The translations under genes were made by a program, and so were the position numbers. Below, piece after piece: positions 1-64,000 of a stretch of 64,000 bases of DNA. The stretch is taken from the NCBI GenBank assembly GCA_034658935.1, contig JAYEGE010000008.1, forward strand, positions 68,678 to 132,677, in the 5' to 3' direction. This DNA comes from Patescibacteria group bacterium (GTDB taxonomy: Bacteria > Patescibacteriota > Minisyncoccia > Phycocordibacterales > JACOZG01). Position 1 is the first letter of the stretch. Each line of letters begins with the position of its first letter. The notes below the pieces were generated by a model. The model was not told where the DNA came from. It saw only the letters and a list, made by a program, of their open reading frames with translations, and ran no database searches.

Positions 1-149
1 GTACCGATTCGGTACGGGCGGGGTGTCTCGGTCGCAGCCCCAGCTCGCTGCCTCGCTTGCTAGCTCGGTGTCGCTCCGCTTTTCGAGTCCCTCTGAGCGA
101 AGAATCACTGGAGCACCAACGCTATCACGTTGGTGCTAAGTGTTTCTAG

Positions 150-222
150 TCCGCTCAGAGGGATTCGAACCCCCGACCGTTCGGTTAAGAGCCGACTGCT
201 CTACCAACTGAGCTATGAGCGG
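150..222 (-). tRNA. tRNA-Lys (anticodon CTT)
   Basis: The reverse complement folds as a cloverleaf: acceptor CCGCTCA/TGAGCGG, D arm GCTC..GAGC, anticodon loop CTCTTAA, T arm GGGGG-TTCGAAT-CCCTC. The G27-A43 mismatch and C1 start are slightly atypical. Confidence 0.7.
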
Positions 223-394
223 AAACTTATTATTTACTGTCATCTGTCCACGCACCTCTAGTCCGATTACTCGGACCCTGTCCGCCCTCTGGCGGGAACT
301 GAGCCCCGCTCGTACCGAACAGTGGTGCGTTCGGGCGGGTATGAGCGGATGTTATGAGTGTAAAACTAAAGACGAAAAAAGTAAAATGAAGTAG

Positions 395-476
395 TGGGCC
401 AGGTGGGAATCGAACCCACATCCCTTGCGAGACACGATTTTAAGTCGTGCGCGTATACCAATTCCGCCACTGGCCC
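395..476 (-). tRNA. tRNA-Leu (anticodon TAA), class II with long variable arm
   Basis: The reverse complement reads GGGCCAG...CACGA-CTTAAAA-TCGTG with a long variable arm, then GTGGG-TTCGATT-CCCAC and CTGGCCC. CCA is not encoded. Confidence 0.85.
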
Positions 477-546
477 GAATATATTCTGCCTGCCTTCGGC
501 AGATGCTGAATTTTCATAGTCGCTTCTGCCCCTTAAAAATTCGCAG

Positions 547-618
547 AGGCCTAGGGCGGAATCGAACCGCCGTATAAGGGTTTTGCAGACCCTTGCCTTA
601 CCACTTGGCGACTAGGCC
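547..618 (-). tRNA. tRNA-Cys (anticodon GCA)
   Basis: The reverse complement reads GGCCTAG..AGGGT-CTGCAAA-ACCCT..GGCGG-TTCGATT-CCGCC-CTAGGCC. Confidence 0.85.
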
Positions 619-624
619 GTATTT

Positions 625-945
625 TTACTTTAACAATTCTTCTACCCTTTGCCTATTCTTTTCTCCCTGGTCAATCTCGAAGCTGAAGCGAGGAACAGCT
701 CGTGAGGATAGGTTCTTTTTGACATGTTGGCGCAGCTCGCTGAGCTGACGCCGGGCAAAGTCGAGCGCCGCCTGCTCTTTCTCTACTGGGTAGACGCTGA
801 GGAGAACATCTGCTCGACGGCCGTCACTAGACAGGTTTAAGCCCGTCACTGTGATTAGAGATTGCGGCCCAGCATGTTGCTGCAAGAAGCCGGCCGTTAA
901 TTGGCTGAGGGCGGCGATTAGACGCTCGCGACGATGTTCGCTCAT
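625..945 (-). CDS. rbfA: ribosome-binding factor A
   Basis: A 106-aa protein immediately downstream of infB in the conserved infB-rbfA arrangement. It is RbfA-like by size and charge pattern. Confidence 0.75.
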   Translation of the reverse strand: MSEHRRERLIAALSQLTAGFLQQHAGPQSLITVTGLNLSSDGRRADVLLSVYPVEKEQAALDFARRQLSELRQHVKKNLSSRAVPRFSFEIDQGEKNRQRVEELLK

Positions 946-951
946 GTTTGC

Positions 952-2478
952 TTATTGGGTGACGAGATCGAAAGCAACCAATTGGTCACCGGCGGCGATT
1001 GTCGCCTTGGTTTCTACTAAGGCTCCAAATTGATTACCTTCCTGCACTTCTTTGGTTTTCAGTTTTTGCTCTTGTAGCTCAACGATCTTACCCCGGTCTA
1101 TTTCGCTGTCCCGACGGAGTATCTTTACTTGTTTGCCAACCATCAATTTCCCCTCTAAGACATTCCCCCCAATGACCTGCTTATTCTTGGTGCCGCCGAA
1201 GACTTTAAGAATCTTGGCTCGGCCGATCTCATTCTCTACCTGTTTCAGGGGGGTGCGCCGCTTGATTTCTTCAGCCAACCACTCTGATAATTTATAGATG
1301 ATGTCGAAGGTGTGAACCACAACCTTATTTGTCTCCGCCAATTCGGTGGCCGCCTTCACTGCCTCTACATTGAAACCTAGCACCAAAGCCCCTTCTGTCG
1401 CTCGGGCCAATTTAATATCGGTCTCAGTGATCGTCCCAATTGAGGCATCGAGAAGCTTCAGTCCCACTTCCGGAGTTTCTAATTTAGCGAGCTCGTGTTT
1501 AACAGCCCCTAAACTACCAGCCACATCGGCCTTAATGATTATTGGGATGTTTATTTTATCGGCCTCCTCTGTGTTGGACGTTGCGTTACCGCCTTGGACT
1601 TGGTCTTCGGCGGCCTCGGCTTCTGCTGCCTTCTCAGCTTCGCGGCGATTACCGTAGGCGGTGAAAGTGGCCCCTACTGGGGGCAGATTGGAGAGACTTA
1701 TCAGGAGGGCGGGGGAGGAGAAGCTTAATTCCTTTACTCGTTCTCTGAGAAAATTCTGGAGAGATCTGACCTTATTAGTTTTGCCGCTGGCCACTAGATA
1801 ATCGCCTACATGCAAAATTCCATCTTTGATAATCAATACGGCAGAGTTGCCGCTCTTGGGGTCTAGATTGGTCTCAAGAATTACTCCAGTGCCAGGAGCC
1901 TTCGGGTCGCCCTTCAATTCTGCCAGCTCAGCAGTGAGGAGGAGGAGATCAAGGAGCTCCTCAACCCCCGCTCCCGTCTTAGCTGAGATCGCCGCCCAGG
2001 GAATGTCTCCACCATAACCTTCCACCAAGACTTCCGCCTCAGCCAATTCCTGTTTAATGGTATCCGGATTAGTGTTGGGGCGATCTATTTTATTAATTGC
2101 TACAACGTATGGCAGGTCCTGCTTCTGGATCGCCTTCAAGGCTTCCAGTGTTTGAGGTTTGACGCCCTCCTCGGCCGAGACTATGAGGATGGCAATGTCG
2201 GCTAGGCCAGCACTCCGCTCTCTAATATCGCCAAAGGCCTCGTGGCCAGGCGTGTCAATAAAAGTAATTCGACGTTTTTGCCCCTCACTGTCGGTGCGCT
2301 CAACTTCATAAGCACTGACGGCCTGGGTAATTCCCCCGGCCTCACTCTCGACCACTTTAGTTTGGCGGATATAATCAAGGAGAGTAGATTTGCCATGGTC
2401 GATATGGCCCATTACAACAATAACCGGCGGGCGCCGTGTTGATACCTCGGTATTTTTTTTGATCGCTTTTTTTGCCAT
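952..2478 (-). CDS. infB: translation initiation factor IF-2 (short form, 508 aa)
   Basis: G-domain motifs GHIDHGKST and DTPGHEAF, plus C-terminal IF-2 beta-barrel domains. Confidence 0.95.
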   Translation of the reverse strand: MAKKAIKKNTEVSTRRPPVIVVMGHIDHGKSTLLDYIRQTKVVESEAGGITQAVSAYEVERTDSEGQKRRITFIDTPGHEAFGDIRERSAGLADIAILIVSAEEGVKPQTLEALKAIQKQDLPYVVAINKIDRPNTNPDTIKQELAEAEVLVEGYGGDIPWAAISAKTGAGVEELLDLLLLTAELAELKGDPKAPGTGVILETNLDPKSGNSAVLIIKDGILHVGDYLVASGKTNKVRSLQNFLRERVKELSFSSPALLISLSNLPPVGATFTAYGNRREAEKAAEAEAAEDQVQGGNATSNTEEADKINIPIIIKADVAGSLGAVKHELAKLETPEVGLKLLDASIGTITETDIKLARATEGALVLGFNVEAVKAATELAETNKVVVHTFDIIYKLSEWLAEEIKRRTPLKQVENEIGRAKILKVFGGTKNKQVIGGNVLEGKLMVGKQVKILRRDSEIDRGKIVELQEQKLKTKEVQEGNQFGALVETKATIAAGDQLVAFDLVTQ

Positions 2479-2527
2479 GAGTAAAGTAATATGGAGCCGA
2501 TTCTAGGGCCTATTGGATGCGTGCTTG

Positions 2528-2974
2528 CTACTGCAATGCAGCCTGCTCTTCGTCGGTTAACTCGTATTCACTCCGCCGGCCAATAATGGGCTTAGCGTAA
2601 ACATTGACCTTGTCGCGAGAGTATAGACTAGAAACTACCGCTCCATTACCCCTTTCGTCAAGGAAGGCGGTGACAAAGCTCTGATTGCCACCTTGATCTT
2701 GGAAGGGGTTAAAGCGGACAGTTTTAACGTGCTGGATGCTACGCCGCAGGCGCTCCTCGACTTTTATGAGATGTTGAGTAATCTCTTCATTGATCTTATC
2801 TGTCTGCTGGACAGCTTCGTTTAGGTTATTGATAACCCCCTCAAGGCTCTTGGCGTTTTGGCCTCGGAGGAAGCGACTCAGCTTGATTTCCAGGCGGATA
2901 ATCCATACGAGTAAGACGACAATCGCCAATAGGGCTAGAAGAAAGGGGAGATCGTCTGTCAAATTAAAGGCCAT
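2528..2974 (-). CDS. DUF4446-family protein (N-terminal TM helix, coiled coil)
   Basis: Resembles DUF4446 proteins: N-terminal hydrophobic helix, coiled-coil region, conserved C-terminal VRFNPFQD..G..SFVTAFLDERGNGAVVSSLYSRD block. Confidence 0.6.
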   Translation of the reverse strand: MAFNLTDDLPFLLALLAIVVLLVWIIRLEIKLSRFLRGQNAKSLEGVINNLNEAVQQTDKINEEITQHLIKVEERLRRSIQHVKTVRFNPFQDQGGNQSFVTAFLDERGNGAVVSSLYSRDKVNVYAKPIIGRRSEYELTDEEQAALQ

Positions 2975-3012
2975 AGTTTCCCAATTATAAACGATTAGCT
3001 AGAATACGTCTA

Positions 3013-4251
3013 ATGCCTAAAACACGTCGAATTAATTTTGATACCGCCGCCGCTACACCACTGGACCCGGCAATCAAGCGAGAGATGAATGCTTATCTAC
3101 GCAGCAATTTCGCTAACCCGTCTGGCTTGCACCAAGAGGGGGTGGCGGCGGCGCGTGAGCTTGCCAATGCCCGTGCGCGAGTGGCTGCCATCCTTGGTGC
3201 TCACTCTGACGAGATTGTTTTCACTAGTGGCGGGACTGAGGCGAATAACTTGGCGGTTTTTGGCGTAGTTGAGGCTCTTGAATCATTTGGACACGCCGTG
3301 TCCAAATCAAGGAAGCCCATTTGGACATGGCGTGTCCAAATGCAGGTGGTTACTTCGGCCATTGAGCACGCCTCGGTATTGGGGGCGGTGCGGGTGCTCG
3401 AGGGGCGGGGAGTGAAGGTGAGTTATCTGTCAGTAAATCGTGAAGGCTTAGTTAATCAAAAAAAATTGAAGACCGCCTTAAATAAAAAAACCAAACTCGT
3501 TTCTATTATTTATGCCCATAATGAAATTGGGGTGGTCCAACCGATCAGGGAGATTGCTAAAATTATCCGTCACCATTGTAAGCGGCATGGGACGGTTTAT
3601 CCTTATTTACATATTGATGCCTGCCAGGCGCCGCGTTTTCTTGACATCAACGTGGCTCGCTTGGGCGTAGACTTGATGACAATCAATGCTGGTAAGATTT
3701 ATGGCCCGCGTGGTATTGGTGCGCTCTACGTTAGGCGAGGTGTCGAGCTTGGGGCGCAATCAGTCGGTGGTAGCCAGGAGGGTGGACGGCGAGCAGGGAC
3801 TGAGAACGTGGCCGGTGCCATCGGCCTAGCCGGGGCCCTAGAAATTTGTGCTAAGGAGCGCGAAAAAGAAGCCAAGAGATTAAGCAAATTGCGCGATCAA
3901 TTAATTGCTGGCTTATTAAAGATTGATGGTGTTGAGTTGAATGGGCCACTGACAGAAAGATTGCCCAATAACGTTAATATTGGTGTTGGTGTCCCTAATC
4001 TAGAAAGTGAACAGGTGGTCATCGAGCTTGATGCCCAGGGCATTGCTTGTTCTACTGGCGCGGCTTGTAGCATTCCTAAACGTGACGGTTCCTATGTTAT
4101 AATGGCTCTAGGCAGAGACGAAGTGGCGGCGCGGAATGCAATTAGATTTACCCTTGGGCGGGAGGCGACGTCGGCTGACGTTAGGCATGTATTAAAAAGT
4201 CTAATAGCAATTTTCAAAAAATATGTACCAAGTCCCATCACTAAAATTTAG
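3013..4251 (+). CDS. cysteine desulfurase (class V aminotransferase, IscS/NifS group I)
   Basis: Has the TSGGTEANNLA motif, a PLP-lysine region and the C-terminal active-site Cys loop (ACSTGAACS). It carries an unusual in-frame palindromic insert at 3285-3343. Confidence 0.9.
   Translation: MPKTRRINFDTAAATPLDPAIKREMNAYLRSNFANPSGLHQEGVAAARELANARARVAAILGAHSDEIVFTSGGTEANNLAVFGVVEALESFGHAVSKSRKPIWTWRVQMQVVTSAIEHASVLGAVRVLEGRGVKVSYLSVNREGLVNQKKLKTALNKKTKLVSIIYAHNEIGVVQPIREIAKIIRHHCKRHGTVYPYLHIDACQAPRFLDINVARLGVDLMTINAGKIYGPRGIGALYVRRGVELGAQSVGGSQEGGRRAGTENVAGAIGLAGALEICAKEREKEAKRLSKLRDQLIAGLLKIDGVELNGPLTERLPNNVNIGVGVPNLESEQVVIELDAQGIACSTGAACSIPKRDGSYVIMALGRDEVAARNAIRFTLGREATSADVRHVLKSLIAIFKKYVPSPITKI
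3285..3343. repeat. tandem pair of about 23-nt palindromes (ATTTGGACACGCCGTGTCCAAAT) embedded in-frame in the desulfurase CDS
   Basis: Copy 1 (3286-3308) is a perfect palindrome. Copy 2 (3320-3342) has one mismatch. The two are separated by 11 nt. Confidence 0.8.
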
Positions 4252-4370
4252 ATATTCTGACTTGGAACCACATATTTTCACCTCATAAATTGGCCGCGGA
4301 TTGAGAGCTTGCTTAATTCTTGAAATTATTGTATCATAGATTAATCAACATATAATCAATTTGTAAAAGA

Positions 4371-5282
4371 ATGGAGGAATTAAATAAAAACCAAATAGTT
4401 CTCTTGACTCTACTAGTTAGCTTTGTCACCTCGATTGCTACGGGCATTGTGACCGTTACTCTTATGGATCAGGCTCCGGCCCCGGTGACTCAGACCATTA
4501 ATCGGGTAGTTGAGCGAACTATTGAAAAGGCGGTCCCCGGCGAGACCAAAATAGAGACGGTCGTTAAGGAGGTCCCAGTAGTGGTAACCGAAGATAAATT
4601 GATTGTCGATGTTATTAACAATACTTCTCCGGGGGCGGTTAGGATTACCGACCTTGAGGGCGAGACTGTGGCGACTGGTTTTATCGCTGATGCAAGCGGT
4701 TTGGTGGCGACTGCCAAGTCCCTACTCATTCCTCTGGCCCCTATCGAGACTATTGATGATGATGCCGCCGGGCTCACAAATGAGGAGGAAGTAGAGATAG
4801 ATGCTGTAGAGGAAGAGACTCCAGAGTCGGAGCCTGCCCCCACTGATTACTTGGTTCACTTTAATAATGGTCAGAGTCTCTCAGCTAAATTACTAGAGAC
4901 CAATGCTGAAGTGGAGGTGGCTCTCTTGAAAGTTGATTTGGGGGAAGTGGCCGATATTGGTCAATTGGCCGGAGTTGGTGGCACCACCAGCAGGCAGCCA
5001 ATAGTTCTATCTCTCACTGACGACGAGCCTTTGCCTGGTCAGACAGTGGTCGCGCTTGGCCTACCAGATGCTGGGCCGATTAATGTCTCTGGAGGTTTGG
5101 TTTCTAGTGTTTACGCTGACGGCGCGGGCGTGACACTAATCGTTACTACTGCCGCCAATGTTAGTAACCTGGGTGGCCCACTCTTCAATACCGATGGTGA
5201 AGTGATTGGTCTCAATCGGTCGGTTGGGTCAGCGATTGGTGCGGAGGCGATTAGACAAGCTATTACTGAAATAAGCACTTAG
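4371..5282 (+). CDS. membrane-anchored trypsin-like (S1C/HtrA-fold) protein, probably catalytically inactive
   Basis: N-terminal TM helix. The C-terminal region aligns to the HtrA protease domain. The conserved GNSGGPL is replaced by SNLGGPLFNTDGEVIGLN (Ser to Leu), and the His region reads ATAKS. Confidence 0.6.
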   Translation: MEELNKNQIVLLTLLVSFVTSIATGIVTVTLMDQAPAPVTQTINRVVERTIEKAVPGETKIETVVKEVPVVVTEDKLIVDVINNTSPGAVRITDLEGETVATGFIADASGLVATAKSLLIPLAPIETIDDDAAGLTNEEEVEIDAVEEETPESEPAPTDYLVHFNNGQSLSAKLLETNAEVEVALLKVDLGEVADIGQLAGVGGTTSRQPIVLSLTDDEPLPGQTVVALGLPDAGPINVSGGLVSSVYADGAGVTLIVTTAANVSNLGGPLFNTDGEVIGLNRSVGSAIGAEAIRQAITEIST

Positions 5283-5297
5283 GCCCCACAATAACTT

Positions 5298-8003
5298 ATG
5301 CCTCCATTCCATAATTTCACTACTAAAGCCAAGGAAGTGATCCGTAAGACTCACGAGTTAGCAATTGAACGTGGTCGAAACCAAGTTGGACCTATCCAGC
5401 TTTTGGCAGCTTTATTGCTCCAGGAGGAGAGCTCTTTTATTTCCATTCTCGATAAAATTGAGATTGACACCGTCATGTTGACTGACCACGTTATCGAGCA
5501 TCTAGATGGCGCGTCAGGTGGTGGCGGAGTTTCGTCAGCTCCCTATCAGATTTACATTACCCCCGAGCTGGTTAAGGTTTTCGAGACCTCAGTTAAGATC
5601 GCCGCTAATTTACAAGACGAGTTTGTTTCCACTGAGCATTTATTACTCGCTTTGCTAGAGACTCCCAATCAAGCTCACGAAATCTTGCAACGCTTCCGAG
5701 TAAGTAAGGACCAGATTTTGAAAGTGCTCCAAGACTTGCGTGACAATAAGGTCCATGAAGTTGATCAGCCAAAAAAGCTCCGGGCAATTGAGCGCTACAC
5801 CAAGAATCTGACCGAAATGGCCAGGCAAGATAAACTCGACCCCGTTATCGGTCGAGAAGCTGAGGTCCAACGTCTGATGGAGATCTTGTCTCGTCGGACA
5901 AAAAATAATCCTATCCTAATTGGAGAGGCTGGCACTGGTAAAACCGCGATTGCTGAGGGTCTAGCTATTAAGATTGCCAAGGCCGATGTTCCTGAATCTT
6001 TGCGAGAGAAGGAAGTAGTTTCCTTAGACTTGGGCTCTTTAATCGCTGGCACGAAGTATCGTGGTGAATTCGAAGATCGGTTAAAGAATGTCCTTAAGGA
6101 AATCGAGCGCTCGGGCAATAAGCTAATTCTCTTCATCGACGAGATCCATACTATTGTTGGCGCTGGTGCTGCCGAGGGGGCGATTGATGCTTCTAATATG
6201 TTGAAGCCAGCCTTGGCGCGCGGTGAACTCCGCGCTATTGGGGCAACTACGCTTAAGGAGTACCAAAAGCATATTGAACGAGATCAGGCCCTGACACGCC
6301 GCTTCCAACCTATCCATGTTGAGGAGCCTAGCGTTGATGACGCCATTGCTATTTTGCGGGGCTTGCAGGATAAGTATGAGTTTCATCACGGCATTCATAT
6401 TACCGATAAGGCCATTGTTGCGGCAGTTAAACTCTCTAGCCGTTATATTACTGACCGCTTCTTGCCCGACAAAGCAATTGATCTTATTGATGAGGCCTCT
6501 TCAGCTTTGCGCTTACAGCTTGAGAGTAAACCTCGCGAGTTGTCCGAGTCTGATATTAAAATTATGCGCCTCGAGGTGGAGAGGGAAGCCCTAAAGAAGG
6601 AGGTGGAAGTGAATAAGGACGCCAAGGCCAAGACCCGAATTAAAAAAATTGATAAAGAAATTAGTGATTTGCGTGAGAAGGTCAGCGAACTCGAACTCAA
6701 GTGGAAGAATGAGAAGGAGACCATTGGTGAGATTAAGACAATGAAGGGTGAGCTAGAGAGCTTGCGACTAGAGGCTGAACAGGCCGAGCTGCGTTCAGAC
6801 TTAGCCAAGGCCGCCGAGATTCGTTATGGCAAGCTCCCAACTATCCAAAAGAATCTGTCTTCACGAGAGACTCGCCTGAAGAAACTCCAACGTTCGCGAC
6901 GCCTACTTAAGGAAGAGGTGAATGAGGAGGAGATCGCTCAAGTGGTTGCTCGTTGGACCCACGTGCCAGTAACTAAGATGCTCGAGGGCGAGGTTGATCG
7001 CTTGGAGAGGATTGAAGAGGAGCTACGGAAACGAGTTCGTGGTCAAGATGAAGCAATCAAGAAAATCTCAGAAGCGGTTAAGCGTTCGCGCGCCGGTGTT
7101 TCTGATCCCGATAGGCCGATTGGCTCCTTCATGTTCTTGGGGCCAACAGGCGTTGGTAAGACAGAACTTGCCAGGGCGCTCGCCGCCTTCATGTTTGATG
7201 ACGAGAAGGCACTCGTCCGGGTGGACATGAGTGAATACATGGAGAAGTACTCGGTCTCTAAGATGATCGGCTCGCCGCCTGGCTATGTTGGTCATGAAGA
7301 AGGTGGGGCGCTTACTGAGACGGTCCGTCACCGCCCTTATTCTGTTCTCCTCTTCGACGAGATTGAGAAAGCTCATCCTGAAGTCTTTAATATCTTCCTC
7401 CAAGTATTAGATAATGGCCGCTTAACTGACGCTAAAGGGCGAGTGGTCAATTTCAAAAATACGATTATTTTGCTGACTTCTAATTTGGGGAGTGAGTATA
7501 TTAATCGTTTGCAACAACGAATCGGCTTTAATCAAAAAGATGGTGCCGAGTTGCCTGATCCAGAAGAGATGAAAGCTAAGATTCATGAGAGCCTAAAGAG
7601 TCATTTCCGTCCGGAGTTTTTGAATCGGCTTGACGACATTGTGATTTTCAATTCTCTTTCGGTAGAGCAGATTAAAGAGATCGTAGATATTCAATTAGAA
7701 TTGGTGCGCGAGCGTCTATCTCATAAATTAATCAAATTAGAAATTACCCCAGAAGCGAGGGGGTATTTGGCTCGCGAAGGTTATAGCGTCGAGTATGGTG
7801 TCCGCCCACTCAAGCGCTTGATCCAGACCAAGGTGCTTAATCAAGTCGCCGAGCTTATTATTGCCCGCAAGATTGATCGCGGTGGGGAGGTTTTGGTGAG
7901 AATGAAAGACGGCAAACTTGTGGTGGAACTAAAGAAAGCCTCCCGCACCCGCCGTGTCCGTTCAACTATCGACTCTCGCCCCGTAGCCGGGGGAGTAAAA
8001 TAA
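5298..8003 (+). CDS. clpB: ATP-dependent chaperone ClpB
   Basis: Two AAA+ modules (GEAGTGKT and GPTGVGKT Walker A) and a long coiled-coil middle domain. The N-domain is ClpB-like. Confidence 0.95.
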   Translation: MPPFHNFTTKAKEVIRKTHELAIERGRNQVGPIQLLAALLLQEESSFISILDKIEIDTVMLTDHVIEHLDGASGGGGVSSAPYQIYITPELVKVFETSVKIAANLQDEFVSTEHLLLALLETPNQAHEILQRFRVSKDQILKVLQDLRDNKVHEVDQPKKLRAIERYTKNLTEMARQDKLDPVIGREAEVQRLMEILSRRTKNNPILIGEAGTGKTAIAEGLAIKIAKADVPESLREKEVVSLDLGSLIAGTKYRGEFEDRLKNVLKEIERSGNKLILFIDEIHTIVGAGAAEGAIDASNMLKPALARGELRAIGATTLKEYQKHIERDQALTRRFQPIHVEEPSVDDAIAILRGLQDKYEFHHGIHITDKAIVAAVKLSSRYITDRFLPDKAIDLIDEASSALRLQLESKPRELSESDIKIMRLEVEREALKKEVEVNKDAKAKTRIKKIDKEISDLREKVSELELKWKNEKETIGEIKTMKGELESLRLEAEQAELRSDLAKAAEIRYGKLPTIQKNLSSRETRLKKLQRSRRLLKEEVNEEEIAQVVARWTHVPVTKMLEGEVDRLERIEEELRKRVRGQDEAIKKISEAVKRSRAGVSDPDRPIGSFMFLGPTGVGKTELARALAAFMFDDEKALVRVDMSEYMEKYSVSKMIGSPPGYVGHEEGGALTETVRHRPYSVLLFDEIEKAHPEVFNIFLQVLDNGRLTDAKGRVVNFKNTIILLTSNLGSEYINRLQQRIGFNQKDGAELPDPEEMKAKIHESLKSHFRPEFLNRLDDIVIFNSLSVEQIKEIVDIQLELVRERLSHKLIKLEITPEARGYLAREGYSVEYGVRPLKRLIQTKVLNQVAELIIARKIDRGGEVLVRMKDGKLVVELKKASRTRRVRSTIDSRPVAGGVK

Positions 8004-8063
8004 GATTAATCGACCCCGAGGGTCGATTAAGGGGGACGCTCTTTCCTGGCGCTGAGGGTCCCC

Positions 8064-8092
8064 TTGAGACACCTGGTATCTTGGGTTATAAT
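8064..8092 (+). promoter_or_regulatory. sigma70-like promoter (TTGAGA-17 nt-TATAAT) upstream of tRNA-Tyr
   Basis: Near-consensus -35 and a perfect -10 with a 17-nt spacer. It lies about 140 nt upstream of the tRNA. Confidence 0.6.
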
Positions 8093-8231
8093 GCCGTTCG
8101 TTCGCATGTTTGTTCGTAAAAGCGTCGGTGGCCCTCCTTCGTTCGCTAGTAAGCGAACTACGGACGGGCGAGTGGTGAGGAGGCGCGTATGTTTTGTTTT
8201 CCGGGCTCCCATATTGTTGGAGTACCTGAGA

Positions 8232-8314
8232 GCGTCGGTGGCGGAGTGGTCAATCGCAACAGACTGTAAATCTGTCGACTTATGTCTACGCAGGTTCGAA
8301 TCCTGCCCGGCGCA
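8232..8314 (+). tRNA. tRNA-Tyr (anticodon GTA), class II
   Basis: Acceptor GCGTCGG/CCGGCGC, anticodon loop CTGTAAA, long variable arm, T arm GCAGG-TTCGAAT-CCTGC. Confidence 0.85.
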
Positions 8315-8397
8315 CAATTTGACAATTAGTTTTAAATAGTATATTGTGAAGAGGGTCGGTTAGATATTTCCAAGGTTCAAAAAGAAAGGGAAGTGCC

Positions 8398-8694
8398 ATG
8401 GAGCAGATTTTCGGTGTGGCGGCGCTGATTTGTGGGTTGCTGACATTTCTCGTGGGGTTGTCGGCGCAGGCGCTTAAGCAATACCGCGAGAAGAGATGCG
8501 GCATCAGTATCGTTTTCGCCGGGCTTGGGACTATCACCTGCATTGTCCGGATCACCTACTTTGCCTTGGCGGAAGCTTATTGGACGATTCCGCCGGACGT
8601 GGTGGGGCTAGCTGTTTCAGTTATCATACTGTACCAATATGGTGCCTATGAACGGCATTGGTGGGGCAATCTCGCTCGTCGTGGGCAGACCTAG
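8398..8694 (+). CDS. hypothetical small membrane protein (3 predicted TM helices)
   Basis: Hydrophobic 98-aa ORF with RBS-like AAAGAAAGGGAAG upstream. Confidence 0.5.
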   Translation: MEQIFGVAALICGLLTFLVGLSAQALKQYREKRCGISIVFAGLGTITCIVRITYFALAEAYWTIPPDVVGLAVSVIILYQYGAYERHWWGNLARRGQT

Positions 8695-9045
8695 TTGGCC
8701 CTAGACAGGGAATTGAGGCCATGATAAGCTACTAGACAGGTAGGACGTTGGCGATTTTTTGCGACACTGTGCCGTTGCGGCTGACCCTCGAACAAATTTC
8801 ATCCCTAATGTAATGCAAGTGGACTAGCCGCGATGGCCGTTCTCGATTAAATCGTAACGACACCACCCCCCCCCGACCTGATATATTGGGTCAACAGCCG
8901 CCACAGATGACTTCAAAGTTTGTGGCGGCACTTTTATTTTTTCCACTGGACTTTCGGGCTGCAATATGCCGTACTCCTAATGGAACAATTATTGAGCCGG
9001 GGTGGCTCGTGATGGTACATTCCAATACAAAGAAAGGGGGCTATC

Positions 9046-9477
9046 ATGCCCATTGTTGTTCAAGCAATTTTGCTCTTGGCCTACTTTATCACTGGCTGTA
9101 TTCTCTCGTGGCCTTACACTTATCTCGCTGGCGGGAGTCCCGGGCATTGGTCCTCGGCGGCCTGGCTGACGCCCGTTGCCACCCTTCTCCTATATGCCAC
9201 TTACCTGATGAAGAGAGGTCGATGTCGTAGGGAGAATCGGTGTGTTGCTCCATTTTGGGTGCTGCTGACTTACTTTTGTCTCCCCGTACTTTTGAACGGG
9301 GTTTCGTTTCTGCTAAAGTCGGTGGGGTGCGAGGTGGTGGGGAGTTACGTCTTCGAAGTTCGTTATGTCAGCCTCTTGTTTCTGCCGATGCTCCTTGTGA
9401 TCGGTCTGACGGTTGTCAGTGGGATGCACAGTATTTGTCGGTGGTTTAGCCGGGGCGGTGTAACATTGGTCATCTGA
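9046..9477 (+). CDS. hypothetical integral membrane protein
   Basis: 143-aa hydrophobic ORF. The same AAAGAAAGGGGG RBS-like motif sits 6 nt upstream of the ATG. Confidence 0.5.
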   Translation: MPIVVQAILLLAYFITGCILSWPYTYLAGGSPGHWSSAAWLTPVATLLLYATYLMKRGRCRRENRCVAPFWVLLTYFCLPVLLNGVSFLLKSVGCEVVGSYVFEVRYVSLLFLPMLLVIGLTVVSGMHSICRWFSRGGVTLVI

Positions 9478-9633
9478 CGGCAGTGGGAAGGCTAGATATC
9501 CTATGAGGCCGTGCTAGACTATCAGAAGATAAGATGTCGTCGACTTTGTGTGACCCTGCGCCCCGCCGTAGCAAAGATCCAAATAAATTCTACAAACTAT
9601 CTCACCCCGACCCAATTATGGGTCAGTCGCCGC

Positions 9634-9677
9634 TGCAGATACCTCAGAGTTCTGCAGCGGCTTTTTCATTTTCTTAG
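9634..9677 (+). terminator. rho-independent terminator
   Basis: GCCGCTGCAGA..TCTGCAGCGGC stem followed by TTTTTCATTTTCTT. Confidence 0.7.
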
Positions 9678-9702
9678 GTCTAACTGTTATAATAACTCTA
9701 CG

Positions 9703-9849
9703 ATGTCTAAATTTCTCTTAGGACTCTTTCTCTTCATTGTCGGTTTAGGACTACTCGCTGCTCTTTATCGGACTAGCTCTGGCTCAGCCACTCTAGCCTT
9801 CGCACTATTGGCTGGCGGGGCAGTCTATGTCTTTTTATTAAGGGGCTAA
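9703..9849 (+). CDS. possible small membrane protein (48 aa)
   Basis: Internal ATG of the 9511-9849 ORF, starting MSKFLLGLFLFIVGLGLLAA. It lies after the terminator, so the upstream part of the ORF is unlikely to be coding. Confidence 0.3.
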   Translation: MSKFLLGLFLFIVGLGLLAALYRTSSGSATLAFALLAGGAVYVFLLRG

Positions 9850-9891
9850 GAGCTATTGCCCTTAGGGGAGAAATGTATTAGTCTATAACCC

Positions 9892-10050
9892 ATGTCTCAG
9901 GATCACCTGATTAGATTAGCTTGCTCCAAATGTAAGCGAATAAATTATTGGAGCCGGAAAAATCGCAAACAAGTCGAGCGCAAAATTGAGCTGGCTAAGT
10001 TTTGTAAGTGGTGTAAGAAACGGACAGCTCATAAGGAATCGAAGAAGTAA
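9892..10050 (+). CDS. rpmG: 50S ribosomal protein L33
   Basis: The 52-aa translation MSQDHLIRLACSKCKRINYWSRKNRKQVERKIELAKFCKWCKKRTAHKESKK carries the L33 Cys4 zinc ribbon. The conserved rpmG-tRNA-Trp linkage follows. It is absent from the ORF track because it is under 60 aa. Confidence 0.85.
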   Translation: MSQDHLIRLACSKCKRINYWSRKNRKQVERKIELAKFCKWCKKRTAHKESKK

Positions 10051-10054
10051 GAAG

Positions 10055-10125
10055 GGGTCCATAGTTCAATGGTAGAATAACGGTCTCCAAAACCGTCGAT
10101 CGAGGTTCGAATCCTCGTGGACCCG
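10055..10125 (+). tRNA. tRNA-Trp (anticodon CCA)
   Basis: Acceptor GGGTCCA/TGGACCC, anticodon arm ACGGT-CTCCAAA-ACCGT, T arm CGAGG-TTCGAAT-CCTCG. Confidence 0.85.
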
Positions 10126-10149
10126 CCCGCAGTGCCGTAGCGCAGCGAG

Positions 10150-11031
10150 GTGGGCGGGCTTGTCCTCATTATCTGTATGCCTAATAACAACTCAAATAAC
10201 GATAGCCAACAAAACGCGGCAGTTGGTTCTGACGGTGTGCCTTTAACCAAGAAGGAGCGTCGCCGCTTGAAGCGCGAGAAGAAACGCCATGAGAAGGTGG
10301 TGGAGGTACGTCGAGTCAAGCGAGGTCGTTGGGGTTGGTGGTTGCTCATCATCATCATTATCGCCGCCGCTGTTTTTGGTATTTACAAACTCACCGCCAA
10401 CAGCGGTCCGAGTGGGAACGGCGGGGGGCTAGTGGGCCCTGTTACTGGTGCCGATTGGCGACGTGGGCCGGAAGATGCCTCGGTGGTCTTGGTTGAGTTC
10501 AGTGATTTCCAATGTCCAGCTTGTGCCTTCTATGCCCCCTGGACTAAACAATTAACCGAAGACTTTCCCGAAGATTTGGCCGTTGTTTATCGGCATTTTC
10601 CTTTAAGTAGTATCTATATAAATGCTGAGTGGGCCGCTCGTGCCACTGAGGCCGCTGGCCTCCAGGATAGTTTTTGGGAGATGCATGACCTCCTATTTGA
10701 TCGTCAGGGAGACTGGGCGGAACGCTTAGATGCTAAAAATCTCTTTATTGAATATGCCGCCAGTCTTCTTGGCTTAAATGCTACCAAGTTTAAGCAGGAT
10801 ATGAATAATAATGAGGCGAAGCGCTTAGTTCTGGCGGACCGCCAGAGTGGCGTACAGTCTGGTGTCCGGGGCACCCCCACTTTCTTCCTTAATGGGGTTC
10901 TTCTCGATACTCCTCCAAGCTATGACGACTTTGCTGACTTGATCAGAGCTGAATTCGGAGTAGTGCTCCCGACGCAAACAGAAGATTCGAGCGGCGGCGA
11001 TGAGTCTAGTGACAATGCTGGCGATCAATAA
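10150..11031 (+). CDS. membrane-anchored DsbA-family thiol:disulfide oxidoreductase
   Basis: N-terminal TM segment and a thioredoxin fold with a CPAC active site (FSDFQCPACAFYAPW). Confidence 0.8.
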   Translation: MGGLVLIICMPNNNSNNDSQQNAAVGSDGVPLTKKERRRLKREKKRHEKVVEVRRVKRGRWGWWLLIIIIIAAAVFGIYKLTANSGPSGNGGGLVGPVTGADWRRGPEDASVVLVEFSDFQCPACAFYAPWTKQLTEDFPEDLAVVYRHFPLSSIYINAEWAARATEAAGLQDSFWEMHDLLFDRQGDWAERLDAKNLFIEYAASLLGLNATKFKQDMNNNEAKRLVLADRQSGVQSGVRGTPTFFLNGVLLDTPPSYDDFADLIRAEFGVVLPTQTEDSSGGDESSDNAGDQ

Positions 11032-11482
11032 AAAATTAATCTGGTTTTTCATCATCGTTAGTTTTATTGGCTTCGCCGATGCTACTTATCTGACGATTGG
11101 CTATTACCAGGGTGTTGTCCCGCCTTGCTTGGCTGAAGGTTGCGATACCGTGACCACTAGCGAATATGCCACTCTCGGTGGTATTTCAGTGGCATTAATG
11201 GGCGCAGTCTATTACCTGCTGGTTTGCTTGGCCGCCCTTCTTTACTTGATTGAAGATTGGCAGCCGGGGCGGTCTATTTTGCGCGTTCTCCCGGTTCTCG
11301 GCTTTGTTGGCTCGCTCTATTTTCTCTATCTCCAGGGTTTTGTAATTGGCGCTTGGTGTCAGTATTGTATTGTTTCCGCCGTGATCTCCACGTTTTTATT
11401 TGTGGCATCATTTTGGCTACTTGCCCCGAGGAACTCGAGGGGTGCTCGTCTCTCATCCACTGGATCTGAGAGTCCCTCTTAA
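11000..11482 (+). CDS. vitamin K epoxide reductase (VKOR)-family / DsbB-like membrane protein
   Basis: Multi-TM protein with a loop Cys pair (PPCLAEGC) and a CQYC active-site motif. It is adjacent to DsbA. Confidence 0.7.
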   Translation: MSLVTMLAINKKLIWFFIIVSFIGFADATYLTIGYYQGVVPPCLAEGCDTVTTSEYATLGGISVALMGAVYYLLVCLAALLYLIEDWQPGRSILRVLPVLGFVGSLYFLYLQGFVIGAWCQYCIVSAVISTFLFVASFWLLAPRNSRGARLSSTGSESPS

Positions 11483-12338
11483 ACCAAGTCATTTGGCGTT
11501 TGGCATATTGCCAATTAGTGATTTCTAGCTTTCGCAACAAGCTAATTTTCTCGCGTTGGGAATTATTTTGTTGCTTCCGCAAGAAGTCTGCAACGTAACG
11601 ATATTCTAAACCGAAATCATCTAATCTCTGCCAGGAGATTTTTTGTTTAGCGTGCAAGTTTTTCACCTCAGTGGTCAGGCCCCGCCTTAGTCTCTGTTGC
11701 AGTCGTTTGTTTATTTTCTCTTGCAAAATTTGCTTGCCTGGATTGAGGCCAATCCAGAAGGTGTCAAAGATTTGCCCCCCCAAGGACTCTCCTTCTGCAG
11801 AAGGAGAGTCCTTGGGGGGATTGGACGTTCTTGTCGCACTGGCAATCTCAATAGCCCTAATAAGACGACGAGGGTTATGTTTGTCGATATTCTTCACCCG
11901 AGCAGGATCAAGGACCTGGAGTTTTTTAAACAATTTAGTCGCTCGCCATCTCTCTAGTTCTTTTCTCAGTTCCAAATTAGGTGGTATTGCCGGCAAAGAT
12001 AGCTCGTTTAGTGCTGCCTGGATATATAACCCAGTGCCGCCGCAGATAATGGGCAGGTGGCCGCGCTCGGTAATTTCTCGGATTTTTTTCTGTGCCAGCT
12101 TTTTATATTTAGCCACGGTGAATTGCCCTCGCGGACTGGCGATATCAAGTAGGTGATGGGGGACGCCTTTCATTTCCTGTTTAGTGATCTTGCCACTGCC
12201 TATATCTAGGCCACGATAAACCTGGCGAGAATCAGCTGAGATCACCTCGCCATCAAGTTCCTTTGCCAACTCTACTGCCAGACCACTCTTGCCTGAGGAA
12301 GTTGGGCCAACTATTACTAAGACTTTTTGTCTGTCCAT
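11274..12338 (-). CDS. miaA: tRNA dimethylallyltransferase (MiaA)
   Basis: P-loop GPTSSGKS and the conserved DSRQVYRGLDIGSGK motif. It contains a 44-nt perfect palindrome in-frame. Its C-terminal about 70 aa overlap the convergent VKOR gene. Confidence 0.85.
   Translation of the reverse strand: MDRQKVLVIVGPTSSGKSGLAVELAKELDGEVISADSRQVYRGLDIGSGKITKQEMKGVPHHLLDIASPRGQFTVAKYKKLAQKKIREITERGHLPIICGGTGLYIQAALNELSLPAIPPNLELRKELERWRATKLFKKLQVLDPARVKNIDKHNPRRLIRAIEIASATRTSNPPKDSPSAEGESLGGQIFDTFWIGLNPGKQILQEKINKRLQQRLRRGLTTEVKNLHAKQKISWQRLDDFGLEYRYVADFLRKQQNNSQREKISLLRKLEITNWQYAKRQMTWFKRDSQIQWMRDEHPSSSSGQVAKMMPQIKTWRSRRKQYNTDTKRQLQNPGDRENRASQQSREPGERAK
11776..11819. repeat. 44-nt perfect palindrome inside miaA coding sequence
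   Basis: CCCCCCAAGGACTCTCCTTCTG|CAGAAGGAGAGTCCTTGGGGGG, with 22-bp arms and no mismatches. It encodes the same peptide PPKDSPSAEGESLGG on both strands. Confidence 0.9.
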
Positions 12339-12341
12339 TCA

Positions 12342-12413
12342 TGCTCTCGGCAGGAATCGAACCTGCATCACGAGCTCCGGAGGCCCGCGTTCTATCCGTT
12401 GAACTACGAGAGC
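12342..12413 (-). tRNA. tRNA-Arg (anticodon CCG)
   Basis: The reverse complement reads GCTCTCG..CGGGC-CTCCGGA-GCTCG..GCAGG-TTCGATT-CCTGC-CGAGAGC. It lies 4 nt upstream of the miaA start on the same strand. Confidence 0.8.
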
Positions 12414-12579
12414 AAGTCAACCACCCACATATGGAGTCTACCATTGAATCCCGACGTTCGCTTCGCTTCAGTCGGGACCCCGACCCCCATGCAAGGGCGT
12501 CGGGGCTACGAGAGCTTTTGTTGGTTTAGCCTATCAATTTTTTGCCTTTTTGCCCATTTTGGCCTAGAATTTCTTTTGA

Positions 12580-12661
12580 GCCGGGATGGCGGAATTGGTA
12601 GACGCGCACGACTCAAAATCGTGTGGGGCAACCCATGGGAGTTCGATTCTCCCTCCCGGCA
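12580..12661 (+). tRNA. tRNA-Leu (anticodon CAA), class II
   Basis: Acceptor GCCGGGA/TCCCGGC, anticodon arm CACGA-CTCAAAA-TCGTG, long variable arm, T arm GGGAG-TTCGATT-CTCCC. A TAGAAT -10-like hexamer sits about 10 nt upstream. Confidence 0.85.
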
Positions 12662-12709
12662 CTACGAAGTACACAGCACGCCCATCTGTTTATGTGTTAA
12701 AATAGTCCT

Positions 12710-13672
12710 ATGTCAGAAAGTCGTGCTAACGCTGTTTTTTGGATCGAAGTTGATAAGATTCGACCCAACCCCTTCCAACCTCGGAAGGAATTTGACGAGG
12801 ACAAGATCCAGACGCTGGCCGATTCTATTCGCCAATATGGTATTCTCCAGCCTCTAGTTGTGACCCGCCAGGAAGTGTCTCGAGAAGATGGTGGTATTGG
12901 AGTGGAATACGAGCTAATCGCTGGCGAACGTCGTTGGCGTGCCTCTCAGGTCGCTGGGATTTCTCAGGTACCAGCGGTGATTCGTGATAGTGAAGAAAGC
13001 GACAAGCTTAAATTGGAGATGGCGATTATCGAGAATCTTCAACGTGAAGATTTAAATCCAGTAGACCGAGCTCACGCTTTTCAACAATTAACTGAGCAAT
13101 TTGGCCTGAAGCATCATGAAGTGGGTAAGCGGGTAGGTAGGAGCCGTGAATATGTTTCTAATACTATCCGCATTGCCGCCCTTCCAGAAGAAATGCTCCA
13201 GGCCCTGGTGGAGGGGAAGATTAATGAAGGGCATACCAGGCCACTCTTGATGTTAAACGATAGACCCGAGCAACAACTGACCTTCTTCCAAGAGCTCTTA
13301 GTCAAGAAGATGACTGTTCGTGAAGCTGAGTCTATTGCTCGCCGTATTGCTTACGACAAGGTCCGAAAAAAAGACCATCTCATTGACCCACAAATTGTTG
13401 AGATTGAACAGCAATTAACCGAGCAATTGGGAACTCGTGTTCGGGTAGAGCGCAAGGATGTCGGCGGTAAGGTGCTAATAGATTTTTTCTCTCCCGATGA
13501 TCTAAGTGCTATCCTGAATCTACTCTCGGCCAGACAGCAAGTTACCAATCCGGCTCTGGAGCAAGCGGGGTTGGAAGAGTCAGTCGGCGAGGGTGAGGCA
13601 GTTGCCGAGGGGGCCAGCCAACCTGAAGAGGGAGAAGAAGGTCTTTACGATCTCAAAAATTTTTCTATCTAA
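12710..13672 (+). CDS. parB: ParB/Spo0J-family partition protein
   Basis: ParB N-terminal box (GERRWRAS), an HTH region and an acidic C-terminus. Confidence 0.85.
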   Translation: MSESRANAVFWIEVDKIRPNPFQPRKEFDEDKIQTLADSIRQYGILQPLVVTRQEVSREDGGIGVEYELIAGERRWRASQVAGISQVPAVIRDSEESDKLKLEMAIIENLQREDLNPVDRAHAFQQLTEQFGLKHHEVGKRVGRSREYVSNTIRIAALPEEMLQALVEGKINEGHTRPLLMLNDRPEQQLTFFQELLVKKMTVREAESIARRIAYDKVRKKDHLIDPQIVEIEQQLTEQLGTRVRVERKDVGGKVLIDFFSPDDLSAILNLLSARQQVTNPALEQAGLEESVGEGEAVAEGASQPEEGEEGLYDLKNFSI

Positions 13673-13769
13673 TTATTTTCCCAGCTAGTATTGTGCTACC
13701 TTGCTTTAACTATTTAAGGTAACTATCCCATCTCGTTAAGTGGCTAAATGTAGTGGATGATTTTATACC

Positions 13770-13799
13770 TTGACATAAATAGCCTATTCATGATATACT
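13770..13799 (+). promoter_or_regulatory. sigma70-like promoter (TTGACA-18 nt-TATACT) in the AT-rich region upstream of the DGR target gene
   Basis: Consensus -35 and a good -10. It is about 140 nt upstream of the SD-preceded ATG at 13941. Confidence 0.5.
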
Positions 13800-13940
13800 T
13801 CACGCAGTTCTTTCAAATAGGCTTAGAATCTTGAGACTAGCTTTTTGTAGCTCATATCGGGCTCCAAAGAGCCAGTCTCAAGACGAGACAGTCGCTTACC
13901 CACAGCGTTTGTGGGTGATTTAACAAAGGGAGGTATAACG

Positions 13941-14756
13941 ATGACGATTCGATCGATCACGCCCAACCGAACCCAGAGGCAAGAGAAACAGTACAAGCGA
14001 TTCGTCGGGGATGCGGGTGACCGCGGACTCGTCGAGGTGGATCCTGACAAGGACGCTATTCAACGGCTCATTAGTCGTGGCGGCGAGTTCCAGGGCCACC
14101 TGATCGCAGGCATTCGCCGGTTCTCGGCCGAGCAGACCGACTACACGCACGCGCAGTCTATCCTCGGTACGGACTTTATCATTCCCGAGGAGGTCATGGA
14201 AGCTCGTTCCGGCATCACCTACGCCGGCAGGCATCTGGCCTTCCTGGCGGAGACGATGCCGAGCGAGGAGAATCTGCGGTGGTGCAAGGACAACGGCTAC
14301 GCCGTCATGCCGGCACCGCCTAAGCCGATTGCACTTTTGCCCGTCCGTGCCCTCAAGCCTGCCAACTTCTATCTGAAGACCGGTGGATGGTATGCGGATG
14401 AAAGTGAGAAGTTTGCCTCAAGCGACAAGACCCGTCGGGGATGGCTCGCGGTTCGCAAGACCCTGGTGCCGAACTCGACCTCAAAGACTTGGGACGAACA
14501 AAACGAGCTCCTCTCGAGTGTCGAGGAGGTACCGAATGCGGCCGAGATGGCGTGGTTTATCACCACCTACTTCGACGTCCGTGGCATTCGTCTTTTCGAG
14601 GACATCTGGGTTCGTACTTCTAGCGTCGACTCGGACGGTAACCATGTCGACGTCGGCCATTTCGGCCAGGACGGTCTCCACGTCGGCGACGATTGGGATG
14701 ACGGGCGCAGTGGCAACGTCGGTGTGTCCTCTGCTCGGAAGTTTTCTGAGCCTTGA
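13941..14756 (+). CDS. DGR target (variable) protein with C-terminal variable repeat
   Basis: Strong SD (AAGGGAGG) 7 nt before the ATG at 13941. The last about 42 codons are the VR matching the downstream TR. The gene is GC-rich relative to its surroundings. The fold was not identified; the ligand-binding region may be C-type-lectin-like (inference). Confidence 0.75.
   Translation: MTIRSITPNRTQRQEKQYKRFVGDAGDRGLVEVDPDKDAIQRLISRGGEFQGHLIAGIRRFSAEQTDYTHAQSILGTDFIIPEEVMEARSGITYAGRHLAFLAETMPSEENLRWCKDNGYAVMPAPPKPIALLPVRALKPANFYLKTGGWYADESEKFASSDKTRRGWLAVRKTLVPNSTSKTWDEQNELLSSVEEVPNAAEMAWFITTYFDVRGIRLFEDIWVRTSSVDSDGNHVDVGHFGQDGLHVGDDWDDGRSGNVGVSSARKFSEP
14620..14744 (+). repeat. DGR variable repeat (VR)
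   Basis: 125 nt matching TR at 15213-15337 with 13 mismatches, 11 of them at TR adenines. The 3' 35 nt are identical to TR and are IMH-like. Confidence 0.85.
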
Positions 14757-14757
14757 G

Positions 14758-14771
14758 CCGCCAGCTGGCGG
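14758..14771 (+). promoter_or_regulatory. GC hairpin downstream of VR (CCGCCAG|CTGGCGG)
   Basis: Perfect 14-nt palindrome 14 nt after the VR end, just past the stop codon. It is positioned like the stem-loop that promotes DGR homing in phage BPP-1. Confidence 0.55.
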
Positions 14772-15212
14772 TCTGGAGGGCTTGAGCCTCTTGGATTCTT
14801 GACCCGTCTGACGAACCTTGTCTAGCCCGTGCCGACGGCACGTCGGCCTAGGGAGCCTCCGCGCAAATTTTTCTACCAGGGATATTTGCCGGAGGCTCTT
14901 TTTATTTACCTACATATCACTTATAATACAGATATCTTGCTCATGAAGGCTAGATTACGGTTTAGTCTCGCGAGATGTCTCATCTTTGAGATCGCCAGAA
15001 TGTTTGCGTTTACGCCTGCCTGCTGGCAGGCAGGGATTCAAGCAGAGCGCGAAAAAGATAGGGATTTAACTTCTTGCTCGTTTCTAGCAGAGGTTTTTTG
15101 TCTTTAGGCAAGAGATGCTCTCGAATAAAATACAGGAAGGAGAGGACATAGGGATTGGGCTTTTGTCTACCCACAAACCTCGGCTTCTAGTGGCACAGAC
15201 GGAAACGGGCAA

Positions 15213-15337
15213 CTAGCGTCAACTCGGATGGTAACCATGTCAACGTCGGCAATTTCGACCAGGACGGTCTCAACGTCAACGACTATTGGGATGACAAGCG
15301 CAATGGCAACATCGGTGTGTCCTCTGCTCGGAAGTTT
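15213..15337 (+). repeat. DGR template repeat (TR)
   Basis: Intergenic A-rich copy of VR. In the VR frame it reads as a run of AAC/AAT codons (SVNSDGNHVNVGNFDQDGLNVNDYWDDKRNGNIG). It is not part of any ORF. Confidence 0.85.
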
Positions 15338-15369
15338 CTTCTCTACTATAAACGCCTCTTTCGGGGCGT

Positions 15370-15726
15370 TTAGTCTTTCTGTTGTTTGGAGGATTTAATC
15401 CAGCCACCAAGCATTCGTCCGATTTCATCCATAATTTCTTGGAGGGAGGTGTATTTCATGACATCGATGGATTTTGTGTCATGCGAGAGTCTGGCAAAGA
15501 TGCGAAGTAAGTTAAGCTTGATACTTACTTTATTCAAAACTGGCACCTTTTCAGTTCTAGGCATCGATGTTGCTTGTAGGATTCCCTCGATAATATCAAG
15601 CGAGGTATCTTCGCATCTCTGCCACAACGTATGTCTGTCTTGTTTAGGAACGGAAGCGCGGATATGATGTACAGTTTTATACAAATCATACACTTTTTTG
15701 AAAATCGGTATATCAAATTCATCCAT
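15370..15726 (-). CDS. avd: DGR accessory variability determinant (Avd), four-helix-bundle protein
   Basis: 118 aa. The C-terminal GRMLGGWIKSSKQQ closely resembles Bordetella phage Avd (GRILGSWIARVNRKGQ). It is adjacent to the TR and the RT. Confidence 0.75.
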   Translation of the reverse strand: MDEFDIPIFKKVYDLYKTVHHIRASVPKQDRHTLWQRCEDTSLDIIEGILQATSMPRTEKVPVLNKVSIKLNLLRIFARLSHDTKSIDVMKYTSLQEIMDEIGRMLGGWIKSSKQQKD

Positions 15727-16787
15727 GAGAACATTTGAACATATTTACAATCTGATAATTTCTCCCGAGAGCCTTTTCATTGCTTGGAAACGATTTAGCA
15801 GAGATAAACACAAAAAGAAAGATGTTCTGCAATTCGAGTGGAATTTGGAGCAAAACATTTTTGCATTGTGCCGAGAGCTGAAAAACAAAGTCTACCAGCA
15901 TGGACCATATACTGATTTTTACATTACTGACCCCAAACAACGACACATCCACAAGGCACTCGTTCGGGACAGGGTATTGCACCATTCGATTGTCCGCATA
16001 CTCACTCCGATCTTTGAACCAACATTTATCGCTAATTCTTTTTCTTGTCGAATTGGTAAAGGAACACACAAAGGAGTATTGATGGTGGAGAAAATGTTGC
16101 GCACGGTGAGTCGAAATAACACTAGAAGTTGCTACGTTCTTAAATGTGATATCAGGAGATTTTTTGACTCCATTGACCATAATATCCTGCTCAAAATGTT
16201 GGAGCAAAAAATTAAAGACCCAGCCGTGATGTGGCTCTTGGAAAGAATTGTCAGCAGTTACGAGAGAGAGGGAGAGAGAGAGGAAAAATTGCGCGGGGAA
16301 AGGGATACCCGTTGGCAATCTCACCTCCCAATTGTTTGCGAATATCTATATGAACAAGTTCGATCAGTTTGTAAAGCATGAATTGAGAACAAAATATTAC
16401 GCACGATATGCGGATGATTTCGTAATTATAGCAGATAATAGAGAAAAACTCGAGCGACTGGTGGTGCAAATCACAAACTTTCTTTCGGGCCAATTGGCGC
16501 TTTCGTTGCACCCGCATAAAGTTTCTATACAGGCATATACTTGCGGGGTAGATTTTCTGGGACAAATTATTTTTCCACATTACCGTCTACTTCGCGCCAA
16601 GACAAGAAAGAGAATCTTCAAGCAAATTAGACGTAAGGTTGAGCGATGCAACGATGGTTTAATTTCAGAGAAAACTTTGCACCATTCACTACAATCGTAT
16701 TTGGGCGTTCTCTCACATACCAATACATATGGGGATCTCAAGGAATTAAAAAATCAGGTTTGGTTTTGGTCCATAAAGGATAATTAG
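15725..16787 (+). CDS. DGR reverse transcriptase, reading frame interrupted in a (GA)n tract near 16262-16283
   Basis: The N-terminal part (15725-16381) has GPYTDFYITDPKQRHIHKAL and CRIGKGTHKGV. The second frame (16248-16787) has GKGIPVGNLTSQLFANIYMN and YADDFVII. The IGxxxSQ motif is diagnostic of DGR RTs versus group II intron RTs. Confidence 0.85.
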
Positions 16788-16876
16788 GGGGCCCTTGTTG
16801 TCTTAAATGAGCAAGTGGTGAGGGGTTTTGGTGCCTTCCCCTCCTTCGCTAAAGCTACGGTAGGACTGCGGCACTA

Positions 16877-19105
16877 CTACTTTGTTAATTTATGCGGATT
16901 ATGGTTTGGACAAGATTTGCTGCTACATCTCTCGGGGATCGTTTTTGTGCCTTGCATCATTAGGGAGCCGCACATGGTGCAGAGGGCGCCGGTTGGCTTG
17001 GCCTTGATGGCGTTCTTACAGGTGGGGTAATTGGAACAAGAATAGAAGATACCGAAACGTCCACGTTTCTCGGTCATCTCGCCCGTCTGACTTATCCCCG
17101 ACAAGCCTTTTTTGCAGACTGGACATTTGACACCAGTCCTTTTGGCCTCTTCAGCAGCTTCATCTTTCTTTATGTATTTACATTTTGGATAATTCGCACA
17201 AGAGACAAAGGTGCCGAAACGTCCTTCGCGCTCAACGAGTTTTCCATTTTTGCACTCAGGGCAAGCCTCACCAGTTTCTTTGGGGGCCATTTCCTTACCT
17301 TCAAGTGTCTTGGCACCAGTACACTCTGGGAATTTAGCGCAGGAATAGAATTTGCCTGAGCGGCTCAATTTGATAATCATCGGGCCATCGCAGGTTGGAC
17401 ATTTCATATCATCAGGCGCTTCACCAAGATTGGTGATCTTTGGCATCTTCTTCTTGGAGGCGATCTCGAGAGTGAAGGGGCCGTAGAAATCTTTCAGAGT
17501 TTTTACATAGTCGCGTTTGCCGTCGGCGATCTCGTCGAGCTCGTTTTCCATCTCGCTAGTGAAGGAGTCGCTGATATAAGAGGCGAAATTATTTTCCAAG
17601 AACTCGCTTACAACATCACCGGTCTCAGTCGGCTTCAGGCTCCGGCTCTCTTTATCAACATAGCCACGGTCGATGATGGTCTTAATAGTTGGTGCGTAGG
17701 TAGAAGGTCGGCCAATGCCGCGCTTCTCCAGCTCTTTTACCAATCCCGCTTCAGTGTAGCGATTGGGCGGCAGGGTTTCCTTGCCCTCGCTATTTATTTC
17801 CTTTAGATCGAGTGTCTCACCTTCTTCAACCACAGGTAATTCTGTTTCTTCGCCTTTGGCCGCCGGATCAGCTTTGAGCCAACCATCGAAGGTGGTTATG
17901 GAGCCGTTGGTTTCGAAGTTCGGCAGGGCCGCGGTTTTAACATCTGATGTTTTGACCGCGGCAGCAATTATCAATTTTGTTCGCTTAATTTTGGCGTCAC
18001 TCATCTGGCTAGCCACGACACGCGACCAGATCAATTTATAGAGTTTTTGTTCCTGCGGTGTTTTGCCGGCGCTACTTACGTTGGCATGAGATGGTCGTAC
18101 TGCCTCATGGGCTTCTTGGGCACTCTTAGATTTTGCGGCGTAACGACGTGTTTGTAGGTGGTCGGTACCAAATTTGTCTTTGACTACTCTAGCAATTTCA
18201 CCCAAGGCCTGTTGGCTTAGGTTAGTGCTGTCGGTACGCATATAGGTGATATGCCCGGCCTCGTAGAGTTTTTGAGCTAAGCGCATAGTAATAGAGGGGG
18301 AGTAACCTAAGCGTGACGAGGCCGCTTGTTGGAGGGTGGAGGTAGTGAAAGGTGGGCGCGGTGAGCGTTTGGCCTCGGTTTGCTTCACTTCCTTAATTTG
18401 CCATTTAGCTTTTTTGGCTTCAGTAACGATTTGCTCAGCTTCTTCACCCGCTTTCGGTTCTTCTGTGCAATGGGCCGGAAGCTCCTCCTTCTTGCTTGTC
18501 GCAAATAGTCCGTCGATTACCCAGAACTTCTCTGGGATGAAGGCGCGGATTTCTCGCTCGCGCTCAACCAAGATGCGGAGGGCGGGGGACTGAACGCGGC
18601 CGGCCGAGAGGCCATAGCGGAGCTTCTGCCATATTAGCCCAGACAGGTCGTAGCCGAAGAGTCGGTCAAGGACTCTCCTTGCTTCTTGGGCCTTCAATAG
18701 ATCCTCATCGATATCGCGTGGGTGCTTCATTGCTTCTTGCACTGCCCCCTCGGTGATTTCGTTGAAGGTGATCCGCTTGGTCTTAGATTTAGGTAATTTT
18801 AAGACTTCAGCGACGTGCCAGGCGATGGCTTCTCCTTCGCGGTCAGGGTCTGTGGCCAGGACTATTTCCTCCGCCTTTTTTGCCTTTTCTTTAAGTTCAG
18901 AAACGATCTTCTCTTTACCTTTGCTGATTTCGTAATGAGGAATAAAGCCGCCCTCGATATCGATGGCGTTCTTGTTTGATTTTGGTAAGTCGCGGACGTG
19001 CCCAACTGAGGCACGGACTGTGTATTCGTTATTTAAATATTTCTCAATTGTCTTCGCTTTGGCGGGCGACTCAACAATTAATAATTTGTTTGTTTTGTTT
19101 GGCAT
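16877..19105 (-). CDS. topA: DNA topoisomerase I
   Basis: TOPRIM start MPNKTNKLLIVESPAKAKTI, the catalytic core and multiple C-terminal Cys4 zinc ribbons. The start is taken at the internal ATG (19105) of the longer ORF. Confidence 0.9.
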   Translation of the reverse strand: MPNKTNKLLIVESPAKAKTIEKYLNNEYTVRASVGHVRDLPKSNKNAIDIEGGFIPHYEISKGKEKIVSELKEKAKKAEEIVLATDPDREGEAIAWHVAEVLKLPKSKTKRITFNEITEGAVQEAMKHPRDIDEDLLKAQEARRVLDRLFGYDLSGLIWQKLRYGLSAGRVQSPALRILVEREREIRAFIPEKFWVIDGLFATSKKEELPAHCTEEPKAGEEAEQIVTEAKKAKWQIKEVKQTEAKRSPRPPFTTSTLQQAASSRLGYSPSITMRLAQKLYEAGHITYMRTDSTNLSQQALGEIARVVKDKFGTDHLQTRRYAAKSKSAQEAHEAVRPSHANVSSAGKTPQEQKLYKLIWSRVVASQMSDAKIKRTKLIIAAAVKTSDVKTAALPNFETNGSITTFDGWLKADPAAKGEETELPVVEEGETLDLKEINSEGKETLPPNRYTEAGLVKELEKRGIGRPSTYAPTIKTIIDRGYVDKESRSLKPTETGDVVSEFLENNFASYISDSFTSEMENELDEIADGKRDYVKTLKDFYGPFTLEIASKKKMPKITNLGEAPDDMKCPTCDGPMIIKLSRSGKFYSCAKFPECTGAKTLEGKEMAPKETGEACPECKNGKLVEREGRFGTFVSCANYPKCKYIKKDEAAEEAKRTGVKCPVCKKGLSGISQTGEMTEKRGRFGIFYSCSNYPTCKNAIKAKPTGALCTMCGSLMMQGTKTIPERCSSKSCPNHNPHKLTK

Positions 19106-19200
19106 GTACTTGTTAGAGCACATTAGTACTATGTATCCACATTTTTTGCAAATAGAAGATAGAAAAGGCCGCCCCGAAGTGGGGCGGCTGACGTTTCCGT

Positions 19201-20064
19201 TCATCCAAAGTATTCTTGTCGCGGTGGGCCGAGGCGAACAAGTTCGCAGAGCTTGGCTAAACCGGCAAGGAGGGTTAATTGATCGGTTCCCGCATCAATA
19301 TTGTGTGAGGATAGTGTGTAGCCTCTGTCCGGCCTCTCCGCCCCCATTGCTCGGCGATCTTCTCCCGGCCCAAGGGTGCAGGCGCTACCCGGTATTCGTA
19401 ACATAAGCCATTTTCCTCGCTGACACGATGCCTCGAAATCCCAATGACGGCCTGTATGCGGGGTGCCTGTAGAACACATCTTGGCATCAGCCTGGATCAT
19501 GGCAAGCTTGATGGGGATCAGGCGTGCTTCGTCGGGGCAATGAGCTAACCACCGAATTATAGCAGGCGATAGATCGACATCGAAGCCGGCAGCTTCCCTG
19601 CCGATTCCTGCACCTAAGCCGTTAATGAGCAGGAGTTGGTTGCCGGTGGCGCCGGTGTTACCTTCCCAATACAATAGGTTCCCGAGAAGGAGTTCCAGGG
19701 TGGAGCGAATGCATCGCATTATCGTCAAGCCTTTGACTCTGGCTTTGTCTGGAGAATGGATAGTCAATAGGGTGGGCAATTCAAAATTCCAACCTTGCCA
19801 GTTTTCGGGATCATCCTCTTCCATTGGTGAAAGCACCTCGCTGAAACCCCATGCCCGGCTTTTTTCAGGTGGTACGAAGTCGGGCAAATCGAATCGTTCT
19901 TGCCGATGTCTGATTCCGGCTGCACCAGAGCGTAAGTAGCTAATCAATGCAGGCCAGACTGCCCAATGAATTCTAATCCCGATTGTTTGCCCCTTGGACC
20001 CAAGAGTTAACTCATACCAAGCCGGACGGTCCTGGCGAACCAAGGCCGTAGAGTTTATGGTCAT
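19201..20064 (-). CDS. hypothetical protein, GC-rich relative to neighbours
   Basis: 287-aa ORF with no recognisable family. Possible Rossmann-like GLGAGIG. It is followed by its own hairpin plus T-run terminator at 19140-19187. Confidence 0.5.
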   Translation of the reverse strand: MTINSTALVRQDRPAWYELTLGSKGQTIGIRIHWAVWPALISYLRSGAAGIRHRQERFDLPDFVPPEKSRAWGFSEVLSPMEEDDPENWQGWNFELPTLLTIHSPDKARVKGLTIMRCIRSTLELLLGNLLYWEGNTGATGNQLLLINGLGAGIGREAAGFDVDLSPAIIRWLAHCPDEARLIPIKLAMIQADAKMCSTGTPHTGRHWDFEASCQRGKWLMLRIPGSACTLGPGEDRRAMGAERPDRGYTLSSHNIDAGTDQLTLLAGLAKLCELVRLGPPRQEYFG

Positions 20065-20144
20065 AATTATCCCTCCGCATATATTTTGAATTAACTGTAA
20101 TGAACAACGCTGTGCTGAGTTTAACTATCTGGATGTTTTTTGCA

Positions 20145-20172
20145 AATGTTAAACACCGGGTGTTTAACATTT
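20145..20172. repeat. REP-like 28-nt perfect palindrome (AAATGTTAAACACC|GGTGTTTAACATTT)
   Basis: It overlaps the dprA stop codon. The arms closely resemble the palindromes flanking the RAYT gene at 63272-63965 (AATGTTAGACATT..AATGTCTAACATT). Confidence 0.7.
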
Positions 20173-21038
20173 CAATTTAGCCGAATTTCCCCGCCTGTTT
20201 CCTTGACGATGCCTTTGATTTCAAGAATACCGAGGAGAGAATTGGCGGTGCTGGTTTCAAGTCCGAGGGCGCGGATGAGGTTGTCGCGTGGGAGAGTCTC
20301 GATTTGGAGAATGTCTACTATCTTTTTTTCGTCCGGCGATAAATCTTGGAGCGGTAATTTAGCTGGCCCGCTTTCTTCGGTATTGAAACTCAAGGCTTCT
20401 AATAATTCCTGAGAGGAAGTAATGGGAGTGGCGCCTTGGCGAATTAACCAATTGGTCCCGGCAGAGCCGGGCGAGAAGATGGAGCCAGGCACGGTCAATA
20501 CGTCGCGGTTATAATCGAGTGCTAAGCGGGCGGTGATAAGGGTCCCCGACTTGAGTCCGGCCTCTATCACTAAGGTGGCCTGAGACAGGCCGGCCATGAT
20601 GCGATTGCGGCGGGGGAAGGTATGGATTCCGGCTGGCTTGGTGGGCGAGTATTCTGAGAGGAGGGCTCCGCCGTGCTCGACGATCTCGTCGGCCAAGTGT
20701 TTGTTTGAGTGGGGATGAAGAACGGACCTATCTAATCCAGAACCAGGCACGGCAATGGTGGTGAGTCCGGCGCTTAGCGCCGCCTGGTGGGCGATAGTGT
20801 CTATACCCAAGGCTAAACCAGAAACTATAACAATTGGATAAGCCGCTAGTCCGGCGATTAATACCTCGCAAACCTCGCGGCCGTAATGGGAGTATTTGCG
20901 TGAGCCGACTACAGTCAAAAACACAGCGTTGTCTTGCGGCCAGGCGCTCTCTAAATAGAGTTTTTCTGGCGGATCGGCCATTTCAGCCAATGCCTTCGGA
21001 AACTCTTCTGGGCCCAGCTCTCTAATGGGAGATGGCAT
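20172..21038 (-). CDS. dprA: DNA processing protein DprA (Smf)
   Basis: Rossmann-like DprA core: VVGSRKYSHYGREV..VSGLALGIDTIAHQAAL. A C-terminal winged-helix-like tail follows. Confidence 0.85.
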   Translation of the reverse strand: MPSPIRELGPEEFPKALAEMADPPEKLYLESAWPQDNAVFLTVVGSRKYSHYGREVCEVLIAGLAAYPIVIVSGLALGIDTIAHQAALSAGLTTIAVPGSGLDRSVLHPHSNKHLADEIVEHGGALLSEYSPTKPAGIHTFPRRNRIMAGLSQATLVIEAGLKSGTLITARLALDYNRDVLTVPGSIFSPGSAGTNWLIRQGATPITSSQELLEALSFNTEESGPAKLPLQDLSPDEKKIVDILQIETLPRDNLIRALGLETSTANSLLGILEIKGIVKETGGEIRLN

Positions 21039-21265
21039 GATGAAGTAATTGTATCAGGATTTGGCCAATTGCTATGAACGAGTATAATTGAGTGATGGAA
21101 AATTTCCCAAGTCAGGAGCATTTTAGAGAGAATGTGGGGCGTGCGGACAAGGAGCGTGTAGCAGCTGAATTAGTGGCGAATCGATTTGAGGCGGTCCTTG
21201 CTAGAGTGCCGAAACAGCTCAGGGAGGACCCCACCTTTGAGTCTAGCGCTGAGCGATTTTAAAAT

Positions 21266-21556
21266 ATGAGACATAAAATAGAAGACGAGTGTGATTATCT
21301 AGTGGCTGAGGCTCAAAAGGTCACCGATCAGGCTCGTAAGATTTTGGACGAAGCCAAGGAGGCCAATGATTATTACCGAGAAAAACTAGCTGCCAAGCTG
21401 GTAGCCTTTTGTGAAGCTGAGGAAAAATATTTTTCTCATTATATTGAGCTCAAACTTTATTATCCAGATCTAGCTAAGACGATTGAGAGCCATCGGTCAC
21501 ATTTGCGAGAGATTATGAACCAAGCCACCACCGATCATGAACAACTCAAGTCCTGA
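21266..21556 (+). CDS. hypothetical coiled-coil protein
   Basis: 96-aa helical ORF with no recognisable family. Confidence 0.4.
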   Translation: MRHKIEDECDYLVAEAQKVTDQARKILDEAKEANDYYREKLAAKLVAFCEAEEKYFSHYIELKLYYPDLAKTIESHRSHLREIMNQATTDHEQLKS

Positions 21557-22583
21557 TACTGAACAACACCTGGCATATATTAGGGGACTCCAGGCATCTT
21601 CCGGTCTTTTCATGGCCTCGGCGGCAGAGGTGGCTACTGGTTACAATAAAGCTTGGCTACGTGATAATTTTTACACCGCCATGGCTTTTGAGGCGGTAGA
21701 GGATTGGGAGACGGTGCGTCGTGTCTGGCGGACTCTGCTTGCCGTCTTGGCTAAACATGAGGATAAGATCACCTGGGCTGCGGCCAATAAGCCGCATGCC
21801 TCTTGGCAATACATTCATGCTCGTTATCACCCCGAGACCTTCGAAGAGTTTTGGGAAGAGTGGGGAAATAAGCAGAATGATGCGGTGGGCGCTATTTTGT
21901 TTAAGCTAGGCGAACTGGAGATGGGTGGGCATGGAGTGATCGAGAGCGAGGCCGATAAACGACTGATACAGAAATTAATTGATTATGTTCAAAACATTGA
22001 ATATTGGCATGACCCAGATGCCGGAATGTGGGAGGAGAACGAGGAGGTGCATGCTTCTTCAATTGGCGCCGTGGTAGCCGGGTTAAAGCAGATTGCCCAA
22101 CTTGATTATATCCAGGTGCCCAACGATTTAATTGCCAAAGGTGAAAATGCCCTACAAAGTCTCTTGCCGCGAGAGTCGCATGGCAAATTTTCTGACTTGG
22201 CGCAATTAAGTTTGATTTGGCCCTACCAAGTAGCTAATGAAGAGCAAATAATCGAAATTTTAAAAAATCTTGAATACCATTTGGAAAAAGAGCGTGGAAT
22301 TGTCCGTTACAAAACCGACAAATATTACAACTATAATAAAGATGGTTGGAGCGAGGAAGCCGAGTGGACCTTCGGTTTCCCCTGGCTGGCCATTATCTGT
22401 GCCGAGCGTGGCGACTTAGATAAGGCGCGTGAGTATCTCGCTAAGGCTGAAGCAGTCTTGACTCCAGAGCGAAAGATGCCCGAACTATATTATTCTAATA
22501 CGGATAAAACAAACGAGAATGTGCCCCTTGCTTGGTCGCAAAGTCTCTTGGTGGTGGCCAAGATCAAGTTGTCACAGGGTTAG
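21537..22583 (+). CDS. glycoside hydrolase family 15-like (glucoamylase-type alpha/alpha barrel) protein
   Basis: W- and E-rich motifs (AWLRDNFY, GMWEE) typical of GH15 catalytic domains. The family assignment is tentative. Confidence 0.55.
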   Translation: MNNSSPDTEQHLAYIRGLQASSGLFMASAAEVATGYNKAWLRDNFYTAMAFEAVEDWETVRRVWRTLLAVLAKHEDKITWAAANKPHASWQYIHARYHPETFEEFWEEWGNKQNDAVGAILFKLGELEMGGHGVIESEADKRLIQKLIDYVQNIEYWHDPDAGMWEENEEVHASSIGAVVAGLKQIAQLDYIQVPNDLIAKGENALQSLLPRESHGKFSDLAQLSLIWPYQVANEEQIIEILKNLEYHLEKERGIVRYKTDKYYNYNKDGWSEEAEWTFGFPWLAIICAERGDLDKAREYLAKAEAVLTPERKMPELYYSNTDKTNENVPLAWSQSLLVVAKIKLSQG

Positions 22584-22584
22584 T

Positions 22585-22818
22585 ATGTATATTCGGCTTA
22601 ATGTTATTGCCGGTGCCAAGAAAGAAAAACTCAAATGTCGCGGCAGTGGTAAATATGATATTAGCGTAAAGGAACCAGCTGAACTCAATCGGGCCAATAA
22701 ACGAGCTCTAAGTGTGCTGTCCAAAGAACTCGGAGTGCCAATAAAAAATCTACGTATTCTCATTGGACATCATTTATCTCGTAAATTAGTTTCTGTTCGT
22801 AAGGTTGACACTTCTTAA
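22585..22818 (+). CDS. DUF167 (YggU-like) family protein
   Basis: 77 aa: MYIRLNVIAGAKKEKLK...LSKELGVPIKNLRILIGHHLSRKLV matches the DUF167 pattern. Confidence 0.6.
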   Translation: MYIRLNVIAGAKKEKLKCRGSGKYDISVKEPAELNRANKRALSVLSKELGVPIKNLRILIGHHLSRKLVSVRKVDTS

Positions 22819-22892
22819 AATAATGCTAGTTTGGGAGCAGTAATGAGGAACGGTTCCTGGTCTTTGTCTAAGGCCTAAGAAAGGAGGGTGAG

Positions 22893-22982
22893 ATGAATGC
22901 CTCTCCCCAAAGCGGTCCTCTGGTCATTACCGACGTCTTTTCCAGTCTGGTCGAGGAGCTTATAGCCCAGAGTTCGTTGTAG
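22893..22982 (+). CDS. possible 29-aa small protein
   Basis: Strong SD AAAGGAGGGTG 5 nt upstream of the ATG. It is followed by a hairpin plus T-run terminator at 23010-23043. Confidence 0.3.
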   Translation: MNASPQSGPLVITDVFSSLVEELIAQSSL

Positions 22983-23009
22983 TCAACCTGAAGAGTTAGG
23001 CGCTCTAAA

Positions 23010-23043
23010 GCCCCCTGAACCACTACAGTGGTCGGGGGCCTTT
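23010..23043 (+). terminator. rho-independent terminator
   Basis: GCCCCCTGAACCACT..AGTGGTCGGGGGC stem followed by CTTTTTAT. Confidence 0.6.
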
Positions 23044-25014
23044 TTATACAAACTCGAAATCGATTACCTTATCTTTGAGGTCGGCCTTAACTACTTTTAT
23101 TTTAACTTGGTCGCCGAGGCGGTAGCGTCGGCCGCTATCTTTACCAACCATGGCGTAATTTTTTTCATCGAAGATATAGAAGTCGTCACTTAAGTCAGCT
23201 AGTCGTACCATTCCTTCAGATAAAGTTTCTTGCTCTTGAACATAGATACCCCACTTACTTAATCCGGAGATTATGCCATCGTAAGATTGGCCAATGCGCT
23301 CACTCATGTATTCGATCTGCTTATAGCGAATAGATTCTCGTTCGGCCTCTTGGGCGGCGACTTCTCGTTCAGTAGCATGTTCGGCCAGTCGATGATATTC
23401 CTCTAGGAGTTTGCTGGACGGCGCTTTGCCGCGGATATAATGATCAAGGAGGCGATGAACCATAATGTCTGGGTAGCGACGGATGGGGGAAGTAAAGTGG
23501 GCGTAATGTTTGAAGGCCAGCCCGTAATGCCCAATATTCTTCATCGAGTAGGTGGCCTTAGACATTGTCCGTAGGGCAGCGGTGTGGATCATCGCTTCTT
23601 CTGGGGTGCCCTCCACCGCCCTCAATAATTTATTCATGTTCTCTTGAGTGACGCCGTCCTCGTCGATCTTTAAGCGGTAACCTAGGGGCTCAATAAAATC
23701 GGCCAATTGTTTGAGTCTGTCGGTATCGGGGATGTCGTGGACGCGATAGACGAAGTGCTTGTCTTTATTCTCCACGATCTTAGAGACGAACTCAGCCACC
23801 TTACGATTAGCCAGGAGCATTAGGTCTTCTATTAAGAGATGCGTATCGGTGCGCTCCTTACGGATAACCTTAAGTGGCTTGCCGTTTTTGTCGAGAACGA
23901 ATTTAACCTCGTCAGATTCAAAGGCGATGGAGCCAGCATCCTCGCGTCCACGGCGCAGGTGCTTGGCTAGTTTGTTGAGGGCGGTAATTTCCCCGTGGTG
24001 CTTGCTCTGCTTGTCGTCTAGGGTCTCCTGGGCATCTTCGTAAGAGTAACGTTGGTCAGAATGGATTATGGTTCGGCCATACCACTCGTCGATTAGTTCG
24101 AACTTTGTTGCCTGTGCCGAGCCTGTCGAGGTAAAGGTGAAGACAGCCGAGAAGGTGAGCTTGTCTTCATTGGGGTTAAGGCTACATAAATCGTTTGAGA
24201 GCACCTCCGGCAACATAGGGATGGTGCGGTCAACTAGGTAGATAGAGGTAGCCCGTTTGATGGCCTCCCTGTCTAATTTGGTGCCTGGGCGGACATAATG
24301 GGCTGGGTCGGCAATATGGACTCCGACTTCTATTTGCCCGCTTTCCAATTCTTGGTAGGAGATGGCGTCATCAAAATCCTTAGCGTCAGCCGGGTCGATA
24401 GTGAAGGTGAGGACGGGGCGGAAATCGCGGCGCCCTTCTTTGTCCTCTGACTCGATCAGTTTAATTTCCTCGGCGAAGTCTGCCGCCGCGCCGGCCTTAA
24501 TTTCTTTAGCTTCTTTCTCAACCTCTGCTGGGAAACCAGAATCAAAGCCGCGCTCATAAACAATGGCTTGCATCTCAGTTTCGTGGCGACCAGCTACGCC
24601 GATATCCTTCATAACTTCGCCAACAGGATCTTTTTTGGAGTCTTTCCAATCAGTGATTTTAGCTAATACCTTGTCGCCGGGTTTAACCCCCTTTGTTTTT
24701 TTGTCAGCAACTAAGATGTCCTTATAGACCCGCTTATCGTCGGGAACCACAAAGAAAGAGTTGCCGTCTTTCTCAAGTAGCCCCACAAACTCTAGTCGTT
24801 TGCGCTCAACGATTTTAATAACTTGGCCGGAGCGTCTGTCGCTCCTGGAACTAGGGTCTATTTCTATTTCTACCAGGTCGCCCGGTAGGGCAGTGTTTAG
24901 TGAATTAGGCTCTATCTCTACTGCCTCGCTATCGCGCCCAAGTTCAGGGTCTAGCCTAACGTAGCCAAAACCCTTGGTTGAGATTCGGATTTCTCCGGTA
25001 AGTGTTTTTTTCAT
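23044..25014 (-). CDS. rnr: ribonuclease R (RNase II family, RNB domain + C-terminal S1)
   Basis: N-terminal cold-shock/OB region, RNB catalytic domain and C-terminal S1 domain. Confidence 0.9.
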   Translation of the reverse strand: MKKTLTGEIRISTKGFGYVRLDPELGRDSEAVEIEPNSLNTALPGDLVEIEIDPSSRSDRRSGQVIKIVERKRLEFVGLLEKDGNSFFVVPDDKRVYKDILVADKKTKGVKPGDKVLAKITDWKDSKKDPVGEVMKDIGVAGRHETEMQAIVYERGFDSGFPAEVEKEAKEIKAGAAADFAEEIKLIESEDKEGRRDFRPVLTFTIDPADAKDFDDAISYQELESGQIEVGVHIADPAHYVRPGTKLDREAIKRATSIYLVDRTIPMLPEVLSNDLCSLNPNEDKLTFSAVFTFTSTGSAQATKFELIDEWYGRTIIHSDQRYSYEDAQETLDDKQSKHHGEITALNKLAKHLRRGREDAGSIAFESDEVKFVLDKNGKPLKVIRKERTDTHLLIEDLMLLANRKVAEFVSKIVENKDKHFVYRVHDIPDTDRLKQLADFIEPLGYRLKIDEDGVTQENMNKLLRAVEGTPEEAMIHTAALRTMSKATYSMKNIGHYGLAFKHYAHFTSPIRRYPDIMVHRLLDHYIRGKAPSSKLLEEYHRLAEHATEREVAAQEAERESIRYKQIEYMSERIGQSYDGIISGLSKWGIYVQEQETLSEGMVRLADLSDDFYIFDEKNYAMVGKDSGRRYRLGDQVKIKVVKADLKDKVIDFEFV

Positions 25015-25058
25015 TATTTACGTATATTAGCTGATTTAGACGAAAAACAAAATGGCCT

Positions 25059-25080
25059 CGTGATTCACCGGTGAATCACG
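25059..25080. terminator. 22-nt perfect palindrome CGTGATTCACC|GGTGAATCACG with T-run on minus strand
   Basis: It overlaps the stop of the small acidic ORF. On the minus strand ATTTTGTTTTT follows. It lies 45 nt upstream of the rnr start, so it could act as terminator, attenuator or operator. Confidence 0.5.
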
Positions 25081-25306
25081 AGACCTCCTGGCTGGGAGAA
25101 TCCTCATCGCTGCTCTCTGACTCGGAGCCGCTTTGGGGACGAAGGAGCTTGGGGTCTACCGGAGGCAGGCTATCGAAATGTCGGTCGCAATCTGACAAGG
25201 CCGCCGCCGCCGCTTCTTCCTCCGTAGTCTCAGCTAGGCTGTGGGGTACTGCTATCCTTTTGACGCGTGCCCGCAGGCTCTCTGCCCATAGTCGTAACCA
25301 GTGCAT
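25076..25306 (-). CDS. possible small acidic Ser/Glu-rich protein (76 aa)
   Basis: Strong SD GAAGGAGGTG 6 nt upstream of the ATG on the minus strand. Low-complexity C-terminus, GC-rich. Confidence 0.35.
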   Translation of the reverse strand: MHWLRLWAESLRARVKRIAVPHSLAETTEEEAAAAALSDCDRHFDSLPPVDPKLLRPQSGSESESSDEDSPSQEVS

Positions 25307-25364
25307 TCTACACCTCCTTCTGCGCTCACTGTGTCATATTTTCTCATAAAGATCAAGCCGAGCA

Positions 25365-25393
25365 TTGACTCTTCTGGGAAGGATTGCTACACT
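25365..25393 (+). promoter_or_regulatory. sigma70-like promoter (TTGACT-17 nt-TACACT) for rpsP
   Basis: About 10 nt upstream of the rpsP ATG at 25404. Confidence 0.5.
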
Positions 25394-25403
25394 GGTCCCC
25401 ACA

Positions 25404-25835
25404 ATGTTGAAGATCAGATTACAGCGCGTCGGCCGCAGAAATGACCCCTCCTTTAGGGTGGTTGTTATGGATTCTCATAAAGAGTCTCAGAGTGGTAAGT
25501 TTGTGGAGATCCTCGGCTCCTATAACGCTCGCCATGGCAAGCCACAATTTAAGGCCGAGCGGGTTAAGCATTGGATCAGTGTTGGCGCCCAAGTGTCTGG
25601 CACTGTCCACAATCTATTAATTAATCAGAAGATCATCGAGGGCAAAAAGATCAACGTCTTGCCTAAGAGGAAGCCCAAAGCTGAAGAACCAGCTGAAGAG
25701 TTGAAGGATGAGACTAAAGCCGAGCCCAAAGTCGAGGAGGGCGAAGTAAAAGAAGAAAAAACTGAAGAGCCGGAAGCAAAAGAAGAGAAAGTGGAAGAGA
25801 AAAAAGACGAAAAACTTGACGCTCCGGCAACCTAG
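25404..25835 (+). CDS. rpsP: 30S ribosomal protein S16 with Lys/Glu-rich C-terminal extension
   Basis: Starts MLKIRLQRVGRRNDPSFRVVV, the S16 signature. The first ATG of the track ORF (which begins at TTG) is used. Confidence 0.9.
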   Translation: MLKIRLQRVGRRNDPSFRVVVMDSHKESQSGKFVEILGSYNARHGKPQFKAERVKHWISVGAQVSGTVHNLLINQKIIEGKKINVLPKRKPKAEEPAEELKDETKAEPKVEEGEVKEEKTEEPEAKEEKVEEKKDEKLDAPAT

Positions 25836-25895
25836 CCCCATAATGGAGTCAGCGCAACGCCACCAGGTGTTGCTTTAACAGCTAACCTAGAATTT

Positions 25896-26237
25896 ATGGC
25901 AGAAAATTTCCAAGATCAGGAGTTTCTTGAGTCTCTTGTCAAGTCCTTAGTTGATAATCCCGTAGACGTTAAGATAGATCGTCGGGTTGATGAGATGGGG
26001 GTCCTGATGACTCTCGACGTTAATCCAGCCGATATGGGTAAGGTTATCGGTCGCCAAGGCAATACTGCCAAGGCAATCCGGACTCTGCTCCGAGTTGTTG
26101 GGATGAAGAACAACGCCCGAGTTAATTTAAAGATTAATGAACCAGCTGGTTCAACTCGTGAAGCTCCGGAGGCACCAGCTGAGGTCCCCAGTGCTTCGGC
26201 CGCGGTTGAAGATGCGATGCGCGATATAAAAGCTTAA
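25896..26237 (+). CDS. KH-domain RNA-binding protein (KhpA/YlqC-like)
   Basis: GxxG KH motif (VIGRQGNTAKAIRTL) in the conserved position after rpsP. Confidence 0.8.
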   Translation: MAENFQDQEFLESLVKSLVDNPVDVKIDRRVDEMGVLMTLDVNPADMGKVIGRQGNTAKAIRTLLRVVGMKNNARVNLKINEPAGSTREAPEAPAEVPSASAAVEDAMRDIKA

Positions 26238-26427
26238 TTAACCCTTTTTGTGTTTAAAACACTCTCGCTTAGCGCGGGTGTTTTTTCGTTGAAATATTAT
26301 CCCACATTTTTTTCAGAGATATCCACATATTTTTCTAATACCGTTTTTGCTCTAGACCCCGGACGTTTACAATTAGGACGATCTCTTAAGAACTAAGAAC
26401 TTAAGGAGCTATTTTTTTCTCTCTAAT

Positions 26428-28764
26428 ATGCCACCAACTAATAAAAAATTCATAGGCGGTCCAGCCATAACTAAGATTGTTAAGCGAGACGGGAGCATCG
26501 TGAAGTTCGACAGGGCTCATATCGTGGCGGCGGTTAGTAAGGCCATGATCGCTGGCGGCGCTTCCAAGCCGGAATGGCCTAAATTGATTGCCGACGCGGT
26601 TATCGATGATCTGAAGAAAAGCCATAAAGACGAACGGCATTATATTCCTAATGTTGAAGAAGTTCAGGACACCGTTGAGAAGCAATTGATCCTCAAAAAA
26701 TTTACGGCAACCGCCAAGGCCTATATTATCTATCGCCAAAAGCATGCTGAATTGCGCAAACAGGGGAGACATGTGCCCGACAAGGTCAAAGAATTAGTTC
26801 ACGAGAGTAAGAACTATTTCTCTAATCACCTGTCTGAGTTCATGTTCTATAGTACCTACTCTAAATGGATTCCGGAGGAGGGGCGCCGAGAATCGTGGAT
26901 TGATACGGTCGGCCGCTATATTAATTTTATGAAGGAGAACTTGGGCAAGAGACTCAAGTCGGAGGAGTATGAAGAGATTCGGGGCTATATGCTGGCGATG
27001 AAGGCTCTGGGCTCTATGCGGCTCCTATGGAGTTCTGGCCCAGCTGCTCGTAAGAGTAATGTTTGTGCCTATAATTGTTCCTTCATTGCCCCTAGCAAGT
27101 GGCAGGACTTTGGAGAGATTATGTATATCTCGATGTGTGGCACGGGGCTAGGCTTTAGTGTCGAGGAGCAGAGTACTGGACTCCTGCCCATTGTTAAGCG
27201 TCAGTCCGGTGAGACTCTGCCAACCCATGTGGTGGATGATTCTCGAGAGGGCTGGGCCGACTCTCTGGTCTTGGGTCTTAAGACCTGGTCGGGGGGCAAG
27301 GATATCGATTTTGATTATTCTCAGGTGAGGCCAGCGGGAGCTAGGCTTCAAACCATGGGCGGGCGGGCTTCGGGCCCAGACCCCTTGCGAGCTCTCCATG
27401 AGTTTGCCCGAGAACGGATCTTGTCTAAGCAGGGGAGGCGATTATCGCCCATTAATGTCCACGATATCATTTGTAAGATCGGTGAGATTGTTGTTTCTGG
27501 GGGTGTTCGTCGCAGTGCCCTGATCTCAATTTCTGATCTGGACGATCCGGCAATGCGAGAAGCCAAGACGGGTCAGTTCTACCTTACTTATCCAGAGCGG
27601 TCTATGGCCAATAACTCCGCCGCCTATAATGGGAAGCCTTCAGTAGCCGAATTTCTAGATGAGTGGAATAGCTTGATCAAGAGTGGTAGTGGGGAGCGGG
27701 GGATATGGAATAGAGGTAGTCTCGAGAAACAATTACCGAAGCGGCGTTGGCCGATCTTTGCTCCCGATGCTCAAACTAGCGGTGTTAATCCTTGCGGAGA
27801 GATAGTACTAAAATCAAAACAATTTTGTAACTTGAGTGAGGTGGTGGCTCGTAAGGAGGATACTGAAGAAAGTCTGATGAACAAGGTACGGATTGCTACT
27901 ATCCTCGGCACTTATCAGTCTAGACTGACTAAGTTTGAGTATCTTTCTAAGGAGTGGAAGGAGAATTGTGAAGCCGAAGCTCTACTCGGAGTGTCTATTA
28001 CTGGCCAATGGGATTGTCCGACCGTGCGCAACCCCGAGACTCTCCGTAAGCTTAGAGAATTAGCAATTAAGGTTAATAAAGAGTATGCTCGCAGATTTGG
28101 CGTCCGGCCCTCTACTTGTATCACTTGCGTTAAGCCTTCTGGTAATGGTTCGCAGCTCTTCAACTCCAGCTCTGGCATGCATCCACGCCACGCCCCTTAT
28201 TATATTAGGCGCGTCAGGATTGAGTCTCACAATCCCATTTTCAAGATGCTTAGAGATATTGGGGTGCCCCATCACCCGGAGGTGGGTCAAGATCCAGAGA
28301 ACGTGACCACCTATGTTCTCGAGTTCCCAGTGAAAGCGCCGGATAAGTCTATTTTCAAGAATGATATTACTGCTTTGGAGCAACTTGAGTATTGGAAGAT
28401 GGTCAAGGTTAATTACACTGAACATAATCCTTCCTCAACTATCTCGATTGGGGAAGAGGAGTGGTTGGATGTGGCTGAGTGGGTTTATAAAAATTGGGAT
28501 ATTGTTGGTGGACTATCTTTCTTGCCACGCTCTAATCATGTCTATCGTCTAGCCCCATACGAGGAAATAAGTTACGACCATTATAGGGAGTTGATGGCCA
28601 AATTCCCTAAGATAGATTTTGCTAAATTAGTTTTGTACGAAGAAACGGATAACACAGTAGGGGCCAAGGAGTTAGCCTGTGTCTCTGGCACCTGTGAAAT
28701 CGACGCTGTCCCTTCTGCCCCTGCCCTTAACACCGACGACCCCCAAACCTCAAGCGCCCAGTAA
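26428..28764 (+). CDS. nrdJ: ribonucleotide reductase class II, adenosylcobalamin-dependent, with N-terminal ATP cone
   Basis: ATP-cone (VKRDGSIVKFDRAHIVAAV), active-site NPCGEI and CNLSEV motifs, monomeric NrdJ length. Confidence 0.85.
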   Translation: MPPTNKKFIGGPAITKIVKRDGSIVKFDRAHIVAAVSKAMIAGGASKPEWPKLIADAVIDDLKKSHKDERHYIPNVEEVQDTVEKQLILKKFTATAKAYIIYRQKHAELRKQGRHVPDKVKELVHESKNYFSNHLSEFMFYSTYSKWIPEEGRRESWIDTVGRYINFMKENLGKRLKSEEYEEIRGYMLAMKALGSMRLLWSSGPAARKSNVCAYNCSFIAPSKWQDFGEIMYISMCGTGLGFSVEEQSTGLLPIVKRQSGETLPTHVVDDSREGWADSLVLGLKTWSGGKDIDFDYSQVRPAGARLQTMGGRASGPDPLRALHEFARERILSKQGRRLSPINVHDIICKIGEIVVSGGVRRSALISISDLDDPAMREAKTGQFYLTYPERSMANNSAAYNGKPSVAEFLDEWNSLIKSGSGERGIWNRGSLEKQLPKRRWPIFAPDAQTSGVNPCGEIVLKSKQFCNLSEVVARKEDTEESLMNKVRIATILGTYQSRLTKFEYLSKEWKENCEAEALLGVSITGQWDCPTVRNPETLRKLRELAIKVNKEYARRFGVRPSTCITCVKPSGNGSQLFNSSSGMHPRHAPYYIRRVRIESHNPIFKMLRDIGVPHHPEVGQDPENVTTYVLEFPVKAPDKSIFKNDITALEQLEYWKMVKVNYTEHNPSSTISIGEEEWLDVAEWVYKNWDIVGGLSFLPRSNHVYRLAPYEEISYDHYRELMAKFPKIDFAKLVLYEETDNTVGAKELACVSGTCEIDAVPSAPALNTDDPQTSSAQ

Positions 28765-28808
28765 GAGGTGTTTGCTACTCTAGGTAAAACATGGTTTAAT
28801 TTAGGGGC

Positions 28809-29495
28809 ATGACTTTTCATATTATTAGTTTATTTCCTGAAGCCTTTGACTCCTATCTAGAGGAGTCTATTATTGGTCGCGCTATAGGGAAGAAGAAAAT
28901 CAAGGTCAAATTCTATAATCCGCGAGATTCCCTCAAGGCCAGCGCCTCTGGTTATAAGGCCACTGATGACAAGCCCTATGGCGGTGGTCCTGGCATGGTG
29001 ATGCTGGCTGAACCAATTCTCAGAGCTGCTTTGCGGGCTAAGTCCAATATTAAGAAATCAAGGTCTAAAGAGGTGAAGGTAGAAACAATAATCTTCTCGC
29101 CTGGTGGTAAGCAATTTACCAACACCTTAGGGCGGCAATGGGCCAAGAAATATGACCACTTAATCCTGATTTGCGGTCGTTATGAGGGCATAGATGATAG
29201 AGTGCGCAAGATCCTCGAGGCCCAAGAGATTTCTATTGGCGATTATGTATTGACTGGGGGTGAATTGCCGGCAATGGTAGTACTCGATGCGATGAGCCGT
29301 CAGATCCCGGGGGTATTGGGTAAACTCGAGTCTGTGGAAGAGGGTCGGGTGTCTAGCCACGAAGTTTATACACGTCCTGAGGTTCTGGAGTGGCCGCCCA
29401 AGATGGCTCAAGGTAAGCAGAAGAAGTACCAGGTCCCCAAAGTGCTCCTGTCTGGCCACCATGCCAAGATCAATAAGTGGCGAGGCGGGAAATAA
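28809..29495 (+). CDS. trmD: tRNA (guanine37-N1)-methyltransferase
   Basis: SPOUT-knot motifs (GGGPGMVM, GRYEGIDDR). Confidence 0.9.
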   Translation: MTFHIISLFPEAFDSYLEESIIGRAIGKKKIKVKFYNPRDSLKASASGYKATDDKPYGGGPGMVMLAEPILRAALRAKSNIKKSRSKEVKVETIIFSPGGKQFTNTLGRQWAKKYDHLILICGRYEGIDDRVRKILEAQEISIGDYVLTGGELPAMVVLDAMSRQIPGVLGKLESVEEGRVSSHEVYTRPEVLEWPPKMAQGKQKKYQVPKVLLSGHHAKINKWRGGK

Positions 29496-29538
29496 TCATA
29501 TATAATAGCCTTGTTTATTAACTTTAATTAATTATTTT

Positions 29539-30057
29539 ATGTCAGAGATACCAGAGGCAGAGAAGAAATCTCGGGGATTCAATGCCAGCCACGTTGCTAT
29601 TATAATCTTGATCGTGGCCCTGAGTTGGGTTAGTTGGAGTTATTACCAGGGTGATCCGCAGGCTGCCGATGATCAATTGGCTACGACTGGTGTGATTGCA
29701 GGTGCGGCTGATGAAGAGGAGGCCGCCAGATTGGCTACCGAAGAGGCTGCTGAAATTGCCGCTTTGATTAAAGAGTTTGAGGGGTTAGTTCTTCTGCCTT
29801 CTGGTGAGCAGCCTCAATTGGCGACTATCACTGACGCAGAAGCTCTTGCCGCCGAGGATCCTTTCTTTGATGGGTCTCAGGATGGCGACAAGGTTTTGCT
29901 CTATCTGAGTGTGGGTAAGGCTTATATACTCAGCCCCGATCGTGACCTAGTGGTTAATGTTGGCCCCATCATTCAGGAACCCACTCCTACTCTTGAAGCC
30001 CAACCAGTAGAAGATGCTGAGGAAGGCCCAGAAACGATAGAAGCTGAAGGGGAGTAA
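29539..30057 (+). CDS. hypothetical membrane-anchored acidic protein
   Basis: A single N-terminal TM helix, then an Ala/Glu-rich region. Confidence 0.4.
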   Translation: MSEIPEAEKKSRGFNASHVAIIILIVALSWVSWSYYQGDPQAADDQLATTGVIAGAADEEEAARLATEEAAEIAALIKEFEGLVLLPSGEQPQLATITDAEALAAEDPFFDGSQDGDKVLLYLSVGKAYILSPDRDLVVNVGPIIQEPTPTLEAQPVEDAEEGPETIEAEGE

Positions 30058-30221
30058 CTTATCCACAGATTCTGAGAGAGGGTTGACATCTCCAAATAGC
30101 CTTGCTAGCCTTAGCTCAACAAGCAAGATTGTGTTGTTGTTGTTTGCTTGTCTTGATATCTTGCTCTCTCAAGGCTCTAGTTAATTTTTATTAAAAGCTT
30201 CAATATAGCGGCTAATTTTTT

Positions 30222-33200
30222 ATGCAGAAAAAATACTTTTCTAAGTATCGGGAACCTCTGTCCGAGCTTCCTAACTTGGTTACTACTCAACGTTGGTCCT
30301 ATCAATGGTTGGTTAAGGAGGGGTTGAAAGAGTTATTTAAAGAGTTTTCACCGATCAAGGATCACTCTGAGAAAAAGTTCGAATTGGAGTTTTTGGGTTT
30401 TCAAATTGAGCAACCTAAGAATGATGAAAATTATGCCAAGGTCAATCAGCTAACCTATGACGCCCCTTTGCGTGTTCGGGTTAAGTTGAACAACAAAATT
30501 ATTGGTAGCGAGAAAGAACAAGAGATTTTCTTGGCCGATTTCCCTTTGATGACCGACCACGGCACCTTTGTTATCAATGGCAATGAGCGGGTGGTGGTTA
30601 CCCAGCTAGCACGTAGTTTCGGTATCTTCTTTACCGAGAATGAGTTGCGCGGACGCAAGCGCTTCGGCGCTAAAATCATCCCTGCTTCTGGTGTCTGGAT
30701 AGAGTTTGAAACTGAATTCGACAACGTTATCTATGTCCGGATCGACCGCAAGCGCAAGTTCCCCGTAACATCTTTGTTGCGGGTTTTTGCTGATCGTGAG
30801 GGCCGAGAGGTGAGCGACAAAGAGTTGGCTGGCTTGGCCGCTGGCATTGAAAGCGACGTTGATTATCTTGGTATGGCTCTGGCTAAGGATCATGCCAAGA
30901 CGGCAGACGAGTCTTATTTGGAGATCTATAAGCGTCTTCGTGATAGCGACCTGGCGACGGTCGCTAGCGCTCGTGAGTTCTTAGATACGATTTTTAGTCG
31001 TGAACGTTACGACCTTTCAAGTGTCGGCCGCTTGCGTTTCAATAGGCGTTTTGAAAAGTCTATCGACGAAGATGAGTTGGCCAGACGGACTCTCGGTTTT
31101 GATGATTTGGCCACTATTGTTAAGTATATTATTACTCTCAATAATGATAAGACGGCGGTGGCCGACGATATCGACCACCTCGGTCTACGTCGAGTCCGTT
31201 CGGTGGGCGAGATGCTCCAACAGAAATTGAAGATAGGGTTAATGCAGATGAAGCGCAATATCCAGGATCGGATGTCCACTATCGATTCCAGCACCTCCCT
31301 TCCCATTCAATTGATCAGCCCTCGTCCACTCCAGGCTCGCTTGAAGGAGTTTTTCACTACCAGCCAGTTGTCGCAATTTATGCACCAAAAGAACGCTCTC
31401 TCGGAGATTGAGCATTTGCGAACCCTCAGTGCTTTAGGGCCGGGTGGTCTGACTCGTAAACGTTCTGGCCTTGAGGTTAGAGACGTTCACACTTCTCATT
31501 ATGGCCGGATTTGCCCTATCCATACTCCCGAGGGTCCGAATATTGGTTTGATCCTCCATTTAACTAATTACGCTAGGATCAATGAGTTTGGAGTAATCGA
31601 GACACCTTATCGAGTAGTTAAGGGTGGCCGAGTTACTGAGGAGCTAGTCTACCTCAACGCTTTGGAGGAAGAAAAACATATTATTGCCCACGGAGCGACG
31701 GTTTATGACGAAGGCGGACAATTGGCAGAGAATTTTGTCCAAGCTCGATGTAACGGTCAGCCAGGCGTTGTTGCTCGTGACGAGATCGACCTGATCGATG
31801 TTTCGCCGCACCAAGCCTATTCCTCGGCCACCACATTAATTCCTTTCTTGGAGCATGATGACGCCAATAGAGCCTTGATGGGTTCCAACATGCAAAAGCA
31901 GGCAGTCCCTTGTGTGGTCCCAGAACTGCCTCTCGTTGCTACTGGCTTGGAAACACGGATTGCCCAAGATTCGGGGCGTTTGGTAATTGCTAAACGGGCG
32001 GGAACGGTTAATGCGGTTGATGGTCGCCACATTGTTGTTAAGAACGACCATGCGTCTGGTAAGGGTGATGGAGACGAGTATGCGCTGGTCAATTTCATGC
32101 GGACCAACGACAACTCAGCTCTCCATCAAAGACCCTTAGTAAAGGTGGGACAGAAGGTCAAGGCCGGTCAAGTTCTAGCCGATACTTCATGTACAGTCGA
32201 TGGCCAATTGGCTTTGGGTCAGAACGCCTTGGTTGCTTTCATGTCACTTGATGGCGCTAATTACGAGGACGCGATTATTATCTCAGAGCGACTTGTGCAT
32301 GGTTACAAATTTAGTAGTGTCCATATTGAAGAATTTACAGTCAGTGTCCGTGACACTAAACTTGGTTCGGAAGTAACTACTCATGATATCCCTAATGTTG
32401 GAGAGACCAAGCTCCGCAATCTCGATGAAGAGGGGGTGATCCGGGCTGGGGCAGAAGTCGGTCCTGGCGATATTCTCGTTGGTAAAATTACTCCCAAGGG
32501 TGAAACAGAGCTAACTCCTGAAGAGCGTCTACTCCGCTCAATTTTCGGTGAGAAGTCGCGCGATGTTAAGGATTCCTCTTTGCGGATGCCAAACGGTAAG
32601 AAGGGGAAGGTAATCGGGATTCGCATCTTCAGTCGTGAGCGTGGTGATAAACTAGATTCGGGAATCATTAAACAGATTCGTGTGGAAGTCGCTGAGCTAC
32701 GTAATATCCAAGTCGGCGATAAGCTGGCCGGGCGGCATGGCAATAAGGGGGTGATCTCCCGAGTATTGCCGGTTGAGGACATGCCTTACCAGGCTGATGG
32801 AACCCCTGTTGATATTGTTTTAACGCCGCTCGGTGTGCCTTCTCGAATGAACTTGGGGCAGATTTTTGAAATGCATTTAGGCTTAGCGGCGGGGGCCTTA
32901 GGTTACCAAGCTATTACCCCACCTTTCATGGGGGTGACTGAACCAGAGATTAGAGGGGAGTTGGAGGAGGCCAGCTTTCCAGCTAATGGAAAGGTTAAAC
33001 TTTACGACGGTCATACTGGCCTAGCTTTCGATCAAGATATCGCTATTGGTGGCATGTATATGCTCAAGTTGGACCACATGGTTGAAGATAAAATCCACAT
33101 GCGCTCCATCGGCCCCTACTCGCTCATTACCCAACAGCCTCTCGGCGGTAAGGCTCAACGTGGAGGTCAGCGTTTTGGAGAGATGGAGGTTTGGGCCCTA

Positions 33201-33395
33201 GAGGGATACGGTGCGGCCTACACCTTGCGCGAAATGTTGACGATTAAGTCTGACGACATCGTCGGCCGTTCTCAGGCCTTCGACTCCATTGTTAAGGATG
33301 AAGAGATCCCGCCACCTAACCTGCCGGCTTCCTTTAATGTCATGTTGAACGAGCTACGTGGTTTGGCACTCGACGTAGAGCTTAAAAATATTTAA
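30222..33395 (+). CDS. rpoB: DNA-directed RNA polymerase subunit beta (compact, 1057 aa)
   Basis: Conserved beta-subunit blocks throughout, ending ...NELRGLALDVEL. Confidence 0.97.
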   Translation: MQKKYFSKYREPLSELPNLVTTQRWSYQWLVKEGLKELFKEFSPIKDHSEKKFELEFLGFQIEQPKNDENYAKVNQLTYDAPLRVRVKLNNKIIGSEKEQEIFLADFPLMTDHGTFVINGNERVVVTQLARSFGIFFTENELRGRKRFGAKIIPASGVWIEFETEFDNVIYVRIDRKRKFPVTSLLRVFADREGREVSDKELAGLAAGIESDVDYLGMALAKDHAKTADESYLEIYKRLRDSDLATVASAREFLDTIFSRERYDLSSVGRLRFNRRFEKSIDEDELARRTLGFDDLATIVKYIITLNNDKTAVADDIDHLGLRRVRSVGEMLQQKLKIGLMQMKRNIQDRMSTIDSSTSLPIQLISPRPLQARLKEFFTTSQLSQFMHQKNALSEIEHLRTLSALGPGGLTRKRSGLEVRDVHTSHYGRICPIHTPEGPNIGLILHLTNYARINEFGVIETPYRVVKGGRVTEELVYLNALEEEKHIIAHGATVYDEGGQLAENFVQARCNGQPGVVARDEIDLIDVSPHQAYSSATTLIPFLEHDDANRALMGSNMQKQAVPCVVPELPLVATGLETRIAQDSGRLVIAKRAGTVNAVDGRHIVVKNDHASGKGDGDEYALVNFMRTNDNSALHQRPLVKVGQKVKAGQVLADTSCTVDGQLALGQNALVAFMSLDGANYEDAIIISERLVHGYKFSSVHIEEFTVSVRDTKLGSEVTTHDIPNVGETKLRNLDEEGVIRAGAEVGPGDILVGKITPKGETELTPEERLLRSIFGEKSRDVKDSSLRMPNGKKGKVIGIRIFSRERGDKLDSGIIKQIRVEVAELRNIQVGDKLAGRHGNKGVISRVLPVEDMPYQADGTPVDIVLTPLGVPSRMNLGQIFEMHLGLAAGALGYQAITPPFMGVTEPEIRGELEEASFPANGKVKLYDGHTGLAFDQDIAIGGMYMLKLDHMVEDKIHMRSIGPYSLITQQPLGGKAQRGGQRFGEMEVWALEGYGAAYTLREMLTIKSDDIVGRSQAFDSIVKDEEIPPPNLPASFNVMLNELRGLALDVELKNI

Positions 33396-33406
33396 TCAAT
33401 TTCACC

Positions 33407-36400
33407 ATGATTACCCAAAATAAAAGACGAGTTGCCACTCCCGACTTCAATGCCATCAGTTTGAAGTTGGCTTCGCCAGACAGAATCAAAGAGTGGTCCT
33501 ATGGTGAGGTAACCAAGCCGGAAACGATCAATTATCGTACCGGCCGAAGTGAGCGAGGGGGCTTATTTGATGAGCGGATTTTTGGCCCCGAAAGAGATTA
33601 CGAATGTTATTGTGGAAAATATAGACGGATTCGTTACAAAGATATTGTTTGTGAGCGTTGTGGCGTGGAGGTAACCCATTCTATTGTTCGCCGTGAGCGA
33701 ATGGGACATATTGAGTTGGCCTGCCCGGTAGCCCATATCTGGTTCTTGCGGACCATGCCTTCGCGGATTAGCCTTTTCCTCAATCTGTCGGCTGCCGATC
33801 TGGAGAAGGTGGTTTATTTTGCCGGCTACATTTTGACCAAGGTTAACGAAGAAGAGAAGGCCAAAATGCTTAAAGAAATTGATGGTGAGTACAAACAGCG
33901 CTTAAGGAATCTCCAAGACGATAGGAGCAAGGAAGCTCTCAAGGAAACGATGCTCGCGGCAAAGAAAAGTCTAGAGGCCTTATCCCCCGGCAAAGTCCTT
34001 GACGAGGTTTCTTATCACCGTCTATCGCTTAAGTATGGCTCGGTCTTTGAGGCGGCTATTGGCGCTGAAGCAATCTACGATATTTTCCGTCGAGCAGACC
34101 TCAATAAATTGCTCGACGAAGTGGCTACCGACTTAGAGAAGGCTAGTAGCCTAGAGAGGCCGCGGATTCAGAAGCGCTATAATCTTATCCGTGCTATGCG
34201 ACGCTCTGGAGTCCGGCCAGAATGGATGTTCTTGACCGTTCTGCCGATTATTCCACCAGATCTTAGGCCAATGGTTGCTCTCGACGGTGGCCGCCATGCC
34301 ACCTCTGACATCAACGATCTTTATCGCCGAGTGATCAATCGCAATAATCGCTTAAAGAAATTACAGGAGCTCAAGGCGCCCGAAGTGATCTTGCGTAACG
34401 AGAAGCGTATTCTCCAAGAAGCAGTCGATGCCTTAATTGATAATTCCATTCGCCGTTCTGGTAGCGGGGCGATGAGTCAGACTCAACGTCGACCCCTTAA
34501 GTCACTCTCGGATGGCTTGAAGGGCAAGCAGGGGCGTTTCCGACAGCATCTCTTGGGTAAGCGGGTAGATTATTCTGGCCGTTCGGTGATCGTGGTTGGT
34601 CCCAATCTTAAATTGTCCGAATGTGGTTTACCTAAGGATATCGCCCTAGAACTTTTCCGCCCCTTTGTTATCTCCAGGATTTTGTTAAATGAATTGGCCT
34701 ATAATATTCGCGGTGCTAGCCGCCTGATTAATGATCGGGAGCCAGAGGTCTGGGCGATCTTAGAGGAGGTGATTAAAGATAAGTATGTTCTCTTGAATCG
34801 GGCGCCAACTCTCCATCGGCTCGGCATTCAGGCTTTTAGGCCAATTTTGATTGAGGGTAACGCTATTCGAGTTCACCCCTTAGTTTGTGCCGCCTTCAAC
34901 GCAGACTTTGATGGTGACCAGATGGCGGTCCATGTCCCGCTCTCGACTGCCGCCCAGAAGGAGGCTCATGAGTTGTTGGCCGCTAACCACAATATTCTCA
35001 AGCCAGGTAATGGTCAACCGATTGTTAATCCCAAGCTGGACATTATTCTGGGTTGTTTTTGGATGACGAAATTCCGCCCTGGCGCCCTGGGTGAAAACAA
35101 TGTTTTTACTAGTGCCGAAGAGGCGATCATAGCTTTCCATTTTGATCAGGTTGATATGCGAGCAAAGATTAAGGTTGGTATTGATGATTCGCCCAAATTT
35201 GCTGGCATCGAAGGTGACGCGATAGAAACTTCTATTGGTCGAGTGCTCTTTAATCGAGCTCTCCCGGTCGATTTTCCCTTCGTTAATCAAGAATTAACTG
35301 GCAAGGAAATTAGCGCTTTGGCTGAAGAATTAATTGTAAGATATGGGGCCGAGAATATCGCTGACATCTTAGATCAAATCAAGAATTTCGGTTTTAAATA
35401 TGCTACTCGCTCGGGTACCACCTGGGGAATGGATGAAGTGGTCGTGCCGGAGGAGAAGAAGGTTATCGTCGCTGAAGCGTTGAAAGAAGCTGAATCGTTG
35501 GAGGATAAATACAATGCGGGCCTTCTCTCTAAAGATGAAAAATACCGACTAACAATTAAAGTCTGGAATACGGTGAAGAGTAAGATTGAGAAAATACTCT
35601 TAGACACTTTAGAGCCTGAAAGTTCGATTGGCTTTATGCTTACATCTGGTGCTCGGGGCTCAGTTAGTCAGGTCAGTCAGATGTCGGGCATGAAGGGGCT
35701 GATTATAAACCCGGCTGGTCGCTTGATCGAATTCCCGATTATTCCATCTTATAAGGAAGGATTGTCTCCTCTCGAATACTTTATTACTACCCACGGTTCT
35801 CGCAAGACCCTAACCGACACTGCTCTCAATACCGCCAAGGCCGGTTATCTAACTCGTCGTCTGGTTTATGTGGCGGAGGAGATCATTATTACCGAAAAAG
35901 ATTGTGGTGACACCGAAGGCAAATTGGTTTCTACTGCCCAAGTCTCTAGCTTTGATCGTGGGCTCGGCAAATTGATTCAGGGGCGTTTCTTGGCTCGTGA
36001 TTTGAAAGACGCTGACGGTAAGATTGTGCTGAAAAAGGGCAAATTGATTTCTCCTACTGATGTGGCGGCGGCCGAGAAACAAGGGGCGACTGAAGCTCAG
36101 ATCCGCTCTCTCTTGTCTTGTAAGACTGGACATGGAGTCTGCCAGACCTGTTATGGGTTGGACCTTGGTCGTGGTCGATTAGTTAAGATCGGTGAGTCAG
36201 TGGGTATCGTGGCGGCACAGGCGATCGGCGAACCCGGTACTCAATTGACCATGAGAACTAAGCATACTGGTGGTGTCGACGTTGGTGGCGACATCGTTGG
36301 TGGCTTACCTCGAGTGGAAGAAATCTTTGAACGTCGCTTGCCTAAGAACGCAGCAATAGTTTGCTCTGTTAACGGAGTGGTGTCGGAGGTCCAAGCTACG

Positions 36401-37105
36401 TCTACTGAAAAGACTATCGTGGTACTCGGTGATTCCGATACTAAACTAACTAAGACCAAGACTAAGACTAAGACCACCGATGGTCAGAGTGTTGAGTACA
36501 AAGTCCCTTCAGGCCGCGACATTTTAGTTAAAGAGGGCGAAGCTGTAATTGCCGGCCAACTATTAACTAGTGGTTCGGCTGACCTGCAGGAATTATTCAA
36601 ATATGCGGGCAAGGATGTGACTGAGGCGTATATCATTAGTGAAATCACTAAGATCTATGAGCTCCAAGGAGCCTTCATCTCCCGCAAGCATTTGGAGGTT
36701 ATTATCCGTCAAATGTTTTCCCGCCGACGAATTAAGCAGCCCGGTGATACTGCCTTTGAACCCGGTGAGATGGTTGGCGCAGCTCCGTTTGCTGAGGCGA
36801 ATGAACAGGTGCGAACTGCCAAGACCGGCCAAGAGGCAATTGCCGATACCGTTCTCTTGGGAATTTCGGAAGTCTCCCTAACTAATCCTAGCTTTATCTC
36901 CGCTGTATCCTTTGGCCAGTCAACCAGAGTCTTAATCAAGACTGCTGTGCGCGGTGGCCTAGATGATCTGCGGGGCCTTAAAGAAAATGTTATTGTGGGC
37001 CGTTTGATCCCAGCTGGGACCGGCCTGGTACCTGATTATGAACCCAAGCAGGAAGTGCCAACCGAGCCTTCGCCGATGGTCAAAGAAGTAGAATTGGCGG
37101 AATAA
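33407..37105 (+). CDS. rpoC: DNA-directed RNA polymerase subunit beta'
   Basis: Zn-finger CYCGKYRR...CERCG, NADFDGD catalytic motif, trigger loop. It contains a [12 protein letters not shown] simple repeat. Confidence 0.97.
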
Positions 37106-37120
37106 ACAATCAAAGGGGGG

Positions 37121-38818
37121 TTGATGTCCTCACCAGCAGAACAAATCAAAGAACGTCTCGATATTGTCGAGGTAATTAGCGCCTATCTTCGCCTAGAGCA
37201 GGCGGGGGCTAATTGGCGTGCGCGTTGCCCTTTCCACCAAGAAAGGACACCCTCTTTCTTTGTTTCGCCGGCGCGCCAGAGTTACCATTGCTTTGGTTGC
37301 CAGCGAGGTGGAGACATCTTTAGTTTTGTTGAAGAGGTTGAAGGACTCGATTTTGTTGGTGCCTTGCGGGTGTTGGCCGATAAGGCCGGTGTCGAATTGG
37401 GGCCGACCCGCGGTCGTCGAGCCGACGAGGGACAGGAGCGCCTCTACCGTCTCTTAGAGAAAGCAACTCTTTTCTATCAGGAGCGACTAACCAATTACCC
37501 CCCAGCGTTCGCCTATCTTAAAGAGCGGGGCTTGAATGCAGAGACTATTGAAGAATGGCGTCTAGGCTGGGCCCCAGACGATTGGCGGGTTATAACCGAC
37601 TACTTAATCGCCCAAGGGTTCAACGAGATAGAGCTAGAGCAGTCTGGTATGGTTGGCCGCTCGCCCAAGGATCAGAGCCGTGTCTATGATCGTTTCCGTG
37701 GACGTTTAATGTTTCCTCTCTTTGATAATGCTGGGCGAGTAGTGGCCTTCTCTGGTCGTTTGTTCAAGCAGGGAGAAATTGAGGCGGCGAAATATTTGAA
37801 TTCGCCAGCCACCCAACTTTACGACAAGTCAAAGTTGCTTTATGGCTTCCATCGAGCTAAGGCCGCTATTCGTCGGGCCGATACCTGTGTATTGGTAGAG
37901 GGTCAATTTGACCTCCTTCTATCCCACCAGGCTGGCGTTGGTTATACTGTGGCCACATCTGGCACTGCTTTGACCGAGAAACATTTCAGTGAGCCAATCA
38001 AGCGTCTAACCAAAACTCTAGTGATGGCTTTCGATGCTGACCAAGCGGGCGTGGCCGCCTCTCGTCGGGCGGTGGGAGTGGCTTTGGGGCAAGGCTTCGA
38101 GTTGAAATTGGCAGCCTTGCCCTCTGATAAAGATCCAGCTGACCTAATCAGTCATGACCCGGCTGATTGGCTAAAACTTATTAATGAATCCCAACACGTG
38201 ATTGATTTCTTCTTGAGAAATATTGAAAGTCAAAACTTGTCCGCACGTCGTCGTGCTCAGGTAATTGTCACTGAAATTTTACCTCTTATCTCTCAATTAG
38301 TCAGCCAAGTTGATCAAGCCTTCTTTATTTCTCGGGCCAGCAGTTTGGCTGGGGTCAGCGAAGAGGTATTATGGCAAGAATTAAAGCGATTAAAGCCGGA
38401 TGATTCACTGGCCTCTAGAAGCGTTAGTTCGGCCGCTTCGCCAGTGGTTCCGCCAGACAAAAATCGGCGGCAGAGAATAGAAGAGCAAATTCTGGGGTTG
38501 CGGTGGTGGCGGTTAGAAGAATTAGACCCGGTGGTCAAGAGTGTTTGGTCTCAAGACTTGCTCGATCGTTTGACCGCAGAGGCGGCTCCAAGAAAGGACG
38601 ATTTGATTTTGGCAGCGGAATTGCGTTGCACTAGCCTAAGCGCTGAAGAAGTAACCACTGAGCTGGAGGTCCTATTGGCCGCTTGGCAGCAGGAGACTGA
38701 TAGGGAGGCGCTGGTAGCTGTTCGGCAACGGTTGACTGAGGCTGAGCGTCGGGGTGATGAGGAGGCCTTACGGCAATATTTGCAGGAGTTTCAAGATTTA
38801 TCCAAACGTTTGCAATAA
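37121..38818 (+). CDS. dnaG: DNA primase
   Basis: CHC2 zinc finger (CPFHQERTPSF..CFGC) and TOPRIM domain. Confidence 0.9.
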   Translation: MMSSPAEQIKERLDIVEVISAYLRLEQAGANWRARCPFHQERTPSFFVSPARQSYHCFGCQRGGDIFSFVEEVEGLDFVGALRVLADKAGVELGPTRGRRADEGQERLYRLLEKATLFYQERLTNYPPAFAYLKERGLNAETIEEWRLGWAPDDWRVITDYLIAQGFNEIELEQSGMVGRSPKDQSRVYDRFRGRLMFPLFDNAGRVVAFSGRLFKQGEIEAAKYLNSPATQLYDKSKLLYGFHRAKAAIRRADTCVLVEGQFDLLLSHQAGVGYTVATSGTALTEKHFSEPIKRLTKTLVMAFDADQAGVAASRRAVGVALGQGFELKLAALPSDKDPADLISHDPADWLKLINESQHVIDFFLRNIESQNLSARRRAQVIVTEILPLISQLVSQVDQAFFISRASSLAGVSEEVLWQELKRLKPDDSLASRSVSSAASPVVPPDKNRRQRIEEQILGLRWWRLEELDPVVKSVWSQDLLDRLTAEAAPRKDDLILAAELRCTSLSAEEVTTELEVLLAAWQQETDREALVAVRQRLTEAERRGDEEALRQYLQEFQDLSKRLQ

Positions 38819-38845
38819 TTTATTAACCTAAAGCAATCTTTTAAC

Positions 38846-40177
38846 ATGGTTAAGCAGAAGAAAAAGAAGAGTGTCGCCAAGAAAGCTCCACGGAAAGTGA
38901 AGGCCAAGAAAGTGGTAAGAAAGAAGGCCCGAGTCGGTGGGGCAACGAAGAAGACCGAGACTAAAACTAGGGTCAAAGCCAAAACTAAGGCGACTAAGGT
39001 TAAGAAACCTGCTCGTAAACAGACCAAAAAAACCACTTCAGTAAAATCGGCGAAGTCGACGAAGAAGATTGTGTCCAAGGTTAAGAAAAAGAAAAAAAGT
39101 CCCAAGACTAAGGAGCAGAAAGAGCAAAAAATAGAACGCCTATTAGAGAAGGGGCGCGGGCGGGGGTTTGTCACCTACGCTGAGCTTCTCAAAGAATTGC
39201 CCAATGTCGAAAAAGACCTGGTTTTTTTGGAAGAGATATATGACCGCTTCGAGGCGGCAGGAGTTGATGTTTTAGAGGAGGGGGGTCTCCTAGACGAGGT
39301 TAGCGATGAAAAGCTTCAGAAAAGTGGCCTGTTGAGTAGTGAAAGTACGTCATTAGATTCAATCCAGCTCTATCTTAAGGAGATTGGTAAACATAAACTG
39401 ATTAGTGCGGCCGATGAACGAGAATTAGCGCGACGTATTCTCAAGGGTGATGACGAGGCTAGACAGGCTTTGGCTCATGCCAACTTGCGTTTGGTGGTCT
39501 CCATCGCCAAACGTTATATCGGCCGGAGCCAGGACTTAACCTTGCTCGACTTGATCCAAGAGGGGAATCTGGGCTTGTTCAAAGCAGTGGAGAAGTTTGA
39601 CTGGACTCGCGGTTATAAATTTTCCACTTATGCTACTTGGTGGATTCGCCAGGCGGTAACTCGGGCTCTAGCTGACCAATCACGGACTATCCGGATTCCT
39701 GTTCACATGGTAGAGACGATTGCTAAATACAAGCAAGTAGTCCGGCGGTTGACCCAAGAGCTTGGCCGTGAACCTCTGGCCTCGGAAGTCTCGACTGAGA
39801 TGGGGATAGATATTGAAAAAGTTTATACTATCGAAAAGATTGACCAGAGTACAGCCTCACTTGATAAGCCGACTGATAACGATGAAGAGAAGTCTACTCT
39901 AGGTGAATTTATTGCCGATAATAAGATTGCGGCGCCAGATAAAGATTCTTCTCAACGTATTCTGCGGGATCAGATCCAAGAAATCTTGGGCGATCTTACT
40001 CCCAAGGAAAGGCGTATTTTAGAAATGCGTCATGGTCTGGATGATGGTATTATGCGGACTCTTGAGGAGGTGGGGAGGGAGTTTGGTGTGACCCGTGAAC
40101 GTATCCGTCAAATTGAAGCTAAGGCCCACGAAAAAATCCGCCAACACGGCAAGGTAAAAAGATTGCTCGGATACTAG
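38846..40177 (+). CDS. rpoD: RNA polymerase sigma-70 factor with Lys-rich N-terminal extension
   Basis: Regions 2-4 conserved ([31 protein letters not shown]). Confidence 0.9.
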
Positions 40178-40184
40178 CCACTTG

Positions 40185-40258
40185 CTCCACTTGGAGGAAG
40201 AACCTCCAAGTGGGGGTGTTTAAATAAAAACAACAGTGCCACGGCGCTGTTGTTTGAA
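40185..40258. terminator. two back-to-back hairpins forming a bidirectional terminator between rpoD and the convergent DsbA-like gene
   Basis: CCACTTGGAGG..CCTCCAAGTGG and AAACAACAGTGCC..GGCGCTGTTGTTT. Confidence 0.55.
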
Positions 40259-40278
40259 GTCTTTCGGTCAGACGGGTC

Positions 40279-41103
40279 TTAATTATTACCACCAGTTAGG
40301 CGGAGGTAGCTCTCTTGCTGTGCGGCGTCGAGGAATTCAATAACTTCCTTAGTTAGGTCATCTGCCTCGGCTGGTGCTGGGCCACGGAGGGCAACAGTTA
40401 AGATGTCGTTAGGGGCAGAAAGGATTACGAAGGGAGTTCCGTCCAGGCCAATGGCGGTACCGTTGGTGGTGTTGTCAATGACCTTTTGGGCGTGTCGCCT
40501 ATCAGTTAGACATTGGTTGAAGTCGGCCTCCTCAATACCTAGCTCGCCTGCATAGACGGGCAATTGCTCAAGGTCTAGGCCGTCGTTAGATGGAGTTGCA
40601 TCAAAGATCTTATCAATATAGGTCCAGAACGTCGACTCGCCGCCAAGCTCGGCTACACATTCAGACGCCTCGGCTTCTTGGCGGGCCTTGGTGTGGAGGA
40701 CGCGGCAACCAGGTGTCTCGCCGCCGTTACAATCTAGGGGGTAATGTCTATAAACCCAAGCTACTCGGTCGCCATATTCTTCCATCAAGGCCTCCATAGA
40801 CCAATGAAACATTTTACAGAAAGGGCATTCTAGGTCGGAATAATCGAAGAAGACGATGCTGGCATTTGGGTTGCCGCGGACATTATCACTTGCCGTTATT
40901 GGTGCGATTTCGTCAAGTTGGTAGGCCTTATCAGAGGAGCCTACTGGCGGTGTCTGGTCGCCTGGCGCCGGTGTACTGCCTCGATAGAAGACGGCCCCAG
41001 CAATTAATAAACCTGCAATAATAATGGCAATCGGTACCCCCAAACTGCTTTTTTTGTTGTTTTCCATGAATGTCACCTTAACATGGCCGCTCTCGGCAGA
41101 CAA
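40279..41103 (-). CDS. membrane-anchored DsbA-like thioredoxin-fold protein
   Basis: CPFC active site (DYSDLECPFCKMFHWS) and an N-terminal TM helix. Confidence 0.75.
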   Translation of the reverse strand: MSAESGHVKVTFMENNKKSSLGVPIAIIIAGLLIAGAVFYRGSTPAPGDQTPPVGSSDKAYQLDEIAPITASDNVRGNPNASIVFFDYSDLECPFCKMFHWSMEALMEEYGDRVAWVYRHYPLDCNGGETPGCRVLHTKARQEAEASECVAELGGESTFWTYIDKIFDATPSNDGLDLEQLPVYAGELGIEEADFNQCLTDRRHAQKVIDNTTNGTAIGLDGTPFVILSAPNDILTVALRGPAPAEADDLTKEVIEFLDAAQQESYLRLTGGNN

Positions 41104-41205
41104 ATGTGGATAGCCTCTTGAATTACTGGATTCTCCTCATGCTATAATATTTGTGGGTGTAGAGATAAAGGTCGAACTTTATCCGTATCGTAGGTTATAA
41201 AGCAC

Positions 41206-41424
41206 ATGCTTAAAAAAATCGCTTGGGTCCTTTTGGTCATCGGTGGCTTAAATTTAGGCCTAGTTGGCCTTGGCCAGTTGTTTGGCAGTTCCAGTTGGGA
41301 CGTAATACATTGGATCCTCGGCTCAGTCTCAGTTATTGAGGCATTGGTTTACCTGCTAATTGGTATTTCCACCGTGATTCTACTTTTCGGTGGTCGTGGC
41401 AATGGGCAGAGCCAGATGAGCTAG
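41206..41424 (+). CDS. DUF378-family small membrane protein
   Basis: Two TM helices with a GGLNLGLVGL motif. Confidence 0.6.
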   Translation: MLKKIAWVLLVIGGLNLGLVGLGQLFGSSSWDVIHWILGSVSVIEALVYLLIGISTVILLFGGRGNGQSQMS

Positions 41425-41502
41425 GTAGCACTCTACGGAATTCGTTCTCGCTACGCGGGGACGGATTTTGTTATCTGGCGATAATCACGTTAAAATAAGT
41501 CC

Positions 41503-42570
41503 ATGAAATTAGCCAATTCGACCATTGCAATTTTGCTTTTAGCCTTAACCATAGAGGTGGGTTTGATTGCTGATGATTTCAGTCAGCAACATAGGCAAGT
41601 TGATTTGGCATCAGTATCATCTCTGGCTTTAACTCCTGCTCAGCCCCCAGTTAAAGAAGTCGAAGAGGTAGAGGTTTTACCCCCACCTCCGCCGACTCCA
41701 ATTATCCCAATAGCCGATACCGAGATTGCTGAGGTTGTAGAGATTGAAGAGGCCAAGCCGTCGTCGCCTAAACCGCGTGGTAGTGGGCCCCTGGCCCTCT
41801 CGGCTCAGGCTTGGCTAGCAGTTTTTATCCCCCCCGCTGGTGACCCTCAAGTTTTGGCTAGCCACAATGCGTCTCAGTCCTTGGCTATTGCTAGTTTAAC
41901 TAAACTCATTACAGCCATTGTCTCCAATAAGGAGATTGATTCTGGTGTTGCCCTATCTCTTGATGGTGATTTGAAAACCCTTGGCGGCGATCAGGGCTCA
42001 GCTCCAACAAATATTCCAGGCGCTCAGATGGTGCGGGCTGGTGACCTTGTTTACCCCCTATTAGTAGAATCAAATAATAATGCCGCGAGCGCTTTGGCTT
42101 CAGTTATGCCGGAGGGGGAATTTGTCGTCCAGATGAACCTAATGGCTCAAGATCTGGGGTTACTCAATACTGGTTTTTATAATCCACATGGCCTAGATTC
42201 GGAGGGGGCAGTTCCGCCTAATTATTCTACTGCCGAGAATCTGGTCCGCTTAGCTGAGATTATCGTTAGCGATTATCCAGAACTTCTGGCGGTGACGAAA
42301 AATAAGGCCTACTCGATTCAGGCTATTGATGGTACAACTGTCAGGCAATTTAAAAATACGAACAAATTAATTGATGCTACTGATTGGCCGGCCACTGTGT
42401 TGGGTGGTAAGACTGGTCATACTGATCTCGCTAAACGTAATCTCCTATTGATTCTCCGTGATCAAGGTAGTGGGGGGCTGTTGATTACCGTTGTGCTGGG
42501 GGCCGATGATCATTTTGCTACTACTACTGATTTCCTCGATTGGATTTATTACCACCACGATTTTTCTTAA
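41503..42570 (+). CDS. D-alanyl-D-alanine carboxypeptidase (peptidase S11, PBP5-like) with Pro-rich linker
   Basis: SLTK (SxxK), SNN and KTG motifs. Confidence 0.8.
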   Translation: MKLANSTIAILLLALTIEVGLIADDFSQQHRQVDLASVSSLALTPAQPPVKEVEEVEVLPPPPPTPIIPIADTEIAEVVEIEEAKPSSPKPRGSGPLALSAQAWLAVFIPPAGDPQVLASHNASQSLAIASLTKLITAIVSNKEIDSGVALSLDGDLKTLGGDQGSAPTNIPGAQMVRAGDLVYPLLVESNNNAASALASVMPEGEFVVQMNLMAQDLGLLNTGFYNPHGLDSEGAVPPNYSTAENLVRLAEIIVSDYPELLAVTKNKAYSIQAIDGTTVRQFKNTNKLIDATDWPATVLGGKTGHTDLAKRNLLLILRDQGSGGLLITVVLGADDHFATTTDFLDWIYYHHDFS

Positions 42571-42668
42571 TAAAAAAGCCCCGACCTATGGTGTCGGGGC
42601 TGCCTCTTGTCTTACGGCTCATTATTGTTTCCGATCTTGAGTCATCAGGGAGATGATGCTGGACTGAG

Positions 42669-42947
42669 TTAAGCCGGGCTTCCTTTCTCTGCTTCCTCCT
42701 CCGTCAGGGCTCCGCAGATATAGTCGATGGCGCCGCCCACGGTCTGGAGTTCCTCAGCTTCCTCGTCTGGAATCTTGATCTCAAACTCTTCCTCGAATTT
42801 CATCACCAATTCGACCTGGTCGAGTGAGTCGGTGTTCATGTCGCCTACGAAGCTGGCTATTTCGTCGATATCTTCCCCCGGCTCCCTGCCCATCTGCTCT
42901 CGGATTACTCTCAGCGCCCTTTCTTTGACTTCGTTACGTGTTACCAT
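42669..42947 (-). CDS. acpP: acyl carrier protein
   Basis: A DSLD phosphopantetheine-attachment motif and an acidic helical bundle. The internal ATG is used. Confidence 0.8.
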   Translation of the reverse strand: MVTRNEVKERALRVIREQMGREPGEDIDEIASFVGDMNTDSLDQVELVMKFEEEFEIKIPDEEAEELQTVGGAIDYICGALTEEEAEKGSPA

Positions 42948-43067
42948 TAGTCCGTCCTTTTCTCTGAAAATGTTCCAGTTTAGCCACATAGCCAAACTTA
43001 TCTACTCACCAAACTAGCATTTTTAATAAAAGTTGTAAAGGTCGCCCTATGAAATGTTGAGAGAGAT

Positions 43068-43649
43068 TTATTCAGCTATTTCACGAATAGCCGAGAGGGC
43101 TGAGGGTAATTCTTTGACCTCGTTGTCATCACTGAAATGGCCCTTCCCGTGCTCGGTTATGATTTCTGCCCCCAATTTGTCGGCAAAGATTGTCGAGTCA
43201 CTGAAGGGGACAAAGGGGTCATCGTCTGAAAATATCGCCGTGAATTTATCAGTATGTGATCTGACTTTACCCCAATCAATTGGGGTTTCTAGCCAGGGTT
43301 TGGCTATTTCTTTGTCCTCCTCGTCTTCGAATGTCTCGTCTGTTAAATGGAGCCAGCCGGCCAGGAGGACGGCTCCGCCAATTTTCTCGTCTTCCTTTAG
43401 TTGTTCTAAATATCTCAATACCGTTTGCGCGCCGATCGAGTGTCCGAGTAAGAAAGTGTTTTCGTTTGGTGTGCCGATCTTGTCGGCCAGAAAAGGGACC
43501 CAGGTATCAATTTTGGGTTCTAGCGGGGTGGGCATAGAGAGGGCCTCAACCCGGTAGCCCTGCCCCTCCAACTCCTTTTTCAGCCACGGGAAACACTTCG
43601 CATCTTTGTGGCTATCCCATCCGTGAATCAAAAATACTCGTTTTTGCAT
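43068..43649 (-). CDS. alpha/beta hydrolase, YdeN/RBBP9-like serine hydrolase
   Basis: GHSIG nucleophile elbow. It has the family size and layout. Confidence 0.65.
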   Translation of the reverse strand: MQKRVFLIHGWDSHKDAKCFPWLKKELEGQGYRVEALSMPTPLEPKIDTWVPFLADKIGTPNENTFLLGHSIGAQTVLRYLEQLKEDEKIGGAVLLAGWLHLTDETFEDEEDKEIAKPWLETPIDWGKVRSHTDKFTAIFSDDDPFVPFSDSTIFADKLGAEIITEHGKGHFSDDNEVKELPSALSAIREIAE

Positions 43650-43698
43650 AATTGTTTGTGTCTTGCACCGCGTAGCTCCGATGGCCATCGGAGCGAAG

Positions 43699-43772
43699 TG
43701 GTGGACCTACGGGGAGTCGAACCCCGGCTTCATCCATGCCATGGACGTGTGATACCGTTTCACCATAGGCCC
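43699..43772 (-). tRNA. tRNA-Ala (anticodon GGC), CCA encoded
   Basis: The reverse complement reads GGGCCTA.. with a G3:U70 pair, anticodon loop ATGGCAT and T arm CCGGGGTTCGACTCCCCG. A hairpin terminator follows at 43660-43698. Confidence 0.8.
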
Positions 43773-43857
43773 AAATTTATTGAGAAAAAAAGCTTCTCCG
43801 CTACCACACCGCTCGGTGCATAATAGCAAAGAAGCTCGTCGCCTGTCACGACCCTCG

Positions 43858-44304
43858 TTATTTCTTAACGAGGCTCTTGACACGCACTTGGTCCGCCGCG
43901 CCATCTGGCAACGCTCCATCGTCATTTTCGAGTACTCCTACGAAAATCCCCGTCGCTCCACTTGCCTTTAGCTCGTCTACTACTAGCCCTAGAGCCAGTC
44001 GATCGCCAGAGCCCAAGCGATCAGTAACTACCAGAATCTTCTTTCCTTGGACCAGGGCGCGAACAGTGTCGGTAATATATCCTTGACCATCGGCTCCTGA
44101 CTCGAGGCAGGCAAAACCGACATCTGTTCGTTGCATAGCGCAAGCAATATGCTTGGCCACCGTAAGCGCCATTGCTACCCCCGCAGTCCTCCAGCCTGCG
44201 ACGATCTGAATTCCGTCCTGGAAGAAAAGGGCTGCCAATTCACCCAACCGAAACTCTGCCTTCCGTGGGTCCAACCAATCCAAATTATTATTGGTGGTGA
44301 CCAT
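43858..44304 (-). CDS. phosphoribosyltransferase-domain protein (type I PRT fold)
   Basis: PRPP-binding-like motif KKILVVTDRLGSGDRL. The assignment is tentative. Confidence 0.5.
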   Translation of the reverse strand: MVTTNNNLDWLDPRKAEFRLGELAALFFQDGIQIVAGWRTAGVAMALTVAKHIACAMQRTDVGFACLESGADGQGYITDTVRALVQGKKILVVTDRLGSGDRLALGLVVDELKASGATGIFVGVLENDDGALPDGAADQVRVKSLVKK

Positions 44305-44501
44305 CTTCTCCTTTCGTTGTTAAGGGCCTAAGACTTGACTCACTAACGTTTTTATTTTCTCCTTTCTATTATTCATCCTAACTTAGTCAAGCTTGAAAGG
44401 CAAGTTCTCGGGTGCTAAACTTGGGCGGGAATGGTCTCTGGTTTTTTATAGTAACAATTATTAGTTTGTCGAGTTTAATTATAAAGACTGAAAAATAAAA
44501 T

Positions 44502-45731
44502 ATGAGCACAACAGGTAAAACTATCGTCTGGCTAATCGTTATTATCTTGATCGTCTGGCTGGGCTATTTCTTAGTTACTAAGCCCGACATCAGTGGTCCA
44601 GCCACTGGCGAGCCGATTACTATCGGCTTCATCGGGCCTCTGACAGGGGACGGAGCCAGTATTGGCCAGAACGCTATGGCCGCCACTCAGCTGGCGGTTG
44701 AAGAGGTGAATGAGGTTGGCGGCATCGACGGCCGGCTCTTAGAAGTCATTTACGAAGATGGTAAATGTAATGGTCGCGATGCTTCTAATGCCGCTAATAA
44801 GTTAATAAATGTTGACGAGGTGCCGGTGATCTTGGGTGGGGGTTGCTCAAGCGAGACTTCCGCTTTTGCTGGCTTAGCCGAGCAAACTGAGACAGTTGTC
44901 CTTTCTTATTGTTCTACAGCCCCGCCACTAACAGAGGCTGGTGATTATATCTTCCGTAATATGCCCTCTGATATCTATCAGGGTGAATTTGCCGCTGATT
45001 ACGTCTACAACACTCTCGGAGTAAGTAAGGTCGCGATACTTTTCGTAAAGGCCGATTGGGGAGTGGGGATTAGCAGTCAATTCGTCGAGAATTTTGAGGA
45101 ATTGGGCGGGACAATCACTGCTAATGAGGGCTATGAACAGACGGCCCGTGACCTACGATCATCACTGACTAAAATTAAAGCTTCAGAACCAGAGCTACTC
45201 TATTTCGTTGGTTATTCCGAGGCCTCGATCCCTGGCTTAAAACAGGCTCGGGAATTAGGTCTCGACATGCCTATCCTCGGTGCTGACGCTTGGGACGATC
45301 CTAAGATTTGGGCAGACGCTGGTGAGGCGGCTGAGGGAATCAGCTTTGTGAAGCCGGAGGCTCAAAATGTTGAGAAGTATCGAGTCAAGATGCAAGAGAA
45401 GACCGGCAGTGACGAGATTGGTCTATGTAGCCCAACGGCCTACGATGGCGTCTATATTCTGTCGCAGGTTATGAATGATGTCGGTACTGACTCGACAGCG
45501 ATTAAGGATGCTCTTTACCAAGTAGAATACACTGGTGGAGTCTTTTCTTCAGAAGTTCGCTTCGATGAGAATGGTGATGTCTTGGGGGCCAATTATATTG
45601 TAAAAAAAGTCAGCAATGGCGTAGCCACTAAGATTGGCGAGGAGCCGGTGGCGGAGGGTGATGAAGAAGCCGACAACAATGAAGAGAACGAGGAAGCCGA
45701 CGGTGGTGACTCTGACGACACAGAAGAATAA
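44502..45731 (+). CDS. ABC transporter substrate-binding protein, LivK/LivJ (type I PBP) family, TM-anchored, acidic C-terminal tail
   Basis: IGFIGPLTGDGASIGQ Leu/Ile/Val-binding family signature and an N-terminal TM anchor. Confidence 0.8.
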   Translation: MSTTGKTIVWLIVIILIVWLGYFLVTKPDISGPATGEPITIGFIGPLTGDGASIGQNAMAATQLAVEEVNEVGGIDGRLLEVIYEDGKCNGRDASNAANKLINVDEVPVILGGGCSSETSAFAGLAEQTETVVLSYCSTAPPLTEAGDYIFRNMPSDIYQGEFAADYVYNTLGVSKVAILFVKADWGVGISSQFVENFEELGGTITANEGYEQTARDLRSSLTKIKASEPELLYFVGYSEASIPGLKQARELGLDMPILGADAWDDPKIWADAGEAAEGISFVKPEAQNVEKYRVKMQEKTGSDEIGLCSPTAYDGVYILSQVMNDVGTDSTAIKDALYQVEYTGGVFSSEVRFDENGDVLGANYIVKKVSNGVATKIGEEPVAEGDEEADNNEENEEADGGDSDDTEE

Positions 45732-45756
45732 TTATTAACACTGAGTACAAATAATC

Positions 45757-46938
45757 ATGAACAATACTTGGAAGATAATCATTGGGATAATCGTTATTAT
45801 CCTAGTGATTTGGCTGATTGCCTCGACGGGCGACAAGCCAAATCAACCAGCCACCGGTGAGCCGATTAAGATTGGGTTTGTCGGTCCTTTGACGGGAGAT
45901 GGGGCTAGTTATGGTGAGACAGAAAAGAATGCCACTGAATTAGCTTTGGCTGACTTGGCTGAAGATGATTCTGCGCCGAGGTTCGAAATCGTCTATGAAG
46001 ATGGTAAATGCAACGGCAAGGATGCGGCTACTGCTATACAGAAGTTAATTAATGTTGACCAAGTCAAGATTATCCTCGGTGGTACTTGTAGTGCAGAAAC
46101 TTTAGCAATGGCTCCGATTGCTGAACAAAATGAGGTGCTTCTCTTGTCAGCATTCTCAAGTAATCCTGCCATTACAGAGGCCGGCGACTATATCTTCCGT
46201 AATTCTCCCAAGGACGATGACGTCGCCAGTTTAGATGCTGGTACTATTGCGGACATTTACGATAAAGTCGGTGTAATTTCTGAGAACACCGACTACTCTT
46301 TGGGTGTCAGGAATACAATGAAGGAAATATTCGCCAGCCGAGGTGTGGAGGTTGTTGCTGACGAGCTCTATACCAATACCGATGGTCAGTCGACTGATTT
46401 CCGAAGTATTTTGGCCAAGGTCAAAACCGCACACCCAGAAGTTCTCTATATTAATCCCGGAACTTCGACCAATGCTGGTGGTGTAATTGTCAAACAGGCC
46501 AGAGAGCTCGGGATCCAGGTTCCGATTCATGGCAATTTCTCTCTTGGAACTTCTGACGCTCTCACAACTGGGGGAGATGCTATGGACGGGGTAGTGATCA
46601 GTGATTCTTCAGGGTTGGCGGATGCTGGTAGGGTAGTAGCCGAGAGATACAAAAATCAATTTGGGATCGATCCGGCCAATGAATTCGAAATGGGCGCTGC
46701 TTATGATCGTGTCATAATTATTGCTGATGCCATTAGAGATGTCGGTTATGACGTAGAGGAGATAAAACGGTATCTGTACGATCTACCTAATTTTTCTGGA
46801 GTGGTAGGTGATTACCGCTTTGACGAGAACGGAGATGTGGTTGGAGTCGGTTTCACTAATTTTGTTCTCAGAGATGGAGAGAAAGTGCCTTATGTTAGTG
46901 GCGTTGACGACAATGTAGACGAGAACCCAGAAGAGTAA
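45757..46938 (+). CDS. LivK-family substrate-binding protein (paralogue 2)
   Basis: IGFVGPLTGDGASYGE. It has the same architecture. Confidence 0.8.
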   Translation: MNNTWKIIIGIIVIILVIWLIASTGDKPNQPATGEPIKIGFVGPLTGDGASYGETEKNATELALADLAEDDSAPRFEIVYEDGKCNGKDAATAIQKLINVDQVKIILGGTCSAETLAMAPIAEQNEVLLLSAFSSNPAITEAGDYIFRNSPKDDDVASLDAGTIADIYDKVGVISENTDYSLGVRNTMKEIFASRGVEVVADELYTNTDGQSTDFRSILAKVKTAHPEVLYINPGTSTNAGGVIVKQARELGIQVPIHGNFSLGTSDALTTGGDAMDGVVISDSSGLADAGRVVAERYKNQFGIDPANEFEMGAAYDRVIIIADAIRDVGYDVEEIKRYLYDLPNFSGVVGDYRFDENGDVVGVGFTNFVLRDGEKVPYVSGVDDNVDENPEE

Positions 46939-46997
46939 TCTTTAAGTTGTTCACAAACAAAATCCCTCTGATCTAAGGTCGGGGGTGTTTTGTTTTG

Positions 46998-48101
46998 CTA
47001 CTTAATTTCCACGAATTCGCCTCCCTTGAACTCGTAGGAGTGGAGGGGCACATGGACGGTGCGATTAGGCTTGAAGCGGAAGCCGTCTACGGCGGCGTCA
47101 GGAGAGCTAGCGCCAATGATATCTTCGATCAGATCGGACATATTAAACCGGTTTTCTTTAAGGGTATCGAGGAGAAGGGTGGTGGCTGAGTGGCCGAGAG
47201 CGGCAAAATAATCAGGGTCGGCATCATAAGATTCACGGAAAGTTCTCACGAAGTCGGGATTATAATCCTCGGATAAACGGGCGGCGAAATAAATCTCTTC
47301 CGCTTCCTCGCCAAACAAGTCCTTGAGCTGGTCCTTATTCACGTCGCTACTGATATAGAGTGGGGTACCCTTGGACAGTATTGGATATTGTCGCAGGGTG
47401 ATAAAGCCTTCTGTTGGAGAGAGCATGGTGTAGACGACGTCAGGCTTGGCGGCGATCATTTTGGCAACCAAAGTTCGGATGTCCTTGGTCTGATTCGGCA
47501 CGATCTTTTCTACACCCAAGAGAGTAATCTCGTCGGAGTGCTCTTCAAGGATGTCCTCAACCAGCAAACCAAACTCGCTGTTCTCAGTGAAGAAGTAAAT
47601 CTTTTTCCAGCCCTGAGATTTCATGAAGTCAATGGCATGTTCGACTTGATCGGTAAGCCCAGGGTAGATGCAGAAAACAGTTGGGTAATCTTGGAATCTA
47701 TCGTCACAATTAGAGGCACTGATAACTGTTGGCCCACTATCGGGATCTAAGGTAGGGGCGATGGTCAGAGTCTGGGCGGGGCCGAAAGGGCCGATAACTA
47801 CGTCTACTTGGTCTTGCTCAACCACTTTTCTAAAAGCCGATAGGGCGCCGCTAGTGGTGAAGCCGGCAGTATCTTCGGGGACTAATTCAACGGTCGAAGA
47901 GTCTAAACCGCTTTGGGCTAGGGCAATTTCTACGCCGTGCAAAACATTATCTCCAAAGGCGGCTAATTCACCAGAGAGGGGCATCACCAGGCCTATTTTA
48001 GTAAGCTCGGGGTCGCTTGGGCGACTGGCTTGGGTGACAATAACAATAATAATTACTACCAAGGCCAGGCCTATTAACCAGGCTATTTTTCTATTTTTCA
48101 T
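46998..48101 (-). CDS. LivK-family substrate-binding protein (paralogue 3, opposite strand)
   Basis: IGLVMPLSGELAAFGD and an N-terminal TM anchor. Confidence 0.75.
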   Translation of the reverse strand: MKNRKIAWLIGLALVVIIIVIVTQASRPSDPELTKIGLVMPLSGELAAFGDNVLHGVEIALAQSGLDSSTVELVPEDTAGFTTSGALSAFRKVVEQDQVDVVIGPFGPAQTLTIAPTLDPDSGPTVISASNCDDRFQDYPTVFCIYPGLTDQVEHAIDFMKSQGWKKIYFFTENSEFGLLVEDILEEHSDEITLLGVEKIVPNQTKDIRTLVAKMIAAKPDVVYTMLSPTEGFITLRQYPILSKGTPLYISSDVNKDQLKDLFGEEAEEIYFAARLSEDYNPDFVRTFRESYDADPDYFAALGHSATTLLLDTLKENRFNMSDLIEDIIGASSPDAAVDGFRFKPNRTVHVPLHSYEFKGGEFVEIK

Positions 48102-48232
48102 CGTCCTAGTATGGCAAGATTCTTGTTAGATGAGAAATGGGGGGAGTAAGCGAGACTTGACTTTTACGAGGATTAGGGCTATTTTGGGTGGGTAAAGTGA
48201 CAATCTTGTCGTCGCTTTTAAACACATACTTT

Positions 48233-48991
48233 ATGAAAGCATATAAGACTCTTTCTCAGTTTTTTAATCTTGGTGAGGCAGAGGCCAAGATCTATATTGC
48301 GGCCACTAAGGCCAAAGATGCCCTAATTAGTGATTTAGCCAAAGCAGCAGGCCTAAGGCGTACTTCTGTCTATCTACCCTTGGAGAAATTAATCGAGAAG
48401 GGCCTGATTACTAAAACTAAAGTTGGTAAGCGGATTAAATACAACGCGGTTGATCCTCAAACTCTATCCTCCATCTTCGATCAGCATAAGGGTGACATTG
48501 ATCAATTGGTCCAGAACTTAAGTCAATCATATCTTAGCTCTCAGGCCGTCGCTTCAGTGGAATACTTTAGTGGCACCACTGGGGTTAATTCGGCACTAGA
48601 GATATTCTTAGATCAAACCAAGGATGGGCTTTGGAAAACTTTCGAATCTAATCTTAATTCACCCATTCCCACTCTTCATCGTTTCGAGGATTATATCTGT
48701 CGCCGGGTTAAGCGTAAAATTGCCAGCCGCTGCATCATCTCTATGGGCCACATGACTCCTTGGTTGAAAGAGCGTTTGGCTCGGGGTAAGGAAGAATTGC
48801 ACGAGGACTTACTAATATCTGAGAAGATTTTCCCTATGCCTGCCTTAGCTGGTATTACTAGCGGGGTGGTTATCTTTATTGCTGTAGCCGAGGTGCCTTA
48901 CGCGGTGCTACTTAAGAGCGACGAGATATCGGCCACCTTGTCTACGATTCACGATTTAGTTTGGAGTCGCTATAGTCTTGCGAACTCTTAG
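48233..48991 (+). CDS. TrmB-like transcriptional regulator
   Basis: N-terminal winged HTH (TLSQFFNLGEAEAKIYIAATKAKDALISDLAKAAGLRRTSVYLPLEKLIEKGL). Confidence 0.55.
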   Translation: MKAYKTLSQFFNLGEAEAKIYIAATKAKDALISDLAKAAGLRRTSVYLPLEKLIEKGLITKTKVGKRIKYNAVDPQTLSSIFDQHKGDIDQLVQNLSQSYLSSQAVASVEYFSGTTGVNSALEIFLDQTKDGLWKTFESNLNSPIPTLHRFEDYICRRVKRKIASRCIISMGHMTPWLKERLARGKEELHEDLLISEKIFPMPALAGITSGVVIFIAVAEVPYAVLLKSDEISATLSTIHDLVWSRYSLANS

Positions 48992-49024
48992 CCGAAGCCC
49001 TATAATTCGATTAAATAAACGGCC

Positions 49025-49885
49025 ATGGAGATTATTCCGCAATTGGTGCTCAACAGCATTATCGCCGGGTCCATCTACGCAATGGTGGCGCTCGGCTTTA
49101 ATCTTATCTATGGTACGGCCCGCTTCTTTGATCTCGGCTATGGTGCTCTGGCGGTGGTTGGCGGCTATACCGTCTTCTATCTAAGCAAGATGCTCGGCTG
49201 GCCTCTACCCTTGGGCATAATTTCAGGGGTAGTGGTAGCTGGGTTAGTCGGCGCTCTAATCTATTATTTCGTCTATCAACCTCTCCGGGCGCGTCAGGCC
49301 TCGCCCATGGTCCTCCTGGTAGCCTCTCTGGGAGTCTTCACTGTTATCCAGGCCCTTATTGCCATTCTTTTCTCTAGTCAATTCCAGACTCTTAGTGCTG
49401 GTAGCTCCAAGGTTTATGAAATCTTTGGTGGGGTGATTACTCAAGTGCAATTGGTAATTTTCCTTTCCGGTTTAGCCATCATGGTGCTCTTGGGGCTGGC
49501 CCTCCGCTACACCATGTTTGGCAAGGCGGTTAAGGCGGTGAGCGACGACGAAGAAGTGGCCAAGATGGTTGGCATCAACACCACTAAGATTATTGGTTGG
49601 GTCTTCTTTATCGGTTCGGCCATTGCTGGGTTGGCTGGAGTGCTGGTCGGTTTTGATACTGGCCTCGAACCAACCATGGGCATGAACCTGCTTCTTAAGG
49701 GGGTGATCGCTTCTATCGTCGGCGGCATTGGTAATGTGTATGGCGGCGTTATCGGCGCCTTTCTCCTCGGCTTTGTTGAGAATTTTGGTATTTGGCAGAT
49801 CTCTGGGGAATGGAAGGACGCAATAGCTTTCGGCCTGCTGATCGTTTTCTTATTATTCAGACCACAAGGAATCTTCAAAAAATAA
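49025..49885 (+). CDS. livH: branched-chain amino acid ABC transporter permease (LivH type)
   Basis: LivH-like multi-TM topology and conserved loop. Confidence 0.85.
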   Translation: MEIIPQLVLNSIIAGSIYAMVALGFNLIYGTARFFDLGYGALAVVGGYTVFYLSKMLGWPLPLGIISGVVVAGLVGALIYYFVYQPLRARQASPMVLLVASLGVFTVIQALIAILFSSQFQTLSAGSSKVYEIFGGVITQVQLVIFLSGLAIMVLLGLALRYTMFGKAVKAVSDDEEVAKMVGINTTKIIGWVFFIGSAIAGLAGVLVGFDTGLEPTMGMNLLLKGVIASIVGGIGNVYGGVIGAFLLGFVENFGIWQISGEWKDAIAFGLLIVFLLFRPQGIFKK

Positions 49886-49928
49886 CAAGGGAGATATAAG
49901 ATTTAAGATTTATGATTCAAGAATAAGG

Positions 49929-50312
49929 ATGCAAGACACAAGTGATAAGAAAATTAAAGAATTTACTGATCTGAAGGCTTGGCAAGAAGCGCATAGTTTA
50001 GTGTTGGCCGTTTATCATCTGACGAGACGTTTCCCTAAAGGGGAGCTGTTTGGATTAACGAGCCAAATGCGTCGAGCTGCTGTGTCTATTACTTCTAATA
50101 TCGCTGAGGGATTTGGCCGGCGGAGCTACAAAGAAAAAATCCAATTTTATTATCTGACCCAAGGATCTCTAACAGAATTGAAGAACCAAATATTGATAGC
50201 CAGAGATGTAGAGTATATGATGATGCCGGAGTACGAGTCTCTTGCTGCCAAGGCTGACTCCGCCCACCGTTTACTGCAAGGTTTGATTACGAAGTCGAAA
50301 TTTTTTCTTTAA
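49929..50312 (+). CDS. four-helix-bundle protein (23S rRNA intervening-sequence protein family, Avd-related)
   Basis: DLKAWQEAHSLVLAVY..FGLTSQMRRAAVSITSNIAEG is the hallmark of this family. Confidence 0.8.
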   Translation: MQDTSDKKIKEFTDLKAWQEAHSLVLAVYHLTRRFPKGELFGLTSQMRRAAVSITSNIAEGFGRRSYKEKIQFYYLTQGSLTELKNQILIARDVEYMMMPEYESLAAKADSAHRLLQGLITKSKFFL

Positions 50313-50352
50313 CTTTCTTGAATCTTAAATCTAGATTCTTAAATCTATTCCT

Positions 50353-51219
50353 ATGGCTTACGTTGTTCACTTATTAATACTTATCGGTATCTACGCTATC
50401 CTTGGCGTCTCTTTGAACTTAGTGGTTGGCTATACTGGCTTGCTTAGTGTCACGCACGCCGCCTTTTATGGAGTGGGTGGGTATGCGGTGGCCATTATGC
50501 TTACTAGCCTAGGGCTTAATTTTTTCTTGGCCCTATTGCTGGCGGTGATAATTACTGGTTTGGCCAGCTTATTGATTGGTTTGGTTTTGAGTAAGTTCAG
50601 TGATGATTATTATGCTTTGGGGTCCTTTGGCTTTAATATAATTATCTATAGCATTTTTCTTAATTGGCAGGGCCTAACTCGTGGCCCCTTGGGGATCCCA
50701 GGTATTCCTCGACCCAGCGCCTTCGGCTTTGAGTTTGGTAGCAATATAAGTTTTTTGATTTTGACTGTCGCCGCTGCGCTTTTAATCTATTGGTTGGCTC
50801 AATGGTTGGCCAGGTCTTCCTTCGGTCGAGCCCTGAAGGCTATCCGGGAGGACGAGGAAGCTCTCCGCGTCTTTGGTTACCGGACGACTTATTATAAGCT
50901 GGCCATCTTTGTTATTGGCGCCATGATGGCGGCGGTGGCTGGCGGACTCTTTGCCGCTTACATTACCTTCATTGATCCCTCCACCTTTACCCTCAACGAA
51001 TCGATTTTCTTATTGGCTATCGTCATCTTGGGCGGCCTGTCTAATAATAGGGGGGCGGTGATTGGTGCGGTGGCTCTAGTTCTCTTGCCAGAGGCTCTTC
51101 GCTTCGTTGGGTTTCCTACCGACATCGCCGCTCAAATGCGCCAAGTAGTTTACGGCCTCGTTCTTATCCTCCTAATGCTCTATCGCCCACAAGGCCTGAT
51201 CGGAGAGTATAAATTATAA
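50353..51219 (+). CDS. livM: branched-chain amino acid ABC transporter permease (LivM type)
   Basis: LivM-like TM protein. Confidence 0.85.
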   Translation: MAYVVHLLILIGIYAILGVSLNLVVGYTGLLSVTHAAFYGVGGYAVAIMLTSLGLNFFLALLLAVIITGLASLLIGLVLSKFSDDYYALGSFGFNIIIYSIFLNWQGLTRGPLGIPGIPRPSAFGFEFGSNISFLILTVAAALLIYWLAQWLARSSFGRALKAIREDEEALRVFGYRTTYYKLAIFVIGAMMAAVAGGLFAAYITFIDPSTFTLNESIFLLAIVILGGLSNNRGAVIGAVALVLLPEALRFVGFPTDIAAQMRQVVYGLVLILLMLYRPQGLIGEYKL

Positions 51220-51221
51220 TT

Positions 51222-51968
51222 ATGCCTACCCTAGAAACAAAAAATATAAAGAAGCATTTTGAGGGCGTTAAGGCGGTGGATGGTCTGTCGCTTAAGTTTG
51301 AGGCCGGGCAAATCACTGGCGTGGTCGGCCCTAATGGTTCGGGTAAATCAACCTTAGTTAACCTATTGACCGGTATGGCCCCCTACCAAGACGGTGAGGT
51401 GATATTCTCGGGCGCCGAGGGCTTGCGGAAATTACTGCCCCACGAGGTGGCTAATTATGGCGTTGCTCGAACTTTTCAAGATGTCCGCCTTTTCGAGCAA
51501 ATGCCAGTGCTCGACAATATTTTGGTGGTGCTTACTGAGCGCGGCGTTTTCAGCTCTATCTTTGAGCGCCACGGCGATTTTCACTTAGCTCAAGCGGAAG
51601 AAGTACTCCGCAAGGTTGGCCTCTGGAGTAAGCGCAACGAATTGGCAGTTAATCTTTCTTACGGTCAACGCAAACTCTTAGAGATTGCTCGAGTGCTGGC
51701 AATGATCTTTGGTCGTGGTGCCAGCATCGTCTTCTTGGACGAGCCCTTTGCTGGCCTCTTTCCTGAAATGATCAAAGTGGTGGTTAGTGTCCTTGAGGAA
51801 CTCAAACAGCAAAATAGAACCATTATTCTGATTGAACATAATATGGAGCTTATCCGCCAGCTGAGCGATCACGTCTATGTATTAGATGCTGGCCAAGAAC
51901 TGGCGGCTGGCAAACCCGAAAAAGCCCTCGGCCGACCAGAGGTTATCGAGGCTTATCTGGGGGAGTGA
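51222..51968 (+). CDS. livG: ABC transporter ATP-binding protein (LivG type)
   Basis: Walker A GPNGSGKST, ABC signature, LivG-specific insertion. Confidence 0.85.
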   Translation: MPTLETKNIKKHFEGVKAVDGLSLKFEAGQITGVVGPNGSGKSTLVNLLTGMAPYQDGEVIFSGAEGLRKLLPHEVANYGVARTFQDVRLFEQMPVLDNILVVLTERGVFSSIFERHGDFHLAQAEEVLRKVGLWSKRNELAVNLSYGQRKLLEIARVLAMIFGRGASIVFLDEPFAGLFPEMIKVVVSVLEELKQQNRTIILIEHNMELIRQLSDHVYVLDAGQELAAGKPEKALGRPEVIEAYLGE

Positions 51969-52049
51969 TTTGCACATTCTCGTTACCCTCTCAGACATTA
52001 GGTGTCGCACTCCCAGAGACACCCAGTGTCGTTGGTGGTTGGAGGAGTT

Positions 52050-52520
52050 CTAGCGAGTAACAGAAATGGTTTCTCCGCCTTCGGCGTAGGGGGCGATTAG
52101 AGTGATGCGGCCGGCGGTGTTTTTACTAATGCGGTAGCAAGTGTCGTAACTGCTCGCGCTAGTCCAGGCCGAGGTGCAGGTGCTACCGCCGGTGTCGCCG
52201 GTAGGGTCGGTAGGTAAGGTGCCGAGGAAGCCTGGGACTAGGCAGGCGGCTAGGTCATAATTGCCGGCCCCAGAAGCGACGTCAGTTTCAGTGGCTGGGA
52301 TATCGTCGCAGGTGGTGTCGGTGTAGGTACCTCTATTGTCGACGATTCGCAAGCCAATCGCATCTAAGACAGAGGCCAAGTGGGCTCGGCGGGTGGTGTT
52401 ATTGGCTTCTTGGAAGCGCTTGCTGGGGTTAATAGCGACGAAGACGATTGTTGCTAAGATGGCAATGAGGGCGATGACGATCAAAATTTCAATGAGCGTG
52501 AATCCTTTTTGTTTCTTCAT
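52050..52520 (-). CDS. type IV pilin (prepilin N-terminal methylation motif)
   Basis: KGFTLIEILIVIALIAILA class III signal and Cys-containing C-terminal domain. Confidence 0.85.
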   Translation of the reverse strand: MKKQKGFTLIEILIVIALIAILATIVFVAINPSKRFQEANNTTRRAHLASVLDAIGLRIVDNRGTYTDTTCDDIPATETDVASGAGNYDLAACLVPGFLGTLPTDPTGDTGGSTCTSAWTSASSYDTCYRISKNTAGRITLIAPYAEGGETISVTR

Positions 52521-52526
52521 GTTGTT

Positions 52527-52922
52527 TTAATTCGTTAATTCTTGTTGAGTAATAATGTTGAATCCTCGGTCGATCTTTGCTGATAACTTGGTGTAGATAT
52601 TTTGTACCTCTGCTCGGGCGACGATGATCTTGGGCCAAGTGCCGCCCGAGGGGCCCACGGTAAGTACCTCACATTCGCTGTCACCAAGAACCACTCTGCT
52701 TCCGCCGCCATAGTCTAGATCACGGGCGAGTTCCAACCTGGCGGTTTCTATGCAAGCTTGAGCCAGCCCGCCGCTCATTTCTTTCAGCTCGCTATTGAGA
52801 ATATTGAATCTTGTTAGAAAGCTGCTGTCACTGCGGCGGACGAGGATGACCATTAATAAAGCGGAGATCATAATCACTGAGGTCAGGGCGATGAAGCCTT
52901 TGTTTTTGTTTCTATTGTTCAT
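52527..52922 (-). CDS. minor pilin / pseudopilin-like protein
   Basis: KGFIALTSVIMISALLM is a degenerate prepilin leader. It sits in the pilus operon. Confidence 0.55.
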   Translation of the reverse strand: MNNRNKNKGFIALTSVIMISALLMVILVRRSDSSFLTRFNILNSELKEMSGGLAQACIETARLELARDLDYGGGSRVVLGDSECEVLTVGPSGGTWPKIIVARAEVQNIYTKLSAKIDRGFNIITQQELTN

Positions 52923-52923
52923 A

Positions 52924-53343
52924 TTATGGTGGGACTAATTGCTCTAAATAAAATTCCCGTTCATTTACTTTGAAGCCTATTCCTACTCGATTAGAACCAG
53001 GGGCCGTGAATTCTAGATCCTCGATTTGAATCCGTTGGGTGTTTAGTGATTGATTATCTAGAGTCAATGCTTGACCATTATTACTCGGGCTTAAGGTGTA
53101 GACGTCGCCAAGCCTGTTTATTTCTAAAATGTCCGGGCCGAGAATATTAGCGCTGGTGGCCCCCATGAAAAGCCAAGAGATTTTCCGAAAGATGAAGTCA
53201 ATCTCTCCACTCACTACGTTATCGGCGCCTAATTGTTCGCCGCTTCTCGCTAATTGGTAAGTGCTCGCTACGGCGCCGCTCATCATGATAGAAAAAATAG
53301 CTAGGTATATTATCGTTTCAATTAAAGTCATACCTCTTTGCAT
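52924..53343 (-). CDS. pseudopilin (prepilin-type N-terminal domain)
   Basis: GMTLIETIIYLAIFSIMM. Confidence 0.65.
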   Translation of the reverse strand: MQRGMTLIETIIYLAIFSIMMSGAVASTYQLARSGEQLGADNVVSGEIDFIFRKISWLFMGATSANILGPDILEINRLGDVYTLSPSNNGQALTLDNQSLNTQRIQIEDLEFTAPGSNRVGIGFKVNEREFYLEQLVPP

Positions 53344-53344
53344 A

Positions 53345-54769
53345 TTAATCGCTTCTGATGAGATGTAATTGCGGCCGTAGACTGCCCACGGCATAGATAT
53401 AGTCCTCGTCTATATCCAGGCCGACAATGCCGGGTATGGGGAAGATGCTCCCCGGGGTAGCCGCCTCTGCGCCGCCCAAGTTCCAGATCTCTACCTGGCT
53501 GCCGCGTCCGACCCTAGATAAGAAGGCGTAATTGGCAGACGCTTTGGTATCCAAAATGGTGCCGCCAATCTCCCGGCTACTGACGATTGGTAATCCGGTA
53601 CTTACTGCGAATGGGTCAAGATTATCGAGAACAAAGAGATCGTCTCCGGCGCCGGACTCTAGGCCAATCACAATCTTGGTCCCAAGTAAGAAGAGTGACC
53701 GGCCATCTTTGTTCCCCGGCAGATTAGTTCGGCCCCCTGTTAATTCGCTTATTGCTCCTGGGTTAGTGACGTCTAAGACGATGAGTTCTTTGTTATTGTG
53801 CGAAGTTGCCAAATAAGCAAATAGTTTTGGCGCATTGGCGACGAAGTGTTTCTGCGCGGCCAGGCCATATATCGAAGTATTGGGATTGAAATTGCCGAGC
53901 TCTATCGGGTTGCTCTGGTTACTAACGTCGAAGACATATAGCTCCGGCCTGCCGGCGTTGTAGCGAGTACTTACGTAGACCTTTTGATCGTAATAGAGGA
54001 CACGCCAGCCTTCCATCCCCGTACCAGCTGGATCATTTAAGCGCCGGCTTGATTCTAATCTGGGGTCCGGGCCGGTGACATCAGCAATCACTAATTGCTC
54101 AGCGGTGGTGGTGGCTCTAGCCAGGTAAGCATAAGTTTTATTGCTTGAATCGTCTCGAGCTACGTCTAAGGAATTAAAACCATCCCCGTCGGCCAAGAAA
54201 CCCTGGGTCAATGGTGTCGCGGGGTCGACGACATGTAGCCCCCTATTGGAGGTGATATAGGCGATACCAGCAAGTACGTCGATGTCTGTTGGAATGCCGA
54301 GGTCGACCAGTTCGATTGTTAAATGTGATTCAGGGGCGACCCAGTTACCTGCGGGGGCACTCGATAAGCAATCATTGCCCAGAGACTCCATCTCGCTTGG
54401 CCAACTGATCCCGGTGCTGAGGCTGACTTCCTTTTCTTTGTCGGCTATCGGGTAGCCGACCGAGCTAGTTATTAATTTAAGGCAGGGAGAGATGTCCAAG
54501 ATCCCCAAGGACGCAGTGAAGATGTTTTGTTGGGTTGAGGAGGCGTTGATAATGGAATTGAAATCACTAGCTTCAGCGCGCGTTAAGGTTAATTGATTCT
54601 TGGCAAAATGAATTGCTTGCCCCGATAACTCCGCATCTAAGGCGACCATTCGTTGGCCGAAGGAGACTAGCACTAAGGCGCTGAATGATATGGCCAACAC
54701 GGCTAGAGCGACCACCAACTCCAAGGTGCTGGATCCCCGCTGGGGCGAATTACCAATTGATACCACCAT
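53345..54769 (-). CDS. large pilus-associated protein with prepilin-like N-terminus and beta-propeller-type (LVIVD-like) repeats
   Basis: GSSTLELVVALAVLAI leader, then repeated ..YV.D..N.. blocks (ELYVFDVSNQSNP, LIVLDVTNPGA). Confidence 0.55.
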   Translation of the reverse strand: MVVSIGNSPQRGSSTLELVVALAVLAISFSALVLVSFGQRMVALDAELSGQAIHFAKNQLTLTRAEASDFNSIINASSTQQNIFTASLGILDISPCLKLITSSVGYPIADKEKEVSLSTGISWPSEMESLGNDCLSSAPAGNWVAPESHLTIELVDLGIPTDIDVLAGIAYITSNRGLHVVDPATPLTQGFLADGDGFNSLDVARDDSSNKTYAYLARATTTAEQLVIADVTGPDPRLESSRRLNDPAGTGMEGWRVLYYDQKVYVSTRYNAGRPELYVFDVSNQSNPIELGNFNPNTSIYGLAAQKHFVANAPKLFAYLATSHNNKELIVLDVTNPGAISELTGGRTNLPGNKDGRSLFLLGTKIVIGLESGAGDDLFVLDNLDPFAVSTGLPIVSSREIGGTILDTKASANYAFLSRVGRGSQVEIWNLGGAEAATPGSIFPIPGIVGLDIDEDYIYAVGSLRPQLHLIRSD

Positions 54770-55226
54770 ACTCGTTTATTATTACTGTTTCGCTATGTTC
54801 GCCGTCGCTCACTTCAATCGTCGCGCCCGCCGTGTTGCCAGATAATTGTTCAAACTGGATTCCATTGCTTGGCCAGTCGGCGAGACCTACTCGCTGGGGT
54901 AATCCCAAGTCTTCTCTATCGATTGGTGCTTGGCAGGTGCCGGCGGCGATTTGTAATTGGTGCGCGCCGGCGTCGTAGCAAACACTATGTCCTGTTCGAC
55001 TTAGATTATTCATCGCCCGATTGCGAGCAATAGATAGGGCGCCAATTACACGCTCGTATTCACTTTGGAAGGAATAGGTCTCATAACTGCGGAGGCTAAT
55101 GGGCAAGCCTAGGCCGACTAATAAGGCAAAGATTCCCAAGACGACTAAAATTTCTATAAGAGTCAGCCCTGCCCGGACTCGCCTTGGGCGAGACGGGCCG
55201 CTTTTATATATTCTGAGTGATCTCAT
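54750..55226 (-). CDS. pseudopilin (prepilin-type N-terminal domain)
   Basis: AGLTLIEILVVLGIFALLV. Confidence 0.65.
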   Translation of the reverse strand: MRSLRIYKSGPSRPRRVRAGLTLIEILVVLGIFALLVGLGLPISLRSYETYSFQSEYERVIGALSIARNRAMNNLSRTGHSVCYDAGAHQLQIAAGTCQAPIDREDLGLPQRVGLADWPSNGIQFEQLSGNTAGATIEVSDGEHSETVIINEYGGINW

Positions 55227-56247
55227 AGATAGGAGTAATAATTGAGATAGCCACCAAGCCAACCAAGAAGCCCATAATTATCATCAGGGTCGGTTCAATG
55301 GTGCTCGATAGGTTCTTGGTCAGATTGTCGATCTCTTGTTCATAAAACTCATTAAGATGCAGCAGGGTGTCGGCCAGGGCGCCGGTCTTTTCTCCGATGG
55401 CCGTTAGGTTTGTCATTAGGGGAGGGAAATAGGTGGGCTGAGTCGTGAGGTAATTAGAAACTCTTTCGCCTCGAAGTATGTCTTTGTCAATGCATTGGAT
55501 ATGTCTCCGATAGAGTGGGTGTCTTACTGTGTCGGCCGTTATCTTCAGAGCCTCGCTCAAGGGCGTTCCACTCTTCAATAATAATCCGAGGGTTCGGCAA
55601 AAACCGGCCAATTGGTAATTAAGGGTGAGGCGGCCGAGGACGGGGGCGCGTAAGTTTAACCAGGCTAACCCATTCCGGAAATGTCTGGAATAATGTCGGG
55701 CGATGTAGATGGTAATGACGCCGCCTACTAAGGTGCCCAATAACCAAAGGCCATCCTGGCGCAAGAAATTGCTCACCCCCATCATTATTTGAGTAATGAG
55801 AGGTAATTCTAATTGCATCCCTCGGAAGACCGGTGTGATTTTGGGTAGGATAAAAACCATCAGACCGCCGACTAGAACTAAGGTGGCGATGGAAATGAAG
55901 ACGGGATAGATTAGGGCGCTAATGATCTTGCGCTTCAGGAGTCGCTCCTTCTTTAATTCCGCCGCCAAGTACTCAAGATTACGGCTGAGCGTCCCACTCC
56001 GCTCGCCGATTTTGATTAAGTTAATAGTCATTTGTCCCAGTCTCCGGCCGGAGTGAGCGAGGCTGGCATGGAGGGATCGCCCGCCGGCCACCTTACCCAT
56101 CACTTGTTCTAGCCAGGCCTGTTCTCTGGGTGAGCGAGCCTGCTCCTGCAAGACTCGCAGGCTAGCGAGGATAGGAATACCGGCGCGCACCAAGAAGCTC
56201 AGGTCGCGAGCGAAACTTATTTGATCTTTGGCAGATAGTCTAATCAT
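55204..56247 (-). CDS. pilC: type IV pilus / T2SS platform protein (GspF/PilC family)
   Basis: Two GspF repeats with three TM segments. Confidence 0.85.
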   Translation of the reverse strand: MIRLSAKDQISFARDLSFLVRAGIPILASLRVLQEQARSPREQAWLEQVMGKVAGGRSLHASLAHSGRRLGQMTINLIKIGERSGTLSRNLEYLAAELKKERLLKRKIISALIYPVFISIATLVLVGGLMVFILPKITPVFRGMQLELPLITQIMMGVSNFLRQDGLWLLGTLVGGVITIYIARHYSRHFRNGLAWLNLRAPVLGRLTLNYQLAGFCRTLGLLLKSGTPLSEALKITADTVRHPLYRRHIQCIDKDILRGERVSNYLTTQPTYFPPLMTNLTAIGEKTGALADTLLHLNEFYEQEIDNLTKNLSSTIEPTLMIIMGFLVGLVAISIITPIYEITQNI

Positions 56248-57361
56248 GAGCCACGCGAAGTACTTCTTCTGGTGTAGTTAGGCCTTCAATAATCTTGCGC
56301 CGCCCGTCTTCGGTAATGGTTGCCATTCCCTGGCTGGCGGCCAATTTCTTTAATTCACTTGCTGGCACCTTGGCCAAGATGGCTTCTCGGATCTCGTCAT
56401 TGACCACCAACACTTCATTAATACTGATCCTCCCGCGGTAGCCACTTTGCTTACATTCCTCACAGCCCCGCCCTTTGGAAATAGTCGATGCCCACTCGCC
56501 GGACCCCAATTGTGTTTGCTCTCGGCAGTTTTGGCAGACTCGTCGCACCAGACGTTGGCTGAGTACTAGGCTGACGGTGGAGGCGACGAGGAAGGGCTCG
56601 ATCTTCATATCAAGTAGGCGGGGTAGGGTAGTGGCAGCGTCAGAGGTGTGCAGAGTGGAGAGGAGGAGGTGGCCGGTTAGGGCGGTGTTGATGGCGATGC
56701 CGGCTGTTTCTAGGTCTCGAATCTCGCCGACCATGATAATGTCTGGGTCCTGGCGTAGGATAGAGCGCAAACCGCTTGAGAAATTCAAACTAGTTCGCTC
56801 GTTAACCTGGATTTGCTCAATGCCGGGGATGGCGTACTCAATGGGGTCCTCGATAGTGACGATGCTTACCTCTGGGGTGTTCAATATTTTAAGTAAGGTA
56901 TAGAGAGTAGTGGTCTTGCCAGAGCCGGTAGGGCCAGTGGCCAAGATCATTCCTCCTCGAGCTGTGGATTGGATGATCTTATCGCGATTCTCAGCATTGA
57001 AGCCAAGGGCCTCCAGGGTGAAGTTCTCGGCCTGGTCGGCGAGGAGGCGGAGGACGGCGTTCTCACCATAATAAGTGGGGACAATGGAGACTCGGATATC
57101 TATTGTTTTTGTTCGGCTCAAAGATAGGCGGAAGCGACCGTCTTGAGCCGCTTGGTGTTCGTCGGTCCGCAGGGAGGCGAGGATCTTAATGCGACTGATT
57201 ATTTCGTCCCCAATATTTGGAGGCAGGTCTTGGGTGTCGCGGAGTGCGCCATCGATGCGGAGACGCACTCTCAGACCCTGCTCGGTTGGGTCGATGTGGA
57301 TGTCTGAAGCCTTGAGGTCGCAGGCCTCAGCAATTAAGGCGTTAAGTAGCTTGACCACCAT
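56240..57361 (-). CDS. type IV pilus assembly ATPase, GspE/PilB family (short, lacks N1 domain)
   Basis: Walker A GPTGSGKTT, Asp/His boxes and a tetracysteine motif (CQNC...CEEC) typical of GspE/PilB rather than PilT. Confidence 0.8.
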   Translation of the reverse strand: MVVKLLNALIAEACDLKASDIHIDPTEQGLRVRLRIDGALRDTQDLPPNIGDEIISRIKILASLRTDEHQAAQDGRFRLSLSRTKTIDIRVSIVPTYYGENAVLRLLADQAENFTLEALGFNAENRDKIIQSTARGGMILATGPTGSGKTTTLYTLLKILNTPEVSIVTIEDPIEYAIPGIEQIQVNERTSLNFSSGLRSILRQDPDIIMVGEIRDLETAGIAINTALTGHLLLSTLHTSDAATTLPRLLDMKIEPFLVASTVSLVLSQRLVRRVCQNCREQTQLGSGEWASTISKGRGCEECKQSGYRGRISINEVLVVNDEIREAILAKVPASELKKLAASQGMATITEDGRRKIIEGLTTPEEVLRVAHD

Positions 57362-57637
57362 AGGGAAATTCTAAGTTCCCCTCAATTGTTTTCAATAGTT
57401 AACAATGCTCATTACGTTTAGTTTCTTAGATGTCAAAATGTGTTACCGAAATGCAACAGGGGATACTGTCTTAATCCAATGGCTCTCGATTATCTGATGG
57501 CCACTAAGAACTTGAAAATCGGGCCGAGATAAGAACGAAAACTCTCTTGTCGGCCCTATTTGACAGGTCTTGGTGGGGGAGCTGGGAGATGCTAAAATGA
57601 GTTTGCAAGCTTAAACTAATAATAATCAATCGCCATT

Positions 57638-58741
57638 ATGTCAACTTCAAGAAAATTGATCTGGATTGTTGTTCTTGTCGCCATCTTGCTCATCCTCTGG
57701 TGGCTCGGCGGTGGCAACACTCAAACACCACCCGCCGCCGACATCCAAGAGCCGATAAAGGTAGGAGTTCTCGTGCCGCTCAGTGGGCCAGCTGCGTATT
57801 ATGGTGATCAAGCAAGAATAGGTGTCGAGTTGGCTGTTGGTCGTCTGGATTCGCTATACCCCGACCTTGATTTTTCCATTGTCTATGAAGATAGTCTTTA
57901 CAATCCTAAAACAGCTGTTGAAGTCTACGCTAAATTAAGGGAGATCGACGGGGTTGATGCTGTTGTCACTATGGCCAGTCATGTGTCGTTAGCTGTCCAA
58001 CCTCTGGCCGAGGGAGACGGGATTTTACAGATGGCCATTGCCTCAACTGCCGGGGCGTATAGTACACCCGGCGACTTATCTTTCAGGACTATCCCCGTGA
58101 TCAAGAGGCAAACGGATCTCCTTGTTGATTACGTGTTGAGCCAAGAATATTCAGAGATCGGGATACTAAATGTTAATAACGATTTTGGTATCGGGGGCAG
58201 GGATGCTTTCAGAAGTTCTCTGCAAGATCGGGGATTGATCGAGCAAGTCGTGATTGAGGAGAATTTCCTCACTAATGCCACAGATTTCAGAACACAATTG
58301 ACTAAGATCAAAGCCGCTGACCCCGATACTTTATTTGTTATCGGGACTGCTACTGATTATTCTAGTCTATTGCGGCAGGCATCAGAGCTCGGTCTTGAGA
58401 CTCAGTTTGTCTCTGTTAGTTCTACTGAGGACCCGGGTTTGATTGCTAATGCTGGGGAGTACGCTGAGGGGGTAATTTATACCTACTATCCAATTGATCA
58501 AGGCGTTAAAAATCAATTACCAGATGGTTATGCGGCGGAGGGATACGAGGCGGTTAACCTGGTCGCCTCGTCTTTTCAGAAATGTGGTAAGGATTACCAA
58601 TGCATACAGAACTACCTGACGAATCTGGATGGTTACGATTCGATCTTTGGCGATTTAAGTTTCGATAATAGCGGGGATGTTGATTATCCCTTTATCATGA
58701 AAACTGTTCGCGATGGTCAGTTTGTCAGACTAGAAGAATAA
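57638..58741 (+). CDS. LivK-family substrate-binding protein (paralogue 4)
   Basis: VGVLVPLSGPAAYYGD and an N-terminal TM anchor. Confidence 0.75.
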   Translation: MSTSRKLIWIVVLVAILLILWWLGGGNTQTPPAADIQEPIKVGVLVPLSGPAAYYGDQARIGVELAVGRLDSLYPDLDFSIVYEDSLYNPKTAVEVYAKLREIDGVDAVVTMASHVSLAVQPLAEGDGILQMAIASTAGAYSTPGDLSFRTIPVIKRQTDLLVDYVLSQEYSEIGILNVNNDFGIGGRDAFRSSLQDRGLIEQVVIEENFLTNATDFRTQLTKIKAADPDTLFVIGTATDYSSLLRQASELGLETQFVSVSSTEDPGLIANAGEYAEGVIYTYYPIDQGVKNQLPDGYAAEGYEAVNLVASSFQKCGKDYQCIQNYLTNLDGYDSIFGDLSFDNSGDVDYPFIMKTVRDGQFVRLEE

Positions 58742-58750
58742 ATAACAAAT

Positions 58751-59857
58751 ATGAGAAAAATCATCTGGATCATCATAATAATCATCGCCGCGCTTTTCCT
58801 CGGATGGGCGTGGGGCGGTGACGACCAAGCGCCGGCTAGTGGTGAACCGATTAGGATTGGAGTATTAGTTCCGCTTTCGGGAGATGCGGCAGCTTGGGGC
58901 GAGAATGCTAAACAAGGTATCGACTTGGCCCTTTTGGCGCTACGGGAAAAATGTTTGGCCGAGAAATGTGAGTCGACTCCGGTCGAACTAATTTATGAAG
59001 ACACTCGCGGCGAAGCCAGGCAGACAGTTTCTGCCTACCAGAAATTAACCAATATCGATAAGGTTAATGGAATTATTGGGCCGATATCACAAACGGCAAT
59101 GGCTTCCCTCATTCCTCTTATTGAGCAAAATCCGATTCCTGTTATTGCCCCTAGTTATGTTTCGCCAGAGGCTCGGCGCAATCCTCGTAATCCTCTTTTG
59201 ATCTGGACTGACGTGCAAGTTGAGGCGGAACGAATGGCCGAATACGTCTTCGGTCAGGGTGCTCGTAGTGTTGCTATTCTCGGTAGCCTAGATGCTTGGG
59301 AAAGTGAGGTTTCTCAAGCTTTTGAACAGAAATTTAAAGACCTGGGTGGTGAGACGAGTATCGAGCTAGTTCAACCCAATACTTTGGAGGTCAAGACAAC
59401 AGTCACTAAATTACTTGCCAACAAACCAGATGCGGTATTCCTTGGCACTTATTATCAATTTATCAATGCTACCAAAACTTTAGCCGAGTTTAATTTCGAG
59501 GGCAGTGTCTACGGTATTGAGGTGGATCAATACCTGGCCACAGAGACAAGGCCACGCAGCAACGGCCTCCAATTCATAGCTCCTGATTTCTACAATCCTA
59601 ATTTTGTCGACCAATTTGAAGAAATGTATGGACGTAAGCCAGGCATCCCGTCTGGCCAAGCTTACGATGCCGCCTCTATCTTTTTTGGTTTGTGGCGGTC
59701 TGCCGGCAACAAGGACGATGTTGTAAGGGCGATGGAGGACTTCGAAACTCATAATGGAGTTTCTGGGGAGATCACAATAACACCAGAACACATAACTTTA
59801 ATGCCGACTGCTATCTTTGAAGTTGAAGATGGCGAGATTATTAGACTGGAAGAATAA
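58751..59857 (+). CDS. LivK-family substrate-binding protein (paralogue 5)
   Basis: IGVLVPLSGDAAAWGE. Confidence 0.75.
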   Translation: MRKIIWIIIIIIAALFLGWAWGGDDQAPASGEPIRIGVLVPLSGDAAAWGENAKQGIDLALLALREKCLAEKCESTPVELIYEDTRGEARQTVSAYQKLTNIDKVNGIIGPISQTAMASLIPLIEQNPIPVIAPSYVSPEARRNPRNPLLIWTDVQVEAERMAEYVFGQGARSVAILGSLDAWESEVSQAFEQKFKDLGGETSIELVQPNTLEVKTTVTKLLANKPDAVFLGTYYQFINATKTLAEFNFEGSVYGIEVDQYLATETRPRSNGLQFIAPDFYNPNFVDQFEEMYGRKPGIPSGQAYDAASIFFGLWRSAGNKDDVVRAMEDFETHNGVSGEITITPEHITLMPTAIFEVEDGEIIRLEE

Positions 59858-59866
59858 ACAATAAAT

Positions 59867-60871
59867 ATGAAAAAATTAATCTGGATTATTGTCATAATCG
59901 TAGTTGTCGGTCTGATCTGGTGGGCGGGGAGTGGTAATGAGCGGGAGTCGGCCATTGGCGAGCCGATTAGGATTGGTGTTATTGCTCCGTTGACCGGCAT
60001 TATCGCTGATTATGGAGAAGAAATGCAGCGGGGAGTGGAGGCGGCCCAGGTTGAAGGCGTTGAGTTTGTCTACGAAGATAGTCAATGTGATGCCAAGACG
60101 ACTGTCTCGGCTTATCGCAAATTGACTGAAATAGACGAGATCAAATTTATTATCGGTCCCGGCTGTGGTGCGCCGCAGGAAGTCATCACCCCTCTTCTGG
60201 AAGAGGATCAAACCATTGTGGTAGTACCTTCGGCGGCCACTCAAGAACTCTACGCGCGGAGCGGTGGTAATTTCTATAATCTCCAGTATGCCCTTGAGGA
60301 TGAGTCTAAGTTCATTGCCGACGAGATGTACGATGCGGGTTACGAGAAGGTAGTCCTCATTGGTTACCAGAATAATTTTTCTAAAATCCATGAAGATACC
60401 TTCATTGCTAATTATCAGGGGGAGATTGTCGAGCATGTCTCCTTCCCCTTTGATGCCTCTGATACCTTGGGCGAATTAACTAAAATCAAACATAAGGAGT
60501 TCGACGCGATTTTTTCTACTGACATTACCTTTCTCTTCGGCAATGGCATGAAGCGCTTGGGCCAATTGGGTATCGAGGTGCCTGTTTTCTCACAATACGC
60601 CACCGAGTTGCCGGCAGTACGTGGATTGGCTGAAGGCATCATTTACTCCTTCCCCGATGATGTTATTGAGGGCGAGGGGGCTGTTTACGGGCTCTCTAAG
60701 CAGGCCACTGAGTTATTGTCGTCTATCGTACTTGGGTGTACCGGGGATTATGCCTGCGTTAAGGAGGGCTTAGATCAGTCGGGGCATTTTGATGAGAACG
60801 GCGTCAGTGTGCGCCCCTTGCTTCTGAAAACTATTAAAGATGGCCAAGCTGTTCCTTACGTCGTAGAATAG
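59867..60871 (+). CDS. LivK-family substrate-binding protein (paralogue 6)
   Basis: IGVIAPLTGIIADYGE. Confidence 0.75.
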   Translation: MKKLIWIIVIIVVVGLIWWAGSGNERESAIGEPIRIGVIAPLTGIIADYGEEMQRGVEAAQVEGVEFVYEDSQCDAKTTVSAYRKLTEIDEIKFIIGPGCGAPQEVITPLLEEDQTIVVVPSAATQELYARSGGNFYNLQYALEDESKFIADEMYDAGYEKVVLIGYQNNFSKIHEDTFIANYQGEIVEHVSFPFDASDTLGELTKIKHKEFDAIFSTDITFLFGNGMKRLGQLGIEVPVFSQYATELPAVRGLAEGIIYSFPDDVIEGEGAVYGLSKQATELLSSIVLGCTGDYACVKEGLDQSGHFDENGVSVRPLLLKTIKDGQAVPYVVE

Positions 60872-60880
60872 ATAGTAATT

Positions 60881-61612
60881 ATGACCGACACCCTGCTCCA
60901 ACTTAAAGATGTCCACGTTCAATACGGCGGCGTTAAGGCCCTCGATGATGTGTCAGTGGAGATTGATGAGGGAGAGGTGGTGGCCTTGATGGGGCCCAAT
61001 GGGGCAGGGAAGTCGACGGTGCTTAAGGCGATCTTTGGCCTGGCGCCAATTGCCAAGGGTAAAGTGCTCTGGCATGAGCATCCGGTGGCTCCGCGACCAG
61101 ACGAGATGGTGGCTCGAGGACTCTCCTTCGTTCCTCAAGGTCGGCGGGTGTTCCGCCGCCTAACGGTGCAGGAGAACTTGGAGATTGGTGGTTATGTTAT
61201 TAAAGATAAGAAATTGGTCCAGGAGAGGATAAAGGAAGTCTCAGAAATCTTCCCTGACCTCAAAACTAAACTTAAGGCCAAATCGGGGACCCTCTCTGGC
61301 GGCCAACAACAAATGCTCGCCATCGCCCGCGGCCTCATTACTGAGCCTAAGGTACTCTTACTCGACGAACCTTCGCTCGGCCTCTCGCCTAAATTAGTTA
61401 AGGAAGTCTTTGCTAAAATTAAAGAAATAAACGAGCGCCATAAGACGGCGATTATGGTAGTAGAACATAATTTGAAGTCCCTTCTCCAAATTGTCCACCG
61501 AGCCTATGTTCTCGACAAGGGGCGCCTGGTCGGCGATGGTCCCGCCGCCCAATTTGCTGAAAAAGATTTCCTCAAGAAAGTCTTTCTCGGCCAAGTTGAA
61601 GCAGCAGCCTAG
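60881..61612 (+). CDS. livF: ABC transporter ATP-binding protein (LivF type)
   Basis: Walker A GPNGAGKST, signature LSGGQQQ, Walker B LLLDEP. Confidence 0.85.
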   Translation: MTDTLLQLKDVHVQYGGVKALDDVSVEIDEGEVVALMGPNGAGKSTVLKAIFGLAPIAKGKVLWHEHPVAPRPDEMVARGLSFVPQGRRVFRRLTVQENLEIGGYVIKDKKLVQERIKEVSEIFPDLKTKLKAKSGTLSGGQQQMLAIARGLITEPKVLLLDEPSLGLSPKLVKEVFAKIKEINERHKTAIMVVEHNLKSLLQIVHRAYVLDKGRLVGDGPAAQFAEKDFLKKVFLGQVEAAA

Positions 61613-61617
61613 CTGTG

Positions 61618-61650
61618 CAACACTAAGTGTTGCACAGCTAGTGTCTTGAA
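61618..61650 (+). terminator. hairpin terminator after livF
   Basis: AGCTGTGCAACACTAAGTGTTGCACAGCT is a perfect palindrome. Confidence 0.5.
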
Positions 61651-61685
61651 GGGGGGGGTGCTCTTATTTTGTTAATCTAGAACTC

Positions 61686-61925
61686 ATGTTTAAAAATATG
61701 ATAATGAAAAGGATGCTCAAGTCCCAAGGGGCGACGGATGAGCAGGCGGGAGTGATTTTGGAATTGGTGGAGAAGAACCCTGAACTCTTCCAAAAGATTG
61801 CTTCTGAGGTAGAGGCGCGAGTTAAGAATGGGGAAGACAAGCAACAAGCCTCCATGGCGGTAATGGCCGCTCACCAAGAAGAACTCAAGCAAGTAATAGG
61901 GGACCCAAGTAAGTTGCAGCTCTAA
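61686..61925 (+). CDS. hypothetical small helical protein
   Basis: 79 aa with no recognised family. Confidence 0.35.
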   Translation: MFKNMIMKRMLKSQGATDEQAGVILELVEKNPELFQKIASEVEARVKNGEDKQQASMAVMAAHQEELKQVIGDPSKLQL

Positions 61926-62263
61926 CGAGAAGTCTTAAAGAATCTACAGTCGTAGGTTCTTTAAGACTCGAAGATAGAAAGAGACCCCAGTGTCAGTTGA
62001 CACCGGGGTCGTGGTTTAGCGCGGGTGGGGTTTTTATCCCCCCAACGCCACCCTGATCTTCTCGCTCAGGGTTGCCGTCTCGAAGGGGATTGTACTGTTC
62101 TTTTAAATCAAGGTCCACCTTGATCCCACCACATCTTAACTGCGCCAATTATAGCATGGCCAACTCCCTTGTCAAGTTCTCACTATCCTCACGGTCGTAG
62201 AGATAGTGAGAATTTATCCCGGGCTTGAATTTTGGCGGCGGAAAGGGGATAGTTAGCAGAATG

Positions 62264-63262
62264 AGTTTAAGTATTGGAATTGTGGGGTTGCCAAACGTCG
62301 GGAAGTCGACGCTTTTTAATGCGCTCACCAAGAAGGAGGTGCCGGCAGAGAATTATCCTTTCTGCACTATTGATCCATCGGTGGGCATTGTCACTGTGCC
62401 TGACAAACGGCTGGACATATTAACCAAGCTTTCTAAGTCGGCCAAGACTATCCCCGCCGTGGTTGAGTTTGTCGACATTGCTGGGCTGGTTAGGGGTGCG
62501 GCTGATGGAGAAGGGTTGGGCAATAAATTTCTTTCCCATATTCGCGAGGTAGACGCCATTGCCCAAGTGGTCCGCGCCTTTTCTGATAGCAAGGTCACTC
62601 ACGTGGCTGACAAAATTGACCCGCTTAGTGACGCTGAGGTCATTAATCTCGAGCTGGTTATGGCTGATGCTCAGACAATAGCGAAGCGCCAAGGGAGCAT
62701 CGCTCGAGAGGTGAAGCGAGGCGATAAGGAGGAAGTAGCGGAGAATAAACTTCTGATCAAGCTGGGAGAAGCGCTCGAGGCGGGCCAATTAGTTTCTGGT
62801 TTGGAGTTGGATGAGGTCGAACAAGTCCAACTTAAGTCCCTTCACCTACTCACCGCCAAGCCAATCTTATATGTCGTCAACACTTCTGAGGCGACAGAGA
62901 ATTTACTTGAGGGTCTCAAAGAACAATTGCCTGGTCCCTCGCTCGAGATTGACCCGATCTTTGGAGAGGGGCTTGATAAGCTAACTCAGGCTAGTTATGA
63001 GCTGCTCGACCTGATCACTTTTTTTACCACTGGAGAAGATGAGACCCGGGCCTGGACCATTAAGCGGGGGAGCACAGCACCAATTGCTGGCACTGCCATT
63101 CATACCGATTTTAAAGATAAATTTATTAAGGCCGAAGTGATTACTTATGAAAAATTAGTTGATGCCGAAGGCTACGCAATGGCCCGTGAAAAAGGATGGG
63201 TCCGAACCGAGGGCAAAGAATACATTGTTCAAGACGGCGATGTCATTGAGTTCAAAATCTAG
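62264..63262 (+). CDS. ychF: redox-regulated ribosome-binding ATPase YchF (Obg-family GTPase)
   Basis: G1 motif GIVGLPNVGKSTLFNAL and a C-terminal TGS domain. The start is taken at the internal ATG. Confidence 0.9.
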   Translation, partial: SLSIGIVGLPNVGKSTLFNALTKKEVPAENYPFCTIDPSVGIVTVPDKRLDILTKLSKSAKTIPAVVEFVDIAGLVRGAADGEGLGNKFLSHIREVDAIAQVVRAFSDSKVTHVADKIDPLSDAEVINLELVMADAQTIAKRQGSIAREVKRGDKEEVAENKLLIKLGEALEAGQLVSGLELDEVEQVQLKSLHLLTAKPILYVVNTSEATENLLEGLKEQLPGPSLEIDPIFGEGLDKLTQASYELLDLITFFTTGEDETRAWTIKRGSTAPIAGTAIHTDFKDKFIKAEVITYEKLVDAEGYAMAREKGWVRTEGKEYIVQDGDVIEFKI

Positions 63263-63271
63263 AGGACATCT

Positions 63272-63300
63272 AGATGTTAGACATTCAATGTCTAACATCT
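63272..63300. repeat. 29-nt perfect palindrome (AGATGTTAGACATT-C-AATGTCTAACATCT), REP-like element flanking RAYT
   Basis: It overlaps the RAYT stop codon. It is the exact reverse complement of the core of the palindrome at 63937-63965. Confidence 0.85.
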
Positions 63301-63924
63301 GTTGATATCTAACTCCTCTTCTATTTCCTCAGCCTTTTTCTTGGCTACAGAGCTGGCGAGAAAGCTTTTGTATTCGTCTTTATCATTAAATTGATCAGTG
63401 ACGATACTCGGAGTCAATAAACAGGGCCAGCGATTAGATTTTAAGTAATCGTTACGGCTATTCCATCCGCCGGTATGTTTATGAATATAGGCAGAGAGAT
63501 GAAGAAGTTGGTCATTATCTTCAATATGAACCGATTTGTATCGTCCTTGAAATAAATGGCCAGATTGCTGGTATTTATTATTGAAGTATTTGGTATGGGA
63601 ATTGAGCAATCTTTGCATGTAGCGAAATATCCCCTCATCGACATGGTTTTTTAGTAAGAGGTGGAAGTGGTTGGGCATAAGGGAGAAAGCCACCAAGGAG
63701 ACCTTCCTTTGCTGGACAATTTCTTTAATCGTTTCTTGGGAAGTGTTAAACATTGAATGTCTAACAAAATAGGAGACAGGGCGGGTTAGATTGGTGAGGG
63801 TTAGGTCTGATTGAAAGTGTAAGATCGAGAACAAAAATCTCACCCAATCTTGTTGATCCCGAAAAATCTGGTTTTTCAAAACCCCGCGGTTATATACATG
63901 GTAGTATTCGTCAGGAATTTTCAT
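63292..63924 (-). mobile_element. REP-associated tyrosine transposase (RAYT), IS200/IS605 Y1 HUH family
   Basis: N-terminal YHVYNRG, HUH motif MPNHFHLLL and catalytic Tyr in GRYKS. Inverted palindromic repeats flank it. Confidence 0.8.
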
Positions 63925-63936
63925 CTGTCTATTATC

Positions 63937-63965
63937 TAATGTTAGACATTGAATGTCTAACATTA
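63937..63965. repeat. 29-nt perfect palindrome (TAATGTTAGACATT-G-AATGTCTAACATTA), REP-like element
   Basis: It sits 12 nt upstream of the RAYT ATG. It is inverted relative to the downstream copy. Confidence 0.85.
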
Positions 63966-64000
63966 ATGAACAAGTATTGAGTGTTGGATACAAAAACACC

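Follow-up and report, generated by a model that had tools for sequence, protein, structure and literature searches.

The window, by which we mean the whole 64-kb stretch of DNA analyzed, contains a complete diversity-generating retroelement (DGR) cassette in the layout typical of CPR (Patescibacteria), namely target - TR - (avd, opposite strand) - RT (table 1). Elements of this kind are common in these ultra-small bacteria. The variable repeat (VR) lies within the target gene and the template repeat (TR) between this gene and avd, the accessory variability determinant. The first-pass annotation had read the repeat pair as that of a DGR, and this reading is backed by the RT, the Avd, a target with a lectin fold, and the presence of the same cassette in ~70 related loci.

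Table 1. Features of the cassette, numbered from the first position of the window
Feature	Position	Strand	Details
Target (variable protein) gene	13941..14756	+	271 aa; start of GenBank MEA1929712.1; mechanical ORF start is GTG 13911
VR	14620-14744	+	Last 42 codons of target gene; ends 12 nt before stop codon
Identical VR/TR 3' tail	14719..14744	+	TCGGTGTGTCCTCTGCTCGGAAGTTT, 26 nt; last mismatch at repeat position 99
Five CTTG(A/G/T) motifs	14752..14821	+	Just 3' of VR; starts 14752, 14781, 14790, 14798, 14817
Target-gene terminator	14853..14898	+	Strong hairpin GAGCCTCCG...CGGAGGCTCTTTT, then TTTTT; conserved block in relatives
TATAAT, -10-like box	14922..14927	+	6 nt before conserved RNA start
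Conserved structured RNA leader	14934..15212	+	279 nt; directly 5' of TR
Leader helices 1-2	14934-14940/14970-14976; 14945-14955/14960-14969	+	
Leader helices 3-4	14991-14995/15049-15053; 15001-15011/15034-15044	+	
Leader helices 5-6	15074-15085/15201-15212; 15089-15099/15111-15121	+	
Leader helices 7-8	15135-15145/15178-15188; 15160-15162/15169-15171	+	
TR	15213-15337	+	Noncoding; 31 A, 8 AAY codons in target frame
Hairpin	15349..15372		10 bp plus tetraloop; 12 nt after TR; T-runs on both strands
avd	15370..15726	-	118 aa; divergent from RT
DGR RT gene	15725..16787	+	Split over two frames; Pfam RVT_1 in both ORFs
(GA)4 GG (GA)5 G tract	16262-16282	+	Equals (GA)10G with one A>G
A5, G4, A3, and G3 runs	up to 16304	+	After the (GA) tract, within 16262..16304

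VR and TR align without gaps over 125 nt with 13 mismatches (90% identity, ungapped alignment), and their homology ends abruptly at both edges. Computational re-alignment reproduced the tally first made by hand: 11 of the 13 mismatches (85%) fall at TR adenines, comprising nine A>G and two A>C, and the other two fall at TR thymines. The TR is composed of 31 A, 29 T, 33 G, and 32 C, and changes affect 11 of the 31 adenines compared with 2 of the 94 other bases (one-sided Fisher p = 2.5e-6), ruling out an even spread of mismatches over the four TR bases. The pair thereby exceeds the threshold of Roux et al. (2021; PMC8144416), who require at least 75% of VR/TR mismatches to be at adenines. In the frame of the target, the TR adenines occupy codon positions 1 (12) and 2 (19) and never position 3, and translation agrees with the initial observation that the TR encodes eight Asn (AAC/AAT) plus Lys (two codons). 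No third copy of the repeat, that is, another VR, was found in the window by blastn. The VR is a record of past mutagenic homing, with 11 of 31 adenines changed. A plain segmental duplication of the 3' end of the gene, diverged by ordinary mutation and unconnected with the nearby RT, could account for there being just two copies at 90% identity, but it is refuted by the piling up of mismatches on one base of one copy and is given practically no credence. The repeat also keeps the set spacing to avd and RT that is seen in 61 relatives, and in 70 loci the TR lies between the conserved RNA and a hairpin.

The target protein has a lectin fold in common with Mtd, TvpA, and TaqVP, and is just 10-14% identical to TvpA of Treponema (2y3c) and TaqVP of Thermus (5vf4), which have an FGE/SUMF lectin-like fold. 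The Pfam families FGE-sulfatase and DUF1566 had no match in the target. Its N-terminal half is helical and specific to a family of ~200 CPR proteins, and hypervariability in the target family falls exactly at the AAY positions. The terminator hairpin of the target gene is well supported by folding (z-score -4.6), its stability being reached by 0 of 200 shuffled sequences.

The RT gene lacks an intact reading frame. Frame 1 extends from 15725 to ~16297 (stop at 16381) and frame +1 from ~16299 to the stop at 16787, with the first ORF matching positions 10-100 of the Pfam RVT_1 profile and the second matching positions 111-205. The +1 shift occurs between codon ~190 and the GIPVGN motif and was placed in 16284-16304, where the frame is most simply repaired by taking one G of 16295-16298 as extra; the GenBank annotation covers the first 218 aa only. 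Once repaired, the RT is ~353 aa long and contains GNLTSQ and YADD motifs, the former being invariant in the RT alignment. The GxxxSQ motif is the DGR-specific RT signature (motif 4). We found 5581 RT homologs in CPR MAGs, more than 5500 of them intact at 349-350 aa, and in 61 loci the homologs adjoin A-biased repeats. The closest solved structure is the Bordetella bRT (8ub7; E 1.4e-48), a match ~27 orders of magnitude better than that to group II intron RTs (3e-21). The start codons of avd (ATG, 15726-15724) and RT (ATG, 15725-15727) overlap by 2 nt. The Avd matches Pfam bAvd (PF22296; 1.9e-17) and passes NCBI's DGR-Avd equivalog model (NCBIfam NF033474 DivGenRetAVD; 85.2 bits vs. a cutoff of 80).

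Wu et al. (2018; PMC5758913) termed the TR-(avd)-RT architecture "B3", and all parts of this order are found here: TR, avd on the reverse strand, and RT. The target precedes them, on the same strand as RT. The same layout is present in the related loci L002, L003, L086, and L091. The TR is homologous to those of its relatives (86% identity to the TR of L002), and the distance from the TR end to the RT start is 388 nt, compared with a range of 368-466 nt over 62 pairs (61 relatives and the window). Roux et al. (2021; PMC8144416) place CPR DGRs of this architecture in their DGR clade 2. Gene order and strands are those of other CPR B3 DGRs. The cassette also shares with them a lone neighboring target that carries its VR at the C-terminus and lacks a recognizable Pfam domain, an RT clade confined to CPR MAGs, and at least 75% of mismatches at adenines with frequent non-A exceptions; it differs by its frameshifted RT ORF. 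With no more than 64% identity to its best RT relative and 73-74% to its best target relative, the element can be considered a new member of this lineage.

The first-pass annotation described the last 35 nt of the repeats as identical and as a protected, IMH-like region. The identical tail is confirmed, but it spans 26 nt, and its bearing on protection is slight: adenines in the tail are confined to GGAAG, with repeat positions 100-119 A-free, and because the tail is mostly adenine-free its identity says little about protection. By analogy with the Bordetella model (Wu et al. 2018, PMC5758913), the tail may be an IMH-like 3' boundary of mutagenesis. As regards IMH versus IMH*, this GC-rich tail is the same in both copies, with VR and TR diverging immediately after it; Wu et al. 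noted that cases with identical VR/TR tails exist. The CTTG motifs surround a small palindrome, GCCGCCAGCTGGCGG, that folds no better than shuffled sequences (z -1.25). In the 90 nt that follow VR, no 4-mer is more enriched across 57 loci than CTTG (5.9x), which averages 2.65 copies against a background of 0.46, and the repeats are specific to the VR side, making them a candidate mark separating the recipient (VR) from the donor (TR). We also considered a GC-rich cruciform of the Bordetella type after VR and rejected it, the local fold being at or below the level of shuffles here and in two relatives.

A conserved structured RNA precedes the TR. RNAalifold predicts 65 pairs in the leader, 46 with compensatory changes, and 94.9% of cells are paired compared with 38-48% in slid controls, a value reached by 0 of 500 shuffles. 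One helix of 12 bp (15074-15085/15201-15212) runs right up to the first base of the TR. The 3' domain of the leader was built into a covariance model that gives a single match in 70 of 84 sources, always ending 0-7 nt before the TR; the model is now usable for annotating TRs and their strand in CPR genomes. A TAnAnT sequence occurs in relatives at the same offset as the TATAAT box, which we infer to be the promoter of the leader; a two-hexamer promoter scan did not detect this box. Downstream of the TR, every relative has a hairpin in the same place as the one found here, in unrelated sequences. This hairpin is terminator-like for both the TR RNA (+) and avd (-). Handa et al. (bioRxiv 10.1101/2023.10.23.563531) described an Avd-binding stem-loop just downstream of TR in other DGRs, of which the hairpin is a candidate counterpart. 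We also asked whether the leader could pair with the TR 3' end as a primer-template duplex. Among all 6-bp helices scanned, ACUUCU:GGAAGU was the sole find, with 88% of cells paired, and the candidate was rejected as it hardly covaries and 9 of 15 sequences disrupt one of its pairs.

Weinberg et al. (2017) reported the RT-10 motif between TR and RT in BPP-1. Rfam gave no family on the TR flanks (14740-15740), either at gathering scores or at E<=10, and thus no Bordetella-type RNA (Sp or RT-10-like) downstream of the TR, on the assumption that RT-10 is among its models. For three features that recur across the clade, namely the leader, the CTTG repeats after VR, and the (GA)n tracts considered below, no earlier description was found in Rfam 15 or in the DGR literature examined, with Paul et al. 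(2017) falling outside this set.

The DGR of Bordetella phage BPP-1 (mtd-avd-TR-brt) is the mechanistic prototype and the source of the closest solved RT. Both systems have an Avd homolog, adenine-specific transfer from TR to VR, and a GC-rich, A-poor 3' boundary, and the duplex abutting the TR 5' end corresponds in position to the BPP-1 'cPRT Stop' duplex. In contrast to BPP-1, avd is located downstream of the TR on the opposite strand, the IMH and IMH* stretches are identical, and CTTG repeats are found after VR instead of a clear GC-rich cruciform. BPP-1 has a 140-nt Sp downstream of TR, whereas here a large structured RNA lies upstream and the downstream region consists of a single hairpin followed by antisense avd. 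The BPP-1 element has a phage host, and the present one belongs to a cellular genome. Modeled on the Bordetella phage, a noncoding RNA comprising the 279-nt leader, the 125-nt TR, and the terminal hairpin would be made from its own promoter (~14922), bound by RT and Avd, and copied over the TR into cDNA with wrong bases inserted opposite adenines. The predicted transcript is ~440 nt long, from ~14934 to ~15375 on the + strand. The cDNA would then replace VR at the 3' end of the lectin-fold gene, with the A-free, GC-rich tail as the 3' limit and the post-VR motifs presumably having a part in the exchange.

Taken alone, the locus is one further DGR beside the thousands catalogued in CPR bacteria and changes nothing, non-A exceptions being normal in this group. 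Its value is in comparison. To our knowledge, CPR is the most DGR-rich lineage in nature, and DGR biochemistry comes almost entirely from one phage element with its essential RNA downstream of TR. In CPR DGRs, the RNA domain appears to be larger, to covary well, and to precede TR, with avd antisense downstream, and if the leader RNA is the scaffold for RT/Avd binding and priming, then priming and termination must be arranged differently.

The two mismatches at TR thymines are at 15229 (TR position 17; C in VR, at 14636), which is synonymous (GAT/GAC), and at 15284 (TR position 72; G in VR, at 14691), where TAT becomes GAT, replacing Tyr by Asp, next to an adenine in a diversified codon. They had initially been called unusual, a description that a survey of related CPR loci with the same RT clade does not bear out: 35 of 61 VR/TR pairs have at least one non-A mismatch and 19 have at least two (none in 26 pairs, one in 16, two in 15, three in 2, and more than three in 2), amounting to 6.9% of all mismatches. 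Published surveys agree, with Wu et al. (2018; PMC5758913) likewise reporting non-A mismatches for CPR DGRs and suggesting that these have reduced fidelity.

Judging from the sequences of related repeats, both differences are most simply ordinary point mutations that occurred since the last homing. TR position 17 is C in seven of the nine closest TRs, and the difference at 15229, which is synonymous, probably arose by C>T in the TR. At position 72, six of the nine closest TRs have T but 41 of 55 overall have A, and the position is ambiguous in this ancestral-state comparison, which uses TRs 72-86% identical; for 15284 the choice is between a T>G change in VR and an early A>G change by homing with a later A>T in the TR. 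The RT frameshift, overlooked in the first-pass annotation, bears directly on the choice between drift and a sloppy RT, as such differences could persist in an element that is probably silent and its possible inactivity fits an origin by drift. We searched for sibling loci. Exact look-up of Avd and target led to one other contig only, which belongs to the SRR26901924 Logan assembly and is 100% identical along 9130 nt. When metagenomes were scanned with the tail common to VR and TR, just a relative with a 64% identical RT and a 1.4-kb fragment were found, and a GTDB scan returned no RT above ~62% identity.

Alternatively, the RT itself may have made the T-site differences by non-adenine misincorporation, or they may be errors of cDNA integration. 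A non-canonical RT error could equally yield T>C and T>G, and both the ~7% of mismatches at non-A bases in the 61 related pairs and the lower fidelity proposed for CPR DGRs (Wu et al. 2018, PMC5758913) are in accord with such an origin, as is the nonsynonymous change at 15284 beside the adenine of a diversified codon. However, the other difference is a synonymous transition where most close TRs share the VR base, indicating a change in the TR and not in the cDNA, the frameshifted RT gene leaves time for drift, and the closest relative, L002, has 14 of 14 mismatches at A (16 of 17 in L086). We therefore regard RT error as rather unlikely and favor point mutation. Overall, we are highly confident that the repeats are the VR and TR of a CPR-layout DGR that underwent homing in the past and, most simply, point mutations later, and that is now probably silent.

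Given the frameshift, this DGR is probably silent, and may be inactive, in the population that was sequenced. This lowers the case for current activity and not for membership of the DGRs. The shift is identical in the Logan assembly of SRR26901924, the two assemblies agreeing base for base over 9.1 kb, although they probably derive from the same reads. Simple-sequence-repeat contingency loci undergo phase variation by slipped-strand mispairing, for example in Neisseria and Campylobacter. Like such loci, the cassettes considered here have dinucleotide tracts of ~10 units in or just before a coding region, where a change of one unit shifts the frame, and the tract in the window likewise adjoins a frameshift; unlike them, no length polymorphism was observed. 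Across the clade, (GA)~10 tracts are tied to RT and avd: a survey of 683 kb from CPR DGR loci gave eight dinucleotide repeats that reach six units, and every one of them is a (GA)n lying inside the same RT loop or at the avd and RT starts. Loci with perfect (GA)8-12 tracts are L007, L011, L050, L055, L059, L062, L071, L081, and L091. In 5 of the 120 best RT homologs, an (RE)n is in frame at the RT loop.

It is possible that the frameshift is not lasting, being either a sequencing or assembly error or a reversible ON/OFF slippage in (GA)n or homopolymer runs, with the DGR active in a subpopulation. The break is located in low-complexity sequence, GAGAGAGAGGGAGAGAGAGAGGAAAAATTGCGCGGGGAAAGGG, the tracts recur at RT and avd and can be read in frame as (RE)n, and Avd, target, TR, and leader are all intact. 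We nevertheless think this doubtful, as the two assemblies match, the tract is interrupted into (GA)4 and (GA)5 and should rarely slip, the extra base lies beyond the tract when L091 is used for comparison, and the 90% protein clusters are all singletons with no length variants seen. A shift inside the tract through loss of one GA unit is arithmetically possible and was rejected on the position of the extra base in the same comparison (L091, P0110). In L062, L071, and L081, an ORF that precedes the (GA)10 tract resembles an N-terminal extension; it is the antisense image of the conserved avd N-terminus, and was rejected as evidence of frame switching.

The recurrence of (GA)~10 tracts at RT and avd raises the idea that targeted hypermutation may itself be switched on and off; a literature search found no link between DGRs and SSR switching. 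We tentatively suggest, as something short of a probable reading, that the CPR TR-(avd)-RT clade has a differently organized RNA, recognizes its recipient through CTTG, and gates RT and Avd through (GA)n, the copy in the window being OFF or locked OFF. The ~280-nt upstream domain would in that case be a permuted counterpart of the downstream Sp and 'stop' elements. The (GA) tracts of distant lineages are 16-22 nt long and several have the common flank C(GA)10G-TAAAC, and this clustering of lengths together with the shared flank could reflect a sequence-specific role instead of switching.

Beyond the DGR class assignment itself, the repeats were confirmed at base resolution. A direct-repeat search of the window returned a single 125-nt pair at 90% identity, the variable repeat (VR) and template repeat (TR) of a diversity-generating retroelement (DGR), with no third copy in the window. 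Base-by-base comparison reproduced exactly the numbers of the first-pass annotation: 13 mismatches, 11 at TR adenines (VR carrying G nine times, C twice and T never) and two at TR thymines (T in TR and C in VR at 15229, T and G at 15284). The concentration at adenines holds on re-alignment, with 11/31 TR adenines changed versus 2/94 other bases (one-sided Fisher p = 2.5e-6). Read in the frame of the target, a lectin-fold protein gene of 271 aa, all TR adenines occupy the first or second codon position, and the eight Asn (AAY) codons reported earlier were all counted. The identical 3' tail, given as 35 nt, is actually 26 nt, the last mismatch falling at repeat position 99; positions 100-119 contain no adenine.

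Coordinates of the DGR features, the (GA)n tracts of related CPR DGR loci and neighboring genes
Feature	Sequence	Position	Strand	Remark
VR	window	14620-14744	+	last 42 codons of ORF 13911/13941-14756
CTTG(A/G/T) motifs	window	14752-14821	+	five, within 75 nt after VR
-10-like TATAAT	window	14922-14927	+	6 nt before the leader RNA
Leader RNA	window	14934-15212	+	279 nt, conserved, strongly covarying, directly 5' of TR
Final leader helix	window	15074-15085/15201-15212		reaches the base preceding TR
TR	window	15213-15337
Post-TR hairpin	window	15349-15372		12 nt after TR; T-runs on both strands
avd	window	15726-15370	-	118-aa ORF directly after TR; Pfam bAvd 1.9e-17
RT, first ORF	window	15725-16381	+	RVT_1 profile positions 10-100
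RT, second ORF	window	16248-16787	+	RVT_1 profile positions 111-205
topA	window	16877-19204	-	follows RT
tRNA genes	window	149-618, 8232-8315, 10055-10127, 12341-12662, 43699-43772		n = 8
Serine recombinase	L002	7297-8628		directly after RT
Serine recombinase	L003	5252-6583		directly after RT
Serine recombinase	L086	7994-9319		directly after RT
Repeat pair	L051	3282-3394 / 5138-5250
Leader RNA match	L051	3399-3510	-
(GA)n tract	L007	2534-2553
(GA)n tract	L011	1865-1880
(GA)n tract	L055	4581-4602
(GA)n tract	L059	4549-4568
(GA)n tract	L062	1237-1256
(GA)n tract	L071	3970-3989
(GA)n tract	L081	3969-3988
(GA)n tract	L050	849-868
(GA)n tract	L091			RT loop

The DGR interpretation was right. Avd and the reverse transcriptase (RT) are encoded next to the repeats, in the B3 gene order. 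The avd product scores 85.2 bits against the NCBI equivalog model for DGR Avd, above its cutoff of 80. The joined RT product has >5500 homologs of 349-350 aa, every one in Patescibacteria/CPR MAGs (best 64% identity), and its nearest solved structure is the Bordetella phage DGR RT 8ub7 (E 1.4e-48), with group II intron RTs at 3e-21. The order target, ~380 nt, TR, avd (minus), RT is common to L002/L003, the closest RT relative, and L086, and corresponds to architecture 'B3' (Wu et al. 2018, PMC5758913); such RTs form a Patescibacteria-only clade with targets lacking known domains (Roux et al. 2021, PMC8144416). The element therefore belongs to the already well-described CPR B3 DGR class. The target relative in L086 (P0126) shares 66% identity; a nearer one (P0122, 73%) lies on a contig, L089, that shows no TR. 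RT is head to head with avd, their start codons overlapping by 2 nt (CATG, 15724-15727). This leaves zero intergenic promoter space, so that each promoter would have to sit inside the opposite gene, or RT be read through from the TR RNA.

In L002, L003 and L086 the gene next after RT encodes a large serine recombinase (Resolvase/Recombinase/Zn_ribbon_recom), a hint that a mobile element carries the cassette; the window has topA there instead. GC content within 14001-17000 is 57.7% in the target region and 42-43% in the TR-leader/avd/RT region, against a window average of ~49%. The surroundings are ordinary chromosomal genes (ParB, TopA, DprA), phage genes are absent from the vicinity, and immediately upstream tRNAs Arg-CCG and Leu-CAA flank a miaA-like/ParB region.

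The first-pass annotation called the two non-adenine differences unusual. VR/TR pairs were taken next to RT in 80 CPR loci of species-representative genomes, yielding 61 pairs. Non-A mismatches numbered none in 26 pairs, one in 16, two in 15, three in 2 and many in 2, so that 35/61 have at least one, and they make up 74/1068 (6.9%) of all mismatches. Wu et al. reported non-A-to-N substitutions in 23% of DGRs and stated that CPR DGRs 'frequently have multiple' (Wu et al. 2018, PMC5758913). Two such differences are thus ordinary in the clade. They are nearly absent from the close relatives, where A mismatches account for 14/14 (L002) and 16/17 (L086). Replacement bases at A are G in 57%, T in 25% and C in 18% of cases clade-wide, a habit that the A>G excess of the window matches.

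The direction of change was judged on an alignment of 55 related TRs. At 15229 (TR position 17), 7/9 closest TRs have C, as does the window's VR, and the site is a synonymous third position of a GAY codon. The difference has the appearance of a C>T mutation in TR that did not reach VR. At 15284 (position 72), T is found in 6/9 closest TRs, yet A in 41/55 overall (codon AAC/TAY), which would fit either T>G in VR or an older AAT template turned into GAT by adenine mutagenesis, followed by A>T in TR. No sibling of the locus is present in the collections, the one other contig carrying it being 100% identical; a metagenome scan with the shared VR/TR tail gave zero siblings, and the 90% protein clusters are all singletons.

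The RT gene is split, its frames switching by +1 between 'ERIVSSY' and 'GKGIPVGNLTSQ'. The stretch around the break (16262-16304, plus strand) reads GAGAGAGAGGGAGAGAGAGAGG-AAAAA-TTGCGC-GGGG-AAA-GGG, so that the shift lies beside an interrupted (GA)10 tract and runs of G4 and A5. The loop concerned adds 10 residues relative to Bordetella bRT and varies among relatives. Frame 1 'EREGEREEKLRG' parallels 'REREREREEKIRQQG' of the related protein P0110, and DNA comparison over the 30 nt from the tract to GGCAA reveals one surplus base in the window, so the simplest lesion would be one extra G in 16295-16298. The GenBank annotation covers only the N-terminal 218 aa of RT, and the frameshift sequence is the same in the Logan assembly of SRR26901924. 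The locus is probably inactivated by this frameshift; Avd, target, TR and flanking RNA are all intact. We lean toward a DGR that was active in the past, given the 11 TR adenines that differ in VR, and is silent now, which would let ordinary non-A mutations persist. This view is held only with some confidence because the GenBank and Logan assemblies may derive from the same reads.

Beyond the repeat pair, the more interesting features are a clade-wide 5' leader RNA and (GA)n tracts. The VR-TR spacer (468 nt) is conserved well beyond expectation for RTs 55-64% identical, and the 279 nt from TATAAT to the first TR base are alignable in 56/56 loci tested. RNAalifold on a 15-sequence subclade gave 65 pairs in 8 helices, with compensatory double changes at 46/65. 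On this structure 94.9% of cells are paired, versus 38-48% with partners slid 1-3 columns, and the covariation score is 0.54 versus 0.09-0.17, a value reached by 0/500 shuffles. Many G-U pairs fix the modeled leader on the plus strand. Fourteen sequences were used to build a covariance model for the 3' domain, and it matches exactly once in 70/84 sources, always on the TR strand and ending 0-7 nt before TR; the single match in the window scores 114.7 bits. An Rfam 15 search of the leader found no similar family, even at E<=10. In one relative, L051, the repeat pair differs specifically at T when read on the RT strand, the leader match lies on the minus strand, and the TR unit is inverted relative to RT.

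Placement of the leader upstream of TR contrasts with the DGR paradigm of an essential structured RNA downstream. The Bordetella element has its essential RNA, Sp, downstream of TR, with the primer, the 'stop' duplex and the stems that bind RT and Avd; Weinberg et al. 2017 place their RT-10 motif between TR and RT. In the window most of the structured RNA precedes TR, and what follows TR is avd in antisense orientation. The duplex abutting the TR 5' end occupies the position where a stop element should be; no convincing primer-template duplex was found between leader and TR 3' end. A hairpin follows TR at the same position in every locus, its sequence unrelated from one to the next; it may be a bidirectional terminator and/or an Avd-binding stem-loop as described for other DGRs.

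Over 57 related loci, no 4-mer is more enriched than CTTG in the 90 nt that follow VR (5.9x; mean 2.65 copies vs 0.46 background). It is absent after TR in the related loci compared, and these motifs are a candidate label for the recipient site. CPR DGR loci totaling 683 kb contain eight dinucleotide repeats with 6 or more units, and all eight are (GA)8-11 tracts in the sense strand of RT or avd: four fall in the RT loop that also holds the window's tract, four at divergent avd/RT starts. The tabulated tracts, L091 included, span (GA)8-12. Most are close to 20 nt long, the flank C(GA)10G-TAAAC recurs in several, and 5/120 best RT homologs have an in-frame (RE)n in the RT loop. A literature search found no link of DGRs to such repeats. 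The tracts could serve as phase-variation switches, act as a polypurine element or be scars of insertions.

Follow-up and report, generated by a model that had tools for sequence, protein, structure and literature searches.

To our knowledge, what is known of the mechanism of reverse transcription in diversity-generating retroelements (DGRs) comes entirely from a single phage element, in which the accessory RNA is located 3' of the template, TR, and the cassettes of the CPR form the largest and least studied DGR group. Since an inverted avd gene occupies the position of the accessory RNA in CPR cassettes, it has been unclear how these prime.

The closest described systems are the CPR cassettes classified by Wu et al. 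(2018, NAR 46:11; PMC5758913) and the phage element BPP-1. The former belong mostly to architecture B3, TR-(avd)-RT, where parentheses mark the reverse strand, which makes up 90% of the CPR DGRs in that set; the paper is silent on promoters, antisense transcription, start-codon overlap and any RNA element upstream of TR. BPP-1 has the order mtd-avd-TR-brt (Handa et al. 2018, PMC6182149). In the Bordetella phage, the strand Sp 53-70 pairs with the TR 3' end as well as with the sequence immediately preceding TR, and Avd is bound by a stem-loop that follows TR directly on its 3' side (Handa et al., preprint 10.1101/2023.10.23.563531). The same preprint describes putative Avd-binding stem-loops just 3' of TR more widely, with CPR included, and bases its inference on 40 nt upstream and 100 nt downstream of TR.

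Gene order and class of the cassette

The stretch of DNA analysed here, 64,000 nt long and referred to as the window, comes from the chromosome of a Patescibacteria MAG and carries a complete DGR with the order target(VR) - TR - (avd) - RT, other accessory genes being absent. Its features are the following.

13911-14756, plus strand: DGR target gene, an ORF with VR at its 3' end
14620-14744, plus strand: VR, a 125-nt direct repeat with TR at 90% identity
14757-14771, plus strand: GC-rich inverted repeat GCCGCCAGCTGGCGG, read from the sequence
14852-14907, plus strand: stem GGAGCCTCCG...CGGAGGCTC followed by a T-run, read from the sequence
14922-14927, plus strand: -10 box TATAAT of the predicted TR-RNA promoter, conserved in alignment
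14934-15212, plus strand: TR-RNA leader of ~280 nt, conserved and structured according to nhmmer and covariation
14938-40/14970-72, 14948-55/14960-67 and 14992-95/15049-52, plus strand: leader helices of the consensus fold
15001-11/15034-44, 15074-85/15201-12 and 15089-92/15118-21, plus strand: further leader helices of the consensus fold
15059-15085, plus strand: putative clamp strand of the leader, from covariation, own-locus complementarity and the MFE fold
15213-15337, plus strand: TR, with 31 adenines, 11 of which differ in VR
15349-15372, no strand assigned: 10-bp hairpin with a tetraloop, overlapping the avd stop codon, terminator-like on the plus strand
15370-15726, minus strand: avd, 118 aa, Pfam bAvd at E 1.9e-17, with the same place and orientation in relatives
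15724-15727, no strand assigned: CATG common to the avd and RT start codons, read from the sequence
15725-16787, plus strand: DGR RT with one frameshift, two RVT_1 halves in different frames
16262-16283, plus strand: degenerate (GA)n tract, (GA)4-GG-(GA)5-GG, beside the frame break in GGGG at 16295-16298

The target gene starts at GTG 13911 or ATG 13941, the choice being uncertain, holds VR within its last 45 codons, and encodes a protein to which no Pfam family could be assigned, even at E up to 5. Concerning the two repeats, TR and VR are mismatched at 13 of 125 nt, and the differences concentrate at TR adenines as in other DGRs: 11 are a plus-strand A in TR that is G or C in VR, while the remaining two are T in TR. 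Given 31 A in 125 nt, the binomial probability of at least 11 of 13 mismatches falling at A is ~1e-5. The mismatches at TR adenines occupy codon positions 1 and 2 of the target ORF. At its 3' end VR has the organization of a DGR, as its final 26 nt (14719-14744) match TR without a difference and look like an IMH, and GCCGCCAGCTGGCGG begins directly after the target-gene stop codon, 12 nt past the VR end. This inverted repeat is present downstream of VR only, with no counterpart after TR, and holds the position of the GC-rich repeat described for DGRs downstream of the IMH (PMC5758913). The stem at 14852-14907 is probably the terminator of the target gene.

Comparison with the surveyed DGR architectures, which an earlier note on this DNA had proposed, places the window in class B3 (PMC5758913). 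Its core order is TR, reverse-strand avd and RT; order and orientation are identical to those given by Wu et al., so that gene order shows no difference, and the likeness extends to the host group (CPR/Patescibacteria) and to a target gene with a 3' VR upstream. The layout was surveyed in 80 genome loci encoding RT relatives, in each of which RT, Avd and TR/VR were located. A minus-strand avd abuts the start of a plus-strand RT in 52 of them (53 of 81 counting the window), and in 37 of these 53 avd(-)-RT(+) loci the last base of a plus-strand TR lies 1-70 nt ahead of the avd stop. In a second, independent set, taken from metagenomes, avd is on the minus strand in 58 of 58 loci. The spacing between the avd and RT starts ranges among relatives from -15 to +24 nt; the -2 spacing of the window (CATG) is shared by 4 of the 39 genome loci and by 10 of the 71 metagenome loci compared, and other common spacings are 0 (CATATG) and +3. 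In this lineage, avd and RT normally stand head to head with hardly any sequence between them, and the earlier view of the architecture as uncommon does not hold, in light of the share of B3 among CPR DGRs and of these counts. The layout by itself changes nothing, and identifying it as a standard cassette spares it treatment as an oddity.

The minus-strand Avd and the start-codon overlap described before are both borne out. Avd scores 64.1 bits against PF22296 (bAvd), for which the curated cut-off is 40, so that the HMM search by which the earlier claim was to be judged succeeded; the alignment, residues 8-112 with profile positions 3-106 out of 107, spans the entire four-helix domain, and an identical protein in an NCBI Patescibacteria MAG is named 'diversity-generating retroelement protein Avd'. 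By homology, the 118-aa ORF is a bona fide Avd. The segment 15720-15729 reads catccatgag; on the reverse strand 15724-15726 give the ATG of avd, and that of RT occupies 15725-15727, the two having two bases in common. No start codon is present further upstream in the avd ORF, and the RT N-terminus MRTFEHIYNLIIS lines up with that of intact homologues from the first residue on.

The template RNA, its leader and a putative clamp

The leader was found with a first nhmmer search that used window positions 14757-15212, the 456 nt between VR and TR, and that returned matches directly 5' of TR, on the strand of TR, in many relatives whose RTs are only 50-60% identical. A profile built from 17 loci has matches in 39 of the 80 genome loci and in 53 of the 58 metagenome loci whose flank is long enough, with E-values reaching 1e-60; the matches always adjoin TR on its strand and lie at a fixed distance from the RT. 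Within the 64-kb window the profile has a single match, at 14932-15215. RNAalifold yields 42 consensus pairs in the leader, with compensatory changes in 32. Of the cells in the leader alignment, 97.3% are paired; shuffled versions reach 72%, and versions with slid partners 39-50%. Double-change cells number 207 against 22-37 in controls, and the covariation score amounts to 0.83, compared with 0.31 after shuffling and 0.11-0.18 after sliding. The hairpin at 15015-15034 is an insertion specific to the window. Rfam holds no family for the leader at E up to 1, except a chance-level match to Chlorobi-RRM, and no description of it was found in the DGR literature, of which our coverage is incomplete and where an earlier description is possible.

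Upstream of the leader, A2 and T6 of the -10 box are invariant in an alignment of 18 loci, and an nAnnnT box matching at least four of the six positions lies just upstream of 83 of 84 leaders (at least five of six in 71). Downstream of TR, a hairpin is found at the same place as in the window in 27 of 36 relatives, where a GC-rich stem is usually flanked by an A-tract and a T-tract, as in bidirectional intrinsic terminators. The hairpin of the window is probably a bidirectional terminator and/or an Avd-binding stem-loop; the U-tract that follows it is poor (GUCUUUCU), and therefore read-through into antisense avd could be substantial. Taken together, the comparison strongly supports TR being embedded in a conserved plus-strand RNA composed of the -10 box, the ~280-nt leader, TR and the hairpin. 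The sense of TR-RNA is thus as the earlier note had it, in agreement with the A-specific mismatches on the plus strand, the conserved promoter and the conserved structured leader.

What does not follow is that this RNA must read through antisense avd, as had also been claimed. The conserved promoter and leader, the hairpin before avd, and the inversion of the leader-TR module relative to RT in two relatives (L035 and L043) argue that TR-RNA is a transcription unit of its own, of ~440 nt in the window, both ends being predicted. The same inverted modules, the terminator-like hairpin, and a TR 5' flank devoid of locus-specific pairing with antisense avd (see below) speak against obligatory read-through.

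The longest-range helix of the leader joins 15074-15085 to 15201-15212, the 12 nt immediately 5' of TR, with compensatory changes in 9 of 12 pairs. The neighbouring positions 15059-15074, with an invariant ACTTCTT block among them, show complementarity to the 3' end of TR and its tail at 15330-15345. In 77 non-identical loci this leader:tail complementarity scores 72.1 with the tail of the own locus versus 58.0 with those of other loci on a register-free helix score (Mann-Whitney p 4e-6, Wilcoxon p 1e-4), and in four control blocks the difference between own- and other-locus tail pairing was not significant. A strict column-wise search for the leader:tail duplex gave no signal, because the register shifts between loci, and the covariation signal of this duplex is moderate because the sequences are conserved on both sides. 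A single-sequence MFE fold of the 447-nt RNA 14934-15380 (z = -3.15) reproduces both clamp helices as one continuous stack, plus the terminal hairpin. These data suggest that a single leader strand, 15059-15085, would clamp TR at its 3' end and through the 12 nt that precede it; the candidate priming duplex is formed by 15068-15074 with 15330-15336. A BPP-1-type pairing of the TR 5' segment with RNA 3' of TR was looked for in the first 130 nt of antisense avd and not found (see below); this segment pairs with the 5' leader instead.

The window shares with BPP-1 the RT and Avd, the adenine-specific transfer from TR to VR, the IMH-like identical 3' end, the GC-rich repeat after VR and the stem-loop directly 3' of TR, as well as a single RNA strand whose partners are both the 3' end of TR and the sequence immediately 5' of it. 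It differs in that avd is inverted and lies between TR and RT, in that the clamp and ~280 nt of structured RNA are 5' of TR, whereas the phage has a 140-nt 3' spacer, and in that its RNA seems to stop at a terminator and not to continue into the RT gene. In sequence, the leader has no detectable resemblance to Sp-type regions. We infer that the CPR RNA shares the topology of the phage RNA, with most of its accessory RNA 5' of TR; since the clamp strand comes from the 5' side, the CPR RNA looks circularly permuted.

In retrons, the msr-msd RNA comprises a structured, probably priming RNA 5' of the template within one short non-coding transcript, where pairing between distant segments brings the template 3' end to the priming RNA. 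The likeness of the CPR RNA to this arrangement would be one of layout only: the RT clade is different, and the branched G and stable msDNA fall outside the analogy.

The phage element also inspires another reading, in which an Sp-like RNA for priming and RT binding would lie 3' of TR in antisense avd, the hairpin would bind Avd only, and the leader would serve stability or regulation. It would agree with the putative Avd-binding stem-loops and upstream/downstream 'cPRT stop' duplexes reported in 207 of 278 Avd-containing DGRs (preprint 10.1101/2023.10.23.563531) and with the hairpin present right after TR in the window. However, when the 45 nt upstream of TR were compared with the first 130 nt of antisense avd (RNAduplex), no own-locus preference was seen (p 0.48), with duplex energies of -24.0 kcal/mol for the own locus and -23.8 kcal/mol for other loci, a crude measure that allows long interior loops. 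Besides, the nucleotides upstream of TR are engaged in the strongly covarying leader helix, and the coding constraints on avd leave little space for a 140-nt structured RNA. We regard a 3' Sp-like RNA as very unlikely here.

Expression of avd and the RT gene

With a gap of -2 nt between the two starts, it is reasonable, as argued before, that any dedicated promoter of avd or RT would lie inside the other gene. Promoter prediction, suggested at the same time, yielded no convincing site of sigma-70 type for either gene: the sigma-70 scan has no site near the avd/RT junction, and up to 60 nt from either ATG there is no -10 box matching five of six positions, only hexamers matching four of six. 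Two conserved motifs, TTGAAAATTGGTATATC upstream of RT and TATAAATTTTCAT upstream of avd, were considered as promoters and not counted as such, because the conserved N-terminal peptides of Avd and RT explain them. The missing Shine-Dalgarno sequence was likewise dismissed as a special trait of avd and RT, given that only 4 of 38 long ORFs of the window have one. In several genes a -10 box lies 6-9 nt from the ATG, which makes leaderless mRNAs plausible in this organism. avd and RT may then be transcribed divergently, each from a weak promoter that the first codons of the other gene contain, and their mRNAs may be leaderless.

Within the cassette, a consensus promoter is present solely upstream of the leader, and some read-through expression of RT is therefore favoured; read-through from this strong promoter past the weak U-tract is a possible source of RT mRNA, and part of the RT expression may come from it. 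Taken further, these observations allow a reading in which TR-RNA and RT mRNA would be one plus-strand transcript, beginning upstream of TR and crossing antisense avd into RT, with avd convergent against it. That the sole consensus promoter lies upstream of the leader, that an RT promoter was not detected, and that the U-tract of the window's hairpin is weak all point in this direction. The relatives speak against it, since 27 of 36 have a terminator-like hairpin between TR and avd, and L035 and L043 have the leader-TR module on the strand opposite RT; moreover, the cis needs of the template are all accounted for upstream of the hairpin. A single transcript thus appears unlikely to us. In such an arrangement, avd mRNA and the plus-strand transcript would be complementary over 357 nt and may regulate each other.

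Reading frame of the RT and the (GA)n tract

The RT is split in two frames, 15725-16381 and 16248-16787, each with half of the RVT_1 domain. The earlier note does not mention this split. Dropping one G of the GGGG at 16295-16298 restores an RT of 353 aa, to which more than 5000 proteins are similar at E<=1e-20. The top 120 of these have 341-391 aa, mostly 349, and are up to 64% identical; the repaired RT aligns with them over 98-100% of its length, and those with a named source come from Patescibacteria or unclassified bacteria. The repaired RT keeps every invariant column of the 28-sequence alignment A1 (27 of these 120 plus the repaired RT itself) and, one frameshift apart, has the signature of the DGR clade, with VGNLTSQLFANIY (GxxxSQ) ahead of YADD (YxDD). 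TR/VR pairs adjoin many of its relatives in genome contigs.

The GA tract and the break are located in a variable RT loop just before the GIPIGNLTSQ motif. A frameshift inside the tract itself was considered and rejected, as the frame-A peptide EREGEREEKLRG keeps the pattern of intact homologues up to GGGG. Elsewhere in the set of 80 genome loci, the RT is broken at this site just in L059 and L069, both with a pure (GA)11-12. The metagenomes were scanned for (GA)7 or longer ahead of the GIPIGNLTSQ motif, and at least 120 stretches have a pure (GA)7-21 at the homologous RT position. Among the matches listed there are 109 informative loci, 18 in frame, 47 shifted by +1 and 44 shifted by +2, i.e. 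the RT frame is broken in ~83% of the informative (GA)n loci among these matches. With one locus per flank cluster, again among the matches listed, 16 of 96 are in frame versus an expected third (p 3e-4). Both RT halves are otherwise complete in the (GA)n relatives. Three loci with near-identical flanks, L194, L082 and L092, carry n = 7, 8 and 9 and have their RT in frames 2, 1 and 0, respectively; the repeat number therefore varies within lineages and sets the RT frame exactly as predicted. The pattern in the relatives fits an RT that is phase-variable or dependent on slippage.

Simple-sequence-repeat contingency loci are the basis of phase variation in Neisseria, Campylobacter and Helicobacter. 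The relatives resemble them in having an intragenic dinucleotide tract that varies in length and moves the downstream frame, and differ in that the tract belongs to a retroelement RT of uncultured Patescibacteria, where reversibility and phenotype are only putative. A search for literature linking DGR RTs with repeat-mediated switching found none. The window departs from this scheme, as its tract has an interruption, (GA)4-GG-(GA)5, and the adjacent G4 run is the best position for the break; the state of its RT could consequently reflect a fixed lesion, an error of sequencing or an allele that is OFF.

The broken reading frame, together with the two TR/VR differences away from adenines, could also indicate that the cassette of the window is a decaying, non-functional DGR whose gene arrangement has no present function. 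Yet there is a single lesion only, and no damage is seen in avd, in the leader helices, in TR, in the hairpin or in the RT columns invariant in A1. Non-A differences are common in CPR DGRs, and a single frame break at this site of the RT is the majority state in otherwise intact relatives. Decay keeps some weight, and we consider it rather unlikely.

The reading that we consider probable is that of an ordinary CPR-type B3 DGR with a self-contained TR-RNA clamped by its leader, divergent avd and RT genes, and an RT that is out of frame in the window. In this model, TR-RNA, ~440 nt long, would start near 14934 and mostly end at the hairpin 15349-15372, which would also terminate the convergent avd mRNA and would stand at the position of the Avd-binding stem-loop of the phage element. 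As the RT of the window is currently out of frame, the element is presumably silent. A broader proposal, which we put forward tentatively and with slightly more doubt than belief, is that the RNA of B3 elements in general would be circularly permuted relative to that of the phage, with a leader that clamps both template ends and probably primes and a TR-RNA produced and used independently of the avd and RT transcripts, and that in this clade the RT may be gated by a hypermutable (GA)n tract. Such gating may be pictured either as an on/off contingency switch or as transcriptional slippage.

On the basis of sequence comparison, two parts of this cassette would deserve the attention of specialists, namely the (GA)n tract and the conserved leader that forms the putative clamp. 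The covarying leader and the two-ended clamp define a concrete candidate RNA construct (14934-15380) for RT-Avd. The frame-switching tract, if true, would provide cells of tiny genome with a simple means to keep a mutagenic enzyme mostly off.

The leader RNA upstream of the template repeat

Upstream of the template repeat (TR, 15213-15337, plus strand) of the DGR come a conserved -10 box (TATAAT, 14922-14927) and then, immediately before the TR, a structured RNA of ~280 nt, which displays covariation and for which no Rfam family was found. This arrangement recurs in about 90 related loci. Both TR ends pair with one strand of this leader RNA.

14922-15212, plus strand: -10 box and leader, directly 5' of the TR, found also among the genome loci of RT relatives (L001-L080) and among metagenome loci with a (GA)n tract in the RT (L081-L200)
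15015-15034, plus strand: hairpin with a perfect 8-bp stem, CCTGCCTG-CTGG-CAGGCAGG, within the loop that caps leader helix 4 (15001-11/15034-44)

The hairpin is an insertion in the leader of the window, being missing from the other 17 aligned leaders. The leader-TR module is oriented opposite to the RT in two of the genome loci, L035 (191-460) and L043 (2614-3007); in L035 the inverted module runs in the same direction as avd. Regarding base composition, G+C is about 58-62% in the target gene and variable repeat region (13850-14900) and about 36-43% in avd and RT (15400-16800), with the TR resembling the target gene.

Repeat tracts and the RT reading frame

The RT ORF harbors a (GA)n tract at a single fixed position, common to the window and the following relatives.

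16262-16298, plus strand: the window's (GA)n tract (16262-16283) together with the nearby GGGG run
L059 4557-4578, L069 4559-4582, and L081-L200: the same tract in relatives

In the window the tract is degenerate and adjoins a frameshift at GGGG 16295-16298. Among the matches listed, n ranges from 7 to 21 in the relatives and the RT is out of frame at about 83% of their (GA)n loci; repeat number differs inside lineages and determines the RT frame.

Several relatives have poly-G runs of 8-11 nt close to or at the beginning of the RT: in L022, L041, L044 and L046 they are found at the avd/RT junction or the RT 5' end, and in L088 (258-284) the run comes immediately after the (GA)8 tract. Such runs may constitute a second type of slippery tract acting on RT expression.

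Translation starts in the window

A Shine-Dalgarno-like motif is present in only 4 of the 38 long ORFs window-wide. Several ORFs show a TAnAAT box 6-9 nt upstream of the ATG (e.g. starts 12710, 41503, 57361 and 3013), suggesting that leaderless or very short-leader mRNAs are widespread in this Patescibacteria genome.

Follow-up and report, generated by a model that had tools for sequence, protein, structure and literature searches.

The window, a stretch of 64,000 nucleotides from a Patescibacteria group bacterium (assembly GCA_034658935.1, contig JAYEGE010000008.1, positions 68,678 to 132,677 of the forward strand), holds a DGR cassette with a target gene, a template repeat (TR) and its variable region (VR), an avd gene, and a reverse transcriptase (RT) gene that is split in two halves at a GA tract (Table 1). 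The features that define a DGR are present. The RT carries a motif 4 of the I/LGxxxSQ type and a YxDD motif (its gene is split, so no full-length RT is encoded at present), mismatches between TR and VR fall mostly at TR adenines (11 of 13, the other two being at TR thymines), the VR is 3'-terminal in the target ORF, with 12 nt between its end and the stop codon, and Avd adjoins the RT, the start codons of these two genes overlapping in CATG (15724-15727). The gene caller used on an identical Logan contig places the start of the target gene at 13941, and a Pfam search with the target gene gave no match.

Table 1. Features of the DGR cassette and of the frame junction in the window
Feature	Position	Strand	Description
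DGR target gene, 281-aa ORF	13911..14756	+	VR near its 3' end
Variable region (VR), 125 nt	14620..14744	+	90% identity to TR
Template repeat (TR)	15213..15337	+	pairs with VR
avd (accessory variability determinant)	15370..15726	-	Pfam bAvd PF22296, E=1.9e-17; divergent from RT
RT N-terminal half, correct frame	15725..16261	+	motifs 1-3, end ...LLERIVSSY; RVT_1 profile, orthologue alignment
Imperfect (GA)10.5 tract, GAGAGAGAGGGAGAGAGAGAGG	16262..16283	+	one A>G at 16271; proposed contingency repeat
A5 run	16284..16288	+	adjoins tract; alternative site of 1-nt indel
RT C-terminal half, correct frame	16284..16787	+	motif 4, YADD, thumb; RVT_1 profile, orthologue alignment

The two halves of the RT occupy different ORFs, one (15725..16381, codon phase pos%3=2) matching positions 10-100 of the RVT_1 profile and the other (16248..16787, codon phase pos%3=0) matching positions 111-205, which bears out the original prediction that the gene is divided between frames. 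Past 16261 the first ORF runs out of frame until its stop at 16381. The C-half contains the DGR-type motif 4, KNCAGKGIPVGNLTSQ, at 16296-16331 (GIPVGNLTSQ at 16302-16331), the catalytic YADD at 16407-16418, and a stop codon at 16785-16787. It lies at +1 relative to the N-half, the offset that an in-frame gene would acquire by inserting 1 nt, losing 2 nt or gaining 4 nt. No further stop or frameshift was found in either half over 344 codons, and the motifs, avd, TR and VR are intact; the RT gene of the window shows none of the lesions beyond the one frameshift that would mark a decaying pseudogene. A Logan assembly of SRR26901924, probably built from the same reads as the window, so that the lineage of the window counts as one sample, matches the window with 100% identity across 7,130 bp that include the tract. 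An exact search with Avd recovered one identical contig, and no exact matches to the two half-ORFs of the window were found because gene callers chose other starts.

The tract at the junction comprises two perfect runs of 9 and 11 nt, the longer at 16272-16282. It is the only dinucleotide repeat that TRF reports in the 64-kb window, and its perfect 11-mer, GAGAGAGAGAG, occurs once in the window against an expectation of 0.03. The RT gene therefore possesses one of the features of a phase-variable gene, an intra-ORF tandem repeat of 1-6-nt units beyond chance. In an alignment of the best 120 orthologues, the N frame holds as far as ...IVSSY (16261) and the C frame from KNCAGKGIPVGN (16284) onward, which bounds the switch of frame to 16262-16288. 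It had originally been confined to 16262-16283; the GA tract does lie at the junction, but judged by sequence alone the A5 run next to it may also be the site of the indel. One added GA unit would yield a single ORF of 354 aa and deletion of one A in the A5 run a single ORF of 353 aa; overall, a gain of one GA unit, a loss of two, or a loss of one A each restores one ORF of 352-354 aa, and orthologous RTs typically measure 349-360 aa (mostly 349 aa among the top protein matches). Read as a switch, the copy in the window is OFF, with the C-half at +1. No ON allele of its lineage was found in the protein collection, where the best full-length match is 64% identical.

Repeats at the position of the tract were found in 35 other RT loci. 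The original prediction had associated a stable pseudogene with orthologues that lack any GA tract, and relatives do carry such tracts at the same site: in about 14 of the best 120 intact orthologues, precisely the same loop, which links RT motif 3 to the GxPxGNLTSQ motif, contains (Arg-Glu)n runs that vary in length. A scan of one genome per GTDB species with a frame-blind DNA pattern (GAGAGAGAG, a gap of 15-45 nt, then GGNAAYYTNAC) produced at least 24 loci with a DGR-type RT among the 120 matches listed. All 24 loci hold (GA)n at the same loop, in tracts of 10-71 nt that are mostly perfect. Their hosts include archaea (Woesearchaeota, Nanoarchaeota) and bacteria (Wolfebacteria, Harrisonbacteria, Berkelbacteria, Uhrbacteria, Giovannonibacteria, Peribacteria), together with Saccharibacteria-labelled and unclassified Patescibacteria MAGs, one Bdellovibrionales MAG and one Gammaproteobacteria-labelled MAG. 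Both halves of the RT are intact in the 24 loci and the frame switch maps to the tract, with 8 loci in frame, 10 at +1 and 6 at -1. In the 16 out-of-frame loci the N frame stops no more than about 100 nt past the tract and the C frame opens 6-107 nt before it; no lesion besides the frame break was found in any of these 16. The feature is essentially absent from viral contigs: a scan of IMG/VR for a phage origin returned two matches, one of them not an RT and the other with only a 9-nt in-frame GAGAGAGAG. A neighbour-joining tree built on the C-half, which is coarse and offers a rough indication, implies that the GA tract was gained or lost at least 15 times and shows GA replaced by poly-G in neighbouring branches.

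A control sample was assembled from metagenome contigs scanned for the GIPIGNLTSQ motif alone, so that repeat-bearing and repeat-free loci were sampled alike; of 120 matches listed, 110 had enough upstream sequence for frame assignment. GA tracts of 9 nt or more occupy the loop in eleven of these RTs, of which 3 are in frame, 5 at +1 and 3 at -1. Another six loci are out of frame, each of them broken at some other simple repeat. One has (AGAC)15.5 and another G10 at the same loop, and four, which belong to a more distant clade, have (GA)n in a second loop that separates motif 2 (GKGTH) from motif 3 (YxLKCDI). The repeat census adds (CAGT)11, (CAGC)13.5 and another G10 at the first loop; at the second it adds two G11 runs and four GA tracts that are in frame. 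Altogether, 24 of the 110 control RTs bear a repeat at either loop and 14 of these 24 are out of frame, compared with none of 86 repeat-free RTs broken at the junction (Fisher p=1e-11). Repeat-free RTs read as single ORFs in 81 of 86 cases, and lesions elsewhere in the gene, at about 5 of 110 control RTs, give the level of background decay. Repeats of at least 15 nt are 81 times denser in RT genes (20 in 123 kb) than in their flanks (1 in 497 kb). When both samples are pooled (each consists of the first matches listed by its scan and is not random), 18 repeat-bearing loci are in frame and 30 out of frame, a proportion that does not depart from one-third in frame (p=0.54). For GA at the loop between motifs 3 and 4, the ratio of in-frame, +1 and -1 loci is 11:15:9. 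Note that one of the in-frame loci (L187) has a tract interrupted to the same degree as that of the window.

The loop appears well suited to such variation. Read from sequence, (GA)n encodes alternating Glu and Arg in all three frames with no stop, and the AGAC, CAGT and CAGC units are likewise stop-free on the sense strand. An ON-allele relative (P0126) matches the Bordetella DGR RT 8ub7 with E=5e-48, and relative to that structure the segment encoded by the repeat is an 18-residue insertion; the second hotspot is an indel site as well. In an AlphaFold model of another ON allele (P0009; mean pLDDT 88.2), the sole stretch of low confidence, residues 181-200, is the repeat loop. At some loci a GC-rich hairpin directly follows the tract, or a hairpin ends exactly at the tract start. 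Folding of 36 loci against shuffled sequences gave a mean z of -0.8 downstream and -0.4 upstream of the tract, and hairpins were clear only in a subset (L006/L179, L009/L207/L088, L105, L151, L187 and L047); a conserved hairpin that stimulates slippage or frameshifting was dropped as a candidate on this account.

Alleles of different tract length occur in DNA that is otherwise nearly identical. Within one 90%-identity protein cluster (P0014), some members are full-length RTs whose loop contains ERES, ERERES or ERERERES, and others are N-halves of 159-199 aa that end in ...ERERER-VKNLAPK before a stop, accompanied by separately called C-halves of 143 aa. Tracts of 11, 17 and 23 nt in this lineage go with an intact RT of 354-358 aa and tracts of 19 and 25 nt with a split one, so that tract length toggles the gene between intact and truncated frames. 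Three assemblies agree on the 25-nt allele of the lineage. The cleanest pair, L247 (GCA_013328915.1; 23-nt tract, intact 358-aa RT) and L244 (GCA_013328875.1; 25-nt tract, split RT), is free of mismatches across 4,583 bp and differs by one 2-nt gap. A second pair, L251 (ENA ERZ27247358; 23-nt tract, intact 356-aa RT) and L025 (a Patescibacteria MAG; 25-nt tract, split RT), differs by a 2-nt gap and 1 substitution in 4,542 bp, the substitution lying in the VR at a TR adenine. In a third, a Giovannonibacteria MAG (L100) and a contig from SRR13727534 (L252) have 0 mismatches in 1,962 bp and tracts that differ by 8 nt, and they occupy the two different OFF frames. Polymorphism of repeat number is thus present in three related lineages, which are separate from that of the window. 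One further candidate for a same-strain length pair (L006/L179) was dropped, its members being about 89% identical.

Elements with a split RT also bear signs of recent mutagenesis. Comparison of L244 with L245 and L246, which come from other runs and have the same 25-nt allele, revealed 21 differences in 2.8 kb, all 21 of them in the VR at TR-adenine positions, the TRs being identical. Differences confined to the VR and to adenines show that elements with a split consensus RT were mutagenised recently, more recently indeed than any background substitution accumulated. That L244 and L245 share an OFF length and differ in their VRs fits leaky expression as well as it fits rapid switching. Across the genome loci, 221 of 229 TR/VR mismatches lie at adenines where the RT is out of frame, and 98 of 107 where it is in frame; the script picked the most adenine-biased repeat pair equally for both frame classes.

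Considering these patterns, we regard it as likely that the GA tract is a slipped-strand contingency repeat in the DGR RT gene and that the copy in the window is OFF. As the DNA is replicated, slipped-strand mispairing would add or remove GA units, and each change would move the C-half (motif 4, YADD and thumb) into or out of the frame of the N-half. If the loop accepts an insert of any length, and the insert contains no stops, every third tract length would give a working RT and the remaining two length classes would give a truncated, catalytically dead N-half. For the window, the gain of one GA unit or the loss of two would turn the RT ON. Switching would be frequent and reversible in a clonal population; the OFF state would freeze the current variant of the target protein and the ON state would resume mutagenesis, so that the repeat would act as a toggle between exploration and exploitation. 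The interrupted tract of the window may still be able to slip. It may switch slowly or have been locked off recently, and slippage in its perfect runs of 9 and 11 nt should be much rarer than in the perfect 15-70-nt tracts of its relatives.

We further favour, with somewhat less assurance, a general version of this proposal, in which the DGR RTs of CPR and DPANN repeatedly acquired hypermutable repeats in two loops that tolerate insertions, making the whole diversity generator phase-variable and placing it under a second-order control of evolvability, with about two thirds of natural populations OFF at any time. Varied repeat units at one loop and the substitution of poly-G for GA speak for selection on mutability rather than on a peptide or RNA motif. 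Three possible causes of the split (a sequencing or assembly indel, slipped-strand phase variation and pseudogenisation) had at first been listed without a choice among them. Repeats in the loop, evenly distributed frames and allele differences of whole GA units strongly favour the second; the wide spread of the feature, the other repeat units and the second loop go beyond what had been foreseen.

Pseudogenisation is not supported for the family, and for the copy in the window we consider it unlikely, while according it some weight. It would make this copy a once-functional switch with an interrupted tract, the gene now being permanently off and in an early stage of decay. The longest perfect run of 11 nt, the two non-adenine TR/VR mismatches, the single sample and the lack of an ON allele of this lineage in the protein collection agree with such a history, and the roughly 5 of 110 sampled RTs with lesions elsewhere show that real decay occurs in the family. 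However, 344 codons free of a second lesion, together with an intact avd, TR and VR, argue against long-standing decay of this copy; furthermore, 11 of its 13 TR/VR mismatches are at adenines, and the equally interrupted tract of L187 is in frame. Non-adenine mismatches are, in addition, common in CPR DGRs (Wu et al., PMC5758913).

Recoding, in which RNA polymerase slips on (GA)n or the ribosome shifts by 2 nt so that full-length RT is produced from any frame and the frame of the DNA hardly matters, has in our judgement only a small probability as the sole explanation. Ribosomal re-pairing would be perfect after a shift of +/-2 on GAG/AGA, the frames are uniform as if the DNA frame were unselected, L244 and L245/L246 combine the same out-of-frame length with different, freshly mutagenised VRs, and the flanking hairpins of some loci resemble known slippage stimulators. 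These hairpins are nevertheless missing from most of the 36 folded loci, the shift has no fixed direction, all three frame states (+1, -1 and in frame) being common, and a canonical slippery heptamer is lacking. The AGAC, CAGT and CAGC repeats in the same loop also speak against recoding, tetranucleotide repeats being classic units of DNA slippage; we know of no RNA-level slippage on them. Length alleles, moreover, are directly observed in DNA. Canonical ribosomal frameshifting in particular was rejected, because the 11:15:9 distribution of frames fixes no direction, the repeat unit varies, and stimulators accompany some of the loci only. RNA-level recoding could also act beside the DNA switch, as leakiness.

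An error of sequencing or assembly in the low-complexity tract, with the true gene in frame, is very improbable. Dinucleotide repeats are prone to PCR stutter, but the second assembly is identical over 7.1 kb (probably from the same reads), breaks of this kind recur in 30 of the 48 loci with a repeat, which stem from unrelated projects, compared with 0 of the 86 without one, and the 25-nt allele of another lineage is supported by three concordant assemblies. Short-read lengths and assembler k-mers also typically far exceed 22 nt. A naturally split RT that would be active as an assembly of two separately translated halves can be given almost no credence despite both halves being intact ORFs, given that 81 of 86 repeat-free loci are single ORFs and the top protein matches are mostly 349 aa, that in-frame and out-of-frame alleles coexist in one lineage, that the C frame opens at 6-107 nt before the tract without a conserved start, and that gene callers begin the C-half at an internal Met past GNLTSQ.

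A slipped-strand switch in the RT gene would bear on how DGRs are regulated and counted. DGRs are most abundant in CPR and DPANN. Unceasing mutagenesis would destroy useful variants, and a heritable, reversible RT switch encoded in cis would be a concrete and testable answer to the question of how mutagenesis is turned on and off in these lineages. Surveys of DGRs routinely set aside, as inactive, elements whose RT is truncated or that have premature stops. Wu et al. (PMC5758913) discarded more than half of candidate DGRs. A filter against truncated RTs would remove OFF alleles, and if two thirds of the RTs with a repeat are simply OFF, the prevalence and activity of DGRs are underestimated in CPR and DPANN. 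Tract length could, in turn, mark the state of a DGR in metagenomic time series. Repeat phase variation and DGRs are each well known; their combination in a DGR RT is apparently undescribed, no publication that describes a repeat switch in such an RT, or a cis-encoded on/off switch for any DGR, having been found in the searchable literature, which does not extend to the CPR survey of Paul et al. 2017 (Nat Microbiol). If the proposal is true, one mechanism of hypervariation (slipped-strand phase variation) controls another (retroelement-guided hypermutation), and populations alternate stochastically and heritably between mutagenising (explore) and frozen (exploit) states.

The gene order of the window, target-TR-avd(reverse)-RT, differs from that of the Bordetella phage BPP-1 DGR (bRT-Avd-TR-mtd, 8ub7) and appears to correspond to the B3 architecture, which is typical of CPR DGRs (Wu et al., PMC5758913). 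Both systems share an RT with I/LGxxxSQ and YxDD motifs, an Avd, and adenine-specific TR/VR differences at the 3' end of the target. In contrast, bRT has no insertion at the loop (an 18-residue gap in the alignment) and no repeat.

Programmed frameshifting or slippage in dnaX, prfB and the transposases of IS elements has a fixed direction and a conserved slippery motif with stimulators. The DGR RT resembles these genes in that two overlapping frames have to be joined at a repetitive junction to make the full-length protein. It departs from them in its three frame states, which are about equally common, in the variety of its repeat units, and in the length alleles seen in DNA.

Other parallels are found in the contingency loci of host-adapted bacteria, such as the intragenic poly-G tracts of Neisseria and Campylobacter, the tetranucleotide repeats of Haemophilus, and the CT/GA dinucleotide repeats in the outer-membrane protein genes oipA and hopZ of Helicobacter pylori. 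As in these loci, the repeat lies within an ORF and comes in several unit types, a change of unit number toggles the frame, ON and OFF alleles exist in otherwise identical DNA, and frames are nearly random among genomes. Three aspects set the DGR RT apart: what is switched is neither a surface antigen nor a restriction-modification gene but a mutator enzyme belonging to a second diversification system, the hosts are CPR bacteria and DPANN archaea that have not been cultivated, and the repeat sits in mid-gene, in a loop of the catalytic domain, instead of near the 5' end. Phasevarions, in which Mod DNA methyltransferases are phase-variable, offer a parallel at another level, since there too a repeat-driven switch acts on an enzyme with many downstream phenotypes, one level above the phenotype itself; unlike the epigenetic regulation of a regulon, the effect of the DGR RT is the hypermutation of the VR of a single target.

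The loop of the reverse transcriptase (RT) that carries the GA tract in the window is occupied by other units in related DGR RT loci (L-numbers in the table), namely (AGAC)15.5, (CAGT)11, (CAGC)13.5, G10, and GA followed by G11, and the sense strand of all of these alternative units is free of stop codons. A second repeat hotspot was revealed in a more distant clade of DGR RTs, ~38-42% identical to the RT of the window. Here, (GA)n or poly-G sits within the loop that joins motif 2 (GKGTH) to motif 3 (YxLKCDI), 169-216 nt ahead of the codons for the GN of GNLTSQ; among the matches listed, 4 of the 10 loci were out of frame at the repeat.

The sequence directly beside the GA tract showed features of its own. 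Very often, and in many loci, the tract is followed immediately on its 3' side by TA, usually as TAA or TAG (...GAGTAA or ...GAGTAG), which therefore places an immediate stop in one of the two OFF frames, those in which the C-half of the RT is out of register with the N-half. The ON frame of these loci reads R-V-N or E-S-K. The TA may reflect shared ancestry within a subclade, or it may be a designed stop. GC-rich hairpins of differing sequence (e.g., TTGCGC-tgc-GCGCAA and CAGCC-ttcg-GGCTG) were also observed immediately 3' of the tract, and in one subclade the start of the tract coincides exactly with the end of an 8-bp hairpin, GATTTTCG-tag-CGAAAATC. Hairpins adjoin the tract in only some of the loci (mean z of -0.8) and might act as modulators of slippage. 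Farther along the gene, tblastn alignments of L219 and L137 run on through an in-frame stop in the C-half, which may mean either that these hosts use an alternative genetic code or that a point lesion is present.

Repeats and other features of the DGR RT loci and of the window
Feature	Locus or position	Context	Details
Non-GA or mixed repeats	L125, L122, L174, L165, L240, L225	loop equivalent to window 16262-16283	
Second hotspot, GA	L188, L189, L204, L224, L130, L177, L190, L215		
Second hotspot, G11	L186, L222		
Tract then TA (examples)	L014, L025, L031, L057, L105, L147, L166, L172, L244		
Hairpin adjoining tract	L006/L179, L009/L207/L088, L105, L151, L187, L047, L224		
(TG)13 and (TGTCC)7.6	L134 (oriented 18-44) and L196 (oriented 6946-6984)	~12-20 nt upstream of RT start codon	
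(AGAC)12	L123 5882-5931	intergenic, downstream of repeat-free RT	
Inverted repeat	window 13829-13883	between parB (12710..13672) and DGR target gene	23-nt arms, 87% complementary, 9-nt loop
tRNA genes	window 149-618, 8232-8315, 10055-10127, 12341-12662, 43699-43772		n=8

Outside the RT coding sequence, the repeats of L134 and L196 could be promoter or 5'-UTR repeats that exert a different control of the same RT gene. The (AGAC)12 of L123, which precedes a 253-aa ORF by ~120 nt, was the sole long repeat found outside RT genes in 497 kb of flanking DNA.

In the window, the start codons of avd (minus strand) and the RT (plus strand) overlap divergently in the palindrome CATG (15724-15727), an arrangement with no room for an intergenic promoter. 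The inverted repeat may serve as a terminator or an operator, and no Rfam families other than tRNA were found within the 64 kb. The DGR is bordered on one side by parB with two flanking tRNAs and on the other by topoisomerase I (16877..19204, minus strand), and its setting is consequently chromosomal rather than phage.

Follow-up and report, generated by a model that had tools for sequence, protein, structure and literature searches.

A REP-like hairpin at the dprA stop codon of a Patescibacteria genome: a probable solitary member of a phylum-wide family tied to a RAYT-like Y1/HUH transposase clade

Introduction

The closest described counterparts of the element considered here are the REP/REPIN-RAYT (TnpA-REP) systems of Enterobacteria and Pseudomonas, in which a Y1/HUH transposase gene has a copy of a short repeated hairpin on either side (PMC3116915, PMC3337134, PMC5581495). 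At the 5' foot of their hairpin, classical REPs have a conserved guide tetranucleotide of the GTAG type (PMC6006769), and RAYTs are found as a single copy per genome and are vertically inherited (PMC5581495). Such systems have so far been characterized mainly in Proteobacteria; Patescibacteria go unmentioned in two RAYT surveys (PMC5581495, PMC6006769). A text search of the literature for RAYT, REP, and IS200 together with Patescibacteria or CPR, using word-start matching, likewise returned no description of such repeats in the phylum. In genomes as small as about 1 Mb, with almost no intergenic space, one would not expect a REP-like family.

Further parallels are suggested by two other kinds of element. 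IS200 has hairpins near its gene ends that, in addition, control expression. The Rickettsia palindromic elements (RPE), which Ogata et al. are said to have described in 2000, reportedly insert in frame in genes, including housekeeping genes, where they add a short peptide in tolerated loops; these elements are about 100 to 150 bp long, and we know of no transposase for them. Here we analyze a stretch of 64,000 nucleotides from a Patescibacteria genome (the window) that carries a palindrome at the stop codon of dprA. From comparison of its sequence across genomes, we propose, with a probability of roughly 80%, that this palindrome is a solitary REP-like mobile hairpin of a family that is spread across Patescibacteria and goes together with a distinct clade of RAYT-like Y1/HUH transposases.

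The hairpin at the dprA stop codon

The hairpin, recovered both from the sequence itself and by an inverted-repeat scan, spans positions 20144..20172 (no strand assigned) and is a perfect 14+1+14 palindrome, AAATGTTAAACACC-G-GGTGTTTAACATTT, with an A/T-rich foot (AAATG...CATTT). It adjoins dprA (DNA-processing protein A; 20172..21038, minus strand), the product of which matches the Pfam families PF02481 (DNA_processg_A, 4.6e-66) and PF17782, and it overlaps the dprA TGA stop codon (20174..20172) by 1 nt, the last base of the TGA being the last base of the palindrome. The original prediction had correctly recognized the arms and the gene-boundary position of this palindrome; its coordinates, 20145-20172, and its string have to be amended, as it started one base late and missed the central G. 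As RNA, the dprA-sense strand is predicted to fold at -18.7 kcal/mol (z = -2.7) into a 13-bp stem with a 3-nt loop. An Rfam scan of the whole window at gathering thresholds recovered tRNAs only and nothing at the hairpins.

It had also been claimed that the arms are common to palindromes flanking a RAYT gene 43 kb away and that the central bases differ, and both points are borne out. The arm motif AATGTTARACA occurs 4 times in the window against 0.09 expected (a 40-fold excess; 0 of 100 shuffles reach 4), and the shorter TGTTARACA occurs 9 times against 0.54, with 8 of the 9 matches lying inside four hairpins and the exception being a lone half-site at 1496. TGTTARACA is absent from every other short palindrome listed by the inverted-repeat scan of the window. 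Further, the complete dyad, when as many as 3 mismatches are allowed, has 4 matches in the window against 0.00 expected, which places the likeness beyond that expected by chance of AT-rich palindromes. The dprA copy has the same 14+1+14 geometry as the RAYT flanks and has 11 of 14 arm positions in common with them, differing at arm position 9 (A:T versus G:C) and in the two innermost pairs (CC:GG versus TT:AA). Counted over the core, 6 of 25 positions differ from the flanks of the resident RAYT; all are transitions and all are compensated on the opposite arm, with the purine/pyrimidine pattern and the pairing kept and the invariant arm bases ATGTTA-ACA intact. The 23-nt core of the dprA copy is found identical in four copies in the Parcubacteria MAG VMFT01, in the locus L058, and in the RAYT-internal copy of L105. 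Since this exact core recurs elsewhere, we count the dprA variant as a regular member of the family and not as a look-alike. It is a singlet and extragenic. The 10 kb past the window end hold no further hairpin copies, and in the resulting view of about 74 kb there is one solitary copy of the dprA-type subtype, plus three hairpins of related subfamilies.

Downstream of the hairpin, on the same strand and between dprA and topA, lies a near-orphan ORF of 287 aa (19201..20064, minus strand). It has no match in Pfam or NCBIfam and a single relative, 28% identical, among 5.8 billion proteins; it is absent from the dprA-topA spacer of the relatives L118 and L119. The description of this neighbor as a GC-anomalous orphan is thus apt for its near-orphan status but not for its GC content, which at 0.534 is that of dprA (0.536), against 0.485 for the window; the low-GC gene is that of the RAYT, at 0.393. 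The ORF ends at a canonical GC-rich terminator with a T-tract at 19188-19168, about 1 kb from the hairpin. As for a second boundary repeat that would mark insertion of the orphan gene, no second hairpin was found in this region, which holds only this normal terminator and an 11-nt direct repeat, TTTGCAAAAAA, that represents a promoter-like duplication.

In the closest dprA relative, L118 (DprA identity of 77%), there is no hairpin; TTTGCAAAACAT... comes immediately after the stop codon, and the spacer reads TTTGCAAAACATTTCTATCCGTAGTACTAATG...ATG, the last being the topA start; the window minus strand reads TGA, then AATGTTAAACACCCGGTGTTTAACA, then TTTGCAAAAAACAT.... The promoter-like element of the L118 spacer is conserved in L119 and, in the window, ahead of topA. 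The dprA hairpin would accordingly represent about 25 to 27 nt inserted after the dprA stop codon and ahead of TTTGCAAAA, the promoter-like element of the gene that follows. On this alignment of sequences, insertion at exactly this site is plausible, a wording that we prefer because the compared genomes are distant (77% DprA identity) and because MAFFT favors an alternative alignment of the spacer with a 12-nt gap. L119 and L120 carry ordinary hairpins in this spacer, positioned directly after the dprA stop in L120 and just upstream of the topA promoter in L119.

One arm of the dprA hairpin also forms the -35-like hexamer of a promoter-like site, TTAACA-17-GATAGT (20124..20152, minus strand; 9/12 match), which faces the orphan ORF. 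Such arm-based layouts are seen at 8% of the solitary copy directions, which is the background frequency, and we hence rejected promoter donation by the hairpin to the orphan gene; the site is weak and may be a product of chance.

The resident RAYT and its hairpins

The RAYT-like gene (63292..63924, minus strand) encodes a Y1/HUH transposase of 210 aa that matches the Pfam Y1_Tnp model with 49.3 bits against a cut-off of 23. With the NCBIfam model REP_Tyr_transpos it scores 37.3 bits, below the cut-off of 80; this model matches 15 of 15 aligned relatives (best E-value, 7e-13), and the IS200 model matches 1 of the 15. The protein displays the motif YYHVYNRG (YYHxxNRG), an HUH motif in the form NHFHL, and Tyr146, with H86, H88, and Y146 invariant in 52 RAYT relatives. 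A fold search with its AF2 model (pLDDT of 90.5) recovered as the best PDB match 4er8, the E. coli RAYT-REP complex, followed by the TnpA proteins of ISDra2 and IS608; a PDB search with the sequence only gave marginal matches (2xm3, 6e-4; 4er8, 0.09). Judged by these motifs and the predicted fold, the RAYT-like protein is a Y1/HUH enzyme. Its subclade is missing both the NP of YIHRNP and a stretch of about 12 residues that would follow the catalytic Tyr; this variant being common to P0125, we do not regard it as private decay. About 3000 relatives exist, mostly annotated as "transposase"; the named sources (about 20 of the best 120 of these) are Patescibacteria or unclassified bacteria. A single RAYT copy is present in the roughly 74 kb in view.

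Two perfect 14+1+14 hairpins flank the gene, neither assigned a strand. The 3' one (63272..63300), AGATGTTAGACATT-C-AATGTCTAACATCT, lies 11 nt past the ychF stop and contains the TAG stop codon of the RAYT gene; the 5' one (63937..63965), TAATGTTAGACATT-G-AATGTCTAACATTA, forms part of the RAYT promoter. A third, degenerate hairpin (63742..63768, no strand) is found inside the ORF at nt +158, where it encodes FVRHSMFNT. This internal copy is a regular feature of the close RAYT clade: it starts at +158 in 20 of 22 loci, at +161 and +164 in the other two, and encodes V(K/R)HxVFN. In the window, the RAYT promoter comprises a -35-like TAGACA (63959..63954), a 17-nt spacer, and a -10-like GATAAT (63936..63931), and the RAYT ATG follows at 63924. 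The distance of only 6 nt from GATAAT to the ATG predicts a near-leaderless RAYT mRNA and, with it, a built-in opportunity for autoregulation. A comparable layout, in which TAGACA or TGGACA of the left arm is followed after 17 nt by a TATAAT-like hexamer, is seen at 12 of 25 RAYT-upstream copies versus 3 of 226 solitary directions, the 17-nt spacer being made up of the rest of the hairpin and 3 nt; at nine further RAYT-upstream copies TTAACA of the right arm is the -35-like hexamer, with a spacer of 16 to 18 nt. Inspection by eye found no fixed orientation of the loop relative to the RAYT gene. Mixed A/G hairpin types are found within single RAYT loci, as in L066, in L094, and in the window's internal copy.

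A hairpin family across Patescibacteria

The core ATGTTARACA-N5-TGTYTAACAT was found in at least 116 stretches of reference genomes, almost all of them from Patescibacteria, against an estimated 2 or so chance matches. Carriers among the matches listed include Saccharibacteria, Paceibacteria/Parcubacteria, Nomura-, Vogel-, Nealson-, Yanofsky-, and Zambryskibacteria, and others, with up to 8 copies per MAG (in related MAGs); most copies are singlets. Matches listed from outside the phylum are two in Staphylococcus, one in a Gammaproteobacteria MAG, and one in an Odoribacter MAG; the two in Staphylococcus have a nonpalindromic center and look like chance. The dispersed REP-like family that the original prediction had postulated is hence real, whereas mobilization of the dprA copy by the resident RAYT is less secure, 6 of the 25 core positions being different.

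A homologue of the window's Y1 protein (43 to 52% identity) is encoded no more than 300 nt away from 28 of the 131 copies, and the remaining ones are solitary. An independent sample, obtained by a protein search for RAYT relatives in JGI metagenomes, gave the same picture: many of these relatives have palindromes about 20 to 60 nt upstream, at about +145 to +160 inside the ORF, and at or just after the stop codon, and some are without any flanking palindrome. The sequence of the palindrome varies with the RAYT lineage (TGTCAAACA, TGTTCAACA, TGTGCAAAGCC, TGTTCAAAGT, AATCTTACGAGGCT, and TGAAAGAGGC), and within one RAYT locus it is identical at the positions present. Copies within a genome differ from each other by a mean of 0.93 nt versus 3.38 nt after shuffling of the genome labels (minimum of 1000 shuffles, 2.37), and solitary copies in other genomes usually match the flanks of their own RAYT. 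This covariation with RAYT lineage, together with within-genome homogeneity and the flanking arrangement, constitutes the signatures of REP/RAYT systems (PMC3116915, PMC3337134, PMC5581495).

Statistics of the stem, taken over 128 copies, speak to the state in which the element is conserved. Pair 10/14, on which the search pattern placed no constraint, has Watson-Crick complementarity in 117 of 128 copies (C:G in 70 and T:A in 47); pair 7, the R:Y position, is so in 108 of 128 (A:T in 73 and G:C in 35), with the rest being mostly G:T or A:C intermediates. Palindromic extensions of at least 4 bp, with variable, lineage-specific sequence, are found in 24 copies, where shuffled flanks would give 1.9. 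The loop of the family is 3 nt (CGA/TCG, CCG/CGG, or TCA/TGA) and occurs in both orientations. On these patterns of compensation, it is apparently the folded hairpin, and not the sequence alone, that is maintained. In about a quarter to a third of the copies an A-run/T-run extension resembles a bidirectional terminator.

Solitary copies at stop codons and in frame within genes

Among 102 solitary copies, 69 are intergenic and 33 lie inside ORFs. The intergenic ones show the clustering at gene 3' ends for which the original prediction had suggested a check: for 46% of them a gene 3' end is no more than 30 nt away, versus 29% under random intergenic placement, and for only 3% a gene 5' end is as close, versus 21%. 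The arrangement at dprA is typical of the family, because 18 solitary copies sit likewise, between 14 nt inside the end of an ORF and 5 nt past its stop codon. The palindrome holds TAA/TAG in one frame and ATG in another, and it sometimes supplies the stop codon itself, as it does for the RAYT gene and an ABC-ATPase gene of the window. In the latter case, a hairpin of a related subfamily (61609..61641, no strand), CTAGCTGTGCAACACT-A-AGTGTTGCACAGCTAG, which reads …TGTGCAACACT-A-AGTGTTGCACA…, contains the TAG stop of the gene at 60881..61612; its core, TGTGCAACA...TGTTGCACA, flanks RAYT homologues in L142, L011, and L040.

The 33 intragenic solitary copies are always in one of two stop-free frames, encoding xV(K/R)HxV(S/F)NI or MLNTxCLT. 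A Pfam scan of 10 copy-bearing ORFs returned conserved families for nine of them, namely, TsaD, TIM (with two copies), UvrA, LeuRS, TopA, an amidase, a class-V aminotransferase, NusA, and a radical-SAM enzyme, and no match for L077. The TopA of L111 has 8 to 13 extra residues at the hairpin relative to four orthologues, including the window's TopA. The window offers a case of its own in the form of two adjacent related hairpins (3285..3342, no strand; 3285-3307 and 3318-3342), ATTTGGACACG-C-CGTGTCCAAAT and CATTTGGACATGGCGTGTCCAAATG (TTTGGACAY…RTGTCCAAA), which are its only tandem pair and lie in frame in a cysteine desulfurase ORF (3013..4251). Compared to PDB 4r5f, the encoded IscS has 16 extra residues exactly at the hairpin pair.

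Origin of the dprA hairpin

Taking these findings together, we infer a transposition chemistry on single-stranded DNA; which RAYT moved the dprA copy is likewise a matter of inference. In such a process, the stem of 13 to 14 bp with its loop of 1 to 3 nt would fold on single-stranded DNA, for example, on the lagging-strand template, and a Y1 transposase would recognize the folded hairpin and cut and rejoin adjacent to it. A hairpin of about 25 to 40 nt would thereby be copied to new sites, and insertions would persist where they do little harm, that is, just past stop codons or in stop-free reading frames inside genes. The mobilizing enzyme is the weakest link of this proposal, given that the dprA copy and the flanks of the resident RAYT belong to different subtypes, and that RAYT is only a candidate for having mobilized the dprA copy. 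It is a real possibility, albeit one to which we give less than even odds, that the hairpin is a dead relic of a different RAYT, absent or unseen, or of recombination, and that the resident RAYT no longer mobilizes it. The 6 differences in 25 core positions, where copies in other genomes average 0.93, would fit such a history, as would the low GC of the resident RAYT gene (0.393 versus 0.485), which suggests later arrival, and the presence of the subfamilies at 61609 and 3285/3318 with no cognate RAYT in view. That view is, however, limited to about 74 kb of the genome, and the differences are all pairing-preserving transitions that spare the invariant ATGTTA-ACA; moreover, the mixed A/G types in single RAYT loci (L066, L094, and the window's internal copy) make cross-recognition plausible.

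Readings in which the hairpin serves its neighborhood fare less well. Its location directly after the dprA stop codon, its stable predicted RNA fold (-18.7 kcal/mol), the ordinary hairpins between dprA and topA in L119 and L120, and the terminator-like A-run/T-run extensions of a quarter to a third of the family are all what one would expect of an intrinsic (Rho-independent) dprA terminator, whose likeness to the RAYT flanks would then be a coincidence between AT-rich hairpins. The dprA hairpin is, however, not a canonical terminator, because on the dprA strand its AT-rich stem is followed by GCAAAAAAC and not by a U-tract; a terminator scan makes no call here and does call the canonical one at 19188-19168, 1 kb off. 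With the arm motif at 40-fold over chance and the identical 23-nt core recurring in dozens of distant genomes, within ORFs, and around RAYT genes, we consider this explanation unlikely. A perfect dyad conserved in sequence across classes could alternatively be the operator of a dimeric regulator common to Patescibacteria, possibly the RAYT acting as a repressor, with the spread of copies marking a regulon. The overlap of the upstream copy with the RAYT promoter (12 of 25 loci versus 3 of 226 solitary directions) is in line with this, as is the TTAACA-17-GATAGT that the arm of the dprA hairpin gives towards the next gene. Solitary copies, though, avoid 5' regions (3% versus 21% expected) and prefer 3' ends, a third of them lie within coding sequences, and their promoter-like layouts are at background frequency; in any one copy, a change in one half-site is matched in the other, and palindromic extensions persist although their sequence varies, both of which a folded strand explains better than independent recognition of half-sites, so that an operator is unlikely. 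The proximity of dprA, the conservation of one short sequence throughout the phylum, and the presence of competence genes in Patescibacteria might suggest a DNA-uptake signal for natural transformation, and paired uptake sequences in Neisseria do form terminator-like dyads. Known uptake sequences occur about once per kb, a density far from the 4 copies in about 74 kb seen here (three of them at the RAYT gene) or the roughly 8 in one MAG; with covariation of the sequence with RAYT lineage and no enrichment of competence genes among the 100+ loci examined, an uptake signal is highly improbable.

The dprA hairpin is hence the footprint of a selfish element and no regulator of competence. Any present role is likely to be secondary; possible ones are protection of the dprA mRNA at its 3' end and a partial block of transcription or translation. 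By analogy to the REPs of E. coli, a hairpin located so near a stop codon could stabilize the mRNA 3' end or disturb the termination of translation.

Implications

We see roughly balanced odds that these hairpins and their enzyme form a distinct REP/RAYT system of Patescibacteria, with a near-constant core, a lock of gene, regulation, and substrate, routine colonization of genes in frame, and an identifiable enzyme attached. The core is possibly near constant across classes because the RAYT gene itself carries a copy at the fixed position +158; if so, this internal copy and the one in the promoter would lock the transposase gene, its regulation, and its substrate together. The hairpins would, on this proposal, routinely enter essential genes (TopA, TsaD, LeuRS, NusA, and IscS) in frame, in an RPE-like manner, and the attached enzyme would render such long-unexplained in-frame palindromes experimentally tractable, unlike in the Rickettsia case. 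A candidate enzyme for in-frame palindrome insertions is thereby offered, as are survival sites for such elements in compact genomes, namely, right at stop codons and, within genes, in frame. On the practical side, TGTTARACAY-N3-RTGTYTAACA provides a simple marker for genome dynamics and for mis-binning in Patescibacteria MAGs. A warning for annotation also follows, because conserved proteins are lengthened by 8 to 16 residues at the hairpins, which also provide start and stop codons. For the dprA locus itself the practical message is modest.

Comparison with known systems

Like the REP/REPIN-RAYT (TnpA-REP) systems of Enterobacteria and Pseudomonas, the Patescibacteria family consists of a short repeated hairpin that flanks a Y1/HUH gene on both sides (PMC3116915, PMC3337134, PMC5581495). 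Both show covariation of the hairpin with RAYT lineage, within-genome homogeneity, and a preference for gene 3' ends, and the enzyme has its best fold match in 4er8, with all aligned relatives matching the NCBIfam RAYT model. Nevertheless, the family fails to show three textbook REP features: the GTAG guide, an exclusively extragenic location, and doublets. GTAG/CTAC is absent in or beside all four window copies, and the flanks of 128 copies display an A/T preference only. The copies are singlets at low copy number with an AT-rich stem, in contrast to the GC-rich stems and the REPIN doublets or BIMEs of classical REPs, and about one third of the solitary ones (33 of 102) are intragenic and in frame, whereas classical REPs are extragenic. 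The core is near-identical across classes of the phylum, whereas classical REPs are species specific. The RAYT loci differ too, in having an extra copy at a fixed +158 in the RAYT ORF and an upstream copy that forms the RAYT promoter, and the protein, at about 210 to 225 aa, has a C-terminal extension, with that of the window falling under the NCBIfam cut-off. Phylum-wide conservation of the core, an apparently obligatory RAYT-internal copy, and colonization of genes in frame are, as far as the compared genomes indicate, the family's own features.

With the IS200/IS605 elements (IS608 and ISDra2; 2vjv and 2xm3) the family has in common the Y1/HUH fold and, presumably, an enzyme recognizing hairpins on single strands. 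Those elements, however, have unlike ends and move with their whole gene as a multicopy IS, often with tnpB, whereas here the flanking hairpins have the same sequence, there is no tnpB, and the hairpin rather than the gene is dispersed; in keeping with this distinction, the NCBIfam IS200 model matches only 1 of 15 RAYT relatives. The likeness to RPE lies in palindromic repeats that are in frame within protein-coding genes, housekeeping genes included. In contrast to RPE, the unit found here is about 25 to 40 bp, and it comes with a candidate enzyme, the RAYT, to which it is linked both physically and evolutionarily.

Hairpins around and inside the RAYT gene

The hairpin upstream of the gene for the RAYT-like Y1/HUH transposase (hereafter RAYT) shows a promoter-like layout at 63931-63959 (minus strand): a TAGACA in the hairpin arm is followed, after exactly 17 nt, by a TATAAT-like box. 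This layout recurs in 12 of the 25 RAYT-upstream copies, versus 3 of 226 directions at solitary copies. We predict that the upstream hairpin also serves as the promoter of the RAYT gene. The ATG lies 6 nt past the TATAAT-like box, which implies that the RAYT mRNA would be near-leaderless. A further copy is found inside the RAYT ORF (63742-63768) at a fixed position, nt +158, where it codes for V(K/R)HxVFN; a hairpin copy is present at the same point in the homologous loci L027, L086, L105, and others. In more distant RAYT clades, the internal and flanking copies co-vary, implying that it is probably the DNA dyad, rather than the peptide, that is kept in step. The lowest-GC kilobase of the window is 63001-64000 (0.402), with the RAYT ORF itself at 0.393 versus a window mean of 0.485. 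This low GC is compatible with a later acquisition of the RAYT cassette.

A perfect 16+1+16 palindrome, CTAGCTGTGCAACACT-A-AGTGTTGCACAGCTAG, is found at 61609-61641, its left arm containing the TAG stop of an ABC-ATPase gene (60881..61612). As its TGTGCAACA…TGTTGCACA core flanks RAYT homologues at three other loci (L142, L011, and L040), we classify it as a putative sister subfamily, for which the window shows no cognate RAYT.

The search pattern also recovered matches from outside Patescibacteria. Those from Staphylococcus (L006/L084) have a non-palindromic center and look like chance occurrences. The matches in a Gammaproteobacteria MAG (L029) and an Odoribacter MAG (L030) are perfect extended palindromes, which could reflect either binning contamination or real spread.

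The dprA-topA junction and other features of the window

Between dprA and topA lies an orphan ORF of 287 aa (19201-20064, minus strand) with no family match and a single relative, 28% identical, among 5.8 billion proteins; its composition resembles that of the neighboring genes. This ORF and its terminator lie between the two copies of a direct repeat of 11 nt, TTTGCAAAAAA, at about 19141-19152 and 20133-20143 (minus strand). The conserved promoter-like element of topA (TTTGCAAAA…TAGTACTAATG) begins with one of these copies; the second comes after the dprA hairpin, suggesting that the promoter start might have been duplicated upon insertion of the orphan gene.

Elsewhere, called genes at about 15.3-16.8 kb (positions 7037-8454 of locus L001) possess RVT_1 (reverse transcriptase) and bAvd domains, which suggests a candidate diversity-generating retroelement. 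A 125-nt repeat of 89.6% identity (14620-14744 and 15213-15337) could be a template/variable repeat pair. A perfect 44-nt palindrome at 11776-11819, CCCCCCAAGGACTCTCCTTCTGCAGAAGGAGAGTCCTTGGGGGG, is unrelated to the hairpin family.

In-frame hairpins in conserved genes

The ORF 3013..4251 (plus strand), which codes for a cysteine desulfurase (IscS/NifS), contains, in frame, two neighboring related hairpins (3285-3342): ATTTGGACACG-C-CGTGTCCAAAT and CATTTGGACATGGCGTGTCCAAATG. At this site, the protein has 16 additional residues (…ESFGHAVSKSRKPIWTWRVQMQ…) relative to PDB 4r5f. In other Patescibacteria MAG loci (L049, L109, L017, L023, L111, L021, L096, L046, and L043), the hairpin core occurs in frame within TsaD, TIM (twice), UvrA, LeuRS, and TopA, as well as in an amidase, a class-V aminotransferase, NusA, and a MiaB-like radical-SAM gene. 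These in-gene cores always use one of two stop-free frames. Such in-frame hairpins in Patescibacteria genes are reminiscent of the Rickettsia palindromic elements.
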